A DNA stretch of 64,000 nt, taken from assembly GCF_964204645.1 (NCBI RefSeq), contig NC_134036.1:9217859-9281858 (forward strand), given 5' to 3'. The notes beneath the pieces were generated by a model. That model worked only from the letters and a program-made list of their open reading frames with translations. It was not told the DNA's origin and searched no databases. Position 1 is the first letter of the stretch, and every line of letters begins with the position of its first letter. Below, piece by piece: positions 1 through 64,000 of this stretch. The position numbers were made by a program, and so were the translations under genes. Source of the stretch: Tubulanus polymorphus (Eukaryota; Animalia; Nemertea).

Positions 1-2261
1 GAAGAATTTGAGTTTGCAGATAAATGTTATTATTGTGAAAAGATATTTAATTATAAAGATAAAAAAGTAAGAGACCATGATCATTTGAATGGAAAGTTTA
101 GAGGCGCTGCACATGAGAATTGCAATTTACAAGCCAAAAAAGTAAATTTTGTCCCCATTATATTTCACAATTTATCGGGGTATGACGCGCATTTATTCAT
201 TAAGCAACTGTGTCATAAAATAGAAGAAATCAATAATGAAATAGAAAGATTAAATTCAAATAGATTAAAAGATGACAAAGTATCAACTTATAAATTTAAA
301 ATACTAGCTAAAACATCCGAGAATTATATATCTTTCCAATTTGGGTGTTTAAGATTTATAGATTCATATAGATTTTTAAATAGTTCATTAGATAACTTAT
401 CTAAATCATTAGTTGATGATGAATTAAAGATATTAAAAGAATATTACCCAAATAATGATGATTTTAAATTAATGAGATATAAAGGAGCGATTCCATATTC
501 TTTCTATAAAAATCATAATGATTTTAAAATAACTGAATTATTGAAAGAACAATTCTATGATGAATTAAAAAATGAATATGTTAAAGATGAAGTTTATAAT
601 AGAACATTGAATATTTGGAATCATTTCAAAATAGAAAATCATGGTCAATTAGTAGATTTATATTTAAAATCAGATGTATTATTATTAACCGATATATTCG
701 AAAGGTTTAGAGATGTAAACTTAAAATATTTCAATATTGATCCTTGTCATTGTTATTCATCACCAGGATTAACATGGGATTGTGGATTAAAATTTACAGA
801 TATAAAAATGGATTTGTTAACAAATATAGATCAATTACTATTATTTGAAAAATCTATAAGAGGAGGTGTTTCAGGTGTATTGGGTGATAGATATTTCAAT
901 GTAAATGATAATCCTGGATATAAATTATTATACATAGATGCAAATAATCTTTATGGTTGGGCAATGATGGAACCACAACCTTATGGGATGTTTGAAATAA
1001 CTGAAGTTTTACAAATTGATAAATTTGATTGGAAGAAAAGAATCCTAGATATTGCAGATGATTCAGATATTGGTTACTTCTTTGTTGTAGATTTAGAATA
1101 TCCTGAAAATATTAAATTCAAATCTAGAAATCTAGCATATTGTCCCGAACATAAAACTGTTAAACATGAAGAATTATCAAATTATCAAAAAAGAATTAAA
1201 CCTGAAAATCATATTCATACTGAAAAGTTAATGGTAACTCAAGAAGATAAATATAATTACGTTGTGCATTATAGAATGTTGAAGTTTTATTTGAATCAAG
1301 GAATAATATTAAAAAAGTACATAGATATATTTCATTCAATCAATCGAAGTGGTTAGAAAAATATATAGATTTTAACACCAAACAGAGAACTGAAGCAAAA
1401 ACTGATTTTGAAAAAGATTTTTTTAAGTTAATGAACAATGCGTTCTATGGTAAGACTTGTGAAAATATTAGAAATCGAAATGATATTGAGTTAGTTAGTA
1501 ATGGTAAAAGGATAAGGCATTTACAATCATATCCTAAGTTTTTAGGTAACAGAATATTTGATGAAAATTTAGCAGCAGTTAAAATGAGAAGAACAAGTAT
1601 GAAATTCAATAAACCAATCTATGTTGGTGCATCAGTTTTAGAATTATCAAAATTACTAATGTATGAATTCTATTATAATATATTACAACCACTTTTTGGA
1701 GAAAAACACATAGAAATATTATATTTTGATACAGATTCTTACATATTAAAGATAAAAACTGATAACATAACAGATGATTTAAAAATATTAAAACACCATT
1801 TTGATTTTAGTAACTATCCTAAAGATCATGAATTGTTTAGCAATGATAATAAAAAAGTTCCTGGGAAGTTTAAGGATGAATTAGGTGGTGAAGAAATGAT
1901 AGAGTTCATTGGTATTAGATCTAAAATGTATTCATATAAAACTAAAGAACATGAAGCTAAAAAGTTAAAAGGAATAACGAAAAATGTAGTAGAAAAGAAT
2001 ATTCATTTCAAAGATTACATCAATTGTATATTCAAAGAAGAAGTTAGAAAACATAAAATGAAATGTTTAAGATCTGAAGATCATGAAATGTTTATTGAAG
2101 AAATTGAAAAGATAAGTCTAAACCCATTTGATGATAAAAGATATATTTTAGATGATGGAATCCACACAGTCGCATATGGTTGCAATTTAGATGAATATAT
2201 AAAATGCAAAAGAGAAGAAACAAAAGAAAATGAGATTATGAAAAGGATTCTAGCGTGTTAA
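1..2261 (+). CDS. polB: Protein-primed family B DNA polymerase (pPolB), C-terminal part; -1 frameshift in A-run 1311-1316 joins ORFs 85-1356 and 1431-2261
   Basis: Motifs: CxxC..VRDHDHLNGKFRGAAHENCNL (endonuclease VII-like insert), FHNLSGYDAH (ExoII), YLKSDVLLL (ExoIII), SIRGG, YIDANNLYGWAM (Pol A), KLMNNAFYGKT (Pol B), YFDTDS (Pol C); adding one A restores LKKVHRYISFNQSKWLEKYIDFNT. Confidence 0.95.
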
Positions 2262-2289
2262 TAAATTTCAATAAAAATTTGTATAATAA

Positions 2290-2631
2290 ATGGAGAGTAA
2301 ACAAGTACACAGTGAATTCTTAGATAGAATTAAAGATACCACAAATGTAAAATCTGTAGATTATAAATTCAAAAAGTTAACAGAATTAACAATTCACAAG
2401 AAATATTTAATTACAAATATTGTTACAGTTACTAACAAATATGGAGATAAATTAGTAATTCATTTAGAATATGAAGGATTAAAAGGAAATAAATATAAAT
2501 TCAGAACTTATTTACCAGATAGATTTCATAGATTATCAAGTGAAGATTTAGAAGAATTATGTTCTGGAGATTTCTATTTCGTATACAAAGGTAAGAATGA
2601 AAAAGGACACCATGAAATAGATTTCGAATAA
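2290..2631 (+). CDS. Small conserved Polinton protein (113 aa), possible OB-fold nucleic-acid-binding protein
   Basis: Intact ORF with TAAATG start; FKKLTEL..KY.I...TNKYG....YLPDRF pattern recalled from small Polinton/viral proteins; function is inference. Confidence 0.6.
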   Translation: MESKQVHSEFLDRIKDTTNVKSVDYKFKKLTELTIHKKYLITNIVTVTNKYGDKLVIHLEYEGLKGNKYKFRTYLPDRFHRLSSEDLEELCSGDFYFVYKGKNEKGHHEIDFE

Positions 2632-2648
2632 GAAAATATGTAAAATAA

Positions 2649-3407
2649 ATGGCGGAATTAAAAGAATACAGAATATTTGTAGATTCTAGAAGGCTTACAA
2701 ATTATAAATCTCATAATTTACTAGTACAATTAGATAGAGAATTTAAGAATTGTGTAGATTTAAAATTAGTAAATATAAGTTTATGTAATTCTTTTTACAA
2801 TATATCGAATAAAACTATTGAACATAATACTTTTTTAATTCATATTAGAAGTATAAATAAATGGTTTCATCTATTTCTAAGACCAGGATTATATAATTTA
2901 GAAACATTAGCTCAAGAAATTAATCGTAGAGCACGGTTGAAAATTAAAAGTGAAGATAAATTTTTAATTAAATTTAGTAAAAGTGATAGCTCAAATAGAA
3001 TTAAAATAAAAGTATTTGATGAAAGTCAACATGCATTTATGGTAAAAAAACCTATAGCTAAATTGCTAGGAATTGAACCAGATGTTGTTACAGTAAACGC
3101 AGAAGGCAGCTCAAATATAATACCTTTTACACACTTTTATATTTATTGCAATTTAATCGAGCCTACAAAAACTTTCGAAGCAACTAAAGAACCATTTTGT
3201 AATTTTAGTATACTAAATATTTTACCAATAAAAAATGTTAAACAATTTGGAACGCAAATAAATTATAATTTAACTGAATGTGATTTTAAACCTTGCATTC
3301 CTAAATTTAATAATTTTAAATTAGAAATAAGAAATCATAATGGTTATTTAATTGATTTGAATAACTTTCCTGTGATATATGAATTAGTTATAAGATGTAA
3401 AGAGTAA
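2649..3407 (+). CDS. Minor capsid (penton-like, single jelly-roll) protein
   Basis: 252 aa with FYNI, PGLY..L..IN, FYIYCNLIE, IL.ILPI, I.NHNG.LIDLN pattern typical of Polinton mCP. Confidence 0.8.
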   Translation: MAELKEYRIFVDSRRLTNYKSHNLLVQLDREFKNCVDLKLVNISLCNSFYNISNKTIEHNTFLIHIRSINKWFHLFLRPGLYNLETLAQEINRRARLKIKSEDKFLIKFSKSDSSNRIKIKVFDESQHAFMVKKPIAKLLGIEPDVVTVNAEGSSNIIPFTHFYIYCNLIEPTKTFEATKEPFCNFSILNILPIKNVKQFGTQINYNLTECDFKPCIPKFNNFKLEIRNHNGYLIDLNNFPVIYELVIRCKE

Positions 3408-3423
3408 TTTTTTTATTATATAA

Positions 3424-3783
3424 ATGAATATAACTGTTGGACCGAGTATATGTTTTGGGTTTGATTTTAAACGTGAGAAAGAAATGAAATTTAACATTAA
3501 TGATGTAATAACACATATCAAAAATGTTGTATTTTCTAATGAAACAACATTTGAGTATGAAACAACAATTGATAAAGAAACTTTAAATGTAGAAAAGATT
3601 ACTAATTTAATTAGAGAATCTTTAAGATTTTATGAATTAGATGAAGATTTTATCATCGATGATATTTAAAAAATAATAATTGAAATATATGATAATCATA
3701 AAACTAGTAATGAAATAAATGTTGAATTAATCATAAATAAGTTAACTAAATATTTTGATGATAGTAATTTTTTTGATAAATAA
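3424..3783 (+). pseudogene. Hypothetical protein with probable premature stop at 3667-3669
   Basis: Frame stays open after TAA (KIIIEIYDNHKTSNEINVELIINKLTKYFDDSNFFDK) to TAA 3781-3783, which abuts the next ATG. Confidence 0.5.
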
Positions 3784-4006
3784 ATGAGTGATAATAAGTG
3801 GATAATAACTGGATTATATAATGGCGCATTATTATCAGTTGGAACTGTTGGTTATTCAATGGTATTAAAAAAAAGTATTCAAAATGGGAAGTGTTAATGT
3901 TGATAGATTTGATATAAATGATATTTTAAAATTAACATTAGCAGTTACTTTATCTAATTTAACTATTGATTACTTGGAAAAACAAAAATATATTCCTCCC
4001 ATATAA
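3784..4006 (+). pseudogene. Small hydrophobic conserved Polinton protein, +1 frameshift in A8 run 3867-3874 (not in ORF track)
   Basis: MSDNKWIITGLYNGALLSVGTVGYSMVLKK/VFKMGSVNVDRFDINDILKLTLAVTLSNLTIDYLEKQKYIPP; TAAATG start. Confidence 0.65.
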
Positions 4007-4031
4007 ATGTATAATTTTTGTTGCTAAATAA

Positions 4032-4454
4032 ATGGCTTCTGCAATTATAACTATTATAGGATCAGCAATTGTTAACGCTTTAGCATTTACTGGTGGTGGA
4101 TATTTATTTAAACATATTGATAAAAATGGATCATTAACAGAACAAAAAAGACATAATTTAGCGTTAGAGAAATATAATAAAGATGCAGAAGAATATAGAG
4201 AAAAGAGACAAAACTATATGGATTATATTAACAAAGAATTATATGATCAGAAGATTTCACACAGAGATTTTCAATCAGTTGATGATGCAATGAGTTTATA
4301 TAACGCAGTAACCAATAAAGAAAAATTACATCTATACAAACCTAAATTATCAGATTATTATACCCCAAGTAAAGAACAACAGAAATATGAAATAATATGG
4401 ATTTTAGGTGGAACTGTTATTGTTATATTTGTTGCTTATAAGTTTACTAATTAG
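4032..4454 (+). CDS. Conserved Polinton protein with N-terminal Gly/Ala hydrophobic helix and C-terminal TM
   Basis: MASAIITIIGSAIVNALAFTGGGYLF..E.KRHNLALEKY pattern recalled from invertebrate Polintons; C-terminal IIWILGGTVIVIFVAY. Confidence 0.75.
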   Translation: MASAIITIIGSAIVNALAFTGGGYLFKHIDKNGSLTEQKRHNLALEKYNKDAEEYREKRQNYMDYINKELYDQKISHRDFQSVDDAMSLYNAVTNKEKLHLYKPKLSDYYTPSKEQQKYEIIWILGGTVIVIFVAYKFTN

Positions 4455-4473
4455 TAATTTTTATTCTAAATAA

Positions 4474-4884
4474 ATGGAAGATAAAGTTGATAGTATTGAT
4501 ATTATTCCTCATGATATAAATAAAACTAAATTAAAAACATATTTAGAAAAACAAATATTAGAATTTGAAAGTGACTTAAAGATAAAAAAGAAAAAATATT
4601 TAAAAAGTAAAATTATATATTATTTGATTATAAGTGGTTCGGTTACAATTAGTTCTGTAATAACATTTCTAGCAATATTTAGTCCATTAACACCTTTAGC
4701 TATATCAATTGGTGTATTAGGATTAAGTTCAAGTGTTTTAACTGGTATAAGTTCAAAATTAAATATAAAAAGTAATAAAGAAAAAATTAAAACTAATATA
4801 AAAGAAATTAATAAATTGAAGAACACACTAGATTATATAATAAGTTTAAATGGTCATATAACAGTTGAAGAACAAGATAAATGA
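4474..4884 (+). CDS. Two-TM membrane protein (SLATT-like topology)
   Basis: Basic stretch followed by two hydrophobic helices and a short coiled coil; possible premature TGA with frame open to 4908. Confidence 0.65.
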   Translation: MEDKVDSIDIIPHDINKTKLKTYLEKQILEFESDLKIKKKKYLKSKIIYYLIISGSVTISSVITFLAIFSPLTPLAISIGVLGLSSSVLTGISSKLNIKSNKEKIKTNIKEINKLKNTLDYIISLNGHITVEEQDK

Positions 4885-4924
4885 TTAAAAGAATTAATAA
4901 ATTATTAATTTTTTAGTTATATAA

Positions 4925-6226
4925 ATGGGGTTTCCAAAAGCTTTCCAATATAATAAATCAATTAAATATAATATTCCGGCAATAGATTTTAAGAAAAATA
5001 TTACATATAAAAATATAGTTTTAAATTCATTAACTAATTTAGAAATTTATGTTAATGAATCACAGTTTTTTATTTCTAAAATGGAAAATATATTTAATAC
5101 ATATGAAGTTACTTTTACTCGAGATGAATATCATATATATAAAGTAAAATCTAATATGAAGTATTGGCAGAATCAATTAAATTTTGCTGTTTATTGTGCA
5201 ACAACAGGATGTGGAATAAGTTGGAATGATCATTTAAATAACTTAGATAAAAATTTGAAGTATTCTGATTTAAAATTAATTCACACAATATTTAGATTTC
5301 ACACATATTTTCAAATCAGAATAATATTAAATGAATTAGAATGTCCTTTACCCGGGTCTAAATATTTTAAAGAATTGGATAATAATATTAATATATCCAA
5401 GTTTTATAAAATATGTAATGAATTTAATATAAATATTAATTCCGATTTTAGAGCGCATGGTAAATTACAAGGTGTTGGTGAAGAGTTTGAAATAAAAAGA
5501 ATTGATTATATGCATAGAATTTCAGCTTGTCATAATTATAAAATTGATAATAATAATGGTTGGGTTAATTTCATTTTAGAAAATGGTGAAGGTTTTACAA
5601 AATCAGGTATACAAAGAATAAATCAATCTATTAGAATTTATTTGATATGTATTTTAGGTGCGCAAGTTGAAACAAGATCCCCAATAATTGGAAATGATAA
5701 CACTTCATTCGATGCGCAGAAACAGTTTAAAGTTTTATTTGAAGATTCCATACATGATGATAAAAATAGATCGATTCCAGAAAACATTATAAGATATCAA
5801 AATTATTTAGATAAATCTCATGTAAGACTAAATTATTGTATAGGCCCTAATCTATTAATTATTTCTAATGATTTAGTATTGAAGATGGGAAATATAATTG
5901 GTTATAATAATCTAATTAAAACTGCAACAATAAATAATTCATTTGGGTTAAATGATATAAATAAAAAGATTATTACTGCTCCAAAATTAATGGAAGGTGA
6001 AAAAAATAAAAAACACATTCAATCAACAGAAACTAAAACTAAGAATATTAAATTGGTTAATGATTCCAAAATAAAAGATTACAATACATCAGAAAATAAT
6101 AGAACTGATATTATTCAACATGATATAATTAAAACTAATGATGATAATAAATCCCATGAAAATACTAAATTAGCTATAACTTGTATAGGAATTGTAATCG
6201 GAGGAATATTATATTTTAAATTTTAA
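4925..6226 (+). CDS. Conserved hypothetical Polinton protein (433 aa) with C-terminal TM anchor
   Basis: Intact long ORF; WQNQLNFAVYCATTGCGIS and FRFHTYFQIR..L.EL..PLP motifs; C-terminal hydrophobic tail. Confidence 0.75.
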   Translation: MGFPKAFQYNKSIKYNIPAIDFKKNITYKNIVLNSLTNLEIYVNESQFFISKMENIFNTYEVTFTRDEYHIYKVKSNMKYWQNQLNFAVYCATTGCGISWNDHLNNLDKNLKYSDLKLIHTIFRFHTYFQIRIILNELECPLPGSKYFKELDNNINISKFYKICNEFNININSDFRAHGKLQGVGEEFEIKRIDYMHRISACHNYKIDNNNGWVNFILENGEGFTKSGIQRINQSIRIYLICILGAQVETRSPIIGNDNTSFDAQKQFKVLFEDSIHDDKNRSIPENIIRYQNYLDKSHVRLNYCIGPNLLIISNDLVLKMGNIIGYNNLIKTATINNSFGLNDINKKIITAPKLMEGEKNKKHIQSTETKTKNIKLVNDSKIKDYNTSENNRTDIIQHDIIKTNDDNKSHENTKLAITCIGIVIGGILYFKF

Positions 6227-6241
6227 TTTTTTATTATGTAA

Positions 6242-7933
6242 ATGGATGTAGAAGGTGGAGAAGATTATGAAATGGGAGAAATGGGAAATGATAATGAAGG
6301 ATATATTGATGATGATTATAATGATGCAGAAACTAATATTGATAATAATGATGAATCAGCATATAATACTAATTTAGGTGAAGAAGATGATTATGATGAT
6401 GATTATGATGATGATCCCGAATTACGTGAAAAATTAAATAAATATTTAGAAGCTCCTGAAAGGGGTAGAATTTCAACTAGAAGAGAAAGAAAAGAATTTA
6501 TGAAACTATTAGTAGAACAACAAGAAAAATATCCTGATAAACCTATGGAATTATATAGAATGAAATCTAGAGTAACAGATACAATTGTTAACGAATTATT
6601 ACCAAAAGTTGTAATAGATGAAATTGATACTGAAGATGTTGTAGAACAAATTTTTAAAGATGACCCATATTTCACAAATAATTTAGAATTTAAAAATGAT
6701 TCATGGTATTATAATGTTAATTTAAATAACAAAATTGTATCAATTCAATTATCTAAAATGGGTCAAGAAAATATTTATGAACCTGGAATGCGAGCATTAT
6801 CTACAATTGAAAGTTCAAAAGGTGGTAGAGAATTTCTCAGAATTATATGGAATGCACTCGATAGAGTAAATGAAGAAGAACCAATTCCTAATATTGATAT
6901 AAACAAATATTCACCATTTAAAAATCCAAATCCTACTGATTTTGATCCAGAAATGGAAGAGAATAGAAATCAATTAGATAAATTAAGATCTTCAACACCC
7001 GAAACATCGAGAAGAGACACTCAACAAATTGATAATGATTCAAGTCAATTACAATTAACATTAGAAAAACAAATTAATAGATTAAGTGATTCAGAAGAAG
7101 AAATGAATAGTACTGGAATAAATCAACTGCAATATTTACTAGAAAAAGGATTATTTGATTTAACTGATGATGAATTAGAAGCATTTCCTGAACAAGCACG
7201 TAGAGAAATTAAAGGTATGCAAGAATCAGCTGATAAAATTGCGCATGATAAAAGTATAAGAGATTTTAAAATTAGAACTTTAGAAAAAGAATTAACTGAT
7301 AAAAATAAAGAAATAGAACGATTAAAGTCTGATTTAGATCATCAAGTAATTGATGAAATAGAATATAGGCAAAAAGAATTACGTTTAGAAAAAGAAATAG
7401 ATGATTTAAAATATAACAAAGAATTACAGGAAAAAGAAAGAGATACATTATTAAAATTATATGATAATAATATTAATAGATTAAAAGTTATTTTTAAAGA
7501 TTTGTTGATTAAACCAGATTCTGAAATATCATTAAAAGACAGAATAAAGTTATTATTTAAATTAGAAGGTATAACAATTCTTTCAATTCTAACAGCTGTA
7601 ACTATGTTATTTACAACAATTGGTTTAGCTATATCAAATGCTTTAAAATCTACTCCTACTCCAAATAAACCGGATAAACCTCCAGGTAATAATTCTATAC
7701 AAGATAAAGTTAAAGATGGTTTAAAGAAATTAGCAAAATATTTATGGGAACTATCAAAGAAATCTGCTGCAGCATTGCCAGGAGTTATTGCTTCAATTGT
7801 TGGTTTTGTTTTAAAATCTGCAGGAAACATTATTAACTTTGCTGCTGAACATATTATTTTATTTTTAATTACAGTTGTAAGTGCTATTATTTTTGGGTTA
7901 GTAAATATGATATCAAAAAATATCAAAAAATAA
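6242..7933 (+). CDS. Acidic/coiled-coil protein with C-terminal hydrophobic helical bundle (candidate membrane-penetration protein)
   Basis: 563 aa; acidic N-terminus, coiled coil, then EGITILSILTAVTMLFTTIGLAI and AALPGVIASIVGFVL...IILFLITVVSAII; function inferred. Confidence 0.7.
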   Translation: MDVEGGEDYEMGEMGNDNEGYIDDDYNDAETNIDNNDESAYNTNLGEEDDYDDDYDDDPELREKLNKYLEAPERGRISTRRERKEFMKLLVEQQEKYPDKPMELYRMKSRVTDTIVNELLPKVVIDEIDTEDVVEQIFKDDPYFTNNLEFKNDSWYYNVNLNNKIVSIQLSKMGQENIYEPGMRALSTIESSKGGREFLRIIWNALDRVNEEEPIPNIDINKYSPFKNPNPTDFDPEMEENRNQLDKLRSSTPETSRRDTQQIDNDSSQLQLTLEKQINRLSDSEEEMNSTGINQLQYLLEKGLFDLTDDELEAFPEQARREIKGMQESADKIAHDKSIRDFKIRTLEKELTDKNKEIERLKSDLDHQVIDEIEYRQKELRLEKEIDDLKYNKELQEKERDTLLKLYDNNINRLKVIFKDLLIKPDSEISLKDRIKLLFKLEGITILSILTAVTMLFTTIGLAISNALKSTPTPNKPDKPPGNNSIQDKVKDGLKKLAKYLWELSKKSAAALPGVIASIVGFVLKSAGNIINFAAEHIILFLITVVSAIIFGLVNMISKNIKK

Positions 7934-7957
7934 ATAATTAATTTTTTTGTTAAATAA

Positions 7958-8710
7958 ATGAGTGGGAGTTATATAAGTCCTTCTAAGATTTCTAGAATAT
8001 CTAATGCTATTAAAGCAGAAAGATCACATCATATAATTACTCATAACGCTTCAAATATTAATCCCGATGAAACTTTATACGTTAGAATCCCTCGATTAAC
8101 ACAAAATACTTTTTATGTTCCAAATAGTATTTATTTATCAGCCGATATAAAAGTAATCGGTAATAATAATAATTATGTCGTTGATAATGTTGGAAGATAT
8201 TTGATTAAAAAGTTAACAATAAAGATTGGTCCAGAAACAGTTTTCTCATTAGATGATTATAATTTATTTATGCATTATAAAGATTTATGGTTAACTAAAG
8301 AAAATAGAAATAATATGATATTTCAAGGCATCCAATCAGAAAACCAAAATAAATTAAGATCAGAAGCTAATAGCGCAATATTAACAAATGATGTAGATAA
8401 ATTGATAAAAAGTATATATGGAAGCAAATATAAAATTCCATTAGACTTTGAATTGATAAATAATAATGCACCTTTAATGCATCAAATTGATTATTATACC
8501 GGTAATAAATATGCATTATGGTTAGATTTTAGAACAACTGAAGATAATTCATTACATGGTTCTGGAAAAAAACTACAAAATACAAAAGATGGAATACAAT
8601 TATTCATGACAAAGAAAAAAGGAATCAAAAATTTTAAAATGCACATTTATATTATATCTGACGCGCAATTAAATATTGTAAATTCTCAATTAAATAGTGT
8701 TATGTATTAA
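7958..8710 (+). CDS. Major capsid protein (double jelly-roll), apparently with an in-frame internal deletion near 8470
   Basis: N-terminal THNASNINPDETLYVRIPRL..VPNS..VDNVGR..YKDLW..IPLDFEL joined directly to C-terminal KYALWLDFRTTEDNSLHGSG..YIISDAQLNI; only 250 aa. Confidence 0.8.
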   Translation: MSGSYISPSKISRISNAIKAERSHHIITHNASNINPDETLYVRIPRLTQNTFYVPNSIYLSADIKVIGNNNNYVVDNVGRYLIKKLTIKIGPETVFSLDDYNLFMHYKDLWLTKENRNNMIFQGIQSENQNKLRSEANSAILTNDVDKLIKSIYGSKYKIPLDFELINNNAPLMHQIDYYTGNKYALWLDFRTTEDNSLHGSGKKLQNTKDGIQLFMTKKKGIKNFKMHIYIISDAQLNIVNSQLNSVMY

Positions 8711-8742
8711 AATTTTAACTTTAATAAAAATGTATATAATAA

Positions 8743-9906
8743 ATGGAAGGTGGAATATATGAAATACAATCTCCAAGTGAAATGATATCAGATATATATT
8801 ATATATTACCTTATGATGAATACAGTAAGTATTTTGGAGATTACTTTAATCAATTCAAATATAGAATAAGTAAAATAGATAAGAATATTGAAACAAAAAT
8901 AGAAGATAATATTGAAACTAAAATAGAAGATAAGAATGATATTGAATATAAAATAGAAGATAATATTGAATCTAAAATAGAAGATAGTAATAATATTGAA
9001 ACTAAAATAGAAGATGTAACAGCATCTACATCTTATAATATACCATCTACATATGATATTGAATCAAAAAAAGATTATAATCAAAAATATTGTGATGTAT
9101 GTAAGAAATATATATCATATAAAAATTGGGCATCACATAAGAAATCAAAGAAACATATAGAAAAAGAAAAGAATAATAATGATAATAATATATCAGTTAG
9201 TAATATAAAAGATAATGTTAACCCAATTAAAACTAATGATACCATAGATAATATAACAGATAATGTAATAAATAATATTAACCCAATTGAAACTAATGAT
9301 AATGATATAACAGATAATGAAATAATTGATGATTCTAAAAAACATTGTAACATTTGTAATTTAGATATTTCTAAAAGTAATTTTTCTAAACATAAAAAAT
9401 CTAAGTGGCACATAGAAAATGAAAAAGAATTAATATGTGATTATTGTAATAAAGAAATTGAACCTGTTGATAAAATTACTCATTATAAATCAAAATTACA
9501 TCTAATTAATGTTTATAAAAAAGTGGGTATGTTACCATTGTTAAATAACCCTTTAGAATATATAAAATATTTTGATTATAATATTAACCAATATGATATA
9601 TTCTATAATTTGTTATTACATAAATTTTTAGATTATGCAAACGATAATCTTGAACAAATGTATAAATTTTTATATTTGAGAAGAAAAGATTCAACTTATT
9701 TGATAATTAATTTTGGATATGATATTGATTTTTATTATTATGATTTTGATGAAAACTTTGAAAAAATAAAAGAAAAAATTAATATGCCTACTGATTATAG
9801 ATTAATGATGGATCGGCTAAACTCAATAAATATACCAAAGACTTATGGAGAATTTGATATAAACGAAGATGATTTTATAAATGTATTAGAAACAAAATTA
9901 GAATAA
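8743..9906 (+). CDS. Protein with three C2H2 (matrin/U1-like) zinc fingers and IETKIEDN repeats
   Basis: CDVC..HKKSKKH, CNIC..HKKSKWH, CDYC..HYKSKLH; ~5 IExKIED repeats at ~8885-9015. Confidence 0.75.
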   Translation: MEGGIYEIQSPSEMISDIYYILPYDEYSKYFGDYFNQFKYRISKIDKNIETKIEDNIETKIEDKNDIEYKIEDNIESKIEDSNNIETKIEDVTASTSYNIPSTYDIESKKDYNQKYCDVCKKYISYKNWASHKKSKKHIEKEKNNNDNNISVSNIKDNVNPIKTNDTIDNITDNVINNINPIETNDNDITDNEIIDDSKKHCNICNLDISKSNFSKHKKSKWHIENEKELICDYCNKEIEPVDKITHYKSKLHLINVYKKVGMLPLLNNPLEYIKYFDYNINQYDIFYNLLLHKFLDYANDNLEQMYKFLYLRRKDSTYLIINFGYDIDFYYYDFDENFEKIKEKINMPTDYRLMMDRLNSINIPKTYGEFDINEDDFINVLETKLE

Positions 9907-9910
9907 TTAT

Positions 9911-10308
9911 TATAAAACTATTTATATATCTATAAAACTATTTATATATCTATGTACTAGACGTATGAGTAAGAAAGTAAGAATCCAAGAATCCTTACCA
10001 AGAAATATAAATTATAAACATAGATTATAAACATAAATTATAAATATAAATTATAAATATAAATTATAAACATAAATTATAAATATAAATTATAAACATA
10101 AATTATAAATATAAATTATAAACATAAATTATAAACATAGTTTTAATATATGATTTATTCATTATTATATATTTCATTTAATAATTCATATTTCTATGGA
10201 CTAGACGTACGTAAGAATCCAAGATTCTTGCCAAGAAAGTAAAAAGGTAAGAATCTTACTTTCTTACTCATACGTCTAGTAGATAGATATATAAATTAGT
10301 TTCTATAA
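9911..10308. repeat. Intergenic repeat module: 28-bp perfect inverted repeat flanking 10 x 13-bp tandem array
   Basis: TACTAGACGTATGAGTAAGAAAGTAAGA 9955-9982 and its reverse complement 10254-10281; (ATAAATTATAAAY)10 at 10007-10136; 20-bp direct duplication 9911-9950. Confidence 0.9.
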
Positions 10309-10326
10309 TGATCCAAATTATAAATT

Positions 10327-10938
10327 TTATTTTATAAATTTATATTCATAAGGAAATTGTAATCTCATTAATAATTTTGAACCTTTATTATTTTTTAATT
10401 TATTCATATATTCATCATGTAATTCAGTAGGTATAATTTGATTTTCTTCCAATGATTGTTGCATAGATTTTCTATCTTTGTTATAAAATAAAACTAGAAA
10501 TCTTATATTCTCTCTAAAGTCTTTAACAATTGAATTATATTTTTGATTTAAAACCCAAGTTGTTATCCCAAAATGTCTACCAGAGAAAGCTAAATAACAT
10601 AACTCACTTTCTCTAATTTTAGAATCATGTAAATTTGCACAATCATCAATAATAAATAATGTATTTGATCCTTTATAAATATCTAATGCAATTTTTATAC
10701 AATTATCTAAATTTTCTTTTACTGTTTTGGGGTCTAATATAATAAACTTTTTTATCTTAACTATATCTCTATTATATGTTTTATTCATTTCATATGTAGG
10801 ACAGAATAATATTATATTATCAAAATGATTTTTATAAATAGTTTCTAACAAATCTAATATGAAATGTGTTTTACCACAATTTGTAACTCCAGTAACTAAC
10901 ATATTATGTGGTTCAAATATAAATAAATCTTTATTCAT
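10327..10938 (-). CDS. FtsK/A32-like genome packaging ATPase
   Basis: Walker A GVTNCGKT, Walker B LFIIDD, SGRH arginine motif, LNQKY..I.K..REN. Confidence 0.92.
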   Translation of the reverse strand: MNKDLFIFEPHNMLVTGVTNCGKTHFILDLLETIYKNHFDNIILFCPTYEMNKTYNRDIVKIKKFIILDPKTVKENLDNCIKIALDIYKGSNTLFIIDDCANLHDSKIRESELCYLAFSGRHFGITTWVLNQKYNSIVKDFRENIRFLVLFYNKDRKSMQQSLEENQIIPTELHDEYMNKLKNNKGSKLLMRLQFPYEYKFIK

Positions 10939-12046
10939 TTATTCTTTTAATTTTACTAGATAAAATCCATTCATTAAATTTATCATCATATCCTTTATAT
11001 TTCACCAAAGAATACTTTTTTCCTTTAAGAGTTTTAGTTTTTAATACCTTTTCTATTTTGTATTCTATTTCATCTGGATTTGGTACAAGTGATAATTCTT
11101 GTTCATAGAAATAACCTAATATTTCTTCATCTTTTAAATCTTCTAATTTATAAACAAATGGTTTAGTTAATATTATCTTTTTAATTTTAAATATTTCTTC
11201 TGTAAAATTAGGGGTATAACCTTTATAAAATGTTTTTCTATATTTAGATATTCTTACGTGTTGTCCTATTTTAAATTTAGGTTCTCCAAAATCATGTGTA
11301 ACAAATGCTCCATATAAATTATTCCAAACTATTTCTGAATTTTCTTCTTTTCTAGCTTGTATAGGTTTCATATTTATAGAACTATGTTTAGAATTATTAT
11401 AACCTTTAACTAAATCATCTAACACATCGATATATTTATATGTTTCATTAGCGGTGAAATATTTCCACATTCTAGTTTTCAATGTTTTATTAAATCTTTC
11501 TATAACAGATGCTTTTTTATCTGAATGTGTTGAAAAATATTCTACATCGTTATCAGATAATAGTTTTTTGAAATGTTTGTTATAAAATTCCTTACCTTCA
11601 TCAAATTGTATCTTATCTGGGATAGCTTCTTTAAATATAGATTTAAAAGCATTTGTAACTTCTAATCCAGTTTTATTTTTAATCGGGATACTCCATGCGT
11701 ATCTACTGAATATATCTATAACATTCAGTATCCAGAAATATCCTTTGTTGTATTCTTCTAAGTTTTTCATGTCAATTAAATCAGCTTGCCATTGTTGGTC
11801 AATATATGAAACCATAACTTTTCTTGTTAAATATTTTTTATCCATCTTTTTATGAATTTGATATGTGGGTTGATTTTGTAACCATGATTTTAATTCACTA
11901 TATTTTATATCACTGTGTGGGTGCCGTACGGCACCATTGCTATTATCGGATTTAATTTTATTCCATAATTCTGAAACGTTAGAATATGATACTTCACTTT
12001 CTGGGTTATAATATAACTCTCTTAAATATTGTTCTTTTTTCATCAT
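10931..12046 (-). CDS. int: Retroviral-like DDE integrase with C-terminal chromodomain (c-integrase)
   Basis: QWQADLIDM, IDIFSRYAW, QFDEGKEF, KASVIERFNKTLK, YNNSKHSSI, chromodomain YKIEKVLK..LVKYKGYDDKFNEW. Confidence 0.96.
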   Translation of the reverse strand: MMKKEQYLRELYYNPESEVSYSNVSELWNKIKSDNSNGAVRHPHSDIKYSELKSWLQNQPTYQIHKKMDKKYLTRKVMVSYIDQQWQADLIDMKNLEEYNKGYFWILNVIDIFSRYAWSIPIKNKTGLEVTNAFKSIFKEAIPDKIQFDEGKEFYNKHFKKLLSDNDVEYFSTHSDKKASVIERFNKTLKTRMWKYFTANETYKYIDVLDDLVKGYNNSKHSSINMKPIQARKEENSEIVWNNLYGAFVTHDFGEPKFKIGQHVRISKYRKTFYKGYTPNFTEEIFKIKKIILTKPFVYKLEDLKDEEILGYFYEQELSLVPNPDEIEYKIEKVLKTKTLKGKKYSLVKYKGYDDKFNEWILSSKIKRINE

Positions 12047-12049
12047 ATT

Positions 12050-12427
12050 TTAATCCATTAATAATATTTTAGATTTATTTTCATTTGATTTATTTTCTGT
12101 TATAATAGGTTTACTGTTTGTACACGGATAACTAAGTTTCCGATCATCATTGGAATCATCTTTATCGTCAGATTTGAATTTTGATTTATATATTACACCG
12201 GATAATATAATAACTGTGATTAACCCAATTGTAATATATAATTTATAATTACTTCCAACATTAGAAGAATCAGATGGATTATTATTTGAATCAATACCAG
12301 GTGATTCATTTATATCAGTTAATTTCTTTTTCTTAGCTTTTTTTAATTCTGAAGATCTTTTACCTAATTCTCTTGCCCATTTAATTTGTTTCTCGGATCT
12401 AGCCTTTTTCTTAACTCCATCACTCAT
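12050..12427 (-). CDS. Hypothetical single-TM basic protein
   Basis: 125 aa, basic N-terminus, TM LYITIGLITVIILSGVIY; TAAATG start overlapping upstream stop. Confidence 0.6.
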   Translation of the reverse strand: MSDGVKKKARSEKQIKWARELGKRSSELKKAKKKKLTDINESPGIDSNNNPSDSSNVGSNYKLYITIGLITVIILSGVIYKSKFKSDDKDDSNDDRKLSYPCTNSKPIITENKSNENKSKILLMD

Positions 12428-13022
12428 TTATTTTAGTTAATTTTTGTTCTGATTCATCTTCTGTTTCGTGGTTTGGTTGTAGTACATCTGTTTCGTTCTT
12501 ACCTGATTTATATTCCATAGGTTTGATGTTCGAAAATGTTATAACTCCAGTAGAAATCAATGTCATAACCGATCCTAATTGAAATGAAGCATATCCAACC
12601 CATTTTTGTAATTCAGTCATAACTAAATAGTCATTTTTCAAATCATTATATAATTTATTTTCATCATCAATTGGTATTAGCCGGTTACATAATTTTGAAT
12701 AACATTTGATAATACCATCACTTATAGAGTCGTTTATTCTAGCTAATCTTGACTCTTCATAAATCTTAAAATATTTGATTACTTTTTCTTTATTCATATT
12801 ATCTAATTCTTGAAAAGTTATTATTTTTCCTAAGAAGTCCTTAGATTTCCCACCAGCAATTAATAATTCAAGATGATGCTTACAATATAAATAGTATTCA
12901 TAATCTATATTGTTATTAACTTGAGCACAATTAGTTGCAACTGTATCTTTATTATCACTTATACCCAAATCATCTAATGTTTTTTCAACCTTAATATTAT
13001 TCTTATTCGATTTCTTAGACAT
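12420..13022 (-). CDS. Conserved hypothetical Polinton protein (200 aa)
   Basis: Intact ORF, TAAATG start, GKSKDFLGK and L..DL.ND pattern, hydrophobic C-terminal helix. Confidence 0.65.
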   Translation of the reverse strand: MSKKSNKNNIKVEKTLDDLGISDNKDTVATNCAQVNNNIDYEYYLYCKHHLELLIAGGKSKDFLGKIITFQELDNMNKEKVIKYFKIYEESRLARINDSISDGIIKCYSKLCNRLIPIDDENKLYNDLKNDYLVMTELQKWVGYASFQLGSVMTLISTGVITFSNIKPMEYKSGKNETDVLQPNHETEDESEQKLTKINE

Positions 13023-13245
13023 TTATATTAGAGAAATTTAATAAGAATAGTATTATAAGTATTCTTCAAATGATACTAGCTAGTTAAAGCTAAAGAATTC
13101 TAGTATTAGTTATTGTTTTTTAGTATTTTTTATTTGTGATATAAAGTATTCTTTTTTGAAAGAAAATATTAAAAATTAAAATAGAAATAATAGCTAGTTG
13201 AAGGTATGTAATTTTTATTATATTTTATTTGAGATATATTATTCT

Positions 13246-13961
13246 TTAACCACTCATTAAAGACTCAACATATTGTTCATTATTTGGATTATTGTTCCAT
13301 AATTCAATAAATTTCTTTGCTTTATCCAGTTGATCTAAATATAATTTCATATCTAGTTTGTTAGATTTAATTATATTTTCTTTCTTTTCTAAAGGTCTTA
13401 GATTCTTCCAATTCCAGATCAGCTTCTTATAATATTCATCATTCATATCAAATTCAGAAATCGGCAACACGTGATCAATATGAAAGTATTCACCATAATT
13501 ATCTATATTCATTTTATCATCGAATTGATATATTATCCATGATTTGAGAAATTCATCTGAACAACCTAATAGATCAGATAATGTGTATGAGTGACTGTCT
13601 TTGCTGAATAATTGTGTTAATCTAGACCGTAAACATTGTTTCAATCTAAAATTAAGATCTGTTTGATATCTTTCTCTCATATATTTTGTCATATAATCAT
13701 TATAAGATTCTCTATTATCTTCTCGATATTGTTTGGTATATAGTTTAAAACAAGTTTTACAGCAATTTTGAAAACCATCTTTGCTAATCTTACGCTTACT
13801 AAATTCTGTTATAGCTAATTTATCTAATTCACATTTAGAACACTTTTTGTAGTATATGTTTATAACGCCAGTGTTATTTGTAATATTGGTAGTTTGTGGT
13901 TGTTCTCTTCCCTCTGGAAGAATCCTCTTCCATTTCTCCGACTAACGTCATCCTTTTTCAT
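13246..13961 (-). CDS. HNH-like endonuclease with N-terminal Cys4 zinc ribbon; probable frameshift near 5' end
   Basis: FHIDHVLPI..F..WKNLRPL..ENI.KSNK HNH-type motif; frame open upstream of 13692 through KKCSKC..F..DG..CKTC to ~13941; candidate ATG at 13961 is in another frame. Confidence 0.7.
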
Positions 13962-15076
13962 TCCTCGCTGCTTTTGATAAGTCAGTTTCGATTCCTTGAT
14001 ATCTAAATAATACCACTGGGCAAAACCGCGCATTCATGCGCGCTTGTGCTTAATGCGCATGCGTTAATCATAATTATATATTCATTCTGAATAGAAACGA
14101 CCGAACATAAAAATTCATCAATCAGATTTACACAATACATTATACAAGTTGTTCGGTCGTTTCTTCCAATACATCATTTGATTTCTATAAATACAATTTA
14201 TAATTACAAACATTTTTTCAATTGCTTGTAAATATTTAACTACATCAACAAATGTTAAACTTAATCATTGGAGTCTTAATGTTTTTGAAATTCTTATATA
14301 GTTTCTTCGACGATCTTTTGGTGATTCTTGTGTTTCTTGTGCTAATTTATATTGGTTTGATATCCATTGCTGTTGATTCCTCAGTCAGAAAGAGTATCTT
14401 GAGTTTCTCTATCGCTTCTTGATGCGTATGGCGTTTTATTAATCTAAAAGATATTAGCGGTAACTCTAGCAATCTAAAAGATATTCTAAATACGCTTAAA
14501 TATATCTAAAGGTTTCGTATTTAATAGCCTTAATAACTACAACAAACAGTACTTACATTTAGATTTATAATTGTAAACTATAAACTCCTAATTTCGTTTC
14601 GAAAGATAGAATATCCTGAGCACAATATTACAGCGTATATCCATTTCCGGGGCGATTTCTAGAATGACACGTCGTTAATTATACAGCGCCATCTAGTTCC
14701 GGCACGCCTTTCTAGAATATTCTCTACACGTTTCTAATTATGATGTGTAATAATGTCTCGTCGTCATAGTAACAACTGTAACAGCTGTGAATTTATAGAT
14801 TTATTCTATGGCTCTATACATTGAATGTATATAGGCTCAAATAGAATCATGTTCTAGTATAAACATCTAGAACAAGCGTGTTGAGACTTGTAAATTATGA
14901 GATTTGTGATTCGCTACGTTCGCTGTATACACAACGTGTTGAAGTTGAAAAAAAACAATAATAAAAGAATTTAGATTAATGAAATTAATTAACTCTTTAC
15001 AATTGAAATATAAGCTAGTAACATATGTTTACTATAGTTAATACAACCAACTATATATCTGAGTATTATCGGGTGT

Positions 15077-15250
15077 TTATAACGATTCAACATATTTTTC
15101 ACCATGTGTTGAGTTCCTTAATTCGATAAATGTCTTTGCTTTAACCAACTGGACTAAAAACAAATGTGTTATAGTTTTATTGTGTCTTGCTTTTTGAGAC
15201 TTGTCTATATCGATATTACATGTTGGACAGTAGTATTTATTTGCTTCCAT
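15077..15250 (-). CDS. 57-aa mini-ORF: pPolB N-terminal zinc finger carried in the TIR fused to unrelated tail
   Basis: MEANKYYCPTCNIDIDKSQKARHNKTITHL|FLVQLVKAKTFIELRNSTHGEKYVESL*; expression unknown. Confidence 0.4.
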   Translation of the reverse strand: MEANKYYCPTCNIDIDKSQKARHNKTITHLFLVQLVKAKTFIELRNSTHGEKYVESL

Positions 15251-15599
15251 TTTAATACTATATTTTTTATTAAAATTGATTTTAGAAGTTCAATGATTTA
15301 AATGTTATTCATATATATATGAATAACATTTAAGAGTAATAGGGATATAGGCTTTCAGGTCAAAGGTTGAACGGGTGGGTGAGTAAAAATGAAAAACATA
15401 AAAATAATTACAATTTCTACTTGAATTAGGAGTGAAACTCATAAAAATGAAAAATAAATTCGAGCGTGTGAGAATTTATTTTTCATTTTTATGAGTTTCA
15501 CTCCTAATTCAAGTAGAAATTGTAATTATTTTTATGTTTTTCATTTTTACGAGCTCGACCGTTCGACCTTTGGCCTGAAAGCCTATTATCCCTATTACT
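15162..15599 (-). repeat. Right terminal inverted repeat of Polinton copy 1 (~440 bp, defined by homology to copy 2 left end)
   Basis: Reverse complement matches 61784-~62139, including pPolB start ATGGAAGCAAATAAATACTAC; similarity stops after ...ATAACACATTT. Confidence 0.85.
15335..15599. repeat. 265-bp terminal fold-back palindrome (hairpin)
   Basis: Arm 15335-15461 (AGTAATAGGG...) pairs with 15472-15599 (...CCCTATTACT); 10-nt loop. Confidence 0.95.
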
Positions 15600-15600
15600 G

Positions 15601-18453
15601 ATAAGCGCGTTCGATTGGGCCTTCGATATTCTTCGAATTGGGTATCAGACGGTTAGTCTTCATTTTGATATAGTCTGTTATGGCGTTGACGACTATTTCA
15701 ACTCGATAATTCACGGATAGATTTCGAGTCGTTGTCTTGTAGATAAGCCCAACGCGGTAAATCTACGCACTGAATCGCGAGAGACGAGTACGGTATAAAT
15801 CCCACAATTACGTGATCGAAAAAGTTTTTAAAATATCGAAACTACTGTCAAAATTTGTTCATGAACCCGCCCGAATGTTCGGTTTTACACTCTTTCGGGT
15901 TCATTCCCCTTGAAAATGGTTTTTAGTGTAGGACCGAAAATTCGCGTTCTTAATAAATTTAGATTGTTTCGATATCCTAAAAACTTTATCGATCTCGTGA
16001 TTGTGGGATTTATATTTTTGTTGATTACCTTGTTCATTCTATAATATCTATTTCCGAAGCGGATTGATGATAATTCGAGATGTGCGTATGTTTTTAAATT
16101 CGAATTTCGCGTTATAGGGTTTGACGGCTGATGAATTCCGGTGCAAAGCAGACAGCGCTTGGTATCAGGTCGAATACAAGAAGAAAGACGAAGAGATATG
16201 GATGAAACTCAATGCCGGGACTGGTATCCCATCAGCGACAATCACCGGGTTGACTCCTTATACTCGGTATATCATAAGAGTAGGAGTTAGGAATAAATCC
16301 GGTGCCACCTATAAGTACAGCGACGAAATTGAGATAACAACAGCTACCGGAGGTTCGTTCATTCAATTACTTAATATCGCTATTCTTCCAATTCCAATCG
16401 ACACGTTTTCAAAAACAAACCGGATCTTCCGCACCTCATGTGTGGCCGCGGAACTTCTGAACCCCATACCACTGAACACCGCGGAACAGTAAACATCAGC
16501 GCACTTTCGAACGAAACAGATCGTCCACACTTCACGGATGCTTCGACCGAGAGAGTTTTAACTGAAAATGAACAACAAAAAATAAATTACGAACACCAGA
16601 CATTAGATATTTTATCAGCGCATTTTCAAAAACTGATCGTCCTCACTTCACACGTGTTCAGTGCTTTACCTGCACCATTTCTAATTGAAAATGAACTACG
16701 AACATCAGACATTGGAAATTTTATCAGCATACTTTCAAAAACTGGTGTAAACCCACACCCCAGAGCTACATGTACGTTAGAACAATCGTTCGATGATTGC
16801 ATTTCACACCGCTTCCAATTTGATCGGCACATTCTCGAAAAAAACGGATTCCCTGACGACTCCCAGCGCCCGCACGAATCAACCTACGCGCGCAGAAAAA
16901 CTTATTCGATCGATGAAACCATTGTTACGGTTCCGACTTATGGAATTTGATGAATCGAAAAAAAGATCCTTCAGTTGTCTGGTTTTATGCGTACGTATTG
17001 GATATATGATGATTTGTATGTTTTATTTGTTTATAGTTCCAGGTCCGGTACGCGATTTGGAAACTACAGTGAAGTCGGATACTAGTTTAACAGTAAACTG
17101 GTCTCCACCAACGACATTAAACGGGGAGATTTCCAAGTACAAAGTTTGGTATAGACAACTCAAGTATAAAGCGTGCTCTAAGACGGTCGCGGATCAGTTT
17201 CACCAAAAACCTGAAACATCACTGCTTACCAAGACTATAACCGGTTTAATCCCGTTTAGCGAATACGAGATCACTGTTCAGCCGTTCACTTCAGCTAGTA
17301 CTGGATCAGAGAAAAATAAAGAATGTATCACAGCATCGACTGAACCAGCTGGTAGGTGATAGTGTCAGGAGACGCCAGGTCGATTCGAAATATCGTTGTA
17401 GCGAGATTTTCGAAAACATTCAAATTCTTTAAGGGAGCATCTCAAAATTTTGATAGTTACTTCAATTAGATTAACTCGCGGAAGGGGGTGGGGTTGGTGG
17501 CCTCCCGCGGATTCATCACGACTGCCGAACTATCGATTCATTGCAGTGCGGGTATAAATGGTGTGTTTTTAGTTTAAGATTATGTATGAGTTCGCGGCTA
17601 CGCCGATGAAAGCGTGCCAGTGGCAACAGAACCCACAAAACTGAAACTGGGTCCAGAATCAAATTAAACCTATGGAACTGGGTTTTAAGTCGGGTTAAGC
17701 CCTCACTTACTGTGAATCAGGGCCCAGAATCGAATCAAACCCATAGAACTGGGTCTAGAGTCAAAGTAAACTCACACAAGTGTGGAACTGGATCCACAGA
17801 TAGATTAAACCCACACAACTGTGGAACTGGATCTAGAGTCAAATTAAATCTACGCAACTGCGGAACTGGATCTAGAGTCAAATTAAATCTACGCAACTGC
17901 GGAACTGGATCCAGAGATGAATTAAAAATCCATACTTCGAATGAGGATCATTTAGAAATCAGATTGAAGTTTCGCGTGACCGTGTTGATCCTTTTCTACG
18001 GTTATGCGGTTTTCGAATTTGACTCTGTCGTCTATCGTTACAGCTCCTGTGGGTACACCGGCGAAGGCTACTGTATCAACAGAACATATGACAACTAGAG
18101 CTACTGTCAGGTTTCCGCGGTTCACTTGTAAGAATATGAATGGAAAATTCACTGGTTTCAACTATGAAGTTAGGAAGACATCTGATCATACGATAGTTGA
18201 CAGCAAAACTGCACATCAGTACTGGTCTGCAATAACTGGTTTGACGCCTTACACCGATTATTATCTCAAATACAAATGGGGGAATTCTATAGGCGAAACT
18301 GAATTTTCTCAAAAGACAATATTCAAAACCGATGAATCAGGTAAGTTCGTCATCTTTTACTTTGAAAACCCTCTGCTGCTCATACCGCTTACGTATAGAA
18401 TTAGCAATCCCTAATCATAGAGTATTTCAACCGCGCTCTATTATTTCAGTGGT

Positions 18454-18489
<36 letters not shown>

Positions 18490-21400
18490 CTTTATTTACA
18501 TAGAAATTATAACATAATCACATACACATTCACATTCGTACAAAAGAAAAATCAATAATGTAATAAATGGCGAATAATTAGCTAAATCATATAGTTGGAG
18601 TATTTGAGTTCACGCAGAGATTTAGAAATGTGTAAACTGTTGGGAAGGTTTTGCCAAAGACTAGGTATTGAACGTCGAAATGAGTTATGAAATACATTTT
18701 TTCGGTGATAGGAAATTCGTGGAAAATTACGTTGTCGCGTATTATAGCAATGATTTGATGAATGGTTTCGTATGAGCGTAATTAATCTTGGACTTCACGC
18801 ATACAATGACTATGATGTATGGCTCGTTTATCGGGGCGCCGATATATCGTGGGTCGTTTCGTGCGATGAGTGTGGCGGGACCCGCGTGCCGTTACCACCG
18901 GATTTCGCCCCTCTATGTCTAAATCCTGGATCCGGCCCTGAAAAAAAGTATCGTATCGTGCGAATATTTACACGAGAGACTTTTTGTCGAGAGTCGAATG
19001 AACGATAAAACAGCAACAGAATCACATTTTTTTAAAAAAAGGTTCATCCTGGAAAAATAATTTCATAATAATGTTATTTATATAGCGCAGGTATCCTATA
19101 ACCGGAGTCAGTTCAAAATGCGCTCCAAATTTGGTATTATCACCCCCAGCCTATAGTTCTATTCAATGTATCAGTCACTTCTCCCTGGGGAGAAGTGATA
19201 TCCAAGCAGCTGCTATAGGTGCCCGGGTGTCATCTATCAGACTAAGTTCCTCATCTACTCCTGGGTGGAGAGAGGCAATGAGGATAAGTGTCTTGCCCGA
19301 GGACGCTACCGTAATGTTCGGGGTTTGAGACTTGGCTTACCACAGTCGAACGCTCTGACCACTCGCCTACACCGCGCGCACAAAAACAAAGCTGAAAAAT
19401 ATAATATTCCAGTGCGACCGATTTCAGCCTCATCAGGTACAATGTATTTAGTCAATGTATTTAGTCAATGTATTTAGTATGTACACTTTGTTTATTTCCG
19501 CTGTGGGGCTTGTATGCGCTTCTTTACATAGTTCATTCAATACATTATACCTGAATTGTGTTTCGGTTGCGATTCCGTTGTGGCTTTATTTGTTCGATAC
19601 TGGGAATCTAGAAACCACTGGGATCTTTAATGCGAGCTTAAAAGATGATACTGGGAATCTGGAAACTATTGTTATATGTGACCATTAACATGAAACTGGT
19701 AATCTAGAAACTACTGGAATATGTTGACCATTAACATGATACTGGTAATCCAGGAAGAAAAACACTCTAAATATTTTGATGGATATATGAAAGCTGTGGG
19801 TACTGGAGTGTGTAATGGGTAGTGTAGTGTGATCTGTGTGCATTTGTGGCCAGCACACAGATCACATTGTTCAATGGGGTTTGGTCCAGGACTCGCGAGA
19901 TTTTCAACAACACTGAAGTAACGTGTAATAAATGATGACTTGAATTGCATGACTACCTACCACCCCTCATTATTGTTGGAAAACTAAACGTTCGGCACTG
20001 ACTAAAAATTAGTAATAACATTTTAGAAATGGCCAGAATTTTAACTTAGGTTCTATCTCATTTTTATTTTACAATTGCGATTGGTATATTTTTTTTTAAA
20101 CGGCCGTTAAGGCTTCATGTTTCGTCTGCAATTCACTGCAAATAGTTACGCAACTACGCACATTTCAGTGTTTTTGGCAGCTGTACACTCACTCTGCACC
20201 GTTCGTGACTAGCTTCACTGCGGAATTATCATTTATTAACATCGCCATATCACATCATCAACTGATATTGTGCCTTAAAACCCTAACAGCCGAAATAATT
20301 GAAATGCACACACGATTTCTATCATTGAAAATTGAGAGAGTGGCCATGTTTGTGTTTGCTGCTTCGCGTAAATCCCGCGCGGTGGCGCAACCGCGCGGAG
20401 TGGGGCTTTTGTAAATATTTGTATATACATGTTTAATAGTTTTCCTCCATATACCATGGAAATGGTTGGAGTGTAAATAAATCGTCATCGTAATCGGGCC
20501 GATACGTCTAGAAACTACTGCTATCTGTAATGTAAATTATTAACATGATGCTGGGAATCTAGAAACTACTGGTATCAAGGGTCGTACTTAGCGCGGGGCA
20601 GTTGCCCTCCAGAAATTTTGCAAAAGTGCCCTTTTACAGATATTATTCATAAATCTAATAGAACACCCAGACCGTTTTCGAGTTCAAAAAAATTCCAATG
20701 CTAGATAAGGCCCAGGGGCCAGTTGCTCAAGGGTTGGTTAGAGTTAACCAGTGGATAGTTGACATAGTGACAATTAACAGTTCAGTTCATTGTTACTATG
20801 GTAATTATCCGCTGGATATCTTCGACCACCAACTTTTGAGCAACTGCAGCCCTGATATCTGTCATGTTAATTTAACATGAGGCGCGATCGAGTAATGAAA
20901 AAGGCGCATGGGCTTAATTGCAGTTTTCACGTCTCATTCTCGAACTGTAAATGTTCTAATCGTTATCGTTTTGTGAGTGTTGTTTCTTATTTTGTCGATA
21001 GTTCCGCAAGTTGCGAAACCTATCGCGCAATCAGCGTCGACCGATTCGTTGATATTCGCCTGGCAGCCGAAACAGCCACCGTTCGCTAAAATCACCGGGT
21101 ACCACGTTCGATGCGGTAATGCAACTGGTAATCGAACAGCATCGGGAGAACAGCATCGAATCTTTTACAGACAATCGTTTCGTCCGCCGCATTATCAAGT
21201 GATCCTGAAGAATTTGAGAGCGAGTAGCTGGTACTGGTGCCGGGTAAGATATCTTAATACGTAATCTTCGTGATGTGATATACGGTGCATCAAAATCATC
21301 CTCCCTCGGCTGGGATTTGAACCTGATGGCATCGCTACACTTAGCCTTGGTACGAAACCCTGCCACACTTAGACCGGGTGCGCAGGTACTTGTGCTAAGA

Positions 21401-24400
21401 TAATACAGGATGTTTCGCTAATGATGACTTAATCTAAGCTGCGCACTCCTGCATGTATGTGTGGCAGGGTTTTGTACCGTGGCGAGATTCGACACCATCA
21501 GACTTAATCTTTCCCGGGGAGGATGATTTAAAAGCCGGATGAGTGCATGGTTGTGAGCAGTTGTGACCTGGGAGCATGCGTGGTATGGGTGAGGGGTTAA
21601 AAGCCGAGTGTTGTAATACTGAAAGGTATGGGGCTATCCATAAAAGACGTCCATACAAAATATGGAAAATCTGACCCCCCTAAAATCCATATATCAGCTT
21701 GGTGCCCCCTCCCTCCTAGTCCGATGGACAGTAGACCTTAAGTTTCACACTTGATAAAGATTTGATGCAGCATAAAAAAAACTTAAATATTATTAACGTA
21801 TTTACATTTATTCCCTTAAACTGGTATTACAGTTATAACTTGTTCTGGTAAGTTCTGATAACTAGTCATTGAGGATTGAGTGGTTTTACTCATACTTTCA
21901 TCCACAAACGATGTCCCTAAACTAGTGTCCCCCCTCTTTTAAGATGGACATCCATATCAGAGGAACCCCCTTTCCCTTGTCCACAAGTCCAACAAATCTA
22001 AAACCCCTTCCCCAACTGCGTGGTTGTCTTCTATGGACGGCCTCTATACACTGTACTGTAATATGTCAATATTTACTATTTGAGGTGGCAGCCAACGGTA
22101 AAAAAGGATGGTCTGGATACAGTCGAATGGTTTACTTTTACACAATAGAAGGCAGTAAGTGCAGCTCGTAAATTGATAAATGAAGACACAACAAACGTTT
22201 CAATAACACACAATACAAACCGATTCCTCGTCAGTTGTTGCAGGTCGATTTCCGATTGTTTAGACCACGGACTATAAAAATCAATTCGTTTTAGAGTCCA
22301 TATTTGGACTCAAGAGTCAATGCTAGCGTACCTAGAAATATGAAACTGACTCCGCGGGATCGCATGTGTAAGGCACTGAGATTAAGAGACTTCTTCGAAA
22401 ATACCGATTCTAAGCCGGAATATAGCTACAATAATTCGAATGTTTCTAACCGGTCGAAACGCTTATTACAGGGTCCCAACGACTCCTTGATTCCTTGAAA
22501 ACACTTTCCGAACCAAAAAATAGTTTTGAAGGTCCTTGAATATCCTTGAATTTGAGCAAAATGTCCAAAAGTCCTTGAAAACTCGTGGAATTTTGTGAAA
22601 TTAGCAATTAGAAAATTGTTAGGTTTTTTAGGCCTTGTTATTATACGCACAGATACCACCGAATTAAATGAATCAGCGAGAACTCTTTACCGATTCAGGA
22701 GGAGTCGATAGTAATTTGGATATGAAATTGATGCGGACACTAACTCAAAATTTGAAATTTTCTTCCTGAAAAGTCATTGCATTCTCGAATGACTGACTGA
22801 TCGGTAGAGACCCTGTATTATGATCTCATTCAATAGTTCACTTACCCGTATACCGATACATAAAAATGATTCTTTTTTCGATAACCAAACTCGAATACTA
22901 GATCTCTGTGAGTACGGGTCAAATTATTGCATGTGAATTGCAACTGGTTTCAGAAGTGAATAGCTTCGCTTCGTTTTTAGTATCGAGTGAGTGGTTTATG
23001 AGTGAACGCGCTCTCTTATTAGACACAGGCCAAATTTGACTCGGGGCCTGATCCGTGCCAAATTAGTTCCGTGTGATCGCGGCTATGATCATCACCGCTC
23101 GGGACATGAAATCATTCGAAACTTGCTAGACGCATTTCTCCTCTTTCTTGATAACATCTGTACACACGTTTCAGAACCCGGGCCCCCCGACGCCGTCAAC
23201 GCGTCCGACATAACCGAATCCGGCGCCGAGCTGACGTGGAAGCCGCCCAAAAGTCCGAACGGGAAAATCTCCGGATATAAGGTATGGACGAACATGTTAG
23301 CCACTTACCTTGAAATAAATGAAAGTCGGGGCATTTTCTTGTCTTCAAAAAAGTCAGAGAATCTTGTAAAAAAGAGCTCAGGATCAGGGAATTTTCTTTA
23401 GAAAAAGTCAGGGAAGTCTGTGGCTGCAAGACATATATACAGTGCCTATAGTCAACAATACACCGTTACTATTCGCATTTTGTGTATATGAGCCGCGGTG
23501 CAGGAAGCGAAACCCTGCCGTAGGCGACGTTGAGATTCCGAGAAATATTCGTGATAGAATAAATGATGTGAAGTCAATGTATATGTTATATGTAAAGTTA
23601 TTTGTTTGTATAAAGTGTAACGGTAGTTGGTCGTTCTTTTGTTCGTTCTCTTGTCAGTATTCCAGTATTCTGTAGTATTGTGTTGTATTGTTGTTGTTGT
23701 CTGGTATTGTTATTTTCCCGCCTCAAAGTTTATTGGCATATCCGTTTCCGGGTTACTCCCGCATTTTGTGTAATATTTTTGGCACTTGGTCGTTGGAGCT
23801 CCTCGGAGTATCAGTGCTTGTCTGTGTGCTTGCTATATTGGAATCTCCCTCAGTCGTCATGTAAGTTTTGTGCAAATTTATATAAATTAATTATTGTAAC
23901 TGTTTACAACATTTCCTACCCTTATAATATTTGTTTTTGTAGAAACGTGTAATATTCGTCGTTTGTTTTTGTCGTCGTAATTTGAAAATAAACGCATCAA
24001 TGAGAAGTATCGACTGACTTCGTTTGTCATTTGCAACAAATGATATTGTATTTATTGTTAATCCACCTAACGTGATCACCGTGTACCTGAAATATCCCTC
24101 GTCCTTGTAAATGCTGTAACGATATTACATGCATTTATTTATTTGTTCATTTATTTATTTATTTATTTCCTGAATTATTTACATCAATGAATACCAGAAT
24201 CACCAGATGACAATAGATAATTGATTTGTTTTGCATATACATTATATAAACGTAAACAGCAGGGCAACCAGAGAAAAACAGAGCTTGTAATATCAGGCAC
24301 CCTAAATGAAGACATAATTCCACATTGAGTGAAAATATAGGAGTCTTAATAGATAGGTTTCCTTGATGAGTTGATGATCTATTTCAACGTATCGACTATA

Positions 24401-27400
24401 TCCTTATGGTCATCGTCAGGTATACAGAAGATCCTGTTATATCCGCTTGTTGACTTTCATAAGAATATAGTCGAAACGTTGTATAAATAAAGATAGATTA
24501 TTAGCCCAAGGAAATGCCTCGATCCCTTCTCTCTTTCTCAGTGTTGGATTTCACGACATCTTAGCTGTTTTTCTCTTTTCTTTTAATTTCATTTTCCCCG
24601 TAACATCCTATGTCGATATATGGACGGTGAAAAATAAAAACAGTTGGCGTGTAAACCCGTGCAAACTTTACAGGGCAAAGCGTTAGCACAAGCAGTTGGA
24701 ACGCCGATCGAATTCGAAGTAAAGGAAACGCGGAAAGAATTGACTAAACTCGAGTCTTTTACGCAGTACGCCTGTAACGTGACAGCTAAAACCGGCAAGG
24801 GGTATGGTAATTCGGCGCAGTGGAAATTCTGGACATCAGGTAGGCGTGATTGTCCTGGTTTTGTATCTTGCAATGCGGACTGTCCCTCTTATAAATATGA
24901 TCATTTGACTTTGATTTGATTCGGTGTCCCTTACAAACCTTCTATTGTACGCCAGCCTGGAGCGAAACTAGGGACCCCTCAGGGCGGATCCCTTGAAACG
25001 AATTTTTTTAGCGTAAGGGGGTAAGCAGTGGGAAATAGTCACAGATACGCTTCTGTAAAAGAGAAATAAATAAAACGAAAAACGATTTTAAATGTTTACA
25101 GAGAGATTTATACAATTATAATATTCATTGATCGTTGATCGTGCGGTATCTCTGTAGGTCAACTCGACATTTCACCGCCCGAGGTAGTTAGAGTCACAAA
25201 TTCGACCATCGACATCAAACTGACGCCCGTGACCAAAGGCAATGTCAGGTAACGACGACAATTTTGATGAAATACTCTTGAGCCCGCGTTGTAGAGATGG
25301 TAGAAAAATATTAAAAACGAAAAGTCCGAAATTTTTCTTCGAGCTTTTAGTTTATCTGAACTTTTCAGCAATCTTGTATTTGTGAAGATGACTAAGGGTC
25401 TAGTCAAAGCGAGTAGATGTTACTAAGGGTCTTACTGTTGATTACTGATTAATTTGAACAGAAATATGAAAGATGTTACTCAGGGTCTTATTGTTGATTA
25501 CTGATTAATTTGAACAGAAATATGAAAGATGTTACTGGGGATATTACTTTTGATTACTGATTAATTTGAACAGAAATATGAAAGACGTTACTGAGGGTCT
25601 TACTTTTGAATTCTTGAATCGATTTCAGCGCGTACCACTTCGTGGTCGAGAAACAAGACGTCCCAATCGGCGGTCGCAAGAAGCGCGCTGTGGCGATCCG
25701 CGGCGAACGTCGATATGAGAACTACGAGGAAGCGCGCCGACGCGGACTGAAGGCGTACCTGGCGGCGGTTGTCGTCGAATTGTCGCTTACGGCGTTTACG
25801 ATCGGCGACGGTAAGAACTACAGCGGATTCTACAACGCGCCGTTACAGAAAGAGACGCCGTACGTCGTCATACTGGGCGTCGAAACTACCGTCGACGGGG
25901 TACGCATAGATATTATTTAACCCTAAAGAGTGCTTTAAGTCGCAAATCAGCCGCGACGATAATGACAGCTAATTTCGATAGATGGCGCATTAGTGTAGAC
26001 TGCTGAGGTCGTGATATAATACAACAAGTGTCGATTGAGATCGTATACCTCTAAGGGGTAGGGTGGGGGAGTAGGGCGCAAAAACAGGCTTAGCTCAGCA
26101 CAGCTACTATCGGACGTATTATGGATGTCAAGAAATCTGCAACGGTGCAGTATAACAAATGTTTAATGCATTTATGTGTCATTAAGCAGTAAGATGAGTA
26201 ATGGGAATACGTTTTTAAGGCCCCCGGTATATTGTAGCTTTATGAGGGTCATATCCCTATGCTTTCCCACTAATCCTAGACCAAGAATGAAATAAATCGA
26301 GTCTGAAAAATTTTTTTTCTCGAAATTTAGCAGAATGTCGACGTGACGTACACGCGCATGCAAGGCGAACCGATCTACCCTCGCGATGATCAGAGCTCGG
26401 TCGTGTTGTTGGTAGTGGTGGCGGCGGCGGTGTTACTCGTCGTGTTGTGCGCCGTCGCTGTTTTCTTGCTCGTGAGGTAACGTATACGATATTTCGCCCC
26501 TGTCCCGCTCCCAGATTTCGAGAATTGACGCCGGCGAACTATCGCGATTTAGGTTATTTCCGAGCTACAGCGATTTTCGATCGTCCAGGCTTCAGCGCTT
26601 CACCTGAGGAGTCTTTGACTAAGAACGATTTCAAAATCAACCAGACATTAGACATTTTATCAGCTCACTTTCAAAAACTGATCGTTCACACTTCACATGT
26701 GTTCAGTGCCTCACCTAAGAATTTCGATTGAAAATGTAAATCAAACACCAGATATTAGACATTTTATCAGCTCACTTTAAAAAAACTTACTGATCGTCCA
26801 CATTTCACGTGTGTTCTGCGCTTTACCCGAGACATTTTAAATTGTAAATTAACTACAAACACCATACAGACATCAAACATTTTATCAGCCCTCCTTCAAA
26901 AGATTTGTCGTCCACACTGAACATGTGTTCAGTATCTCACCTGAGACATCTGATCAGTGCAATTTCCAAAACGACCATCGACATGTCAGACTACAATCTG
27001 TTTTGTAAACAGAAACGTCTGCATCGATTACATTTAAACCGCCTTCAGTACAATCTCGTTAACTCGTTTCCCAGAAATAGAACCAAAATAGTCGAATCAT
27101 AGTCGAATCGTTACGATCTATTTATTGTACGGCGGCGATGCATATTTCACGTTTTTTTCATCGCAGGAACAAACGGCGTGTGGTATGCCTCACGAAGCGG
27201 TCGAACGAAACAACCGGAGAGTCGGCGCCGATGCAGAACATACAAGGTCGACAACCCGCCGCCACCTCAGGCGGTCAACCCGTCATAAGTGAGCATTCTA
27301 TTAATAGCTTTTATCTGTGAAATTTGACGTTGTACCGGCACGTCTACTGCGGCAGGCGAGGAGGATCCGCTCAGAGTGTGGAGCGGCCAACTGTTTCCTG

Positions 27401-30400
27401 ATTTTCAGTATTCTGATTCAAATGTTCCTAATTTTCAGTCACGGAAAATCCTTATTTCTTGTTTTTGGTTCGACTCCATTTCCATAGTCATTCAAAAGCA
27501 TGCTTACAGCGAGCTCGGCCATGTTTCAATCTTCCATCCTCGAGCGAACATCCAGGTCTACCAACTTCCTTAGTGAACACCTCAATATAATGAACCCTCC
27601 CTATAATGAACATCATTTGCCCGGTCCCAAAATGTTACTAAAATACATAGATCAGTACCTCCCTAATAGTGTGCACCTCCCAATAGCGAACAGTGAACAC
27701 TGTTTCAGGTACATGAGGTTCATTTTACTTCCCTATAGTGAATGAACAGTGGTTATGTGCCAACGCGGCTAGTTAGTCTTGGCCTATTCAGCTCACTTAC
27801 TCTGTTCAGGTTTATTGATATTTGTTACATTTGCAGCTGTCCCCGATCCAGCAATAGCAAGAGCCGGAGGAGCACCAGCTGTAGCAATAGCTTCCGCATC
27901 AGCAGCAGCAGCAAAAGCCACCACTTCAGGAGCAGAAGCTGAAGACGACTTGTACGAAACGGTCGAGTTGTCCGGCGTCTCCGTTCAAGACCTTCTCAAG
28001 CACACGCAGCATAAACTGGACGACAACATGAAGATTCTTAAAAACGAATTCGAGGTAGAGCGACCAGATCCTCCGCTTTAATCCGACGTTGCGTAAATAA
28101 CCATTCACAATCGGCGTTATTTCGTATTTCTATTTCTCAATTCTTCGATAGAGCGTTCCGAAATTGAAAGAAGGCGCCAGCGAGGTGGCATCCAACAAAG
28201 AGAATATGAAGAAGAACAGATACCATAACATCGTGACCTGTAAGTGTGCTCTTGGGAGTTTTGCTTCATTAATTTAATTCTAGACTTTTGCATTCATTTC
28301 GTTGCTTTTTTCCAATTCCTCCTAACTCTCGCGTGGGGTTCTCTTCCTTTTTCTCGGAAAATCCTTATTTCTTGTTTTTGGTTCGACTCCATTTCCATAG
28401 CCATTCAAAAGCATGCTTACAGCAAGCTCGGCCCTGTTTCATTCTTCCCTCCTCGAGCGCACATCCAGGTCTGTCTACCAACTTCCTTAGTGAACACCTC
28501 CCTATAATGAACACCATTTGCCCGGTCCCAAAATGTTACTATCTAAGATACATAGATCAGTACCTCCCTAATCGTGTGCACCTCTCAATAGCGAACAGTG
28601 AACAATGTGTCAGGTACAGAAGGTTCATTTTACTTCCCTTTAGTGAACAGTGGTTATGTGCCAACGCGGCTAGTTTGTCTTGGCCTATTCAGCTCACTTA
28701 TTCTGTTCAGGTTTTATTGATATTTGAAACATTTGCAGCTGCCCCCGTAGCAGCAGTAACGAGAGCCACAGGAGCACCAGCTGTAGCAATAGCTTCCACA
28801 TCAGTGGCAGCAGCAACAGCGACGGCAGCAGCAGCAAGAGCCACCACTTCAGGAGCAGAAGCTGAAGACGACTTGTACGAAACGGTCGTGTGGTCCGGCG
28901 TCTCTGTTCACGACCTTCTCAAGCATACGCTGCATAAACTGGACGATAACATGAAGATTCTTAAAAACGAATTCGAGGTAGAGCGACCAGATCCTACGCT
29001 TTAATCCGACGTTACGTAAATTATCATTCACAATCGGCGTATATCGTATCCCTTATTCTCAATTCTTCGATAGAGCGTTCCGAAATTGAAAGAAGGCGCC
29101 AGCGAGGTGGCATCCAACAAAGAGAATATGATGAAGAACAGATACCGTAACATCGTGCCCTGTAAGTGTGCTCTTCGGAGTTTTGCTTCTTCAATTCTAA
29201 TCTAGAATTTTGCATTAATTTCGTTGCTTTTTTCCCAATTCTTCCTAACTCCCGCGTTAGGTTCTCTTCCTTTTTCTGACCTTACGGCTCCTTTGGCTGT
29301 GCGAAACAGTATTTTTCTGAGGCTTACTTTGACATTTCGAACTTAATCGCGGCATAGAATTACAGCGTTGTACTAAATGTTGTTATCATTGTCAATGCTT
29401 ACTACGTTGATCTCATTTTTACCGCGCTCAGCCCTCCTCGCCCTGATTATCGTACTTTGTCGTTTCGACCATCTTTGTCTTTCATCTTCCAGATGATGCC
29501 TCTCGAGTCGTGCTGGAAGTGGAGCCGGGCGCTGATCCTTATAGCGACTATGTCAACGCCAACTACATACAGGTAATAATGAGGTTAGGGGGTGCGATGA
29601 GGCATAGGGACAGATATTATAGGGGGTTACCCAATAATTACAAGCGAATGTATTCAATACAAACACGTATTCGTTGTTGAACTTGCAGGGCTTTGTACAG
29701 GGAGAAGGACACATCGCTTGTCAAGGTATTTATTTGCGTTCTTCGTCGTTTTAGTAAAGCAATGGCGATCAGCTTTGTCTTGTTTTCAAAATGTAAAGAC
29801 TTTTGAACCTTGCAGTTATTTTTAATAGTTTTTTCTATTGAAAATCTTCAATAAATGTGCGGAGTATATACGACCGATTGCCGGTGCAAGTGAATCTTGC
29901 TGGTATCAATGTACAGCCTGAACCTCGCAAACATCGGACATAAACGTTTTAATAACAAACTTCACGAGAAAAAAACGTGATCGTACTCGATAAACGAGTG
30001 TTCAGGATTTCACCTGAAATATATCGATCGAAATTGAATGATAAACACCGGATATTAGACACGATGCCCGAACGCGACGGACGGTCCGGGTCGTGGACTG
30101 ATACTGTCATTATACGTTTTCAGCACCGTTGGAGTCGACTATCGAAGACCACTGGCGGATGGTGTGGCAGCTGAAATGTCCGTGTATCGTTATACTAACC
30201 GAACTCACCGAGGCCAACAAAGGAGGAAAGGTAGTTAACACGTATATTGCGGCGGATAATTTCTTCGATCGTGGTTTGTTCAGAAATGATGCGTTAATAC
30301 TGGGTCCAAATGATAGCTACCTATTATATTCATTTATTAATGCATTTCTCATATTTAGGCTCATAAAGCGAGCTGAAATGTGACCCTATCGCCCTCTCTG

Positions 30401-33400
30401 GTCAAATCTATGAAATTTCCCCCGTTAAAAACGCCTTTCACCCTGGGAATGAAGGATCTCCGGAACATAAAATTCGTGGGAAACAATAGGGTGCTATTCG
30501 ATTTCAGGTAAAATGTACGCCGTACTGGCCGACGGAAGCGCCGAGAACGTACGGGAATTTGACCGTGTCGATTCGCAAGGAAACGAAAATATACAGCGAT
30601 CCGGTGGTTTACTGTCACTACCTGACGATATCGAAGGTATATAGATCTTTCGTGTTCTCTCAAATCTAAAAATCCTATACTTACCGCAAAGAAGGATCGT
30701 CCGCTCTGTTCGCGAAATTTTTTAGTCAAAATCACTCGGTTTCTTTTAAATAATAATTCGATCGTAAATGAAAAATATACCAATTGTTGAGTAGAAAAAA
30801 ATTCGTCTATGTAAATATTCATGGTCCTGCGATGATTTATGGATTCAAGAGTCTAAAAATCAAGTTTAAAGTTGATCGAAGATTATAAACTTTCAGACAA
30901 TGTAAGACTGCGTGCTTCTCTAGTGGGATGGTTCGTGTTGCAGTTGCCCAGTTCTAAAGATTCTAGTTTTTTCCTCATTATATAACCCGTTCCATTCCAG
31001 CCAAAGTGCGATAGCCACGATCTGGTAATATTCCAATACAAGGGTTGGCCCGATCACGGGGTGCCGTTCCCCGCTTCGGAGGTCGTCATTTTGCAGCAGT
31101 TCATCAAGGAACGCATGGCTGGCATCCCCGGACCGGTAGTCGTCCACTGCAGGTAAATTTTCAAGCAATCCGCGCAACACTTATGTGATATCGGTTTCAC
31201 TTTTAACGTTTAAAATTGAATATGAACTACAAACAACAGACATTAGACATTTTATCAGCACACTTTCAACAACTGATCGTCCACACTTCACATGTGTTCA
31301 CCGCTTCACCTGAGACATTTTTAATTGAAAAATGAACTACAAACAACATACATTAGATATTTAATCAGCACACTTCAAAATTAAAAAACGATCATCCACG
31401 TTTCACACGTATGATCAGAATTTGACATGAAATATTGAAAATGATCACCACAGACATTAGGCATTTTATCAACGCATAAAGTGACATGTCGTTTTCTCTT
31501 TATTCCAAGCTCCGGATGTGGATGGACAGGCAGCTACTTGGCGGCCGAGTATTTGATGAACGAAATCGCTCGCTGCGGCAAAGCGAGCATTTTCTCCATA
31601 TACAAACAGATGCGGGATAGCAGGCCGGAGATGATCCAAAATCTGGTAAGGAAAAAATCGGGGATTACTCAGGGAGTTTTACAAGTTTGACCAAACACCT
31701 GGTAATTCGAATAGTGATACTGACCACGTGTTTCTTTATCAATACGTCATTCAATCAAAGATGAATGGATTGTAACATTTTAAACCGAGTAATTTCTCTG
31801 ATTCACTCACGGGGAATTTTATGTAATCACATGGCAGGGAAAAAACCTAGGGCCCGGTTTTAGAGACTGGTGTTATATTTAACCCGAGGGGTTAACTCAA
31901 TTGAAAGTGAAATAAGTTAGCCCCCGGGTTAAAGTTAGTACCAGTCTTTAAAACCGGCCCCAGGGGATTTGGGAACGGGTGGAAAGTGGCCAGCCTAATC
32001 TGCCGGTACTGACTCGTGGTTTCTTTCTTCTCGATTACAGAAACAGTACCTGCTCGTGCACCAGATTTTACTGGAGGAACTTGTGTTGGGCGTATCGCGG
32101 CATCCGGTCGCCGGATTCGAACAGTCGTACCGCAGACTGCTCGATTCGACCGATATCGTCTCGTCGCGTTCGTTGGCGATCTACGACAAAATCGAGGAGC
32201 AATTCTTGGTACGTATACACAAAAAAACGAACACCGGGCTTTGTGAATACGTGTATCTTATCAGCGCATTTTCAAAAACTGATCGTCCTCACTTCACATG
32301 TGTTCAGTGCTTCATATGAGAGACATTTTCAATTGAAAATGAATTACAAAAAAACCAGACATTAGACATTTTTTTATCCGCACACTTTCAAAAACTGATA
32401 GTCCACACATTCTGTTCAATGTTTCACCCGAGACATTTCGAATTTAAAATGAACTATAAACACCAGACATTACACACTTCATCACACTTTCGAAAAAGTG
32501 ATTGTCCACACTTCAAGTGTGTTCAGTGCTTCACCTGAGATATGTTCAAAAGAAAATGAACTACAAACACTAGATATTAGATATTTTATCTGCACAGTTT
32601 CAAAAAACTGATTGTCTACAGTCCGCATAAGTGAATGCCTGTCAAATAGGGCTCGATTGAGGCGTTCCTTAAAGCTGCGAACTACATATTTGAATATAAC
32701 CGAAAATTTGTTTGAATTCGAGAGACTGATCTTCACGTTGTTGTTTTACAGGTTTACAAGGCGTCGACAGTCGTGCAAAGTAACGAATCGGTCGCGTACG
32801 CCAAGTCGGCGAATATAGCCACCAAATCGCGACACCCCGATATCATACCCGAAAAGCAACATTTAGTTCCGTTACCGTCGATGGACAAATTTGCGGCCGA
32901 CCCGGTGAAAAACCCGACCTTCGTCAACGCGACCTTTATACACGTGAGGAGAAACATTCATTGTATATATACAAACAGGTGTCTCGACAAAAAGGTTCTC
33001 GGTGAACCTACTCTCCTCACAGCTGTAGCGGAAGAGCAGCGAGTAGAACAGACGCAATAGATTATCTGTGAACCCCCTCTCATCACAGCTGTAGCGGGAG
33101 AGCAGCGAGTAGAACAGAAGCAATAGGTTATCCGTGAACCCTCTCTCCTGACAGCTGTAGCGGGAGAGCAGCGAGTAGACCAGATGCAATAGGTTATCGG
33201 TGAACCCCCTCTCCTCACAGCTATAGCGGGAAAGCAGCGAGTTGAATACATTTTTCTCGGTAATAGACTCGCGTTGATAAAATCATTTTCTTACAGACTT
33301 CAACTCGAGACAACATGTTTATCGCCACTCAGACGCCGCTGCCGTCAACCGTCAACGAATTCTGGTGCACGGTTTTCGATCACGGATGCGAGATACTCGT

Positions 33401-35029
33401 CATGATGCACCAAGAGGATCAAAATGACCGGGTTAGTACGCACGAGACAAATGACAGTTGTTCAAAGGGTGGTTAACGATAACCGGCCGATAAGTACCGT
33501 AGAAACAACGGAATTCTAATTGTCACCATTTCAACTATCCACTCGTTGAACTCTAAACAACTTTTGAGCATTTGTAATAATATATTATATGTTTATATAC
33601 AGACTTACTGCGACTACTGGCCGAGCGACGCACCGACGACTTACGGATTGTTCACCGTCACGCCACGAGGAGGCGCGATCGTTGTCCCCAACTCCACAGT
33701 TGTCAGCCGGGAATTCGAGGTCGAAAAGAAAGGCGGCGTAAGTTCATTTTCTCCATCGGCGGTGTTTTGAGCTAATTATCTTCAATGACAGCAAGCGTTT
33801 GCCCTCAGAGAAAAGTACTCAAATGTTGCTAAGGGTGTTCAATGATACCCAGGGGCATATTTAATGGTATCCTTGCATTGTAAGATGGCTTAATGGACTC
33901 TTCTTTTTCAAGCTGGAAGTGTGCGCATTGTTCTTGTAGGCGGCGAGATACGTTTGCCAATTCCAGTTCACGGAATGGGACGCCAATCAACTGCTTCCGA
34001 GTAAAGAGACGTTGTTTTCGCTCGTCGACATCGTCACCAACGAACGCAAAACGAGCCCGATTCTAGTACATTGCATGTAAGTATAACTTAATGAATCGTT
34101 GAAGTTATCGAGAGTGAGAAGATCGTCATTAGTAACTAATCATAATTTTACTGATTTGTTAAATTCGATTAGAATGGGGTCTAGGCCGTTTACAGTAACA
34201 AATCGTGATTTTGTTTTCGTGGTTTGATAGGGATGGCGCGACGCGGACTGGTTTGTTTTGCGGAGCCTACGATTTATTGAGCAGAGCGGCGTCTGACGAT
34301 ACTATCGACATCTACAACGAACTGCAGTACATGAGGAGAACACGCGCTCAATTCATCCCCAACTGCGTGAGTATCTGTGATACTTTTGATTGGAGAGAAT
34401 CTCATACCACAGTACACTGTCGTGACGCTTTCTCGATCGTTAATTTGAAACAGCAGCCAGACTTGGAAAGCGGCCTCTTTGTCATATTAGGAGACACCGT
34501 CCTTATTGGTAAAATACTGATCACCTCAGGGCGGCCACTTACCAGGATATCACGGAGAAATCAGGGAAATATCTTTTCTTTACAAAAGTCAGGGGATTTC
34601 GTAAAAAAGCTTAAGATCAGGCAAATGTCGGTTAGATTTGTTGTGATTGTTAGATCGCGCGTAAAATCAAACAGTTTCCGTCTATGTCCGCATATTTGAC
34701 TGCGTTAATTGATCGGATTCTTAGCAGATTAAGTCCGGGAAAATGACGTGCATGTCAGGGAAAAGTCAGAAAAATAGCAAGTGAAATAAAATCAAAACAC
34801 CCCGCTTCTACCTACGCGGTAGGAAACGCCATCCAGACGGGAAAGTTGTCTCCTAAACGCTTAAGGTGACGCACCATCCAGTTTGGCGAAATTGTTCCCA
34901 GCTCCCTGCGTATTGAGAGTCTTAAGTACTACGTACTTTTATATTTTGTTTCAGGCTCAATTTCGAATTCTGCACGAAATTCTCGTCTTGTACTTCCGCG
35001 ATTTCGACATGTACGCCAACTTCAGATAG
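15601..35029 (+). CDS. Receptor-type protein tyrosine phosphatase (FN3 repeats, TM, tandem D1/D2), multi-exon; 5' exons outside window; possibly inactive
   Basis: GT-AG exons e.g. 16118-16352, 17037-17351, 18044-18340, 21002-21243, 22085-22154, 23175-23281, 24644-24839 (FN3), 25629-25899 (RKKR furin site, IGDGKNYSGFYNAPL), 26365-26476 (TM), 29493-29572 (DYVNANY), 31001-31152 (WPDHGVP, VVVHCS), ~31510-31645, D2 exons 32752-34366 (ILVHCM/DGATRTG), last exon 34955-35029 ending YANFR*. Confidence 0.92.
15797..16011. mobile_element. Small MITE-like element in intron
   Basis: AAATCCCACAATTACGTGATCGA ... TCGATCTCGTGATTGTGGGATTT imperfect terminal inverted repeat. Confidence 0.5.
16480..16745 (+). 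repeat. ~107-bp tandem repeat family (also ~26570-26950, ~31210-31480, ~32260-32620, and inverted ~36540-36810)
   Basis: Recurring CAGACATTAGACATTTTATCAGCACACTTTCAAAAACTGATCGTCCACACTTCACATGTGTTCAGTGC..GAAAATGAACTAC units. Confidence 0.85.
17630..17930 (+). repeat. ~39-bp minisatellite
   Basis: Repeated GGAACTGGATCTAGAGTCAAATTAAATCTACGCAACTGC-like units. Confidence 0.8.
18455..18489 (+). repeat. (ATA)n microsatellite
   Basis: Direct inspection. Confidence 0.9.
19064..19378 (-). mobile_element. tRNA-derived SINE
   Basis: Minus strand: tRNA-like head (GGCGAGTGGTCAGAGCG), central GGGCAAGACACTT..CTCTCCACCCAGG domain, tail GCGCTATATAAAT..ATTATTAT. Confidence 0.7.
20713..20854. mobile_element. 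Short MITE
   Basis: CAGGGGCCAGTTGCTCAA ... TTGAGCAACTGCAGCCCTG inverted termini. Confidence 0.6.
25418..25610 (+). repeat. ~56-bp tandem repeat (~3.5 copies)
   Basis: TGTTACT..GGGTCTTACT.TTGATTACTGATTAATTTGAACAGAAATATGAAAGA units. Confidence 0.85.
27442..29277 (+). repeat. Tandem duplication (~915-bp unit x2) containing two RPTP exons
   Basis: Units 27442-28354 and 28355-29277 both start CGGAAAATCCTTATTTC and end GGTTCTCTTCCTTTTTCT; each holds the ..EDDLYETV..KNEFE and SVPKL..KNRY.NIV exons. Confidence 0.93.
31850..31960. mobile_element. Short palindromic MITE
   Basis: GGGCCCGGTTTTAGAGACTGGT ... ACCAGTCTTTAAAACCGGCCCC with internal AACCCG/CGGGTT. Confidence 0.65.
33001..33245 (+). repeat. 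66-bp tandem repeat (~3.7 copies)
   Basis: GTGAACCC..CTCCTCACAGCTGTAGCGGGAGAGCAGCGAGTAGAACAGA.GCAATAGGTTATC units. Confidence 0.9.
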
Positions 35030-35369
35030 AGGCGCGGTTGTGAAATGGATAACGCTTCTTCACGTTGACTGGACTTCGTGTTTTTTTGCGCACGAAACCG
35101 AAGCGTTTGCAGCAGGCGGGGACGTACTTATAAAGGAACGGTTTATTATAGGTTACATATAAATCCAGATTTCGTATCACGGTAAAGCATTTTCGATTTC
35201 TTTTCTTCTGTTAACTGAAACGGTTTGTCTTGTATCGATTGAAATGATTGAAGCGTATTTTATCAATTGAAAATTTCTGTTTGATTGAATCGCATTTTGT
35301 AAATTTAAAGGTATTTTGGTGATCTTTTGTTAAAAACGTATTTTGTTAATGTTGACGATTTTCTGGCTT

Positions 35370-36430
35370 TAATCGTTGAAACATTTTTTGTACGATTTGT
35401 CAATCATCCATGAGAATGTTTCGGGGGTTAATCATTACGATTTTTTTGTGACTGAATCGGAATCACAGAGCGATTTTGTAATGAAATCGACTGATTCAAT
35501 CGTGTCAATCAATTGTGAAATATCAGATAATCGAGAATTCAGTAAATGTAGAGAGATTATCTATTATACCGTCTACATTTCAAGATCATTGTTCTTCGCA
35601 TAATTTTGTTAATTGAAACATGTTTTATAAATCGTTTATCGATTTTTTTGTGGATACTCATCGCAATTTTTGGCGGCTAATCATAACATTTTTTTAGGTC
35701 AATCATTACGGTTATTTGGAGTAGATCTTAACAATTTTGTATTAAAATCGATTGATTAAAGTCATGTTAATTAGTTGAGTAATAAGGTAACCGAGAACTA
35801 AACGAATGTCGAGAGATTATTCAAGATGACTGTTCTTTGCATAATTTTTGTTAATTGAAACATATTGTTTGTTACTAAATCAAAACGATTTACGAATTTT
35901 GGTGTTGATCATTACGATTTTTTGGTGTTTAACTAACGGCTTTTTTGTGTCAATCGTCTCAATTTTTTCGGGAATAAGAATCATGACGATCTTGTTGTAA
36001 AAGTGACTGATTCATTCATTTGAATAATCGAGAATTTAGTTGAATGTAGAGAAATTTCCTATTATGACATCTACATTCCTAAGATAATTGTTCTTTGCAT
36101 ATTTTTGTTAATTGTAACATATTGTTTGTGAATCAGCATGATTTTTGCATTTACTCTTTACTACTTTTGGTGTTAATGATTTGCGATTATTTGGCGTTAA
36201 TGATCCCCAATTTTTCGAGTTTATCTAAACTTTTTTGTCTTAACCATCGCAATTTTTTGGAATAGATCATAACGATTTTTTTATAAAAATGACTGATGCA
36301 TTCGTTTTGATAATCGAGAATTGAGTAAATGTAGAAAGATTATCTATCATACCTTCTACATTTCAAGGTGATATAGATTTTCGCATAATTTTAATCATAA
36401 TCATAAATAATTTTTGCGGATACTCATTAC
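35370..36430 (+). repeat. Degenerate long-unit tandem repeat downstream of RPTP stop
   Basis: Recurring AATCATTACGATTTTTT, AATCGAGAAT..AATGTAGAGAGATTAT, CTACATTTCAAG, TTGTTAATTGAAACAT blocks. Confidence 0.6.
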
Positions 36431-38804
36431 GATTTTTTTGGGTTAATCATTAATTACTGATCTTTTACGTATCTGAAGCCAATATGTTTTTTTAAAAATC
36501 AAATCTACTTCGTTGCTGCCCTAAAAACCACCCCTTAAGACATTCACCGATTCAGTATGAAATGATGTATTGGAAAGTGTGCTGATAGACTATCTAATGC
36601 CTGGTGTTTGAAATTGGTATTCGATTAAGAATGTCTCAAGGGGAGAATGAACACGTTTGAAGTGTGGATGATCAATTTTTTAAAGTGTGCTGATAAAATG
36701 TCCAATGTCTGGTGTTTGTAGTTCATTTTTGATAAAAAAGGTGTCTCAGCTGAAGCGCTGAATACATATGGAACGTGGACAATCAGTTTTTCTCCGGTAA
36801 AGTACTGAACACAAAACCGAAAATAGCAGAACGATGTGGTTCACGTATTATTAGAATGTCCTTATAGGCGACAGATTGTGATAATAATTCATCCATATTC
36901 TAATTCAGAATAAAGAATATCCTTATATATAAATGTATATTTGGTCATTGTCATTTCCTTTGGTTTTGGTGTAACTACGTTTGATGGCGTTATGGCAATT
37001 GCATTTTCCGGATGGGGCGAATCAATGCAGCAATTCCTTTCCGTTGCCATATATCGCTAGACCTTCTAAAATTTTCTTCAAAGGGCGACCACTTCTCTCG
37101 ATGCCGTTATGGTGATGATGTCATATAATTTACGCAGTGGCCATATTCAATGATTTTGATTTCATTGAAGCGTTGACTTAGAGCCGCATAAGCTATTGAC
37201 CGGGTTACTGACCACGCCACATTACACCTCTATTCGTACGTACATTAAATATAGCGAGCGTACTGATGGTGGATATGCGTCTGGCATACGGGTTTCCCCA
37301 CTACCAGTAAAACCTCATTACAAACATACTCGGATACAACGATTCGTCGGATTTAACAAATATAGAATTTCGACCCAAGTAAGAAAATTTGATTAATTGC
37401 ATACTGGATATAACGAACATATTTTCTGGTCCAGTAAACTTTGCTGTAACGAGGTTCCACTGTTGGTGGTAAGCTGTTCTCATCGGATGGACTTGGGTGA
37501 ATCTGATCGTGAAAATTAATCCATAGAACTCGAGTTCATTGACTAAACCAAAACCACAGACAAGTTGCTGACTACAGGTTTTGTTACGTTTGAAGACAGT
37601 GTATAATTATCGAGGATATATTCGCCTTTAAACAGTGCACGGACGGTTCGAATTCCGAGAAAATCACTGTGTTTGATTGAGGAACGCGTGTTTTCGGAGG
37701 ATAGAATTAGTGCAACAAGACAAATGGAACTTGGGAATGCATCTCAGTTGAAGATGGTTGTTGTGATACGACTTATAAATAAAGATGAGAAGTTAATTGT
37801 CAGAATTCCTTTTTAATGTATGCGGGTGCTGTAGTGGTTTATATTTGTTGTTTGACTTTTTCAATCTAACGTATATGTGTATATACATGTACATATAAAG
37901 ATATTCACTGCAATTATCATTAACACATAATGATAAATTGCTCACTTAGTAAACCGATTATTGAAACTGGAAACTCTGGATTTGAAACTGGATAAAATCC
38001 TATGTAAACCCGGTAATCCACATTCCGGACCTCTCAGAATCAGTATCGGTCATTACTGGGTTCGCAAGCCCGGGACCACCGTGTGCATCTTATATTCAGC
38101 GCCTAGGCCACAGTCATCCTTGTATGGCGATGCAGTTTGAGTCAGACGCAGCGGGTGGTTCGCGTTCGCTTTTTCTAACCGTATCTAACGAAAAAAGTCG
38201 ACCAAGTATCGAATTTGAATTTAGCAAATTGTTATATATTGATGTAATCGGGGGAATTTACGGAATTAACGATATATCTATAGAATCGATGGTCAGGTCT
38301 AGTCATTATCTGTCATTATCTAATTCCTAAGTGGTATAGGACACAGGGGCTTGTATCAGAGTTGCAAATACTGTAAAAATAATCTGTTAATCAAATGCCT
38401 ATAGTATAGTACTATGAAATAACTAATATATCATTTTATACATGTTATAGACATTTGATTCACATTATCGTTTTTAGATTAATCTACAACTCTGATACGA
38501 GCCAGTCTGGACATCATAAATTGACAAAAAAACGATTAAAATGCCAAAAATGTCAAATATCATAATAGTCAGGTTGAATTTATGAACTGATTGATTTTGG
38601 ATTGTCGACAATAGGTGATATAAAATAAATTATATAAAACCAAAGATCATTGAAGTTATTTTGGATTTGAATACAATCAGTATTTCATATTTGTTCTTTA
38701 TTGCTGTTCTAAATTAGCACTTAAAAAGCGAAAACCAGACGAATTGTCTTCACGCTGTCCTAGGCTTCGGTGACGTCACCACTTGTTCGGTCGCGGCCGA
38801 CGAA

Positions 38805-39090
38805 TATGTTCGGGCGGACCGGATGGCTTAGTAGGTCGGCGACTAGTGTGTCACTGATGTGGCCCAGGTTCGAGTCTCGGAGGGGGCGGGTCAGGATGTG
38901 AATTGATCTCCGGTAAGCGAGCGAGTCGAGAGTTGTCCTCCCTGGAATGAGGTTACTAATGCGTGAGTCCTACAAAATATCTGGTGTGGGGTAAATCATG
39001 TTTAATTCAGTCGTTTCTGGCCGAATTATTTATTTATCCCACAATACCGGTCCAGGCTGCGGAGTAATTCCAACAGGGGCCTTCGACTTT
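38805..39090 (+). mobile_element. Probable tRNA-derived SINE
   Basis: A box TGGCTTAGTAGG and B box GGTTCGAGTC at tRNA spacing; no convincing cloverleaf; 3' end approximate. Confidence 0.5.
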
Positions 39091-40184
39091 TCTTACAATA
39101 TTAGTTTGTTATTCTAAGTTGATTGGTGAGGGTTTTGGAAACTTTTTTTATTCTTGTTTTATTTCCTCAAAGAAATTGAAGAAAATCGCAGCAGGAATTC
39201 CGTAGATCTTTACACGTAGTTCGGTGATCAATCTCCGAGTTAATTTCTCAAGTGATGGAAAAACTATAGTTTTTTTCTTTCACTTTGCAGACTACATTCG
39301 GAGTAGATGTGTACGGTACCCGGCGATGTCTGGCGAACGTGTGTATAAAAAACGACTATCCAATAGAGAATCACTCACTGGAGACCTGCCATACGCTCTA
39401 CTACACAATAGTGCCGCGTGACTGCACAAAGCCTTAGACCATATTCTTAATTCCTGAAGCAAATCCTTCAACATTAAGATTGAGTTTGCACCATTGTATA
39501 AAGATATACGGAAATATAAAGTGAATCTCCACTAAAGTTTATTGGATAGTTTAGATAACATTTCGGTACGAAATTTTAGGCTAAAATCGTAGCATTCGAT
39601 ATTTGATCTCTGTCTCGATGAATAGTCGAATCAAACTCGACGACCTGTTTGGCATGAATTGAATGGTTCTCGAGGATTGGTTTCACGTACTCGGGTCTGT
39701 CATAGGAATGCACGATCGCGCCTTCTGTCGGTGTTTATTTTATCCTTTTCGATTTATTATTATTTCCTCCATTTGTGGTGAAAAAATACATCCATTTTTG
39801 GAAATATTGGCCGTTTTAAGCGAATGCGCCAGCTGCTTGGCCAGCACTGCTGCTTTGCACGAGCCACCCATTTCGCGCAGAGCCGACGTCAACAACTTCC
39901 TTTTGTCGCTGACGCGAAACCTCTGAAGAAACACGCTAGCAAAATGGACTCAAACGAGTCCATAATAAGAATCCATTAAGAATTGCAGCCTGTATCGCAC
40001 AAACGAGGTGTAAAGGGACCAGCGCACGGCGGACACAGAGAAAGGTATTCGGTGACCTACTGGAAATACATTAAATATCAGTCCTGTATTGATTGCCTAT
40101 TGAATTTGCAATTTGAGCACATGGCTAATTAGCATATCAAGGTCATCTATCCGATATGAGACAAAGATAATTTTCTTGACCTTT

Positions 40185-42342
40185 ACCTTACAAAAAATTC
40201 ACACATGTTATGTGTGTGAATAACACACATAACATGTGTGAAGGGTGTGAAAGACACAGAAAACACATGTGATTCCAGCTATCACATGTGTGATCTGTGT
40301 TGTGGAGCATATCACATGGTTGAATAACACATGTTCACATGTACGTTTGAAATACATGTGTGATTGAGAAATACATGTGTGATTCACACATGTGATTGGC
40401 TCAACAACACAGATCACATGTGTAACCGCTAGGATCACACATGTCATTAGAATAACACATGTGATTAACATCAGTTATTCTAATCTGCAACACAGTGTGA
40501 ATATTTCGGATATGAACCATTCCCATGTTGGTTCCAAATTATGAACATCTGCATTTTCGTCATAGAATCCATGTTAGAATAAGAATATTTCCATAACTGA
40601 ACTCATTATTTCAATATTTGTAACACATGGTTAGATTTTATCTAACACTGGCGCCCCTACTGTGCAAAAACCAAGTACGAATGTCCACGGACTATTGAGT
40701 TTGTATTTTCATTCGGCTTAATAAATAAAATAAGGTTATGATATGTTTTACACTCGCTGTTGAGTTCTTAAAAAAATATAAATATTCAAAAACGACTTCG
40801 AAAAATCCGCAGGTATTTACGGGATTCGAACTGTTGACGACGGCTAGCAAAGGACTTGGAATGAGCGTGCAGGCACGCACGGCGCCATTTGCAATTATTT
40901 CGAGGATAGTCGTTGCTGTTTTTAATCAATTTTCATGGTTAATTTCTTAGTTCGAAAAGTCTGGTGTTTGAATCCAAGCTCAAAAGCAAGTATTATTGTG
41001 TTTCATCAAATATTTATCGTCGATGATGTTAATTGAATGTACTGTAGTCGGTAAAATCAGTGGCGTGTACCAATCAATCAATTAAATCAAATTCATCCAA
41101 ACTTTATTTCATGGACATGATTGATGCATTACAAATATTTCATTTATTGATGCATGCAAAGTACAACATGTCCATGCCTAACAAGTAGGCCTAGATTACA
41201 CCATGAACTATTTTTAAATCACGATATGTCCAGGAAAAAGACACTCGTTTGCATACTATAAGCCTACTGTATAATTCCTAAACTGAATGATCAGCCGGTA
41301 TTGAACAGTATTTGCCAATTCTTTCTACATTTGAATGAATCATTTACAAATTAAAATGGAATTTTCCGTTATTAATCTAGGGAGTCAGTACATTTCCTGG
41401 AGTAGTAATTTATCTTCACGGAGAATGAAACGTATACTTTCAGCCGGAACAAATTACTGAAAAAGAGGTTTTGAGTCCTGTTATGGTAAGTGTTGATTGC
41501 AAAAAATTATAAGCTAGTGTTACAATAGCACCGTTTATTTTTGTCTTGTTTCACTTATCATAATAATGTAACTTTGGCTTTTTTTATCAAATGATTGATA
41601 TTAGGGTTATTGATTTATTGATTTGAATTGTTTGGAATTGTGTGTAGTATTTAAATGTTTTATAATTTTGTCTCATTCCAGATCATGTTCTGAATTGTAG
41701 ATTGGGGGTTACCGCGGCCCAAATTAGAAAGAAGATTGGACAAATGCTGAAACAGTATAAATTGACGAGGTAAATCTGTAAATATTTGAAAATAAAATTC
41801 CCATTAATATGTAAGCTTACACAAGTGAGTTATTACATTTCGTTGGTAATTTTGAAATTTCATTTTGTTTTGCCACTATGGGGATCTCCTTTCAGCCAAT
41901 GAGTTTTTAGGAAATTGTGAAGTATGGATGAAACATCATGTCCAATGAAAGAAGTGGTCAAATTTTGACCATTATGAATGTGTACTTATACTTCTTCTTG
42001 AATACAGTCGTGCGGAGCTGGAACAATGAGGATGACTGCAGATCACATGCGTTATAAATCACACATCACTGTGTTATGACATGTGTGATTTGCATTCTGG
42101 GCTGTATCACAAGTGTGATTCACATGTGTAAAAATGGGACAAAATCACATGTGTGATTTAGAAAATCACACGTGTGATACAGCTTGAATGCGAATCACAT
42201 GTGTGATTCACATGTGTAAAAATGGGACAAAATCACACGTGTGATTCACATACAAAATCACATGTGTGATAATGTCCCATTTTTACACATGTGAATCACA
42301 CGTGTTTTTTAAAAAATCACATGTGTGATTTTTTTGTAAGGG
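40185..42342. mobile_element. Non-autonomous TIR DNA transposon (~2.16 kb) with subterminal CACATGTG repeats
   Basis: CCTTACAAAAAATTCACACATG at left and CATGTGTGATTTTTTTGTAAGG at right; many (AT)CACATGTG(TGAT) motifs at 40190-40470 and 42040-42330. Confidence 0.8.
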
Positions 42343-45214
42343 ATGCGCAATTGTCAAGGATGAATTTCTTTTGTAGTGTAAATAATGATTCCTCCGAAAC
42401 AAAATCAAATATAGATTTCACAGAAATCGATCTTGAAATACAATTTTAAATCTTAAAATAAAACCTGAAGTAAAACAGTAAACGATACCGCGGGTTCACA
42501 TGAACACCTGCTGATTTCTGCAGCTAATCCAATCATAGAGGAGATTGGCTTTTTAAAACTGATATTTTTGCTTTCAGCTTTTTTCGAAAAACCTCTTTTA
42601 CACCTCAATGAGGCCCTTTTTAAAAATCCAGCAACCTGGAGAATGGATAACGCTTTGATACGCCGGTCACAATCCTCTCCTTAGTCGTTAATTAATAAAA
42701 GTAATGATCAGTCCCTGGCGAGAGAACGTGTCCGCGCACAAACCCAAGTAAAAAACTAGAATACCGGAAATTTGGATGATTATAACAATAACAAGACGAA
42801 TTTATTTACCTTAATATTTAAACTCAGCTCTCCAGTTAAAAAACAGTCCAGTTCCTAGCTCTAAGTTCCTATTGCACTCTCCTGCTGGTAACCCGTCCTG
42901 AATCAAGTCCCAAACAAGCTTTTAATAAGTATCTATCGAACCTCTATCGAGTATCTTTTGAGTGTTTACCAAGTGTCTGCTCTCTCAAGATGCGGGTCCC
43001 TTTTATAGAAAGAATCGGCATTCTTAAAATACCGACTCCCCCACTCGACTTTTGGCAAGGAGCAGCAACCTAACTGTCATGACTGTTTTGGTTATATAAA
43101 ATTTAGCCTTAATGATTCGCTGAACTAAAATTATTTTCAAAACTGATTTGCTGAACTAACATTTTCCTTCCAACCCTCCTGTCATGACGCGGAATGATTT
43201 ACTCACTCCTTGCTTATCATTGTTGAGAGAACAGCTATTCCCAGCAAGTTACCAACAGACGTATACAACAAGAGAAAATTTAGAGAGCTAGTATTAACAG
43301 TTAACACAAATTAATTTTCATTACACTTTAGCGATTATAGAGACTTTGTTCTCAATCAACATCCAGGATATTTAAATCAAATATATGAACACTGAATGTT
43401 CCCTTTTGAATTATTGAAAATACATTTGATTCGGAACTTCATTATGATCCATTATCTTTCTTAAAATCATTCTATAACTGTTATATTAAATAAATTTGAT
43501 TATAATACGGGACAAAGCATAACAACAATATCTCCCCATACTTCCTTTTTTGTCTTTTTATAGAAAGTAGTCGGGAGTATCATGAAGTAACAGCGTGATT
43601 CTTTCACCAGCCGCATAATTAATGCAACCCATTGTTCCGACCAAATACGGTTCCGTCTATCCTTAAGTTTATAAAAAGATTTCTGAATGTTTGCCAGATA
43701 ACGCAGCGGAAGAACCGAGAAAGAATTATTTTTACACCAGGCTGATTTATGGTCAGCGCTGATAGATCAAAGCATCAAACAACAACCTGCTTACTACATC
43801 TTACTACGTTTGTTGTCTGAAACCATTAATAACCACCAACGCATTCAGGAAATCAACATTACAAACATTTTTTTGGTACTACGAAATCTTGCTGCGGATC
43901 AGCTTGAATGCATGACTTGTAAGAATATATGCTTAGTCGCATGGTCGAAAGGCCTTTTATTGGAAACCATGTCATTTGAATTCGCTCCATTTATATAGTA
44001 ACAGGCTCAGCTTAAAGCTGGCCTACAAATTTATACATTGAACACCAATTCTCACACAACATAGGTAAATATTGGTATCGATAACGATCACTTTCTCTAA
44101 CCTCCGACTGTCCATTCTTCTCATGAATCGCATAACTCGTCATCCTCCAATACAACCAAAAATTAAAAAATTACATTCACATTCATACACATATATAGAT
44201 TATTATGACTCCCCTTTCCAGACAGCAAATATAAAAAAAGATAAATGTTTCTCCCCTCAGATTCGACCACTAACAGCTTGTAACCGGATGTCAGTTAACT
44301 TCTGTGAATTGAATTGTATTTAGTTTGGACACAAGCACCATTTGTTGCTGGACACTAAAATTGTAGTGCAAACTTGCGCATAATCAAAGGCCACTAAACT
44401 AGTTACCTTCGCAAACAGTGTCTAATGCAGCTTTTCTTTTTCGTTCCGGCCCTTAAAAGATAGTAAAAAGTGTGAGTTTTAAAGTTATACCTGCGTAAAA
44501 AACTAGAAAGATACTTTCTAATAGGACGAAAGAGAAATCAAAACTCAAACTCTGGGTGATGACGAGTTAGCTTGGTTGGTACACACTGTACAGTGTTATA
44601 ATGCTTATCAAACATTTTTGCAAGTTGGTCCAAACGAAGCTCAACTGGATTAGACAATGAGTTGGGAATATAGACGATATACAGATGTATTAATCCAAAA
44701 CGTTAGCACTTTGATAAGTCCTGAGGCTCAAAATATGGAAGCTCGATCAACAAAATATCATACACCAGGAGCCCTTAAGTATTTCAAATTTTACGGCATT
44801 ACAAATTAAACCAGGCCAGTTGCTGAAAAGTTAGTTACCTTATTGCAGGTGGTAAGCTTTTATAAATCAGATTTTCAGTTTTTTGAAAATATCCGAGTGG
44901 AACCAAACAACAGTCAGGTTAAAACTAATTACTGACAAAAGTCCATCGTCTGACTCGTTTTTTAGGATAGTTTTTCCAGTAAAAGTCATAGACCTAAGCT
45001 TCACACCAACAATTCTGTGACTATAAAAGACTTTTTGACAAATCAAGGATGATAGGTTGATATGTACGTGGATTGATGCATGACCTGCTTCCCGATGCGC
45101 GTCATCTACTACTTACACGTGCATGCATTTGCACCAATTTGTATAAGTAGAGAAAACAAAATGCAACCTGGATACTGTTTGGAACATGGTATATCCATTA
45201 AATCGTGTCAATTC

Positions 45215-46603
45215 CAAGTGAGGAGATGCATCCTATGACAGTGCTAATGATACACAAAATTCAAGACAATAACTTAAAACCTGTTGATATTTTACTCAAA
45301 AAACCTTTTTCCACCTACGAATGAGTACTGATGACACTATGATGGCCACCAATTTGGCCGCCGATTGCGTGGTAATTGGCTGATCGAAAATACCGGTCTG
45401 GTTTATTAAAGATCCTTTTCCACTGAATGCCCATCACAAATTTCAATGAAATATGCTGAACTAGTGGGAAGTTACAGGTCTCAGAATTCAGGCCAATATT
45501 GGCTATTTTTGGCACAAAAAGGTCACAGGACGGCAATCTTGAGTTCGATTAACCCAATATTTCTAACACTGATGGGGGTTTACAAATATATATATTTGAA
45601 AGATCAAGATAATTAATGAAAGCGTCTTCAAATTTTCCCTTCAAAACTTCAAAAATGTGTAAAAAGTGCTGGTTTCGGGCTCGGCGAATGACAATGGACA
45701 CCAGTCAGCCATTTAGATTCTGATCGGGCTGAAGATGGGTCTAGGGTAGATACACGTATAAACCCAGATACAGGTATAATAAACCCAATATCAAGACAAT
45801 CCCATGAAGTGTCTTCAAAACTTCCCAAAATAACTGGAATCCGTCTACGGACGAATGGTCGGACGGACGAATAGTGAACGCAATAGCCCTCTGGGGTCCC
45901 AAGTGGGTTAAAAAAACCAATGACCCTGAAACTCACCACAATCATAGTCATGAGCTAAAACTTTCAAATAGCAACACTATAAGTTAAAACCTGTTGATAT
46001 TTTCCTCAAAAAACTTTTTTCCACCAACGAATGAGTATTGACGACACTATGATGGCCGCCAATTGCGTGGTAATTGGCTGATCATTCCTGTCTCATGTAT
46101 TAATGTCCCTTTTCATAGAATATCCATCATGAATTTCAATGGAAAATAGCAAACCAATAGGAAGCTACAGGACTCAAGAATTTGGGTCAGAATTGACATT
46201 TTTCGACACAAAAAAAAGGTCACAGGACAGCCATCTTGAGTCTGATCGACCCAATTTTCCTAAAGGTGATGGGCCTTTGGGGGATACAAATATACATGAA
46301 TGATCAAGTTAATAAATTCGAGTGGCTTCGAGTTTCCCCTCGAAAACTTCAAAGCTGTGTGAAGTGCTGCTTTCGGTAAACAACAATGGCTGCCAGTCGG
46401 CCATATTGATTCTGGCCGGGCCAGTTTTTGGGCTGAAGATGTATCTAGGTTAGAAACATATGTAAACCAAATGTCATAACAATCCCTTGAAGCGTCTTCA
46501 AAACAACTGAAATAACTCAAATAACTGGATTTCGTCTACGGACGACGGACGAAAAGTGAACGCAATAGCCCGCTGGGACTGAAGTCCCAAGTGGGCTAAA
46601 AAT
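45215..46603 (+). repeat. Two adjacent copies of an unclassified ~600-700-bp dispersed repeat (third copy ~50890-51480)
   Basis: Shared AAAACCTGTTGATATTTT..CGAATGAGTA.TGA.GACA..AAAAGGTCACAGGAC..GTGAACGCAATAGC..CCCAAGTGGG.TAAAA. Confidence 0.8.
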
Positions 46604-49239
46604 GGGGAATTCCCAAAGGATAGAAAAGTAATCAACGAAGTTTGACGTATGAACTAGGCCTCACAGTAGTATGACCCATTCAACCTTTAGCGATACGGGA
46701 ATAAGTGACATGGAAACCATTGATTATGCATGAATGGACCAAAATGTTTGTACGGTAAGAGTGGAAATATGGATTTCTAATTAACAGATGAACTGAATTA
46801 TTCATTAAGGATTTGAAGAAAAAACGGACTTAACAAACCACAAAATAAGCAAATCCGGATTAATGGGATCCGGATTAAGAGGAGTTCACTGTAGTTACCT
46901 TCATGACGAACGTCTAATGGAGCTTTTCTTTTTCTTTCTGGCACTTAAAAGATTTTAAAAAGCCTTAGTTACAAAGTGATACATGTGTAAAATAATTGCA
47001 AACGTTTGAAACACTTTATTAAACATGTTCTCTAATATTACAACAAAACTAGGGTGCTAGATGAAATGTTGGACAGTTCCAATATTCGACGCCCCTGGTG
47101 AACAAGTAAAGATACCAATAACCTTGAAACTAACTAGCACATGATCAAAAGCTTATAAAACAGTTAACTTCATAACGAGCGTTTAATGGCATTTATCTTT
47201 TTCCTTCCGGACCTAGGAAAATCGAAATAGCTCATTATAAATATTTCATAATGTAAATAAAGTTGATGTAAACTTTTATTTCAAATAATGTGAAAATGAA
47301 TTCAGGCATATTAAAAAATATCAGATATGTGATAAATCTGTTTTAACTACATCTGTTTACAGTATCTGATCCAGCTCTCAGCCCATAGCACTGGATGGGC
47401 ATTGGATAGACACAACCCAATTCTATTTGAATTTCCTTGCATTTTAAAAACATATTTCTACAGATATTTTTATAAAGCATGGGCAGGAAAATGTATTGAT
47501 TTTACCTATAAAAGACAAGAGGACCAATTTTAATTTTTTTCAGTAACATTTAATTCAACTATAAGACCCTCAGTAACACCTTTCATATTTCTTTATTCAT
47601 CGAACAAATCAAATATGATCAGTATTTCTCATCATAAAATAGAAACAATTACTGAAAATCAGGAACAGTTGACAGGTCTGCATATGGTGGAAGACAGAGT
47701 TTAAAATTAACTAGTAGTGAGGTGGATGCGAGATATCAGTGAAAAGAAATTCAATTTTCTCATTAAGTATATATCTTTTTTTCTATTATCACGCCGAACA
47801 GGGCATTTTTCGTCTGTCAATCAAAGTCAGTCCGTGTTAAATTGATTCAATTGACTGTCCTGTCTGCATACACACTTCAATCACGAATTATAGTCCTCTT
47901 ATAACTATGTAACTATGTCTACTTGTATTATTTGCTCTAAGTGATATGATTTCGCAAAAAACAAACAATCAGTACCTGACAATATAGTAGACGGATGCCA
48001 CGGATGCCTCAGGAGGACGTTTCTTTGAAAAAATACGACTATGTGTGGTACAAAGTGTATTCTTAACCGAATCTAACTAACTGACAGTCAGACAACTAGG
48101 AGTCCAGGGACCCACTTCACATGCTCAACACAAGGAAATTTCAATATTCAATGCCCCCTGGTGAACATATTAAGACAGGAATGACCTTAGAACTCATCAC
48201 AATCATAGAACATGTCACTAGCTATAATTTTGCATTACAAAATATGCCTAGATACCAATATTATCTGAAAATACCAAGTTATTCGGCTATCCATTGCCAC
48301 CAGGTGGCCATATACAAGTACCAATGTCCTAGAAGGTCAACACATTCATAGAACATGCCACAAGCTACAATTTTGCAATTCGTTGTGGTATGCCTAGGTA
48401 CCAATACAATATGTAAACAAGAAACAAAATTCTTAATACGGACTTTCCTAAATTTACAATATGATAGTGTAGTGTATGTTTAATCCAGCATCAAAATTAA
48501 ACATTGGTACCGGTACTCTAAAGATTAAGCAGAACAAATGAAAAGGAGTGAAAACTCTATTGGATTGAATTCAAATGATGAGAGAAAACTTACTTTTTAC
48601 AGATAATCAAATCGAAAATAAGGACGGAAATTATCAAGAAAAAGATTTCTTTTTTTTCAAATTATGAATGAAAATGTATACCGGTACCTATCTTCGGCAT
48701 GAAGTTTTTCGCAGAATTTCAGATGGGACCACTGTTCACTATAGAGAGGTAAAATTCTCATTTGGTACCAAAAAAAAGTTTTCACTGTTCACTATAGTTC
48801 ACTGTCACACGTTACTTGAAAATGAGTAGGGAAAATTTGGTTCCGGGCAAAGAGTGTTCATTAAGTAAGGTATTCAATAAATAGGGTGGTGCTAGCATCC
48901 TGTTTTTTCACAACGTCTGTGCACTAAACCACATGATAGCATAGCCAACAGTGTCAGCTACTCTTGGCTATCAAATCGTTCAGAAAATCACCGGTGACAG
49001 AGTCCGTTGATCGAGTCAGCAGACTGAACCACCCAGTGTGTCAGAAGCTTTGTCCTATGAACCATGACAACCGTGTTCAAAGTAACACAGGGAGATGGTA
49101 GGAATCAGTACCTCAGATAAATCATTTTCTATGTCTTCTTGATGAGATTGCGGAACGAAATTAACCCTTCAAAATTCATACCCAGGAATTATCTGTCCCT
49201 CATAAAAAACAAGGTACACAAGGTTGAAGAGAAATATAC

Positions 49240-52200
49240 CATTTAGTTTGATGTCTTCAATGCGTTTGCCATGGAATTTTGCAACTTTGCCGGCATCAAC
49301 TGCCATGAGAAGACGACCGACTTTGGCCATTTCTACCGTTGATTCATGTAGTCTATAAAACTGGCGATGGATATCTAACTCATGGCCCATATGATTGGCT
49401 AGCCACTCCAATTCACCATGCTTCAGGTCCATGAGCTACGTAAAACAATAAGAAAATAAATTGCCCATGGGCAAAGTGAGGTTTACCTTGGTTGTTTGGA
49501 GCAAGGGCACTGCTTACGAAAAATCTTTTTAATTCGTGACTTCAAAGAGTTTATATTGTATTTTATCTTTCTCAAAGAATTATTTTGTAGTCAAATAAGA
49601 CCAAAAATATACATTTGTTTACGGTGCACGTCCAAAATTTCGTAGGGTAGGTAGGCAGGAAAACTATTTTATATTTTGAAAAAAAAATTTTTTTCACAAT
49701 TATGAAATAAATTGCCCACGGCAAAGTGATTTACCCTGAAAACTGGAGCCAAGGGCATTGCCAATGAGAAATCTTTTTAATTCTAGAGTTCAAGGTTATC
49801 GTTTAATCATATTGTATTTTATCTTTTTCAAAGAAATATTTTGTAGTCAAATAAGGCCAGAAATATACATTTGTTTACGGTCCATGCCCAAAATTTTGAT
49901 ATGAATAACTATTTTGGTGTATTACAAATTCCATGAAACAGAAAACACACACTGCTCATCTTCTGTTATAATAGTTTAAATGATTATCGATGATAAGTTA
50001 CTTTATCAAGAAAAAAACTTTCATTTGAACACCATTTGAAACAAATGCATTCATACATGCTAGAGCGAGCATTAGGCTAGAGCGTGGTTTGCAGCACTAT
50101 CACTATTTGTGTATGTAGGCCTACTGTCTGTGTGTTCAACACTAGCGCATAGAAGGCAATCCGACAGTACTGACAGCGGATATATGGGCCTACGTGAAAT
50201 ATATTTTATTATCCTATATTCCCATAAGCTGAAACGGTCAGAATTTGCTCTTCATTATTTTTTTCTTCCAGTAATTCCAAAAGCTATTTTCAGTCAGCAC
50301 TTTTTTGACTGACAGGGCCTGTCGGAAACCGTAAACAAAGGTATATTAGCCTATTTCTTTGGGCTAAGACATTGAAAAGACAAATCCAAGACAGGACTCT
50401 ACCGATATACGTACTACTAAATTAAATAACCCATTAGATTATGTTCATAACAACATGTCATCCAAATTGCAAGTGAACCACGTACGGTACCTTACCTGTA
50501 CCTAGCCAAATGAAATGCTCGCCATTTTGTTTTTAGATTGTTTTGATACTAAGGTTTTCCCAAACGTCATGAGCTCCCGAAATTCATGGAATTTCCTGTA
50601 TATCCCAAAACGAGCCAATCACATTCGCTTGTAGAGACGACGCCCCCCAATCAAGTTCATTGCAATTTTATATTTCGAGAGCTAAGAATTTTCCCGCCAA
50701 AAAGGGGAATTTAAAAGAAGCTGACCATGTCATCGACGGAGGTTTCCCATGTCTTCAATCGCATCATTATACGTCGTTTAGGCCGAGAACCAATGGAACA
50801 TATGCTCACATAATAAAACGTACCGCGGTTTAACATAATTGGCTCAATGATAAAGATAAACCAAAAACAAAAATTATGTTGATCCCAATTATAAGTGAGG
50901 AGATGCGTCCTATGACATTGCTAATAAAATTCAAATATAAAGGCTATCAGTTAAAACCTGTCGATATTTTCCTCCAAAAAAACCACTTTTTTTCCACCTA
51001 CGAATGAGTACTGATGACAGTAAGATGACCACCAATTGCGAAAATACTACCTGTCTGATGTATTAATGACTTCTTTTATAGAATGCCCATCGAAAATTTC
51101 AATGAAAAAAGGGCATATCATTAGGACGCAACAGGTCTCAGAATTCAGGCCAAAACTGATATAATTGGGCACAAAAAAAGGTCAAAAGACAGCCATGTTG
51201 AGTCCAATAGACACAATTTTTTTTCATGCTGATGGGCCCACGGGGAAAACAAATATATGTAAAAGATCAAGATAATTGATCGAATAGTCTTCAAAACTTC
51301 TGTTTAGGCCAATTTGTGGGTTGAAGATGTATCTTGGGTACATACATATATAACCAAATATGAAGACAGTCCATTGAAGGGTCTTCAAAACTTCCCAAAA
51401 TAACTGGATTCTGTCTGATAAACGAAGACATACTGACGAAAAGTGAACGCAATAGCTCGCTGGGACTAAATTCCCAAAATACAATGTGGAAGAACCATTA
51501 TGGCATCATATGATTTTCGATATCCTGTAAAAATCAAACAGTTTCTAAAATTCCTTCAACCCACATTTTCAGATTTTCTTTTTCATTAATCTTTTGACAA
51601 AAAACTAAGTATGACAGAATCAACAAGAAAATTAACTTTAATAAATTATTTGACGCCTGCGAAAAAATGTAGAATTTCTGGTATAAGCTAATGTGGAATT
51701 GCAAATTTGAAATCGAAGTTTTAAGAAATTTCGGGAATTATGAGATTTGGCGATTGGGTAGATGATACAGTCTTCAACTGGTCTAATTTAAAAAGAAATT
51801 GTCAACTTGTGACTTCGATTCACTTTTGCCTCTAAGCTGGTCTGCCACTTCATTGCCTCCATGGTTGAAGAAAGAGCTCTTCTGATGTCTGCTTCATCGT
51901 GACTTCGAGCATATCGTGTAGCCAGCCAGTCCTGTCCTAGGGCCCGGTCTGGCTGTCACTTGATGTCCTAGACTTGAGTCTGGGTTGAAGTAGACATTGT
52001 CATATAATTAACTTATTCATGTTATTCTGTATGAATTACCCGTGTGTCTTGTATTTTCTAATTTCAAAATTGGTAAATTTATTGATTTTTGGAATTTTAT
52101 CCCGGAATTTCAATGTAATAAGCATATGCAATAAAGTATTGAATTGAATTGTCACCTTATACACATGCCATCAGTGGACGCGGAGCCGTATATGACAGCT

Positions 52201-54643
52201 ATGCTATTATAAATTGCTAATCTCATGAAACCTGCATACGTCTAATATCGAACATATTTTCTAAAACATTTGAATATTGAAATTATATGTTTACACGTTT
52301 TTATATAGACCGCTTGTAGCCGCCGATGAAATTCACGCCGGCCCAACTCAGATCGTAGATAGCTTCGTCATTCCACTAGCATCCCCATGTCTGGGTCTGA
52401 CTTTTATATCGGACTTCCAAATCGTGTATACATCCGCCATTTAACCGAATAATCCGATTTACTTATCATTTCTATTTATCCCTGCCGCCCCTGATATAAT
52501 CATACATCCTTTACTATTACAATACGTCTTCTCGTGATATTCGATGCGATATAACATTTCGACGTTCAAATAGAGGTCATTATATAATCCCAGGGAGCCA
52601 TTCTACATCTTTATCAATAATATTTTGCCAAATAGCTTGCATGTGTACACATAAACCTGTGACGTTTTGCACATCGATTTACGGTTGTCGTTTGTAAAAT
52701 GACGCTGAATGGTTATCATTGTTTAGGTTTCATAATGGTAACGTTTTATAAGGCGTCAAAAAAGGTTGGCATGCATCAAAACTATGCATAAAAGATAATC
52801 CCTGGGGTATGGCGAAGATCCACTAACCTGGCAAACAGTCGCGTTATACTTCCTCAACTTTATTGTATTGATAACCTCTGGATGAAAGATGCCTGCCTCT
52901 TTTGCAACAATATTGATGGCCTGCCACGCGCTCAGATGGCCATTCTTCGACTTGCTCGCGAAGAAATATGGGTTAGTTAATGGGATGTTGACACGCTCAC
53001 GAAGCGAAAGAAGTGTGTCCATAGCGCGGACAACTTCTGGTGTTAGAAGCATGGGAACTTTTCGTTTTTTTTTTCCCAGGCATAAAAACCATGTCAAGCC
53101 TGTAAAAAAATGTAAAATGGCTGAAACGGCTTTTTGAGGCTCACAAATAAAACAATGTTGCCATTCCTATTTTTATTTTTTGGCACCAATAGAATATGAA
53201 AATACCAAGTTAGTTGGCTAGCCCACTGGTGACCATATACAAAAACCAACAGGCTACCATATTGCATGGATCTATGCAAAAAAATGTAATTCAAAGCTCA
53301 AGCCATGTCATTAGAGAATTCGGTTTGGTTCGGACCCTTCGTTCAGCTTGGAAATGAATTTAGAAACTTTTTCAAAACAAACTAAGAAATATTAATATGT
53401 TACCTATTCTGTATGATTACCTTTCGATAAGTTTAAATTCAAGGCTGTCTAATATCTTTTTTATTTCTTCATTGGCTATCTCCACCCAATTGGGTCTTTG
53501 AACAAAAGCATCTTTTAACAGTTTGGAAGCTTCACCTTCACGGGGCTTATTGAAGATCGTCGTGTGGGCTGAAACATACACTGAAAGCTTACGCCACTGA
53601 GTCTAGGTATCCATTGTTGACGCAAGTATAGACGATATATTGTGTACGATATGATCACGCAATTTGACGAGGTCAGACGTTAGAGGCAACAATTCTACTT
53701 TCGAATCTATGTTCCTCTTCAATGTGTTCAACGCAACAGACGATATCGTGTGCGTCCATTCACTCTCATGAAGACTGATAAATCTTGACGCCTTATTGCT
53801 ATTCCAGAGTTTACACGAGCCAATTTCAACAAAATATGACCAAATCTTAAAGCCAAAGATGGTATTTTAAAGACATCACGCCCAGTTTCTGTTGTAATCC
53901 GACCACACAATAATTCGGTTGCCTCGATGACATTGTTAAATCTTTGTGCACTTATGAAGTAACTCATCTCCTTTTTGGGTTGGTCAAGATTCAGTTGCAT
54001 CTTTAAACGGGCAACCTGTTGAAGTCTTTGGCAAATATCATTTGCCTCCTGTGAGCCAAGTTTCTTCAATAATATTGTTCCAAAGCTGAGCAAGAGAGGA
54101 TCGTTTTGTATGGCTAAATAAACATCGTCTCGCTTTCCTTGGGGCAGAACCTGCATTTTCAGGCTTGAAAATGGTTGCGAGTGAAAAGTTTGATTGTAAC
54201 TAATGCGCTCTCAATCTAAAGACGAGATCTTGCAATGAATGCCATATGCTTGGTATTTTCATCTTCTTTCTCACCCTCAGAGGGGGAAAACTCACATCTG
54301 CTACAATGCCGCCACAGTTCATAAAAAAACATAAAATCCATAGCAGTAGATACACGGCAGACATTCATCGACTGTTCTTGGTGTGGATGGTCGTCTAAAC
54401 TTCCATGACTAAATCTGTTCCTCCATTCGCAATGACTTTATTATTGTGGTTGAAATTACCCATAAGCTTTAACATCTTCAAAGTTTTGTTCAAGTTCTCC
54501 TTTGTATCAGCTATTGCCTTTGCTACAGCAGCTTCAGTACTTTGCTGTCCGGTAAGATGACGTGCAATTTTGAGAATTCCCTTTTCGCAGAAATAGCAAA
54601 TCTGCAGCTTATTCAAGGCAGCTAATGTCCCAGAAGTTGGCAC
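49240..54643 (-). pseudogene. Decayed, intron-containing tyrosine recombinase (Crypton-like) gene
   Basis: Minus-strand pieces in order: CYFCEK..KIARHL..MGNFNHN; KIPSLALRFGH.L.K; FNKPREGEASKL; GKKKRKVPMLLT..NPYFFA..TIKLRKYNATVCQ; ELEWLANHMGHELDIHRQFYRL; frameshifts and stops present. Confidence 0.8.
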
Positions 54644-57187
54644 TAAAAATATAACACTTTATATTGATTAAGAGAGTCTTAACAAGCTGGATACAACCGG
54701 TACAAATACTTAACAAAAACAAAATTCTTAACATTGACTTTCATAATTTCAAATGATGGTGCATGTTTAATCCAGGGAGAAACACATTAGACAATAAGAA
54801 GGATGTAAAATAACAGTTGGTAGGTCTAGGGGTCAGATCGGTAGTGCTTTTTCGCCAGAACACAGATCACAGCAATCATTATCAGTCAAGTAAATATCTA
54901 GCCAGTGGATATTTAGCCGAATACGGTGATTAAACTTCATAAATGAAGGTTGCTTAAATCTACACCGCGCATGCGTACTGAGAAGCCCGATTTAGAAAAT
55001 GCAAAGAAAGTGTGGGGGAAAAAATTAGAGAAATATTACGAGCAGAGTAGTATTCGAACCCGGGCGAGCAAATTGCTATCATTGAGTCCCTCCACTAGAC
55101 CATGAACGCTATAGAAATCGGCATGTTTCAATTGCATATAGGACTCAACCTTACTCTAACCCTATGCCTAGCTGGACCAACCCCAGGGGCGGATACAGGA
55201 TGGTTGAAAGGGGTGGGTTCACCCATCTCTCGAGTGGCATCGTTCTCAAAATCACGATGATCTAAGTCTCGATATACTTGTGTTAATTTGTAACAATTTT
55301 AGACATTTTCCGTTATCCAGAAACATATTATCCAATAGATAATACGTTTAATAGTACAAGCTTACCAAACCGATTATCATTTTCACTCCGAATTCTCCTT
55401 TAATTGGGTCAAGATGACCCCAAATACAAGTAAAAACAACATTCTAATGAAATTAGCGCAGACAGATTTTCCAAATTGCCACCAGATTTTTTAGTGGTAT
55501 TTTTTGAAAAGGGCACCTGACCAAAAAGGAGTGGGTTCGAACCCACGGAACCCACCCCCTGTATCAGCCACTGCACCCCTCACTATTTCTTGGCTATTTT
55601 GTAGATCCCTTTCAAGATCTTCGATACAAAATGGCAGCATACACTGACTAGTAAAATAGCACGTCTAAAATAAAGGACCAATGGTCCAGTGGCTCGCCAA
55701 ACCGTAAAAATCTAAAGCTGTAAGCAAATATTCATTTTAATCATCAGAAGCTCAAAGTTCTTCAAATTTTAGGGCAGTACAATTAAACCGGGTCGGTTAC
55801 TGGCGAAATCTAGGTCGCATAAAGTAAGCTTTAAAAAGAATGCGACTCAAGCTAAACATCCTCAGTTGTTGACCTTCTTTGGCAAATCGTAAGATTGTAT
55901 GCGCAAACTACCCTGTGTCGGGTGTTATCTACTACTGATATATACGTGCGGTGAAAGCGGAATATAAGGCGATATTGCCGACGCGAGCGTACTTACTGTT
56001 ATCAACGCGCATTCGCCAGTCACCGACTGTGCCGCTAAATACAGATAATTGAGCTCCAAAAAGGATCTTCAACGCAAAAGTCCATAAAATGTATTTAATT
56101 AATGACGATAAATCAAGTATTCCGGTCGTATAATATCAGATATTCACTTCTATCACTAATAAAAATCCGATGTTGCCAATCGAATCAGCCGTGTGCTGTG
56201 GTGATGATGGCGAACACGACGGTAAATTTCTGCATTTTCAGCCCACGTCTTCGCCAGATATCTTGATGCAACGTTACTTTATGCACGGAATGACAAAATC
56301 ATATGAATCATTTAACACATTTTGCCAAATAAATCATTATACAATACGCCTCGAGTATCAGTAGTCGCGCTAGAAACGATGAATATCAACCTATTCAATT
56401 GTGCCGCCATTTTGTTGAGTAAAACATTCTATGACGCATACCTACTCATACATATTCAATGATATGACGTCATGAAGTCAAAACAGGTCAACACAAATTA
56501 TATATAACCGAGATTTTGGGGGGTTTCGTCTTTGAAAGCCCATAACTACCGAACAAAGCGTCGGATCTTGACGAGATAAAGTTCCACCGACGCAAATAGC
56601 ATTGAATTTTCACATGTGTTATTTTGGACAATTAAAGATGCTGCATAAAAAAACGTGCTCAGATAAGTCGAATTTTTGACACTTTTTGGTTAATTTCTCA
56701 AAAAAATATGAAACCCACGGCTTTCAATTTTTCGCACCATAAAGAAAAACGAATTACGAAATATATTTTTGCTTAATCCGTTCAATTCGCCCATTAGTAG
56801 TGAAATTACAGACTACTGAAATTGCGTTTGAGTGTGCTAAAAAAGGCTTTGAGCGTAGTGTATTAAGCATTCCAGACGGTTGTACAGGCACGGGGTCGAC
56901 AGTATATACGGCATTAAATCTTGGTAGCGAGAGCAGGTAAGTCCAGAATAGGTCCGCTACAGGTGGGTACGCCTAGGTCGATTCTGCCCCTGGAGAGGAC
57001 AGAATAAGGAGTCAATGACCGCCCTAGGACAATCGTCGAAAAATACTATGCGATTTGCTAACTCGTGACATTCGATTCGGTTTCCCCGCCTAAACATAAC
57101 TGACCAGTACAGTCGGTCGAATTTCTCAAGAACCATAGCCGGAAGTCACCATTTTCGTTACGTCGGCCATTCGTAATCGAATCGGCT

Positions 57188-57253
57188 CCGACCGTAAATT
57201 CGAGAGAAACTAAAAATAGGCCGACCGTAAATTCGAGAGAAACTAAAAATAGG
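57188..57253 (+). repeat. 33-bp direct duplication
   Basis: CCGACCGTAAATTCGAGAGAAACTAAAAATAGG x2. Confidence 0.85.
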
Positions 57254-60200
57254 CGATCGGTTTCCTCGACTATAAAATTCAAGTGCAGTCTGAATTTTAT
57301 TCCGGTTTCCATAAGCTCTACCGAATCCCACTGAATCTCGCGACAGTCATAGGCAAATAAGGCAATGGCATTACTAGAATATCATGCTCGAATATATATA
57401 CTCCGAAAAATCGAACGCATAATCAAAAAAGTAACAATTCATAGTTAAAAATGACATGTATGAATATTTATTGATTTATTCAGGTCGAGAGTCGTGGCGA
57501 AATGAACGGGCTATTAGGATTTGACTAGGCCTCGGACCTCCGAGCGATCTCGGGTCGAGAGGCGGCAAGGGCGAGTATCCGACTTCGAAAGAAACCCGCG
57601 TTGTCAAGACAACGCAGATTACCCGGGTCATGATTCGAGAGAATTCGCTCGAAGCTCAAGCGATGAAAGTCTTCGAGCGAGAAAAGGTAGAGACTAATAA
57701 TCGAGGCGAGTCCACTCGAAGTCGAATAAACGTAATTCATACGGGATAAAAGGCTATGATGTTCTTCCATTGCAGTGATCCTTGGTCAGATTCTCCTTTG
57801 ATTTCGGGTTCAGACGAAGTATTCGAGCGGGGCCGGAGCCCTGTCCGAGGGACGTGGTTTGAAATGACTTATCGCATCATTCCGGGGTCAATACAGACCT
57901 GAATAAGGCAATTAGACTGTGCGTCTGGCGATTTTTAAGAGATCGATTATTCAGCGAGTGATTACAACCTCTCTCAACGTGTCTCAAACACGGAATGTCA
58001 GGAATGCGGTTCTGACCGCTCTTAAATAGGCCGCCTTCTACGCTGATTGGCTAATAGCCAAATTACTGCGCGACAAAAAACGCCGGCGCACGCGGCTTTG
58101 GGTAGGCGCACATGACTGGAATTTTCGATGAACTATCTCAAAATCAATCCTCGTTTGGATATTTGCTATTAAAATAGCAGAAACCCTTCACGGAAAAGAC
58201 TTGGCAATATCCCAGGTAAAAGGAACTATTTCGTAAAACGGCCGTCTACGATGAGGTGATACGGCACTTCCGGATTTCAGCGATTTTGAATAGTGCGGCC
58301 CTGAATTGGCGAGTTTTCCTCAAAAGACGGATATAATGCTATCGCGGACTGGTCATCAGGTCTGAAGGTTGGTTCCATGGTCAATCTCGCCACAACAGCA
58401 CAGTTATGGTTTATTCAGGGAATATTTGTTTGGCAAATTTAGACTAATATGAAATCGACGAAATGGAATATGCTGTACATTTTAAAGCCACCGGCCTCCC
58501 TGTTGTTGAGTAATTCTCTGGCCCAGAGATTGGGGGTGGGCACGTTGCTTGCGTTTGGTATTAGGTGAAAACTGAAAAAAGTTTCAAAATAATATATTAC
58601 ATTGGAGCCTGAAACTTAAGGGGCAGAAAGTGAAATCAAAGTTAAACAACGCGCTGATATTCGTAACCGTTTTTTACATAAAAGCAACGTAAATCATAGT
58701 CACAAAATTCAAACGAAAAGTAAAATAGATATAACAAAGAAACGATAGATTATCAAATAAGGGATAGGATTGACTTGAAGGGTAACACTCTTACTACTTA
58801 TACCCCGCCCTTGTTTTCACCATAACCCAAACACCACCCTAGCGAAATTGAAAAAACAATGACAATTAATCTAATTTACTTATACATTTTGTATAATGAT
58901 ATTTCTTATAATAACGTTTGATAATGAAAAATATAGATTTGAATATTACATCTCTGCGCTTATACAATTCAACTGAAATTATACCAATGATTGCACAGCT
59001 TGATATTGATTGAAATTTGCGTCGATGTAGAATCGATATGCACACGGCCCTTTAAAATCGATCTGCGCTCATCACAGAGCTTTAAGTTTAAATAACGTTT
59101 CGATCTCACGGGAATTTATCATATTTGATTAGCTGTCGTTTTCCAGAATTTCAAATATTAATTTGTCATATGCTAATCAAATATGATATATTCCTGTGAG
59201 ATCGAATAAAATATTTTCGCTGATGTACCATGTGTGTGTATAGAACGTATTATTCTGACCGGCCTTACATCTGCGATTGTAAGTGACCATGGAATCCGAT
59301 GGTTGTGTGGATTGTAAATTTCCAGCGCGTGTTTTGTCGACCACTGGGTTTGGTCCCGACTGCCGAATTAATGCCGTAGATCACAGTTACTCGCTGTATA
59401 AACGACATGCACAGTTGTCACGCCCTGTTTTTACCGTCAATCGGGTCATCGTCAGTGCTTTTAAATCTACCAAAAATTTGTGGACTGTCAAATCCTTTAT
59501 TTTTTATTTGGCCTACTAATTTGCAAATAATCTAAGCCACCATCCCAACTCTGTGTAAATACCGTACTAGGACGTATCTTTACAATCAGTAGAGACGTAG
59601 CGTGGTTTCCGCAAACTACAACGGTTTTATAGTTAAAAGACGTGCCGTCATATGATACAACGTGTTGACTGTGCTTTCATTGACAAACACGAATGCTTTT
59701 GGCCGATTGATTATTTTCATTTAAACGATTATCATGTTTTACTGACCGCCTAAAATTGGTGTGAATTGAGGTACTTATCTATATAAGATGATTCTCGCAT
59801 TTTGAAAAGGACATTTAGATATTATTGTCGCCATGCATATTTATAGTTTTTGCAGAAACTGTGTTGTTAATCCAAAGAGAGTTTTCTTTTCTTAAACTCG
59901 AGAATCTTCAATTTCAAAGTCAATTCGATACCGATCTCCTTGAGCAATGAACCAACATAAAACTGAAACATATCCAAGCGACGGATGAGGTCAATTAGGT
60001 GAAGTTTAACCTATAGTTAGATAGTTATACGTTATAATGAGAATTATTATTTCTAAATTCGAAGTCGTGAAATCTATGGAAATACTAATGGGACTGTGGT
60101 TTCTATAAGTAAATGAAGGCAAAGAAAACTGAAAACTGCTCCTGAACCAGGTTCCACTTAATATATGAGCAATTACTCATTGGTTCAAAGAATATCCAAG

Positions 60201-60406
60201 TGGAAAAAAATTCATTTACCTTATATGATGGAGTATTCTTATATATCGGTCTACATATCATAGACTATTAATTAAGGGGTGTTGCAGATAAGGTTCGTAC
60301 AATTACTTAACGCTCTATTCAGGTCTTTTTCGACCATGAACCAAATCATTTGACTCTGGCTCCAGTTCCAGTGTTATGTGTGTTTAATTTTACTCTGAAT
60401 CCAGTA

Positions 60407-61783
60407 CAGTGCTGCCAACCTTATCATTTTCAAATTCAGGACGCCTTTAACTTTTTTTCATATTTTCAGTGGTTCAAGGAGTAACATTAAAATATCACTT
60501 TTACGTGATCAAATAGAATTAAGAACAAGTAAAACTTAAGTAGGAAAACTTTTTTATTCCGCAATAACAATCAGTTTTGATGGAATATGCTGTATGCGCA
60601 ACATTTTTTAATGAAAAACTTACTTAATTTTTTAATGAAAATACAACTATAAACTGCCAACAACTATCTACTTCAGTCGAGTCCTCTGAATGTATTGCAT
60701 CTTATTGCAGACTAACCCTATCAAATACTGTTAGTGTTTATATTCTAAAAGAAAATAAAGCTATTTATGCCAACACATATTTCCTTCAAATGAGATCTTT
60801 GTTTATTGCATCTATTGCTGGTTAACCCTTTTAAATACTGTTTATATTCTAAGAGAAAATAAAACTATGAACTGCCAACAACTATCTACTTCAGTTGAGA
60901 TCTTTGTTTATTGCATCTTATTGCAGACTAAATCTATCAAATACTGTTTATATTCTTAAACCTCTTCTTCACTACTGTACATGCAGACGGACGGATGAAC
61001 AGTGAACACAAGTGGGCTAACAAAACATATGAGAAAATTAAGTTGAAAGAGCGTGATGAGTAGCAGAATTTGCTTTTCTCAATAGTCCCATTGATGGCTC
61101 GAACTGGTGACAACATCCTGGTTGCGATTTCATAACCATTAACGATTCCAAGGTTCTTTCACCAAGTGAAGCGCGAAAGTCCGTTTTATTCCTTTTCACA
61201 AAACTAAATATTCTTTCACATGGAGAGTTGCTCACAGGTATAAGAAGGACGCTACACATGGTCCTAGGGAGAACTTTAAATCTGTAAATCAATAATAAGG
61301 TCACGGAAATTAGCATACTTATTTAATTCAAAATATAGCATCATGATTTTATCCTCAATAAATCAATCAGCCTGAAAGCATAAAATTAATGGTAATGTAT
61401 GGATTCTTAAACTTATTAAACAGATAAACTATCATGAAATTATCATTACTTCATGTCCCAGTTTCTCTTAATAAAATCAAAATTATTTCTTACCTTACAT
61501 TTCCATTGGTATCCTTCATTTGAGATATAAGCCTCCACTGGTCTTCAGCACTTCTATCCTCAGGGGGCTCACTCTGCTTCTTAAACAAATCCTTCGGCAA
61601 TATATCTTCCAAAACTGTTTGAAATTCAAGGAATTCCATTTCTAGGTTATCTCTTGTTGGCAAATCACCGAGAATCACTGGAAATCGATCGAGAAAGTAT
61701 ACCAGCGAGCCATATTGTGCCTTTGACCTCAACTTAATATCTGCCACCTAAAATTCAAAGGGTTAAAAATTGGCTAAAATTGC
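60407..61783 (-). mobile_element. 3' part of a hAT-family DNA transposon (transposase C-terminal exons ~61038-61281 and ~61494-61747)
   Basis: hATC dimerisation motif LLIPVSNSPCERIFSFVK..KT..R.SL...L; upstream exon with W..I; candidate terminus CAGTGCTGCCAACC at 60407. Confidence 0.8.
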
Positions 61784-61970
61784 AGTAATAGGGATAATAG
61801 GCTTTCATACCAAAGGTCGAAGGGTCGAGCTCGTAAAAAAATGAAAATAATAATTTACAGTTGAATTAGTCGCGCACACTCCTAATTCAACTGTAAATTA
61901 TTATTATTTTCATTTTTTTACTCACTCGCCCCTTCAACCTTTGATACGAAAGCCTATTATCCCTATTACT
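61784..61970. repeat. 187-bp terminal fold-back palindrome (hairpin)
   Basis: Arm 61784-61869 pairs with 61882-61970; 12-nt loop. Confidence 0.95.
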
Positions 61971-62050
61971 CTTAAAATATTCACATAAATGAATAACATT
62001 TAAATCATTGAACTTCTAAAATCAATTTTAATAAAAAATATAGTATTAAA

Positions 62051-64000
62051 ATGGAAGCAAATAAATACTACTGCCCAACATGTAAGATAAGTATAGATAA
62101 ATCCCAAAAAGCAAGACACAATAAAACTATAACACATTTAGAGAATAAATTGAAACTAGAATATAAAGATGATATATTAGAAACTAAATTAGAAGAATTA
62201 AAGAATGAAAAAGAAACATATAAATGTGATACATGTAATCAATCATTCAGTGATAAAAGATATTATAAAGAACATTTAAAATCTATAAGTCATATTAGAA
62301 ATAAGAATAATGATATTTTAGGTGAAGATTATTTTGATAATGATAACGATAAGAAACAGAAGACAATTAAAAGAATAAAAAATAAATTAAACAATAAAAG
62401 ACCATACATGGAAGATGTAAGAAATTATATTAATTCATTAGATAATAAAAAAGATATAGAGATAACCGAAGCATTTAAAAGTGATATTGGTCCAGCAGCT
62501 ATCGAGTTTAAATTTCATAAAGGTAAAACATTAGAAGAAAATAAAAAACATTTAGAAAATATGAAAGAAATAATAAAAATAATTACAGGTGTTGAATATC
62601 CTAAAATTAGTATATCAGTTAAAGTAAAGTTTATAAAATCTGAAGATAAACCAATATATAATATAAATTCTCATTCACAACATATTATATCTAAACAACA
62701 TATAGATGATAAATTAGAAAAATGTTATAATGAAATAAAAACTAAAATAGAAGAAAAATATTTTGAAGGATCTGGTTTAATATTTGATGAGATAATATTT
62801 ATAACTTTACATGTTTATAACACAAAATATAATAAGTTAACTAAATCAAAACCAATTGATGAAAATAATTTATCATATTATAAAGATGATAGTATAAATG
62901 GAACAAGTTATATTAAACTACCATTTAAAACTAATGCTGTAATAAATGTACAAAATGAAGATGATAAATGTTTTCTATGGGCTATAATAAGTTGTTTACA
63001 TCCAACAGAAGATATTACACATAGTTTTAGATTAACTCATTATAAACCATTTGAAAATAATTATAAGATAGATAAGTATCCTGTTAGAATTAAAAACATC
63101 CCCAAAATAGAAAGAGATAATAATCTTAAAATAAATGTATTTGATTTAATTAAATTACCAAATACAAAAGGAAATAATATTAAACATTATACATTAGAAC
63201 CTTTATACCTATCAAAAGATTATGATTCAAACGATGTTATAGATATATTATATTATGAGAATCATTATATGTGGATTAAACAAATAGATTTATTTTTTAG
63301 AACAGAAAGTGATCACCATAATAAAATATATCTATGTAGAAAATGTTTACATAGATTTAGTAATGAAAGTACATTATTAAATCATAAACAACTATGTGAT
63401 AATCATGATTATTGTAAATTAGTTTTACCAAATGAAAAGGATAAAATATTAGAATTCAAAAAATATGATTACAAAAATAAAGTACCATTTGTAATATATG
63501 GAGATTTTGAATCATTAAATAAAGAATTAACAGATAAAGATAGAAAAGATATATAATATAAAAGAAAGAAATTAAATTCTAATGAAAGTGATTATTCAGA
63601 AGACCCACCAAAAACAAATACAATTAAAAAGATTCATCAATCAGCTGCAGCTTTCGGGTTATATATTAAATCTAATTATCCAGAACTAATCGAAAGTGAA
63701 TATTATAATTATAGAAATGAAAATGTTATCAATCATTTTTGTGACTTATTAATTGAATATGAAATAAGATTTAATGAAAAGTTAAATAAAAATATAGAAA
63801 TTATAATGACAGAAGAAGATAAAGAAGAATTTGAGTTTGCAGATAAATGTTATTATTGTGAAAAGATATTTAATTATAAAGATAAAAAAGTAAGAGACCA
63901 TAATCATTTGAATGGAAAGTTTAGAGGCGCTGCACATGAGAATTGTAACTTACAAGCTAAGAAAATTAACTTTGTACCAGTTATATTTCATAATCTATCA
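62051..64000 (+). pseudogene. polB: pPolB N-terminal region (zinc fingers, OTU-like protease domain, ExoI) with in-frame nonsense codon at 63554-63556
   Basis: C2H2 fingers; GTSYIKLP..INVQNEDDKCFLWAI...NHYMWIK (vOTU-like Cys/His); VIYGDFES ExoI; same frame continues after TAA through RDHNHLNGKFRGAAH to FHNLS. Confidence 0.9.

Follow-up and report, generated by a model that had tools for sequence, protein, structure and literature searches.

Tubulanus polymorphus Polintons end in a long, conserved imperfect palindrome, likely under selection for folding of the 3'-terminal strand

Results

Gene content identifies the element as a Polinton

The window, the whole 64,000-nucleotide stretch of Tubulanus polymorphus DNA analyzed here, contains the right end of one element (element 1) and the left end of another (element 2), which starts at position 61784 and extends beyond the window end. 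On its + strand, element 1 carries pPolB (1..2261, split into two frames), comprising an exonuclease region with an endonuclease VII insertion and a polymerase, a 113-aa protein kept beside pPolB in relatives (2290..2631; nearest named Atlas cluster phi29-type SSB at 0.85, a lead only), and a short (250 aa) probable major capsid protein (7958..8710; PF16903, E 0.0023, below the curated cut-off). On the − strand lie an A32-type packaging ATPase (10327..10938; PF04665, E 1.3e-11), an rve integrase with a chromodomain (10931..12046; PF00665, E 6.2e-10), and a stand-alone endonuclease VII/HNH-like protein (13246..13692; phrog_1035, E 5e-4; no PDB sequence match), which is a candidate nickase/resolvase. 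Element 2 contributes the N-terminal part of its pPolB (62051..63556, + strand), with zinc fingers, TP domain, and vOTU, the frame being broken downstream. The match to protein-primed family B polymerases is clear (PF03175, E 1.5e-11), and the gene is broken in both window copies. The TIRs have 5'-AG...CT-3' termini, and the terminus is confirmed by reads. By the features tested (pPolB, rve integrase, A32 ATPase, and TIRs), the element is a Polinton, of the endonuclease-bearing pPolB kind that we take to be 'group 2'/beta. Among the scanned ORFs, none was assigned to an HUH/Rep nickase family, and none matches an Ulp1/adenain-like maturation protease in Pfam (window 1-13700).

Several other features were noted in the window. 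A 433-aa ORF (4925-6226) has no Pfam, PHROG, or usable Atlas match, and the ORF at 2290-2631, for which three homologues were found, lies upstream of pPolB in two related loci (L023 and L026). A pair of 55-bp inverted repeats, 89% complementary and 265 nt apart, is located between the convergent gene blocks (9931-10305), and host repeat units of about 60-95 bp are scattered in both orientations over 16578-36742.

The right TIR of element 1 spans about 440 bp (15162..15599), as delimited by its match to the left end of element 2 and by read divergence. Its inner part (15162-15250) holds about the first 29 pPolB codons, reversed. Since the TIR includes the pPolB start, each end probably has an inward-facing pPolB promoter copy.

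The terminus is a 265-bp imperfect palindrome

The outermost part of the TIR is an imperfect palindrome of 265 bp (15335..15599), supported by alignment, folding, and reads, of which the + strand is the 3'-terminal strand. The palindrome proposed in the initial annotation is therefore real. It consists of an inner arm (15335..15461) with T or a purine at the conserved asymmetric positions, a 10-nt apical loop (15462..15471) that has variants in reads, and an outer arm (15472..15599) ending in ...ACT-3'. Both arms start with the 12-mer AGTAATAGGG, which occurs four times in the window, each time at the start of a hairpin arm, where 0.45 occurrences are expected. Aligning the arms reproduced exactly the imperfections previously described on the + strand, i.e. 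five wobble pairs (T15360.G15573, T15368.G15565, T15376.G15557, G15378.T15555, and T15380.G15553), three G.A mismatches (G15375.A15558 and the tandem G15381.A15552 and A15382.G15551), and a single bulged T near 15587. The inner stem comprises 79 bp without mismatch. In the predicted fold, the terminal 3'-OH pairs at 15335, as the initial annotation had it, and forms a recessed 3' end in primer position.

Two further elements of the fold were noted. The apical loop could stack on this strand only, through tandem G.A, wobble, and G-C pairs, judging from the sequence; such stacking is likewise possible on the 3'-terminal strand only in the loop of the second window copy (about 61871-61882), and it is retained in loop variants among reads. 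In addition, a perfect 36-bp palindrome (15298..15333) lies one base interior to the large hairpin and has a weaker counterpart in copy 2 (about 61972-62004). If folded, these small palindromes would be placed directly ahead of the paired 3' end.

The palindrome recurs at a second end and in raw reads

The left end of element 2 (TIR 61784..62139) is similar to the right end of element 1 over about 440 bp, including the first pPolB codons, and also bears a terminal hairpin (61784..61970, 187 nt), in which the − strand is the 3'-terminal strand, with four G.T, three G.A, and one 3-nt bulge. The two copies display the same hairpin architecture in the same orientation and have six mismatches in common (three T.G and three G.A), all within an asymmetry zone that in copy 1 extends over 15360..15382 and pairs with 15551-15573. 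The tandem G.A pairs sit in a pyrimidine-GA-purine context (T-GA-G / C-GA-G), a context that gives sheared pairs in hairpins of DNA (PMC10085684). Three stem positions are altered on both arms between the copies. The arms are 127 nt long in copy 1 vs about 87 nt in copy 2, and pairing of the inner stem is kept despite changes in its length and sequence.

We then turned to about 12% of the raw Illumina run X5, which comes from a different study under the same species label, mapped to both ends. Of 10982 reads placed on copy 1, 1689 depart at 15599 into dissimilar flanks (agreement 0.35), and 938 diverge at 15162, the inner TIR border. For copy 2, 7787 reads were placed (6961 of them only partly aligned), of which 2384 run into flanking sequence at 61783/61784 (agreement 0.34). 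Contigs from Logan runs X1-X3, which are mutually non-independent, are consistent with X5. Because similarity between the copies ends at 15599 and 1689 reads exit there into unlike flanks, we conclude that this position is the terminus. The read flanks place the hairpin at many insertions, and it is therefore no artefact: together with the second end in the window, raw short reads from the other study rule out an assembly fold-back.

The reads also show which imperfections are characteristic of the family. Six of the nine are common to copy 2, but T15376 and the bulge are minority states, with 439/469 reads having C at 15376 and the bulge near 15587 lacking (an A present) in 358/613. The tandem G.A, although found in both window copies, is absent from part of the family, since a cluster of 533 clipped reads points to a subfamily whose inner arm lacks it; we thus regard it as optional. 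This subfamily appears to carry additional wobble-type differences, judging from its majority line and variant shares. Other single mismatches also vary among subfamilies (61810 C>T in 19% and 61929 C>A in 20%). Among paired positions with a listed variant, excluding loop and extra-hairpin rows, 10 of 19 have complementary substitutions in the two arms, in broadly similar shares of the reads, which are shares and not linked haplotypes; for example, 61794 A>G (1172/2927) accompanies 61960 T>C (1102/2192). In the two copies and in reads, therefore, wobble mismatches stay put while stem pairs co-vary.

The symmetric changes in stem length and sequence, and the perfect 79-bp inner stem of copy 1, would be expected if the fold simply shielded the displaced 3' end and allowed a nibbled end to be refilled, replication itself proceeding by ordinary protein priming. 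Refilling would, however, erase the differences located 25-50 nt from the end, yet those persist, and we consider this explanation improbable.

The 3'-terminal strand folds more stably in most ends

Folded as ssDNA, the + strand of copy 1 reaches -123.4 kcal/mol and the − strand -115.7 kcal/mol (z -30.8 vs -29.3 against shuffles). The + strand preference put forward in the initial annotation thus amounts to 7.7 kcal/mol, but the − strand also folds strongly: its long stem still forms, with bubbles only 25-50 nt from the end. Since both strands fold strongly, the preference is real yet local to this region. In copy 2, the corresponding values are -77.9 (3'-terminal, minus) vs -67.7 kcal/mol, and among related ends described below they are -42.2 vs -33.3 kcal/mol in L046, -30.5 vs -23.4 kcal/mol in L036, and -69.5 vs -69.4 kcal/mol in L026, a tie without overall strand bias. 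The 3'-terminal strand is consequently the more stable in four of five ends, by 7.7, 10.2, 8.9, and 7.1 kcal/mol. For comparison, the gap between strands is 0.5-3.8 kcal/mol for five further palindromes of the window. With eight random mismatches, 5 of 200 null trials reach an energy gap at least as large as that of copy 1, which on its own is therefore modest evidence of strand bias.

Terminal hairpins recur in relatives, with a pooled wobble bias

Among 74 related pPolB loci, a hairpin of the terminal type was found in five (L023, L026, L035, L036, and L046), a count that is no prevalence figure because the terminus is not locatable in most of the remaining loci. In all five, the hairpin lies just upstream of pPolB or of a small neighbour gene. 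The L026 hairpin is 257 nt long, next to a pPolB about 70% identical to that of copy 2 (alignment A2), and the L046 hairpin is 129 nt long, with an AGTAGT end and about 37% pPolB identity; those of L023, L035, and L036 are partial, cut at the contig start. For copies 1 and 2, L026, and L046, the end of the palindrome and the terminus coincide exactly.

Mismatch types were tallied in well-aligned columns of five ends, without L035, which is nearly the same as L036, and without L023, which is partial. On the 3'-terminal strand, G.T/T.G pairs outnumber A.C 13 to 1, and G.A/A.G outnumber T.C 11 to 2. When two sites common to the window copies are counted once, the ratio of wobble to A.C pairs is 11 vs 1 (p=0.006, for sites that are not fully independent). 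The G-T/G-A bias and the covariation for which the initial annotation proposed tests were both found. Nine of the 11 wobbles have T on the inner arm and G on the outer arm, and the motif pair GG(T)CGA/GGTTGA recurs in L023 and L026. The skew towards T(inner).G(outer) suggests that the sequence needed for function lies on the outer arm, the inner arm being free to change only at positions where this strand stays paired.

Separate observations were made in other loci. The central stem of L026 has a C-GAA-G triloop on the 3'-terminal strand. In L010, a 184-nt hairpin with a branched centre (4657-4840) lies between the integrase block and pPolB; being internal and without strand bias, it was rejected as terminal and left out of the counts, as were L037 and L051, whose termini are not established. 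L001 and L021 have TIRs at their contig ends and no hairpin there, ends that may be truncated. No terminal hairpin was found in 22 pPolB loci on viral contigs (27-39% identity). A pattern scan of viral contigs for the exact terminus gave no match; with a degenerate motif there were five matches, none with a terminal hairpin, and further pattern scans gave none. Many contigs in the L033-L079 range carry a Polinton-type pPolB and are binned in bacterial/archaeal MAGs, most likely as eukaryotic or viral contamination.

A bias of this kind could also be a by-product, arising if the fold were transient and repair overlooked the well-stacked G.T and G.A pairs, so that the spectrum would reflect repair or mutation. 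That single mismatches come and go in subfamilies, as at 61810 and 61929, and that L026 is unbiased overall are in keeping with it. The same asymmetric positions are nevertheless kept across copies, the GG(T)CGA/GGTTGA pair recurs, and terminal hairpins are retained at about 37% pPolB identity, so that we hold this explanation to be very improbable. The bias might alternatively stem from an RNA hairpin, in a transcript running outward through the TIR (for example as a small-RNA source). The same mismatch spectrum is generally expected in RNA, and a promoter is probably nearby, since pPolB starts about 80 nt inside the hairpin. In four ends, though, pairing of the stem extends precisely to the final base of the DNA, which fits a role of the DNA end, and an RNA origin seems to us very unlikely. 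Because stem pairs co-vary, wobbles are fixed, distant relatives have hairpins, and the bias is 11:1, selection for the fold of the 3'-terminal strand is likely.

Orientation of the end in integrated copies

Nick-and-copy resolution of a terminal hairpin, or a closed telomere, would leave the palindrome inverted in about half of the ends. For copy 2, inversion would have to show as C>T at positions 61818 and 61830 together with A>G at positions 61924, 61936, and 61944. C>T occurs at seven places in the copy 2 reads, every one of them listed and none at 61818 or 61830; A>G occurs at six, five of which are listed elsewhere, so that at most one of the three diagnostic sites reaches 8%. In short reads of integrated copies, we thus looked for a flip/flop isomer at 8% of reads or more at the diagnostic sites and found none, shares that could be biased by the placement rule for reads fitting both arms. 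The 61810 and 61929 positions do show the opposite-arm letter at about 20%, a pattern that points to subfamilies having lost single mismatches and not to inversion.

Read joints were in line with this. Those that contain the loop are in a single orientation among the joints listed, and those that skip it (copy 1) occur with both loop readings but match the symmetric stem only and are orientation-blind. Among the 15 joints listed, none connects the terminus to the inner border on opposite strands, and none joins the outer arm to inverted internal sequence as a replication intermediate would. No cluster of loose ends at the inner border is present among the six listed, the smallest of which has 461 reads.

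Because opposite-arm letters are below 8% at the key sites, simple nick-and-copy resolution is excluded, and any reopening step therefore needs an extra assumption. Accordingly, neither covalent closure of the ends nor hairpin resolution of the classical kind, as entertained in the initial annotation, finds support, inverted ends accounting for less than 8% of reads at diagnostic sites. An AAV-type rolling hairpin with terminal resolution is not supported, flip/flop isomers being below 8%, nor are poxvirus-type covalently closed telomeres, as two inverted loop isomers were not seen in integrated copies (diagnostic sites <8%). Taken together, folding of the 3'-terminal strand at some stage of the element's life cycle is very probable, and so is a single, constant orientation of the end.

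A fixed orientation in integrated copies would also follow if the fold served integrase attachment. The folded strand would offer a TP-free, recessed ...CT-3'OH resembling a processed retroviral end, and subsequent copying of the unfolded palindrome by host repair would give the same orientation every time. The way in which TP comes off ahead of integration has been described as unclear (PMC11161782), which leaves room for such a role. In a duplex genome, however, the fold would have to beat perfect pairing, and we judge this quite improbable.

Predicted protein-priming domains are conserved in pPolB

The natural N-terminal frame of copy 2 was modelled from 52 sequences (mean pLDDT 76.6). Residues 130-261 of the model match LF/PAD (little-finger/PAD) domains (Z 8.3, rmsd 2.7, 104 aligned), and residues 271-411 match viral OTU proteases (Z 7.9, rmsd 3.6, 104 aligned). 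These are intermediate Z scores; the two folds had, however, been predicted beforehand and occupy the top of the list. The best Foldseek matches are all Y-family polymerases (top E 5.5e-3). A TP plus vOTU arrangement has been described at the pPolB N terminus, with the linking residue in the loop before the last strand (PMC11161782), and the candidate priming residue Ser241, followed by Gly, is located in precisely this loop of the model. Ser241 is present in 50 of 52 sequences (the following Gly in 49), and the vOTU residues Cys307 and His405 in 51/52; the endonuclease VII motif is found in 49/51 full-length homologues. These predicted protein-priming domains (TP, priming Ser, and vOTU dyad) are thus conserved in pPolB, so that replacement of protein priming by hairpin priming is not supported. 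With TP domain, Ser, and vOTU intact and a normal 175-bp inner TIR, the classical panhandle route would still be available.

Conservation of these residues and folds bears on another possibility, in which the folded 3' end rebuilds a duplex origin locally, as a panhandle in cis, for TP-pPolB. The outer arm would serve as template and the inner arm be displaced, making self-priming and resolution unnecessary. Such an origin would yield the fixed orientation directly (flop <8%), and T(inner).G(outer) wobbles are what one would expect from a sequence constraint on the outer arm together with a need for pairing alone on the inner. There is a precedent in Streptomyces telomeres, which TP-prime on a folded 3' overhang with sheared G.A (PMC4513846). 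On the other hand, phi29 origins with a 5' overhang are markedly less active and one with a 5' hairpin is essentially inactive for TP priming (PMC4150772), the paired 3'-OH would have to be kept from extension, and the symmetric changes in arm length are not explained by this model on its own. We consider it unlikely, though worth keeping in mind.

Discussion

We find that the palindrome at the end of this Polinton is a real, conserved end structure, probably under selection, and that a hairpin-telomere or AAV-type system is not supported; the mechanism proposed below is hypothetical. Of the hairpin-priming idea in the initial annotation, a family-wide, co-varying palindrome whose mismatches favor the 3'-terminal strand in several lineages is upheld, whereas resolution and closed ends are not. 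We tentatively favor a model in which the first strand is protein-primed, the displaced strand is primed by snap-back of its own 3' end, and the hairpin is reopened without inversion. By analogy, phi29 points in this direction, since it uses a recessed 3' end as a good primer and disfavors TP origins with a 5' tail or hairpin (PMC4150772).

In this model, TP-primed strand displacement from one end, which is established for pPolB replicons and for which the domains are found here, would free a single strand. Its 3' end would then zip back, as selection on the fold suggests, so that the last base pairs with 15335 and leaves a recessed 3'-OH ahead of the small second hairpin. Extension of this 3'-OH by pPolB would make the displaced strand duplex without pairing ends about 17 kb apart, and the same copying would hold both arms in step. 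The closed end would finally have to be reopened at the outer-arm boundary and not at the inner one, which is the weakest step; candidates for this cut are pPolB's own endonuclease VII-type domain, the stand-alone nuclease, and the integrase. Conserved differences between inner and outer arms would distinguish them and so produce one end orientation. In the MVM left end, a small arm asymmetry (a bubble) leaves only one arm active as origin, and a single orientation has been reported for the left end of LuIII (PMC1185569).

More broadly, Polintons of the endonuclease VII type might use TP for the first strand and strand-specific snap-back for the second, their own nuclease reopening one side, a generalization that we regard as doubtful. 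If true, such a two-primer cycle would yield orientation-fixed, protein-free ends for the integrase, give the nuclease insertion a function, and explain TP clearance before integration. Models of Polinton replication have so far relied mostly on gene content, and what becomes of the displaced strand in protein-primed replicons continues to be debated (PMC11886824), as does TP removal ahead of integration (PMC11161782). The end structure provides a defined substrate of 130-270 nt, suited to oligonucleotide assays of priming by the end itself or by TP, of cutting by nucleases, and of use by the integrase.

Our literature search covered little of Repbase and of the subscription papers, and within it one preprint was directly relevant to Polinton ends. 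Palindromes at TIR tips are described there in endogenous virophages of Halocafeteria seosinensis and PLV subtype 4, with hairpin priming proposed (bioRxiv 10.64898/2026.07.28.741278). Hairpin priming at palindromic ends was thus already proposed in July 2026 for virophages/PLVs, but the specifics reported here for Polinton ends were not found. What is alike is a palindrome at the very TIR tip of an rve-integrase element. The Halocafeteria palindromes are 52 nt long (subtype 5) and occur preferentially with non-pPolB replication genes (bioRxiv 10.64898/2026.07.28.741278), whereas those described here measure 129-265 nt, come with a full TP-vOTU-pPolB, and every end found adjoins the pPolB gene. 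Terminal palindromes therefore extend beyond elements lacking pPolB. The parts of the preprint consulted contain no strand bias, covariation, or orientation test (bioRxiv 10.64898/2026.07.28.741278). Endonuclease-bearing pPolB Polintons/Mavericks (pPolB2, PMC10748475) have in common with our element the pPolB, rve integrase, A32 ATPase, AG...CT TIRs, and TP plus vOTU (PMC11161782). In word searches, 'palindrom' and 'hairpin' are absent from PMC10748475 and 'hairpin' from PMC8502044, and in PMC11161782 the match is a reference title only; these word searches thus gave no account of hairpins at DNA ends. We found no earlier description of the strand bias, the fixed orientation, or the coexistence with protein priming; Repbase and subscription papers may differ.

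Imperfect terminal hairpins are also known from AAV ITRs and poxvirus telomeres, where they exist as flip and flop isomers. The imperfect hairpin is common to these systems and ours, but the flop form here is below 8% of reads. The MVM and LuIII left ends are closer in having a 3' hairpin, a small arm asymmetry, and a single orientation; they belong to ssDNA viruses without TP priming and require the HUH protein NS1 (PMC1185569), and no HUH protein was found here. Streptomyces telomeres resemble our element in combining a terminal protein with a folded 3' single strand that contains sheared G.A, and fold-back extension from the 3' end has been seen in vitro (PMC4513846). They differ in having several short palindromes, an overhang left by internal replication, and the Tap/Tpg proteins (PMC4513846), whereas the ends described here each carry one long hairpin on a pPolB element.
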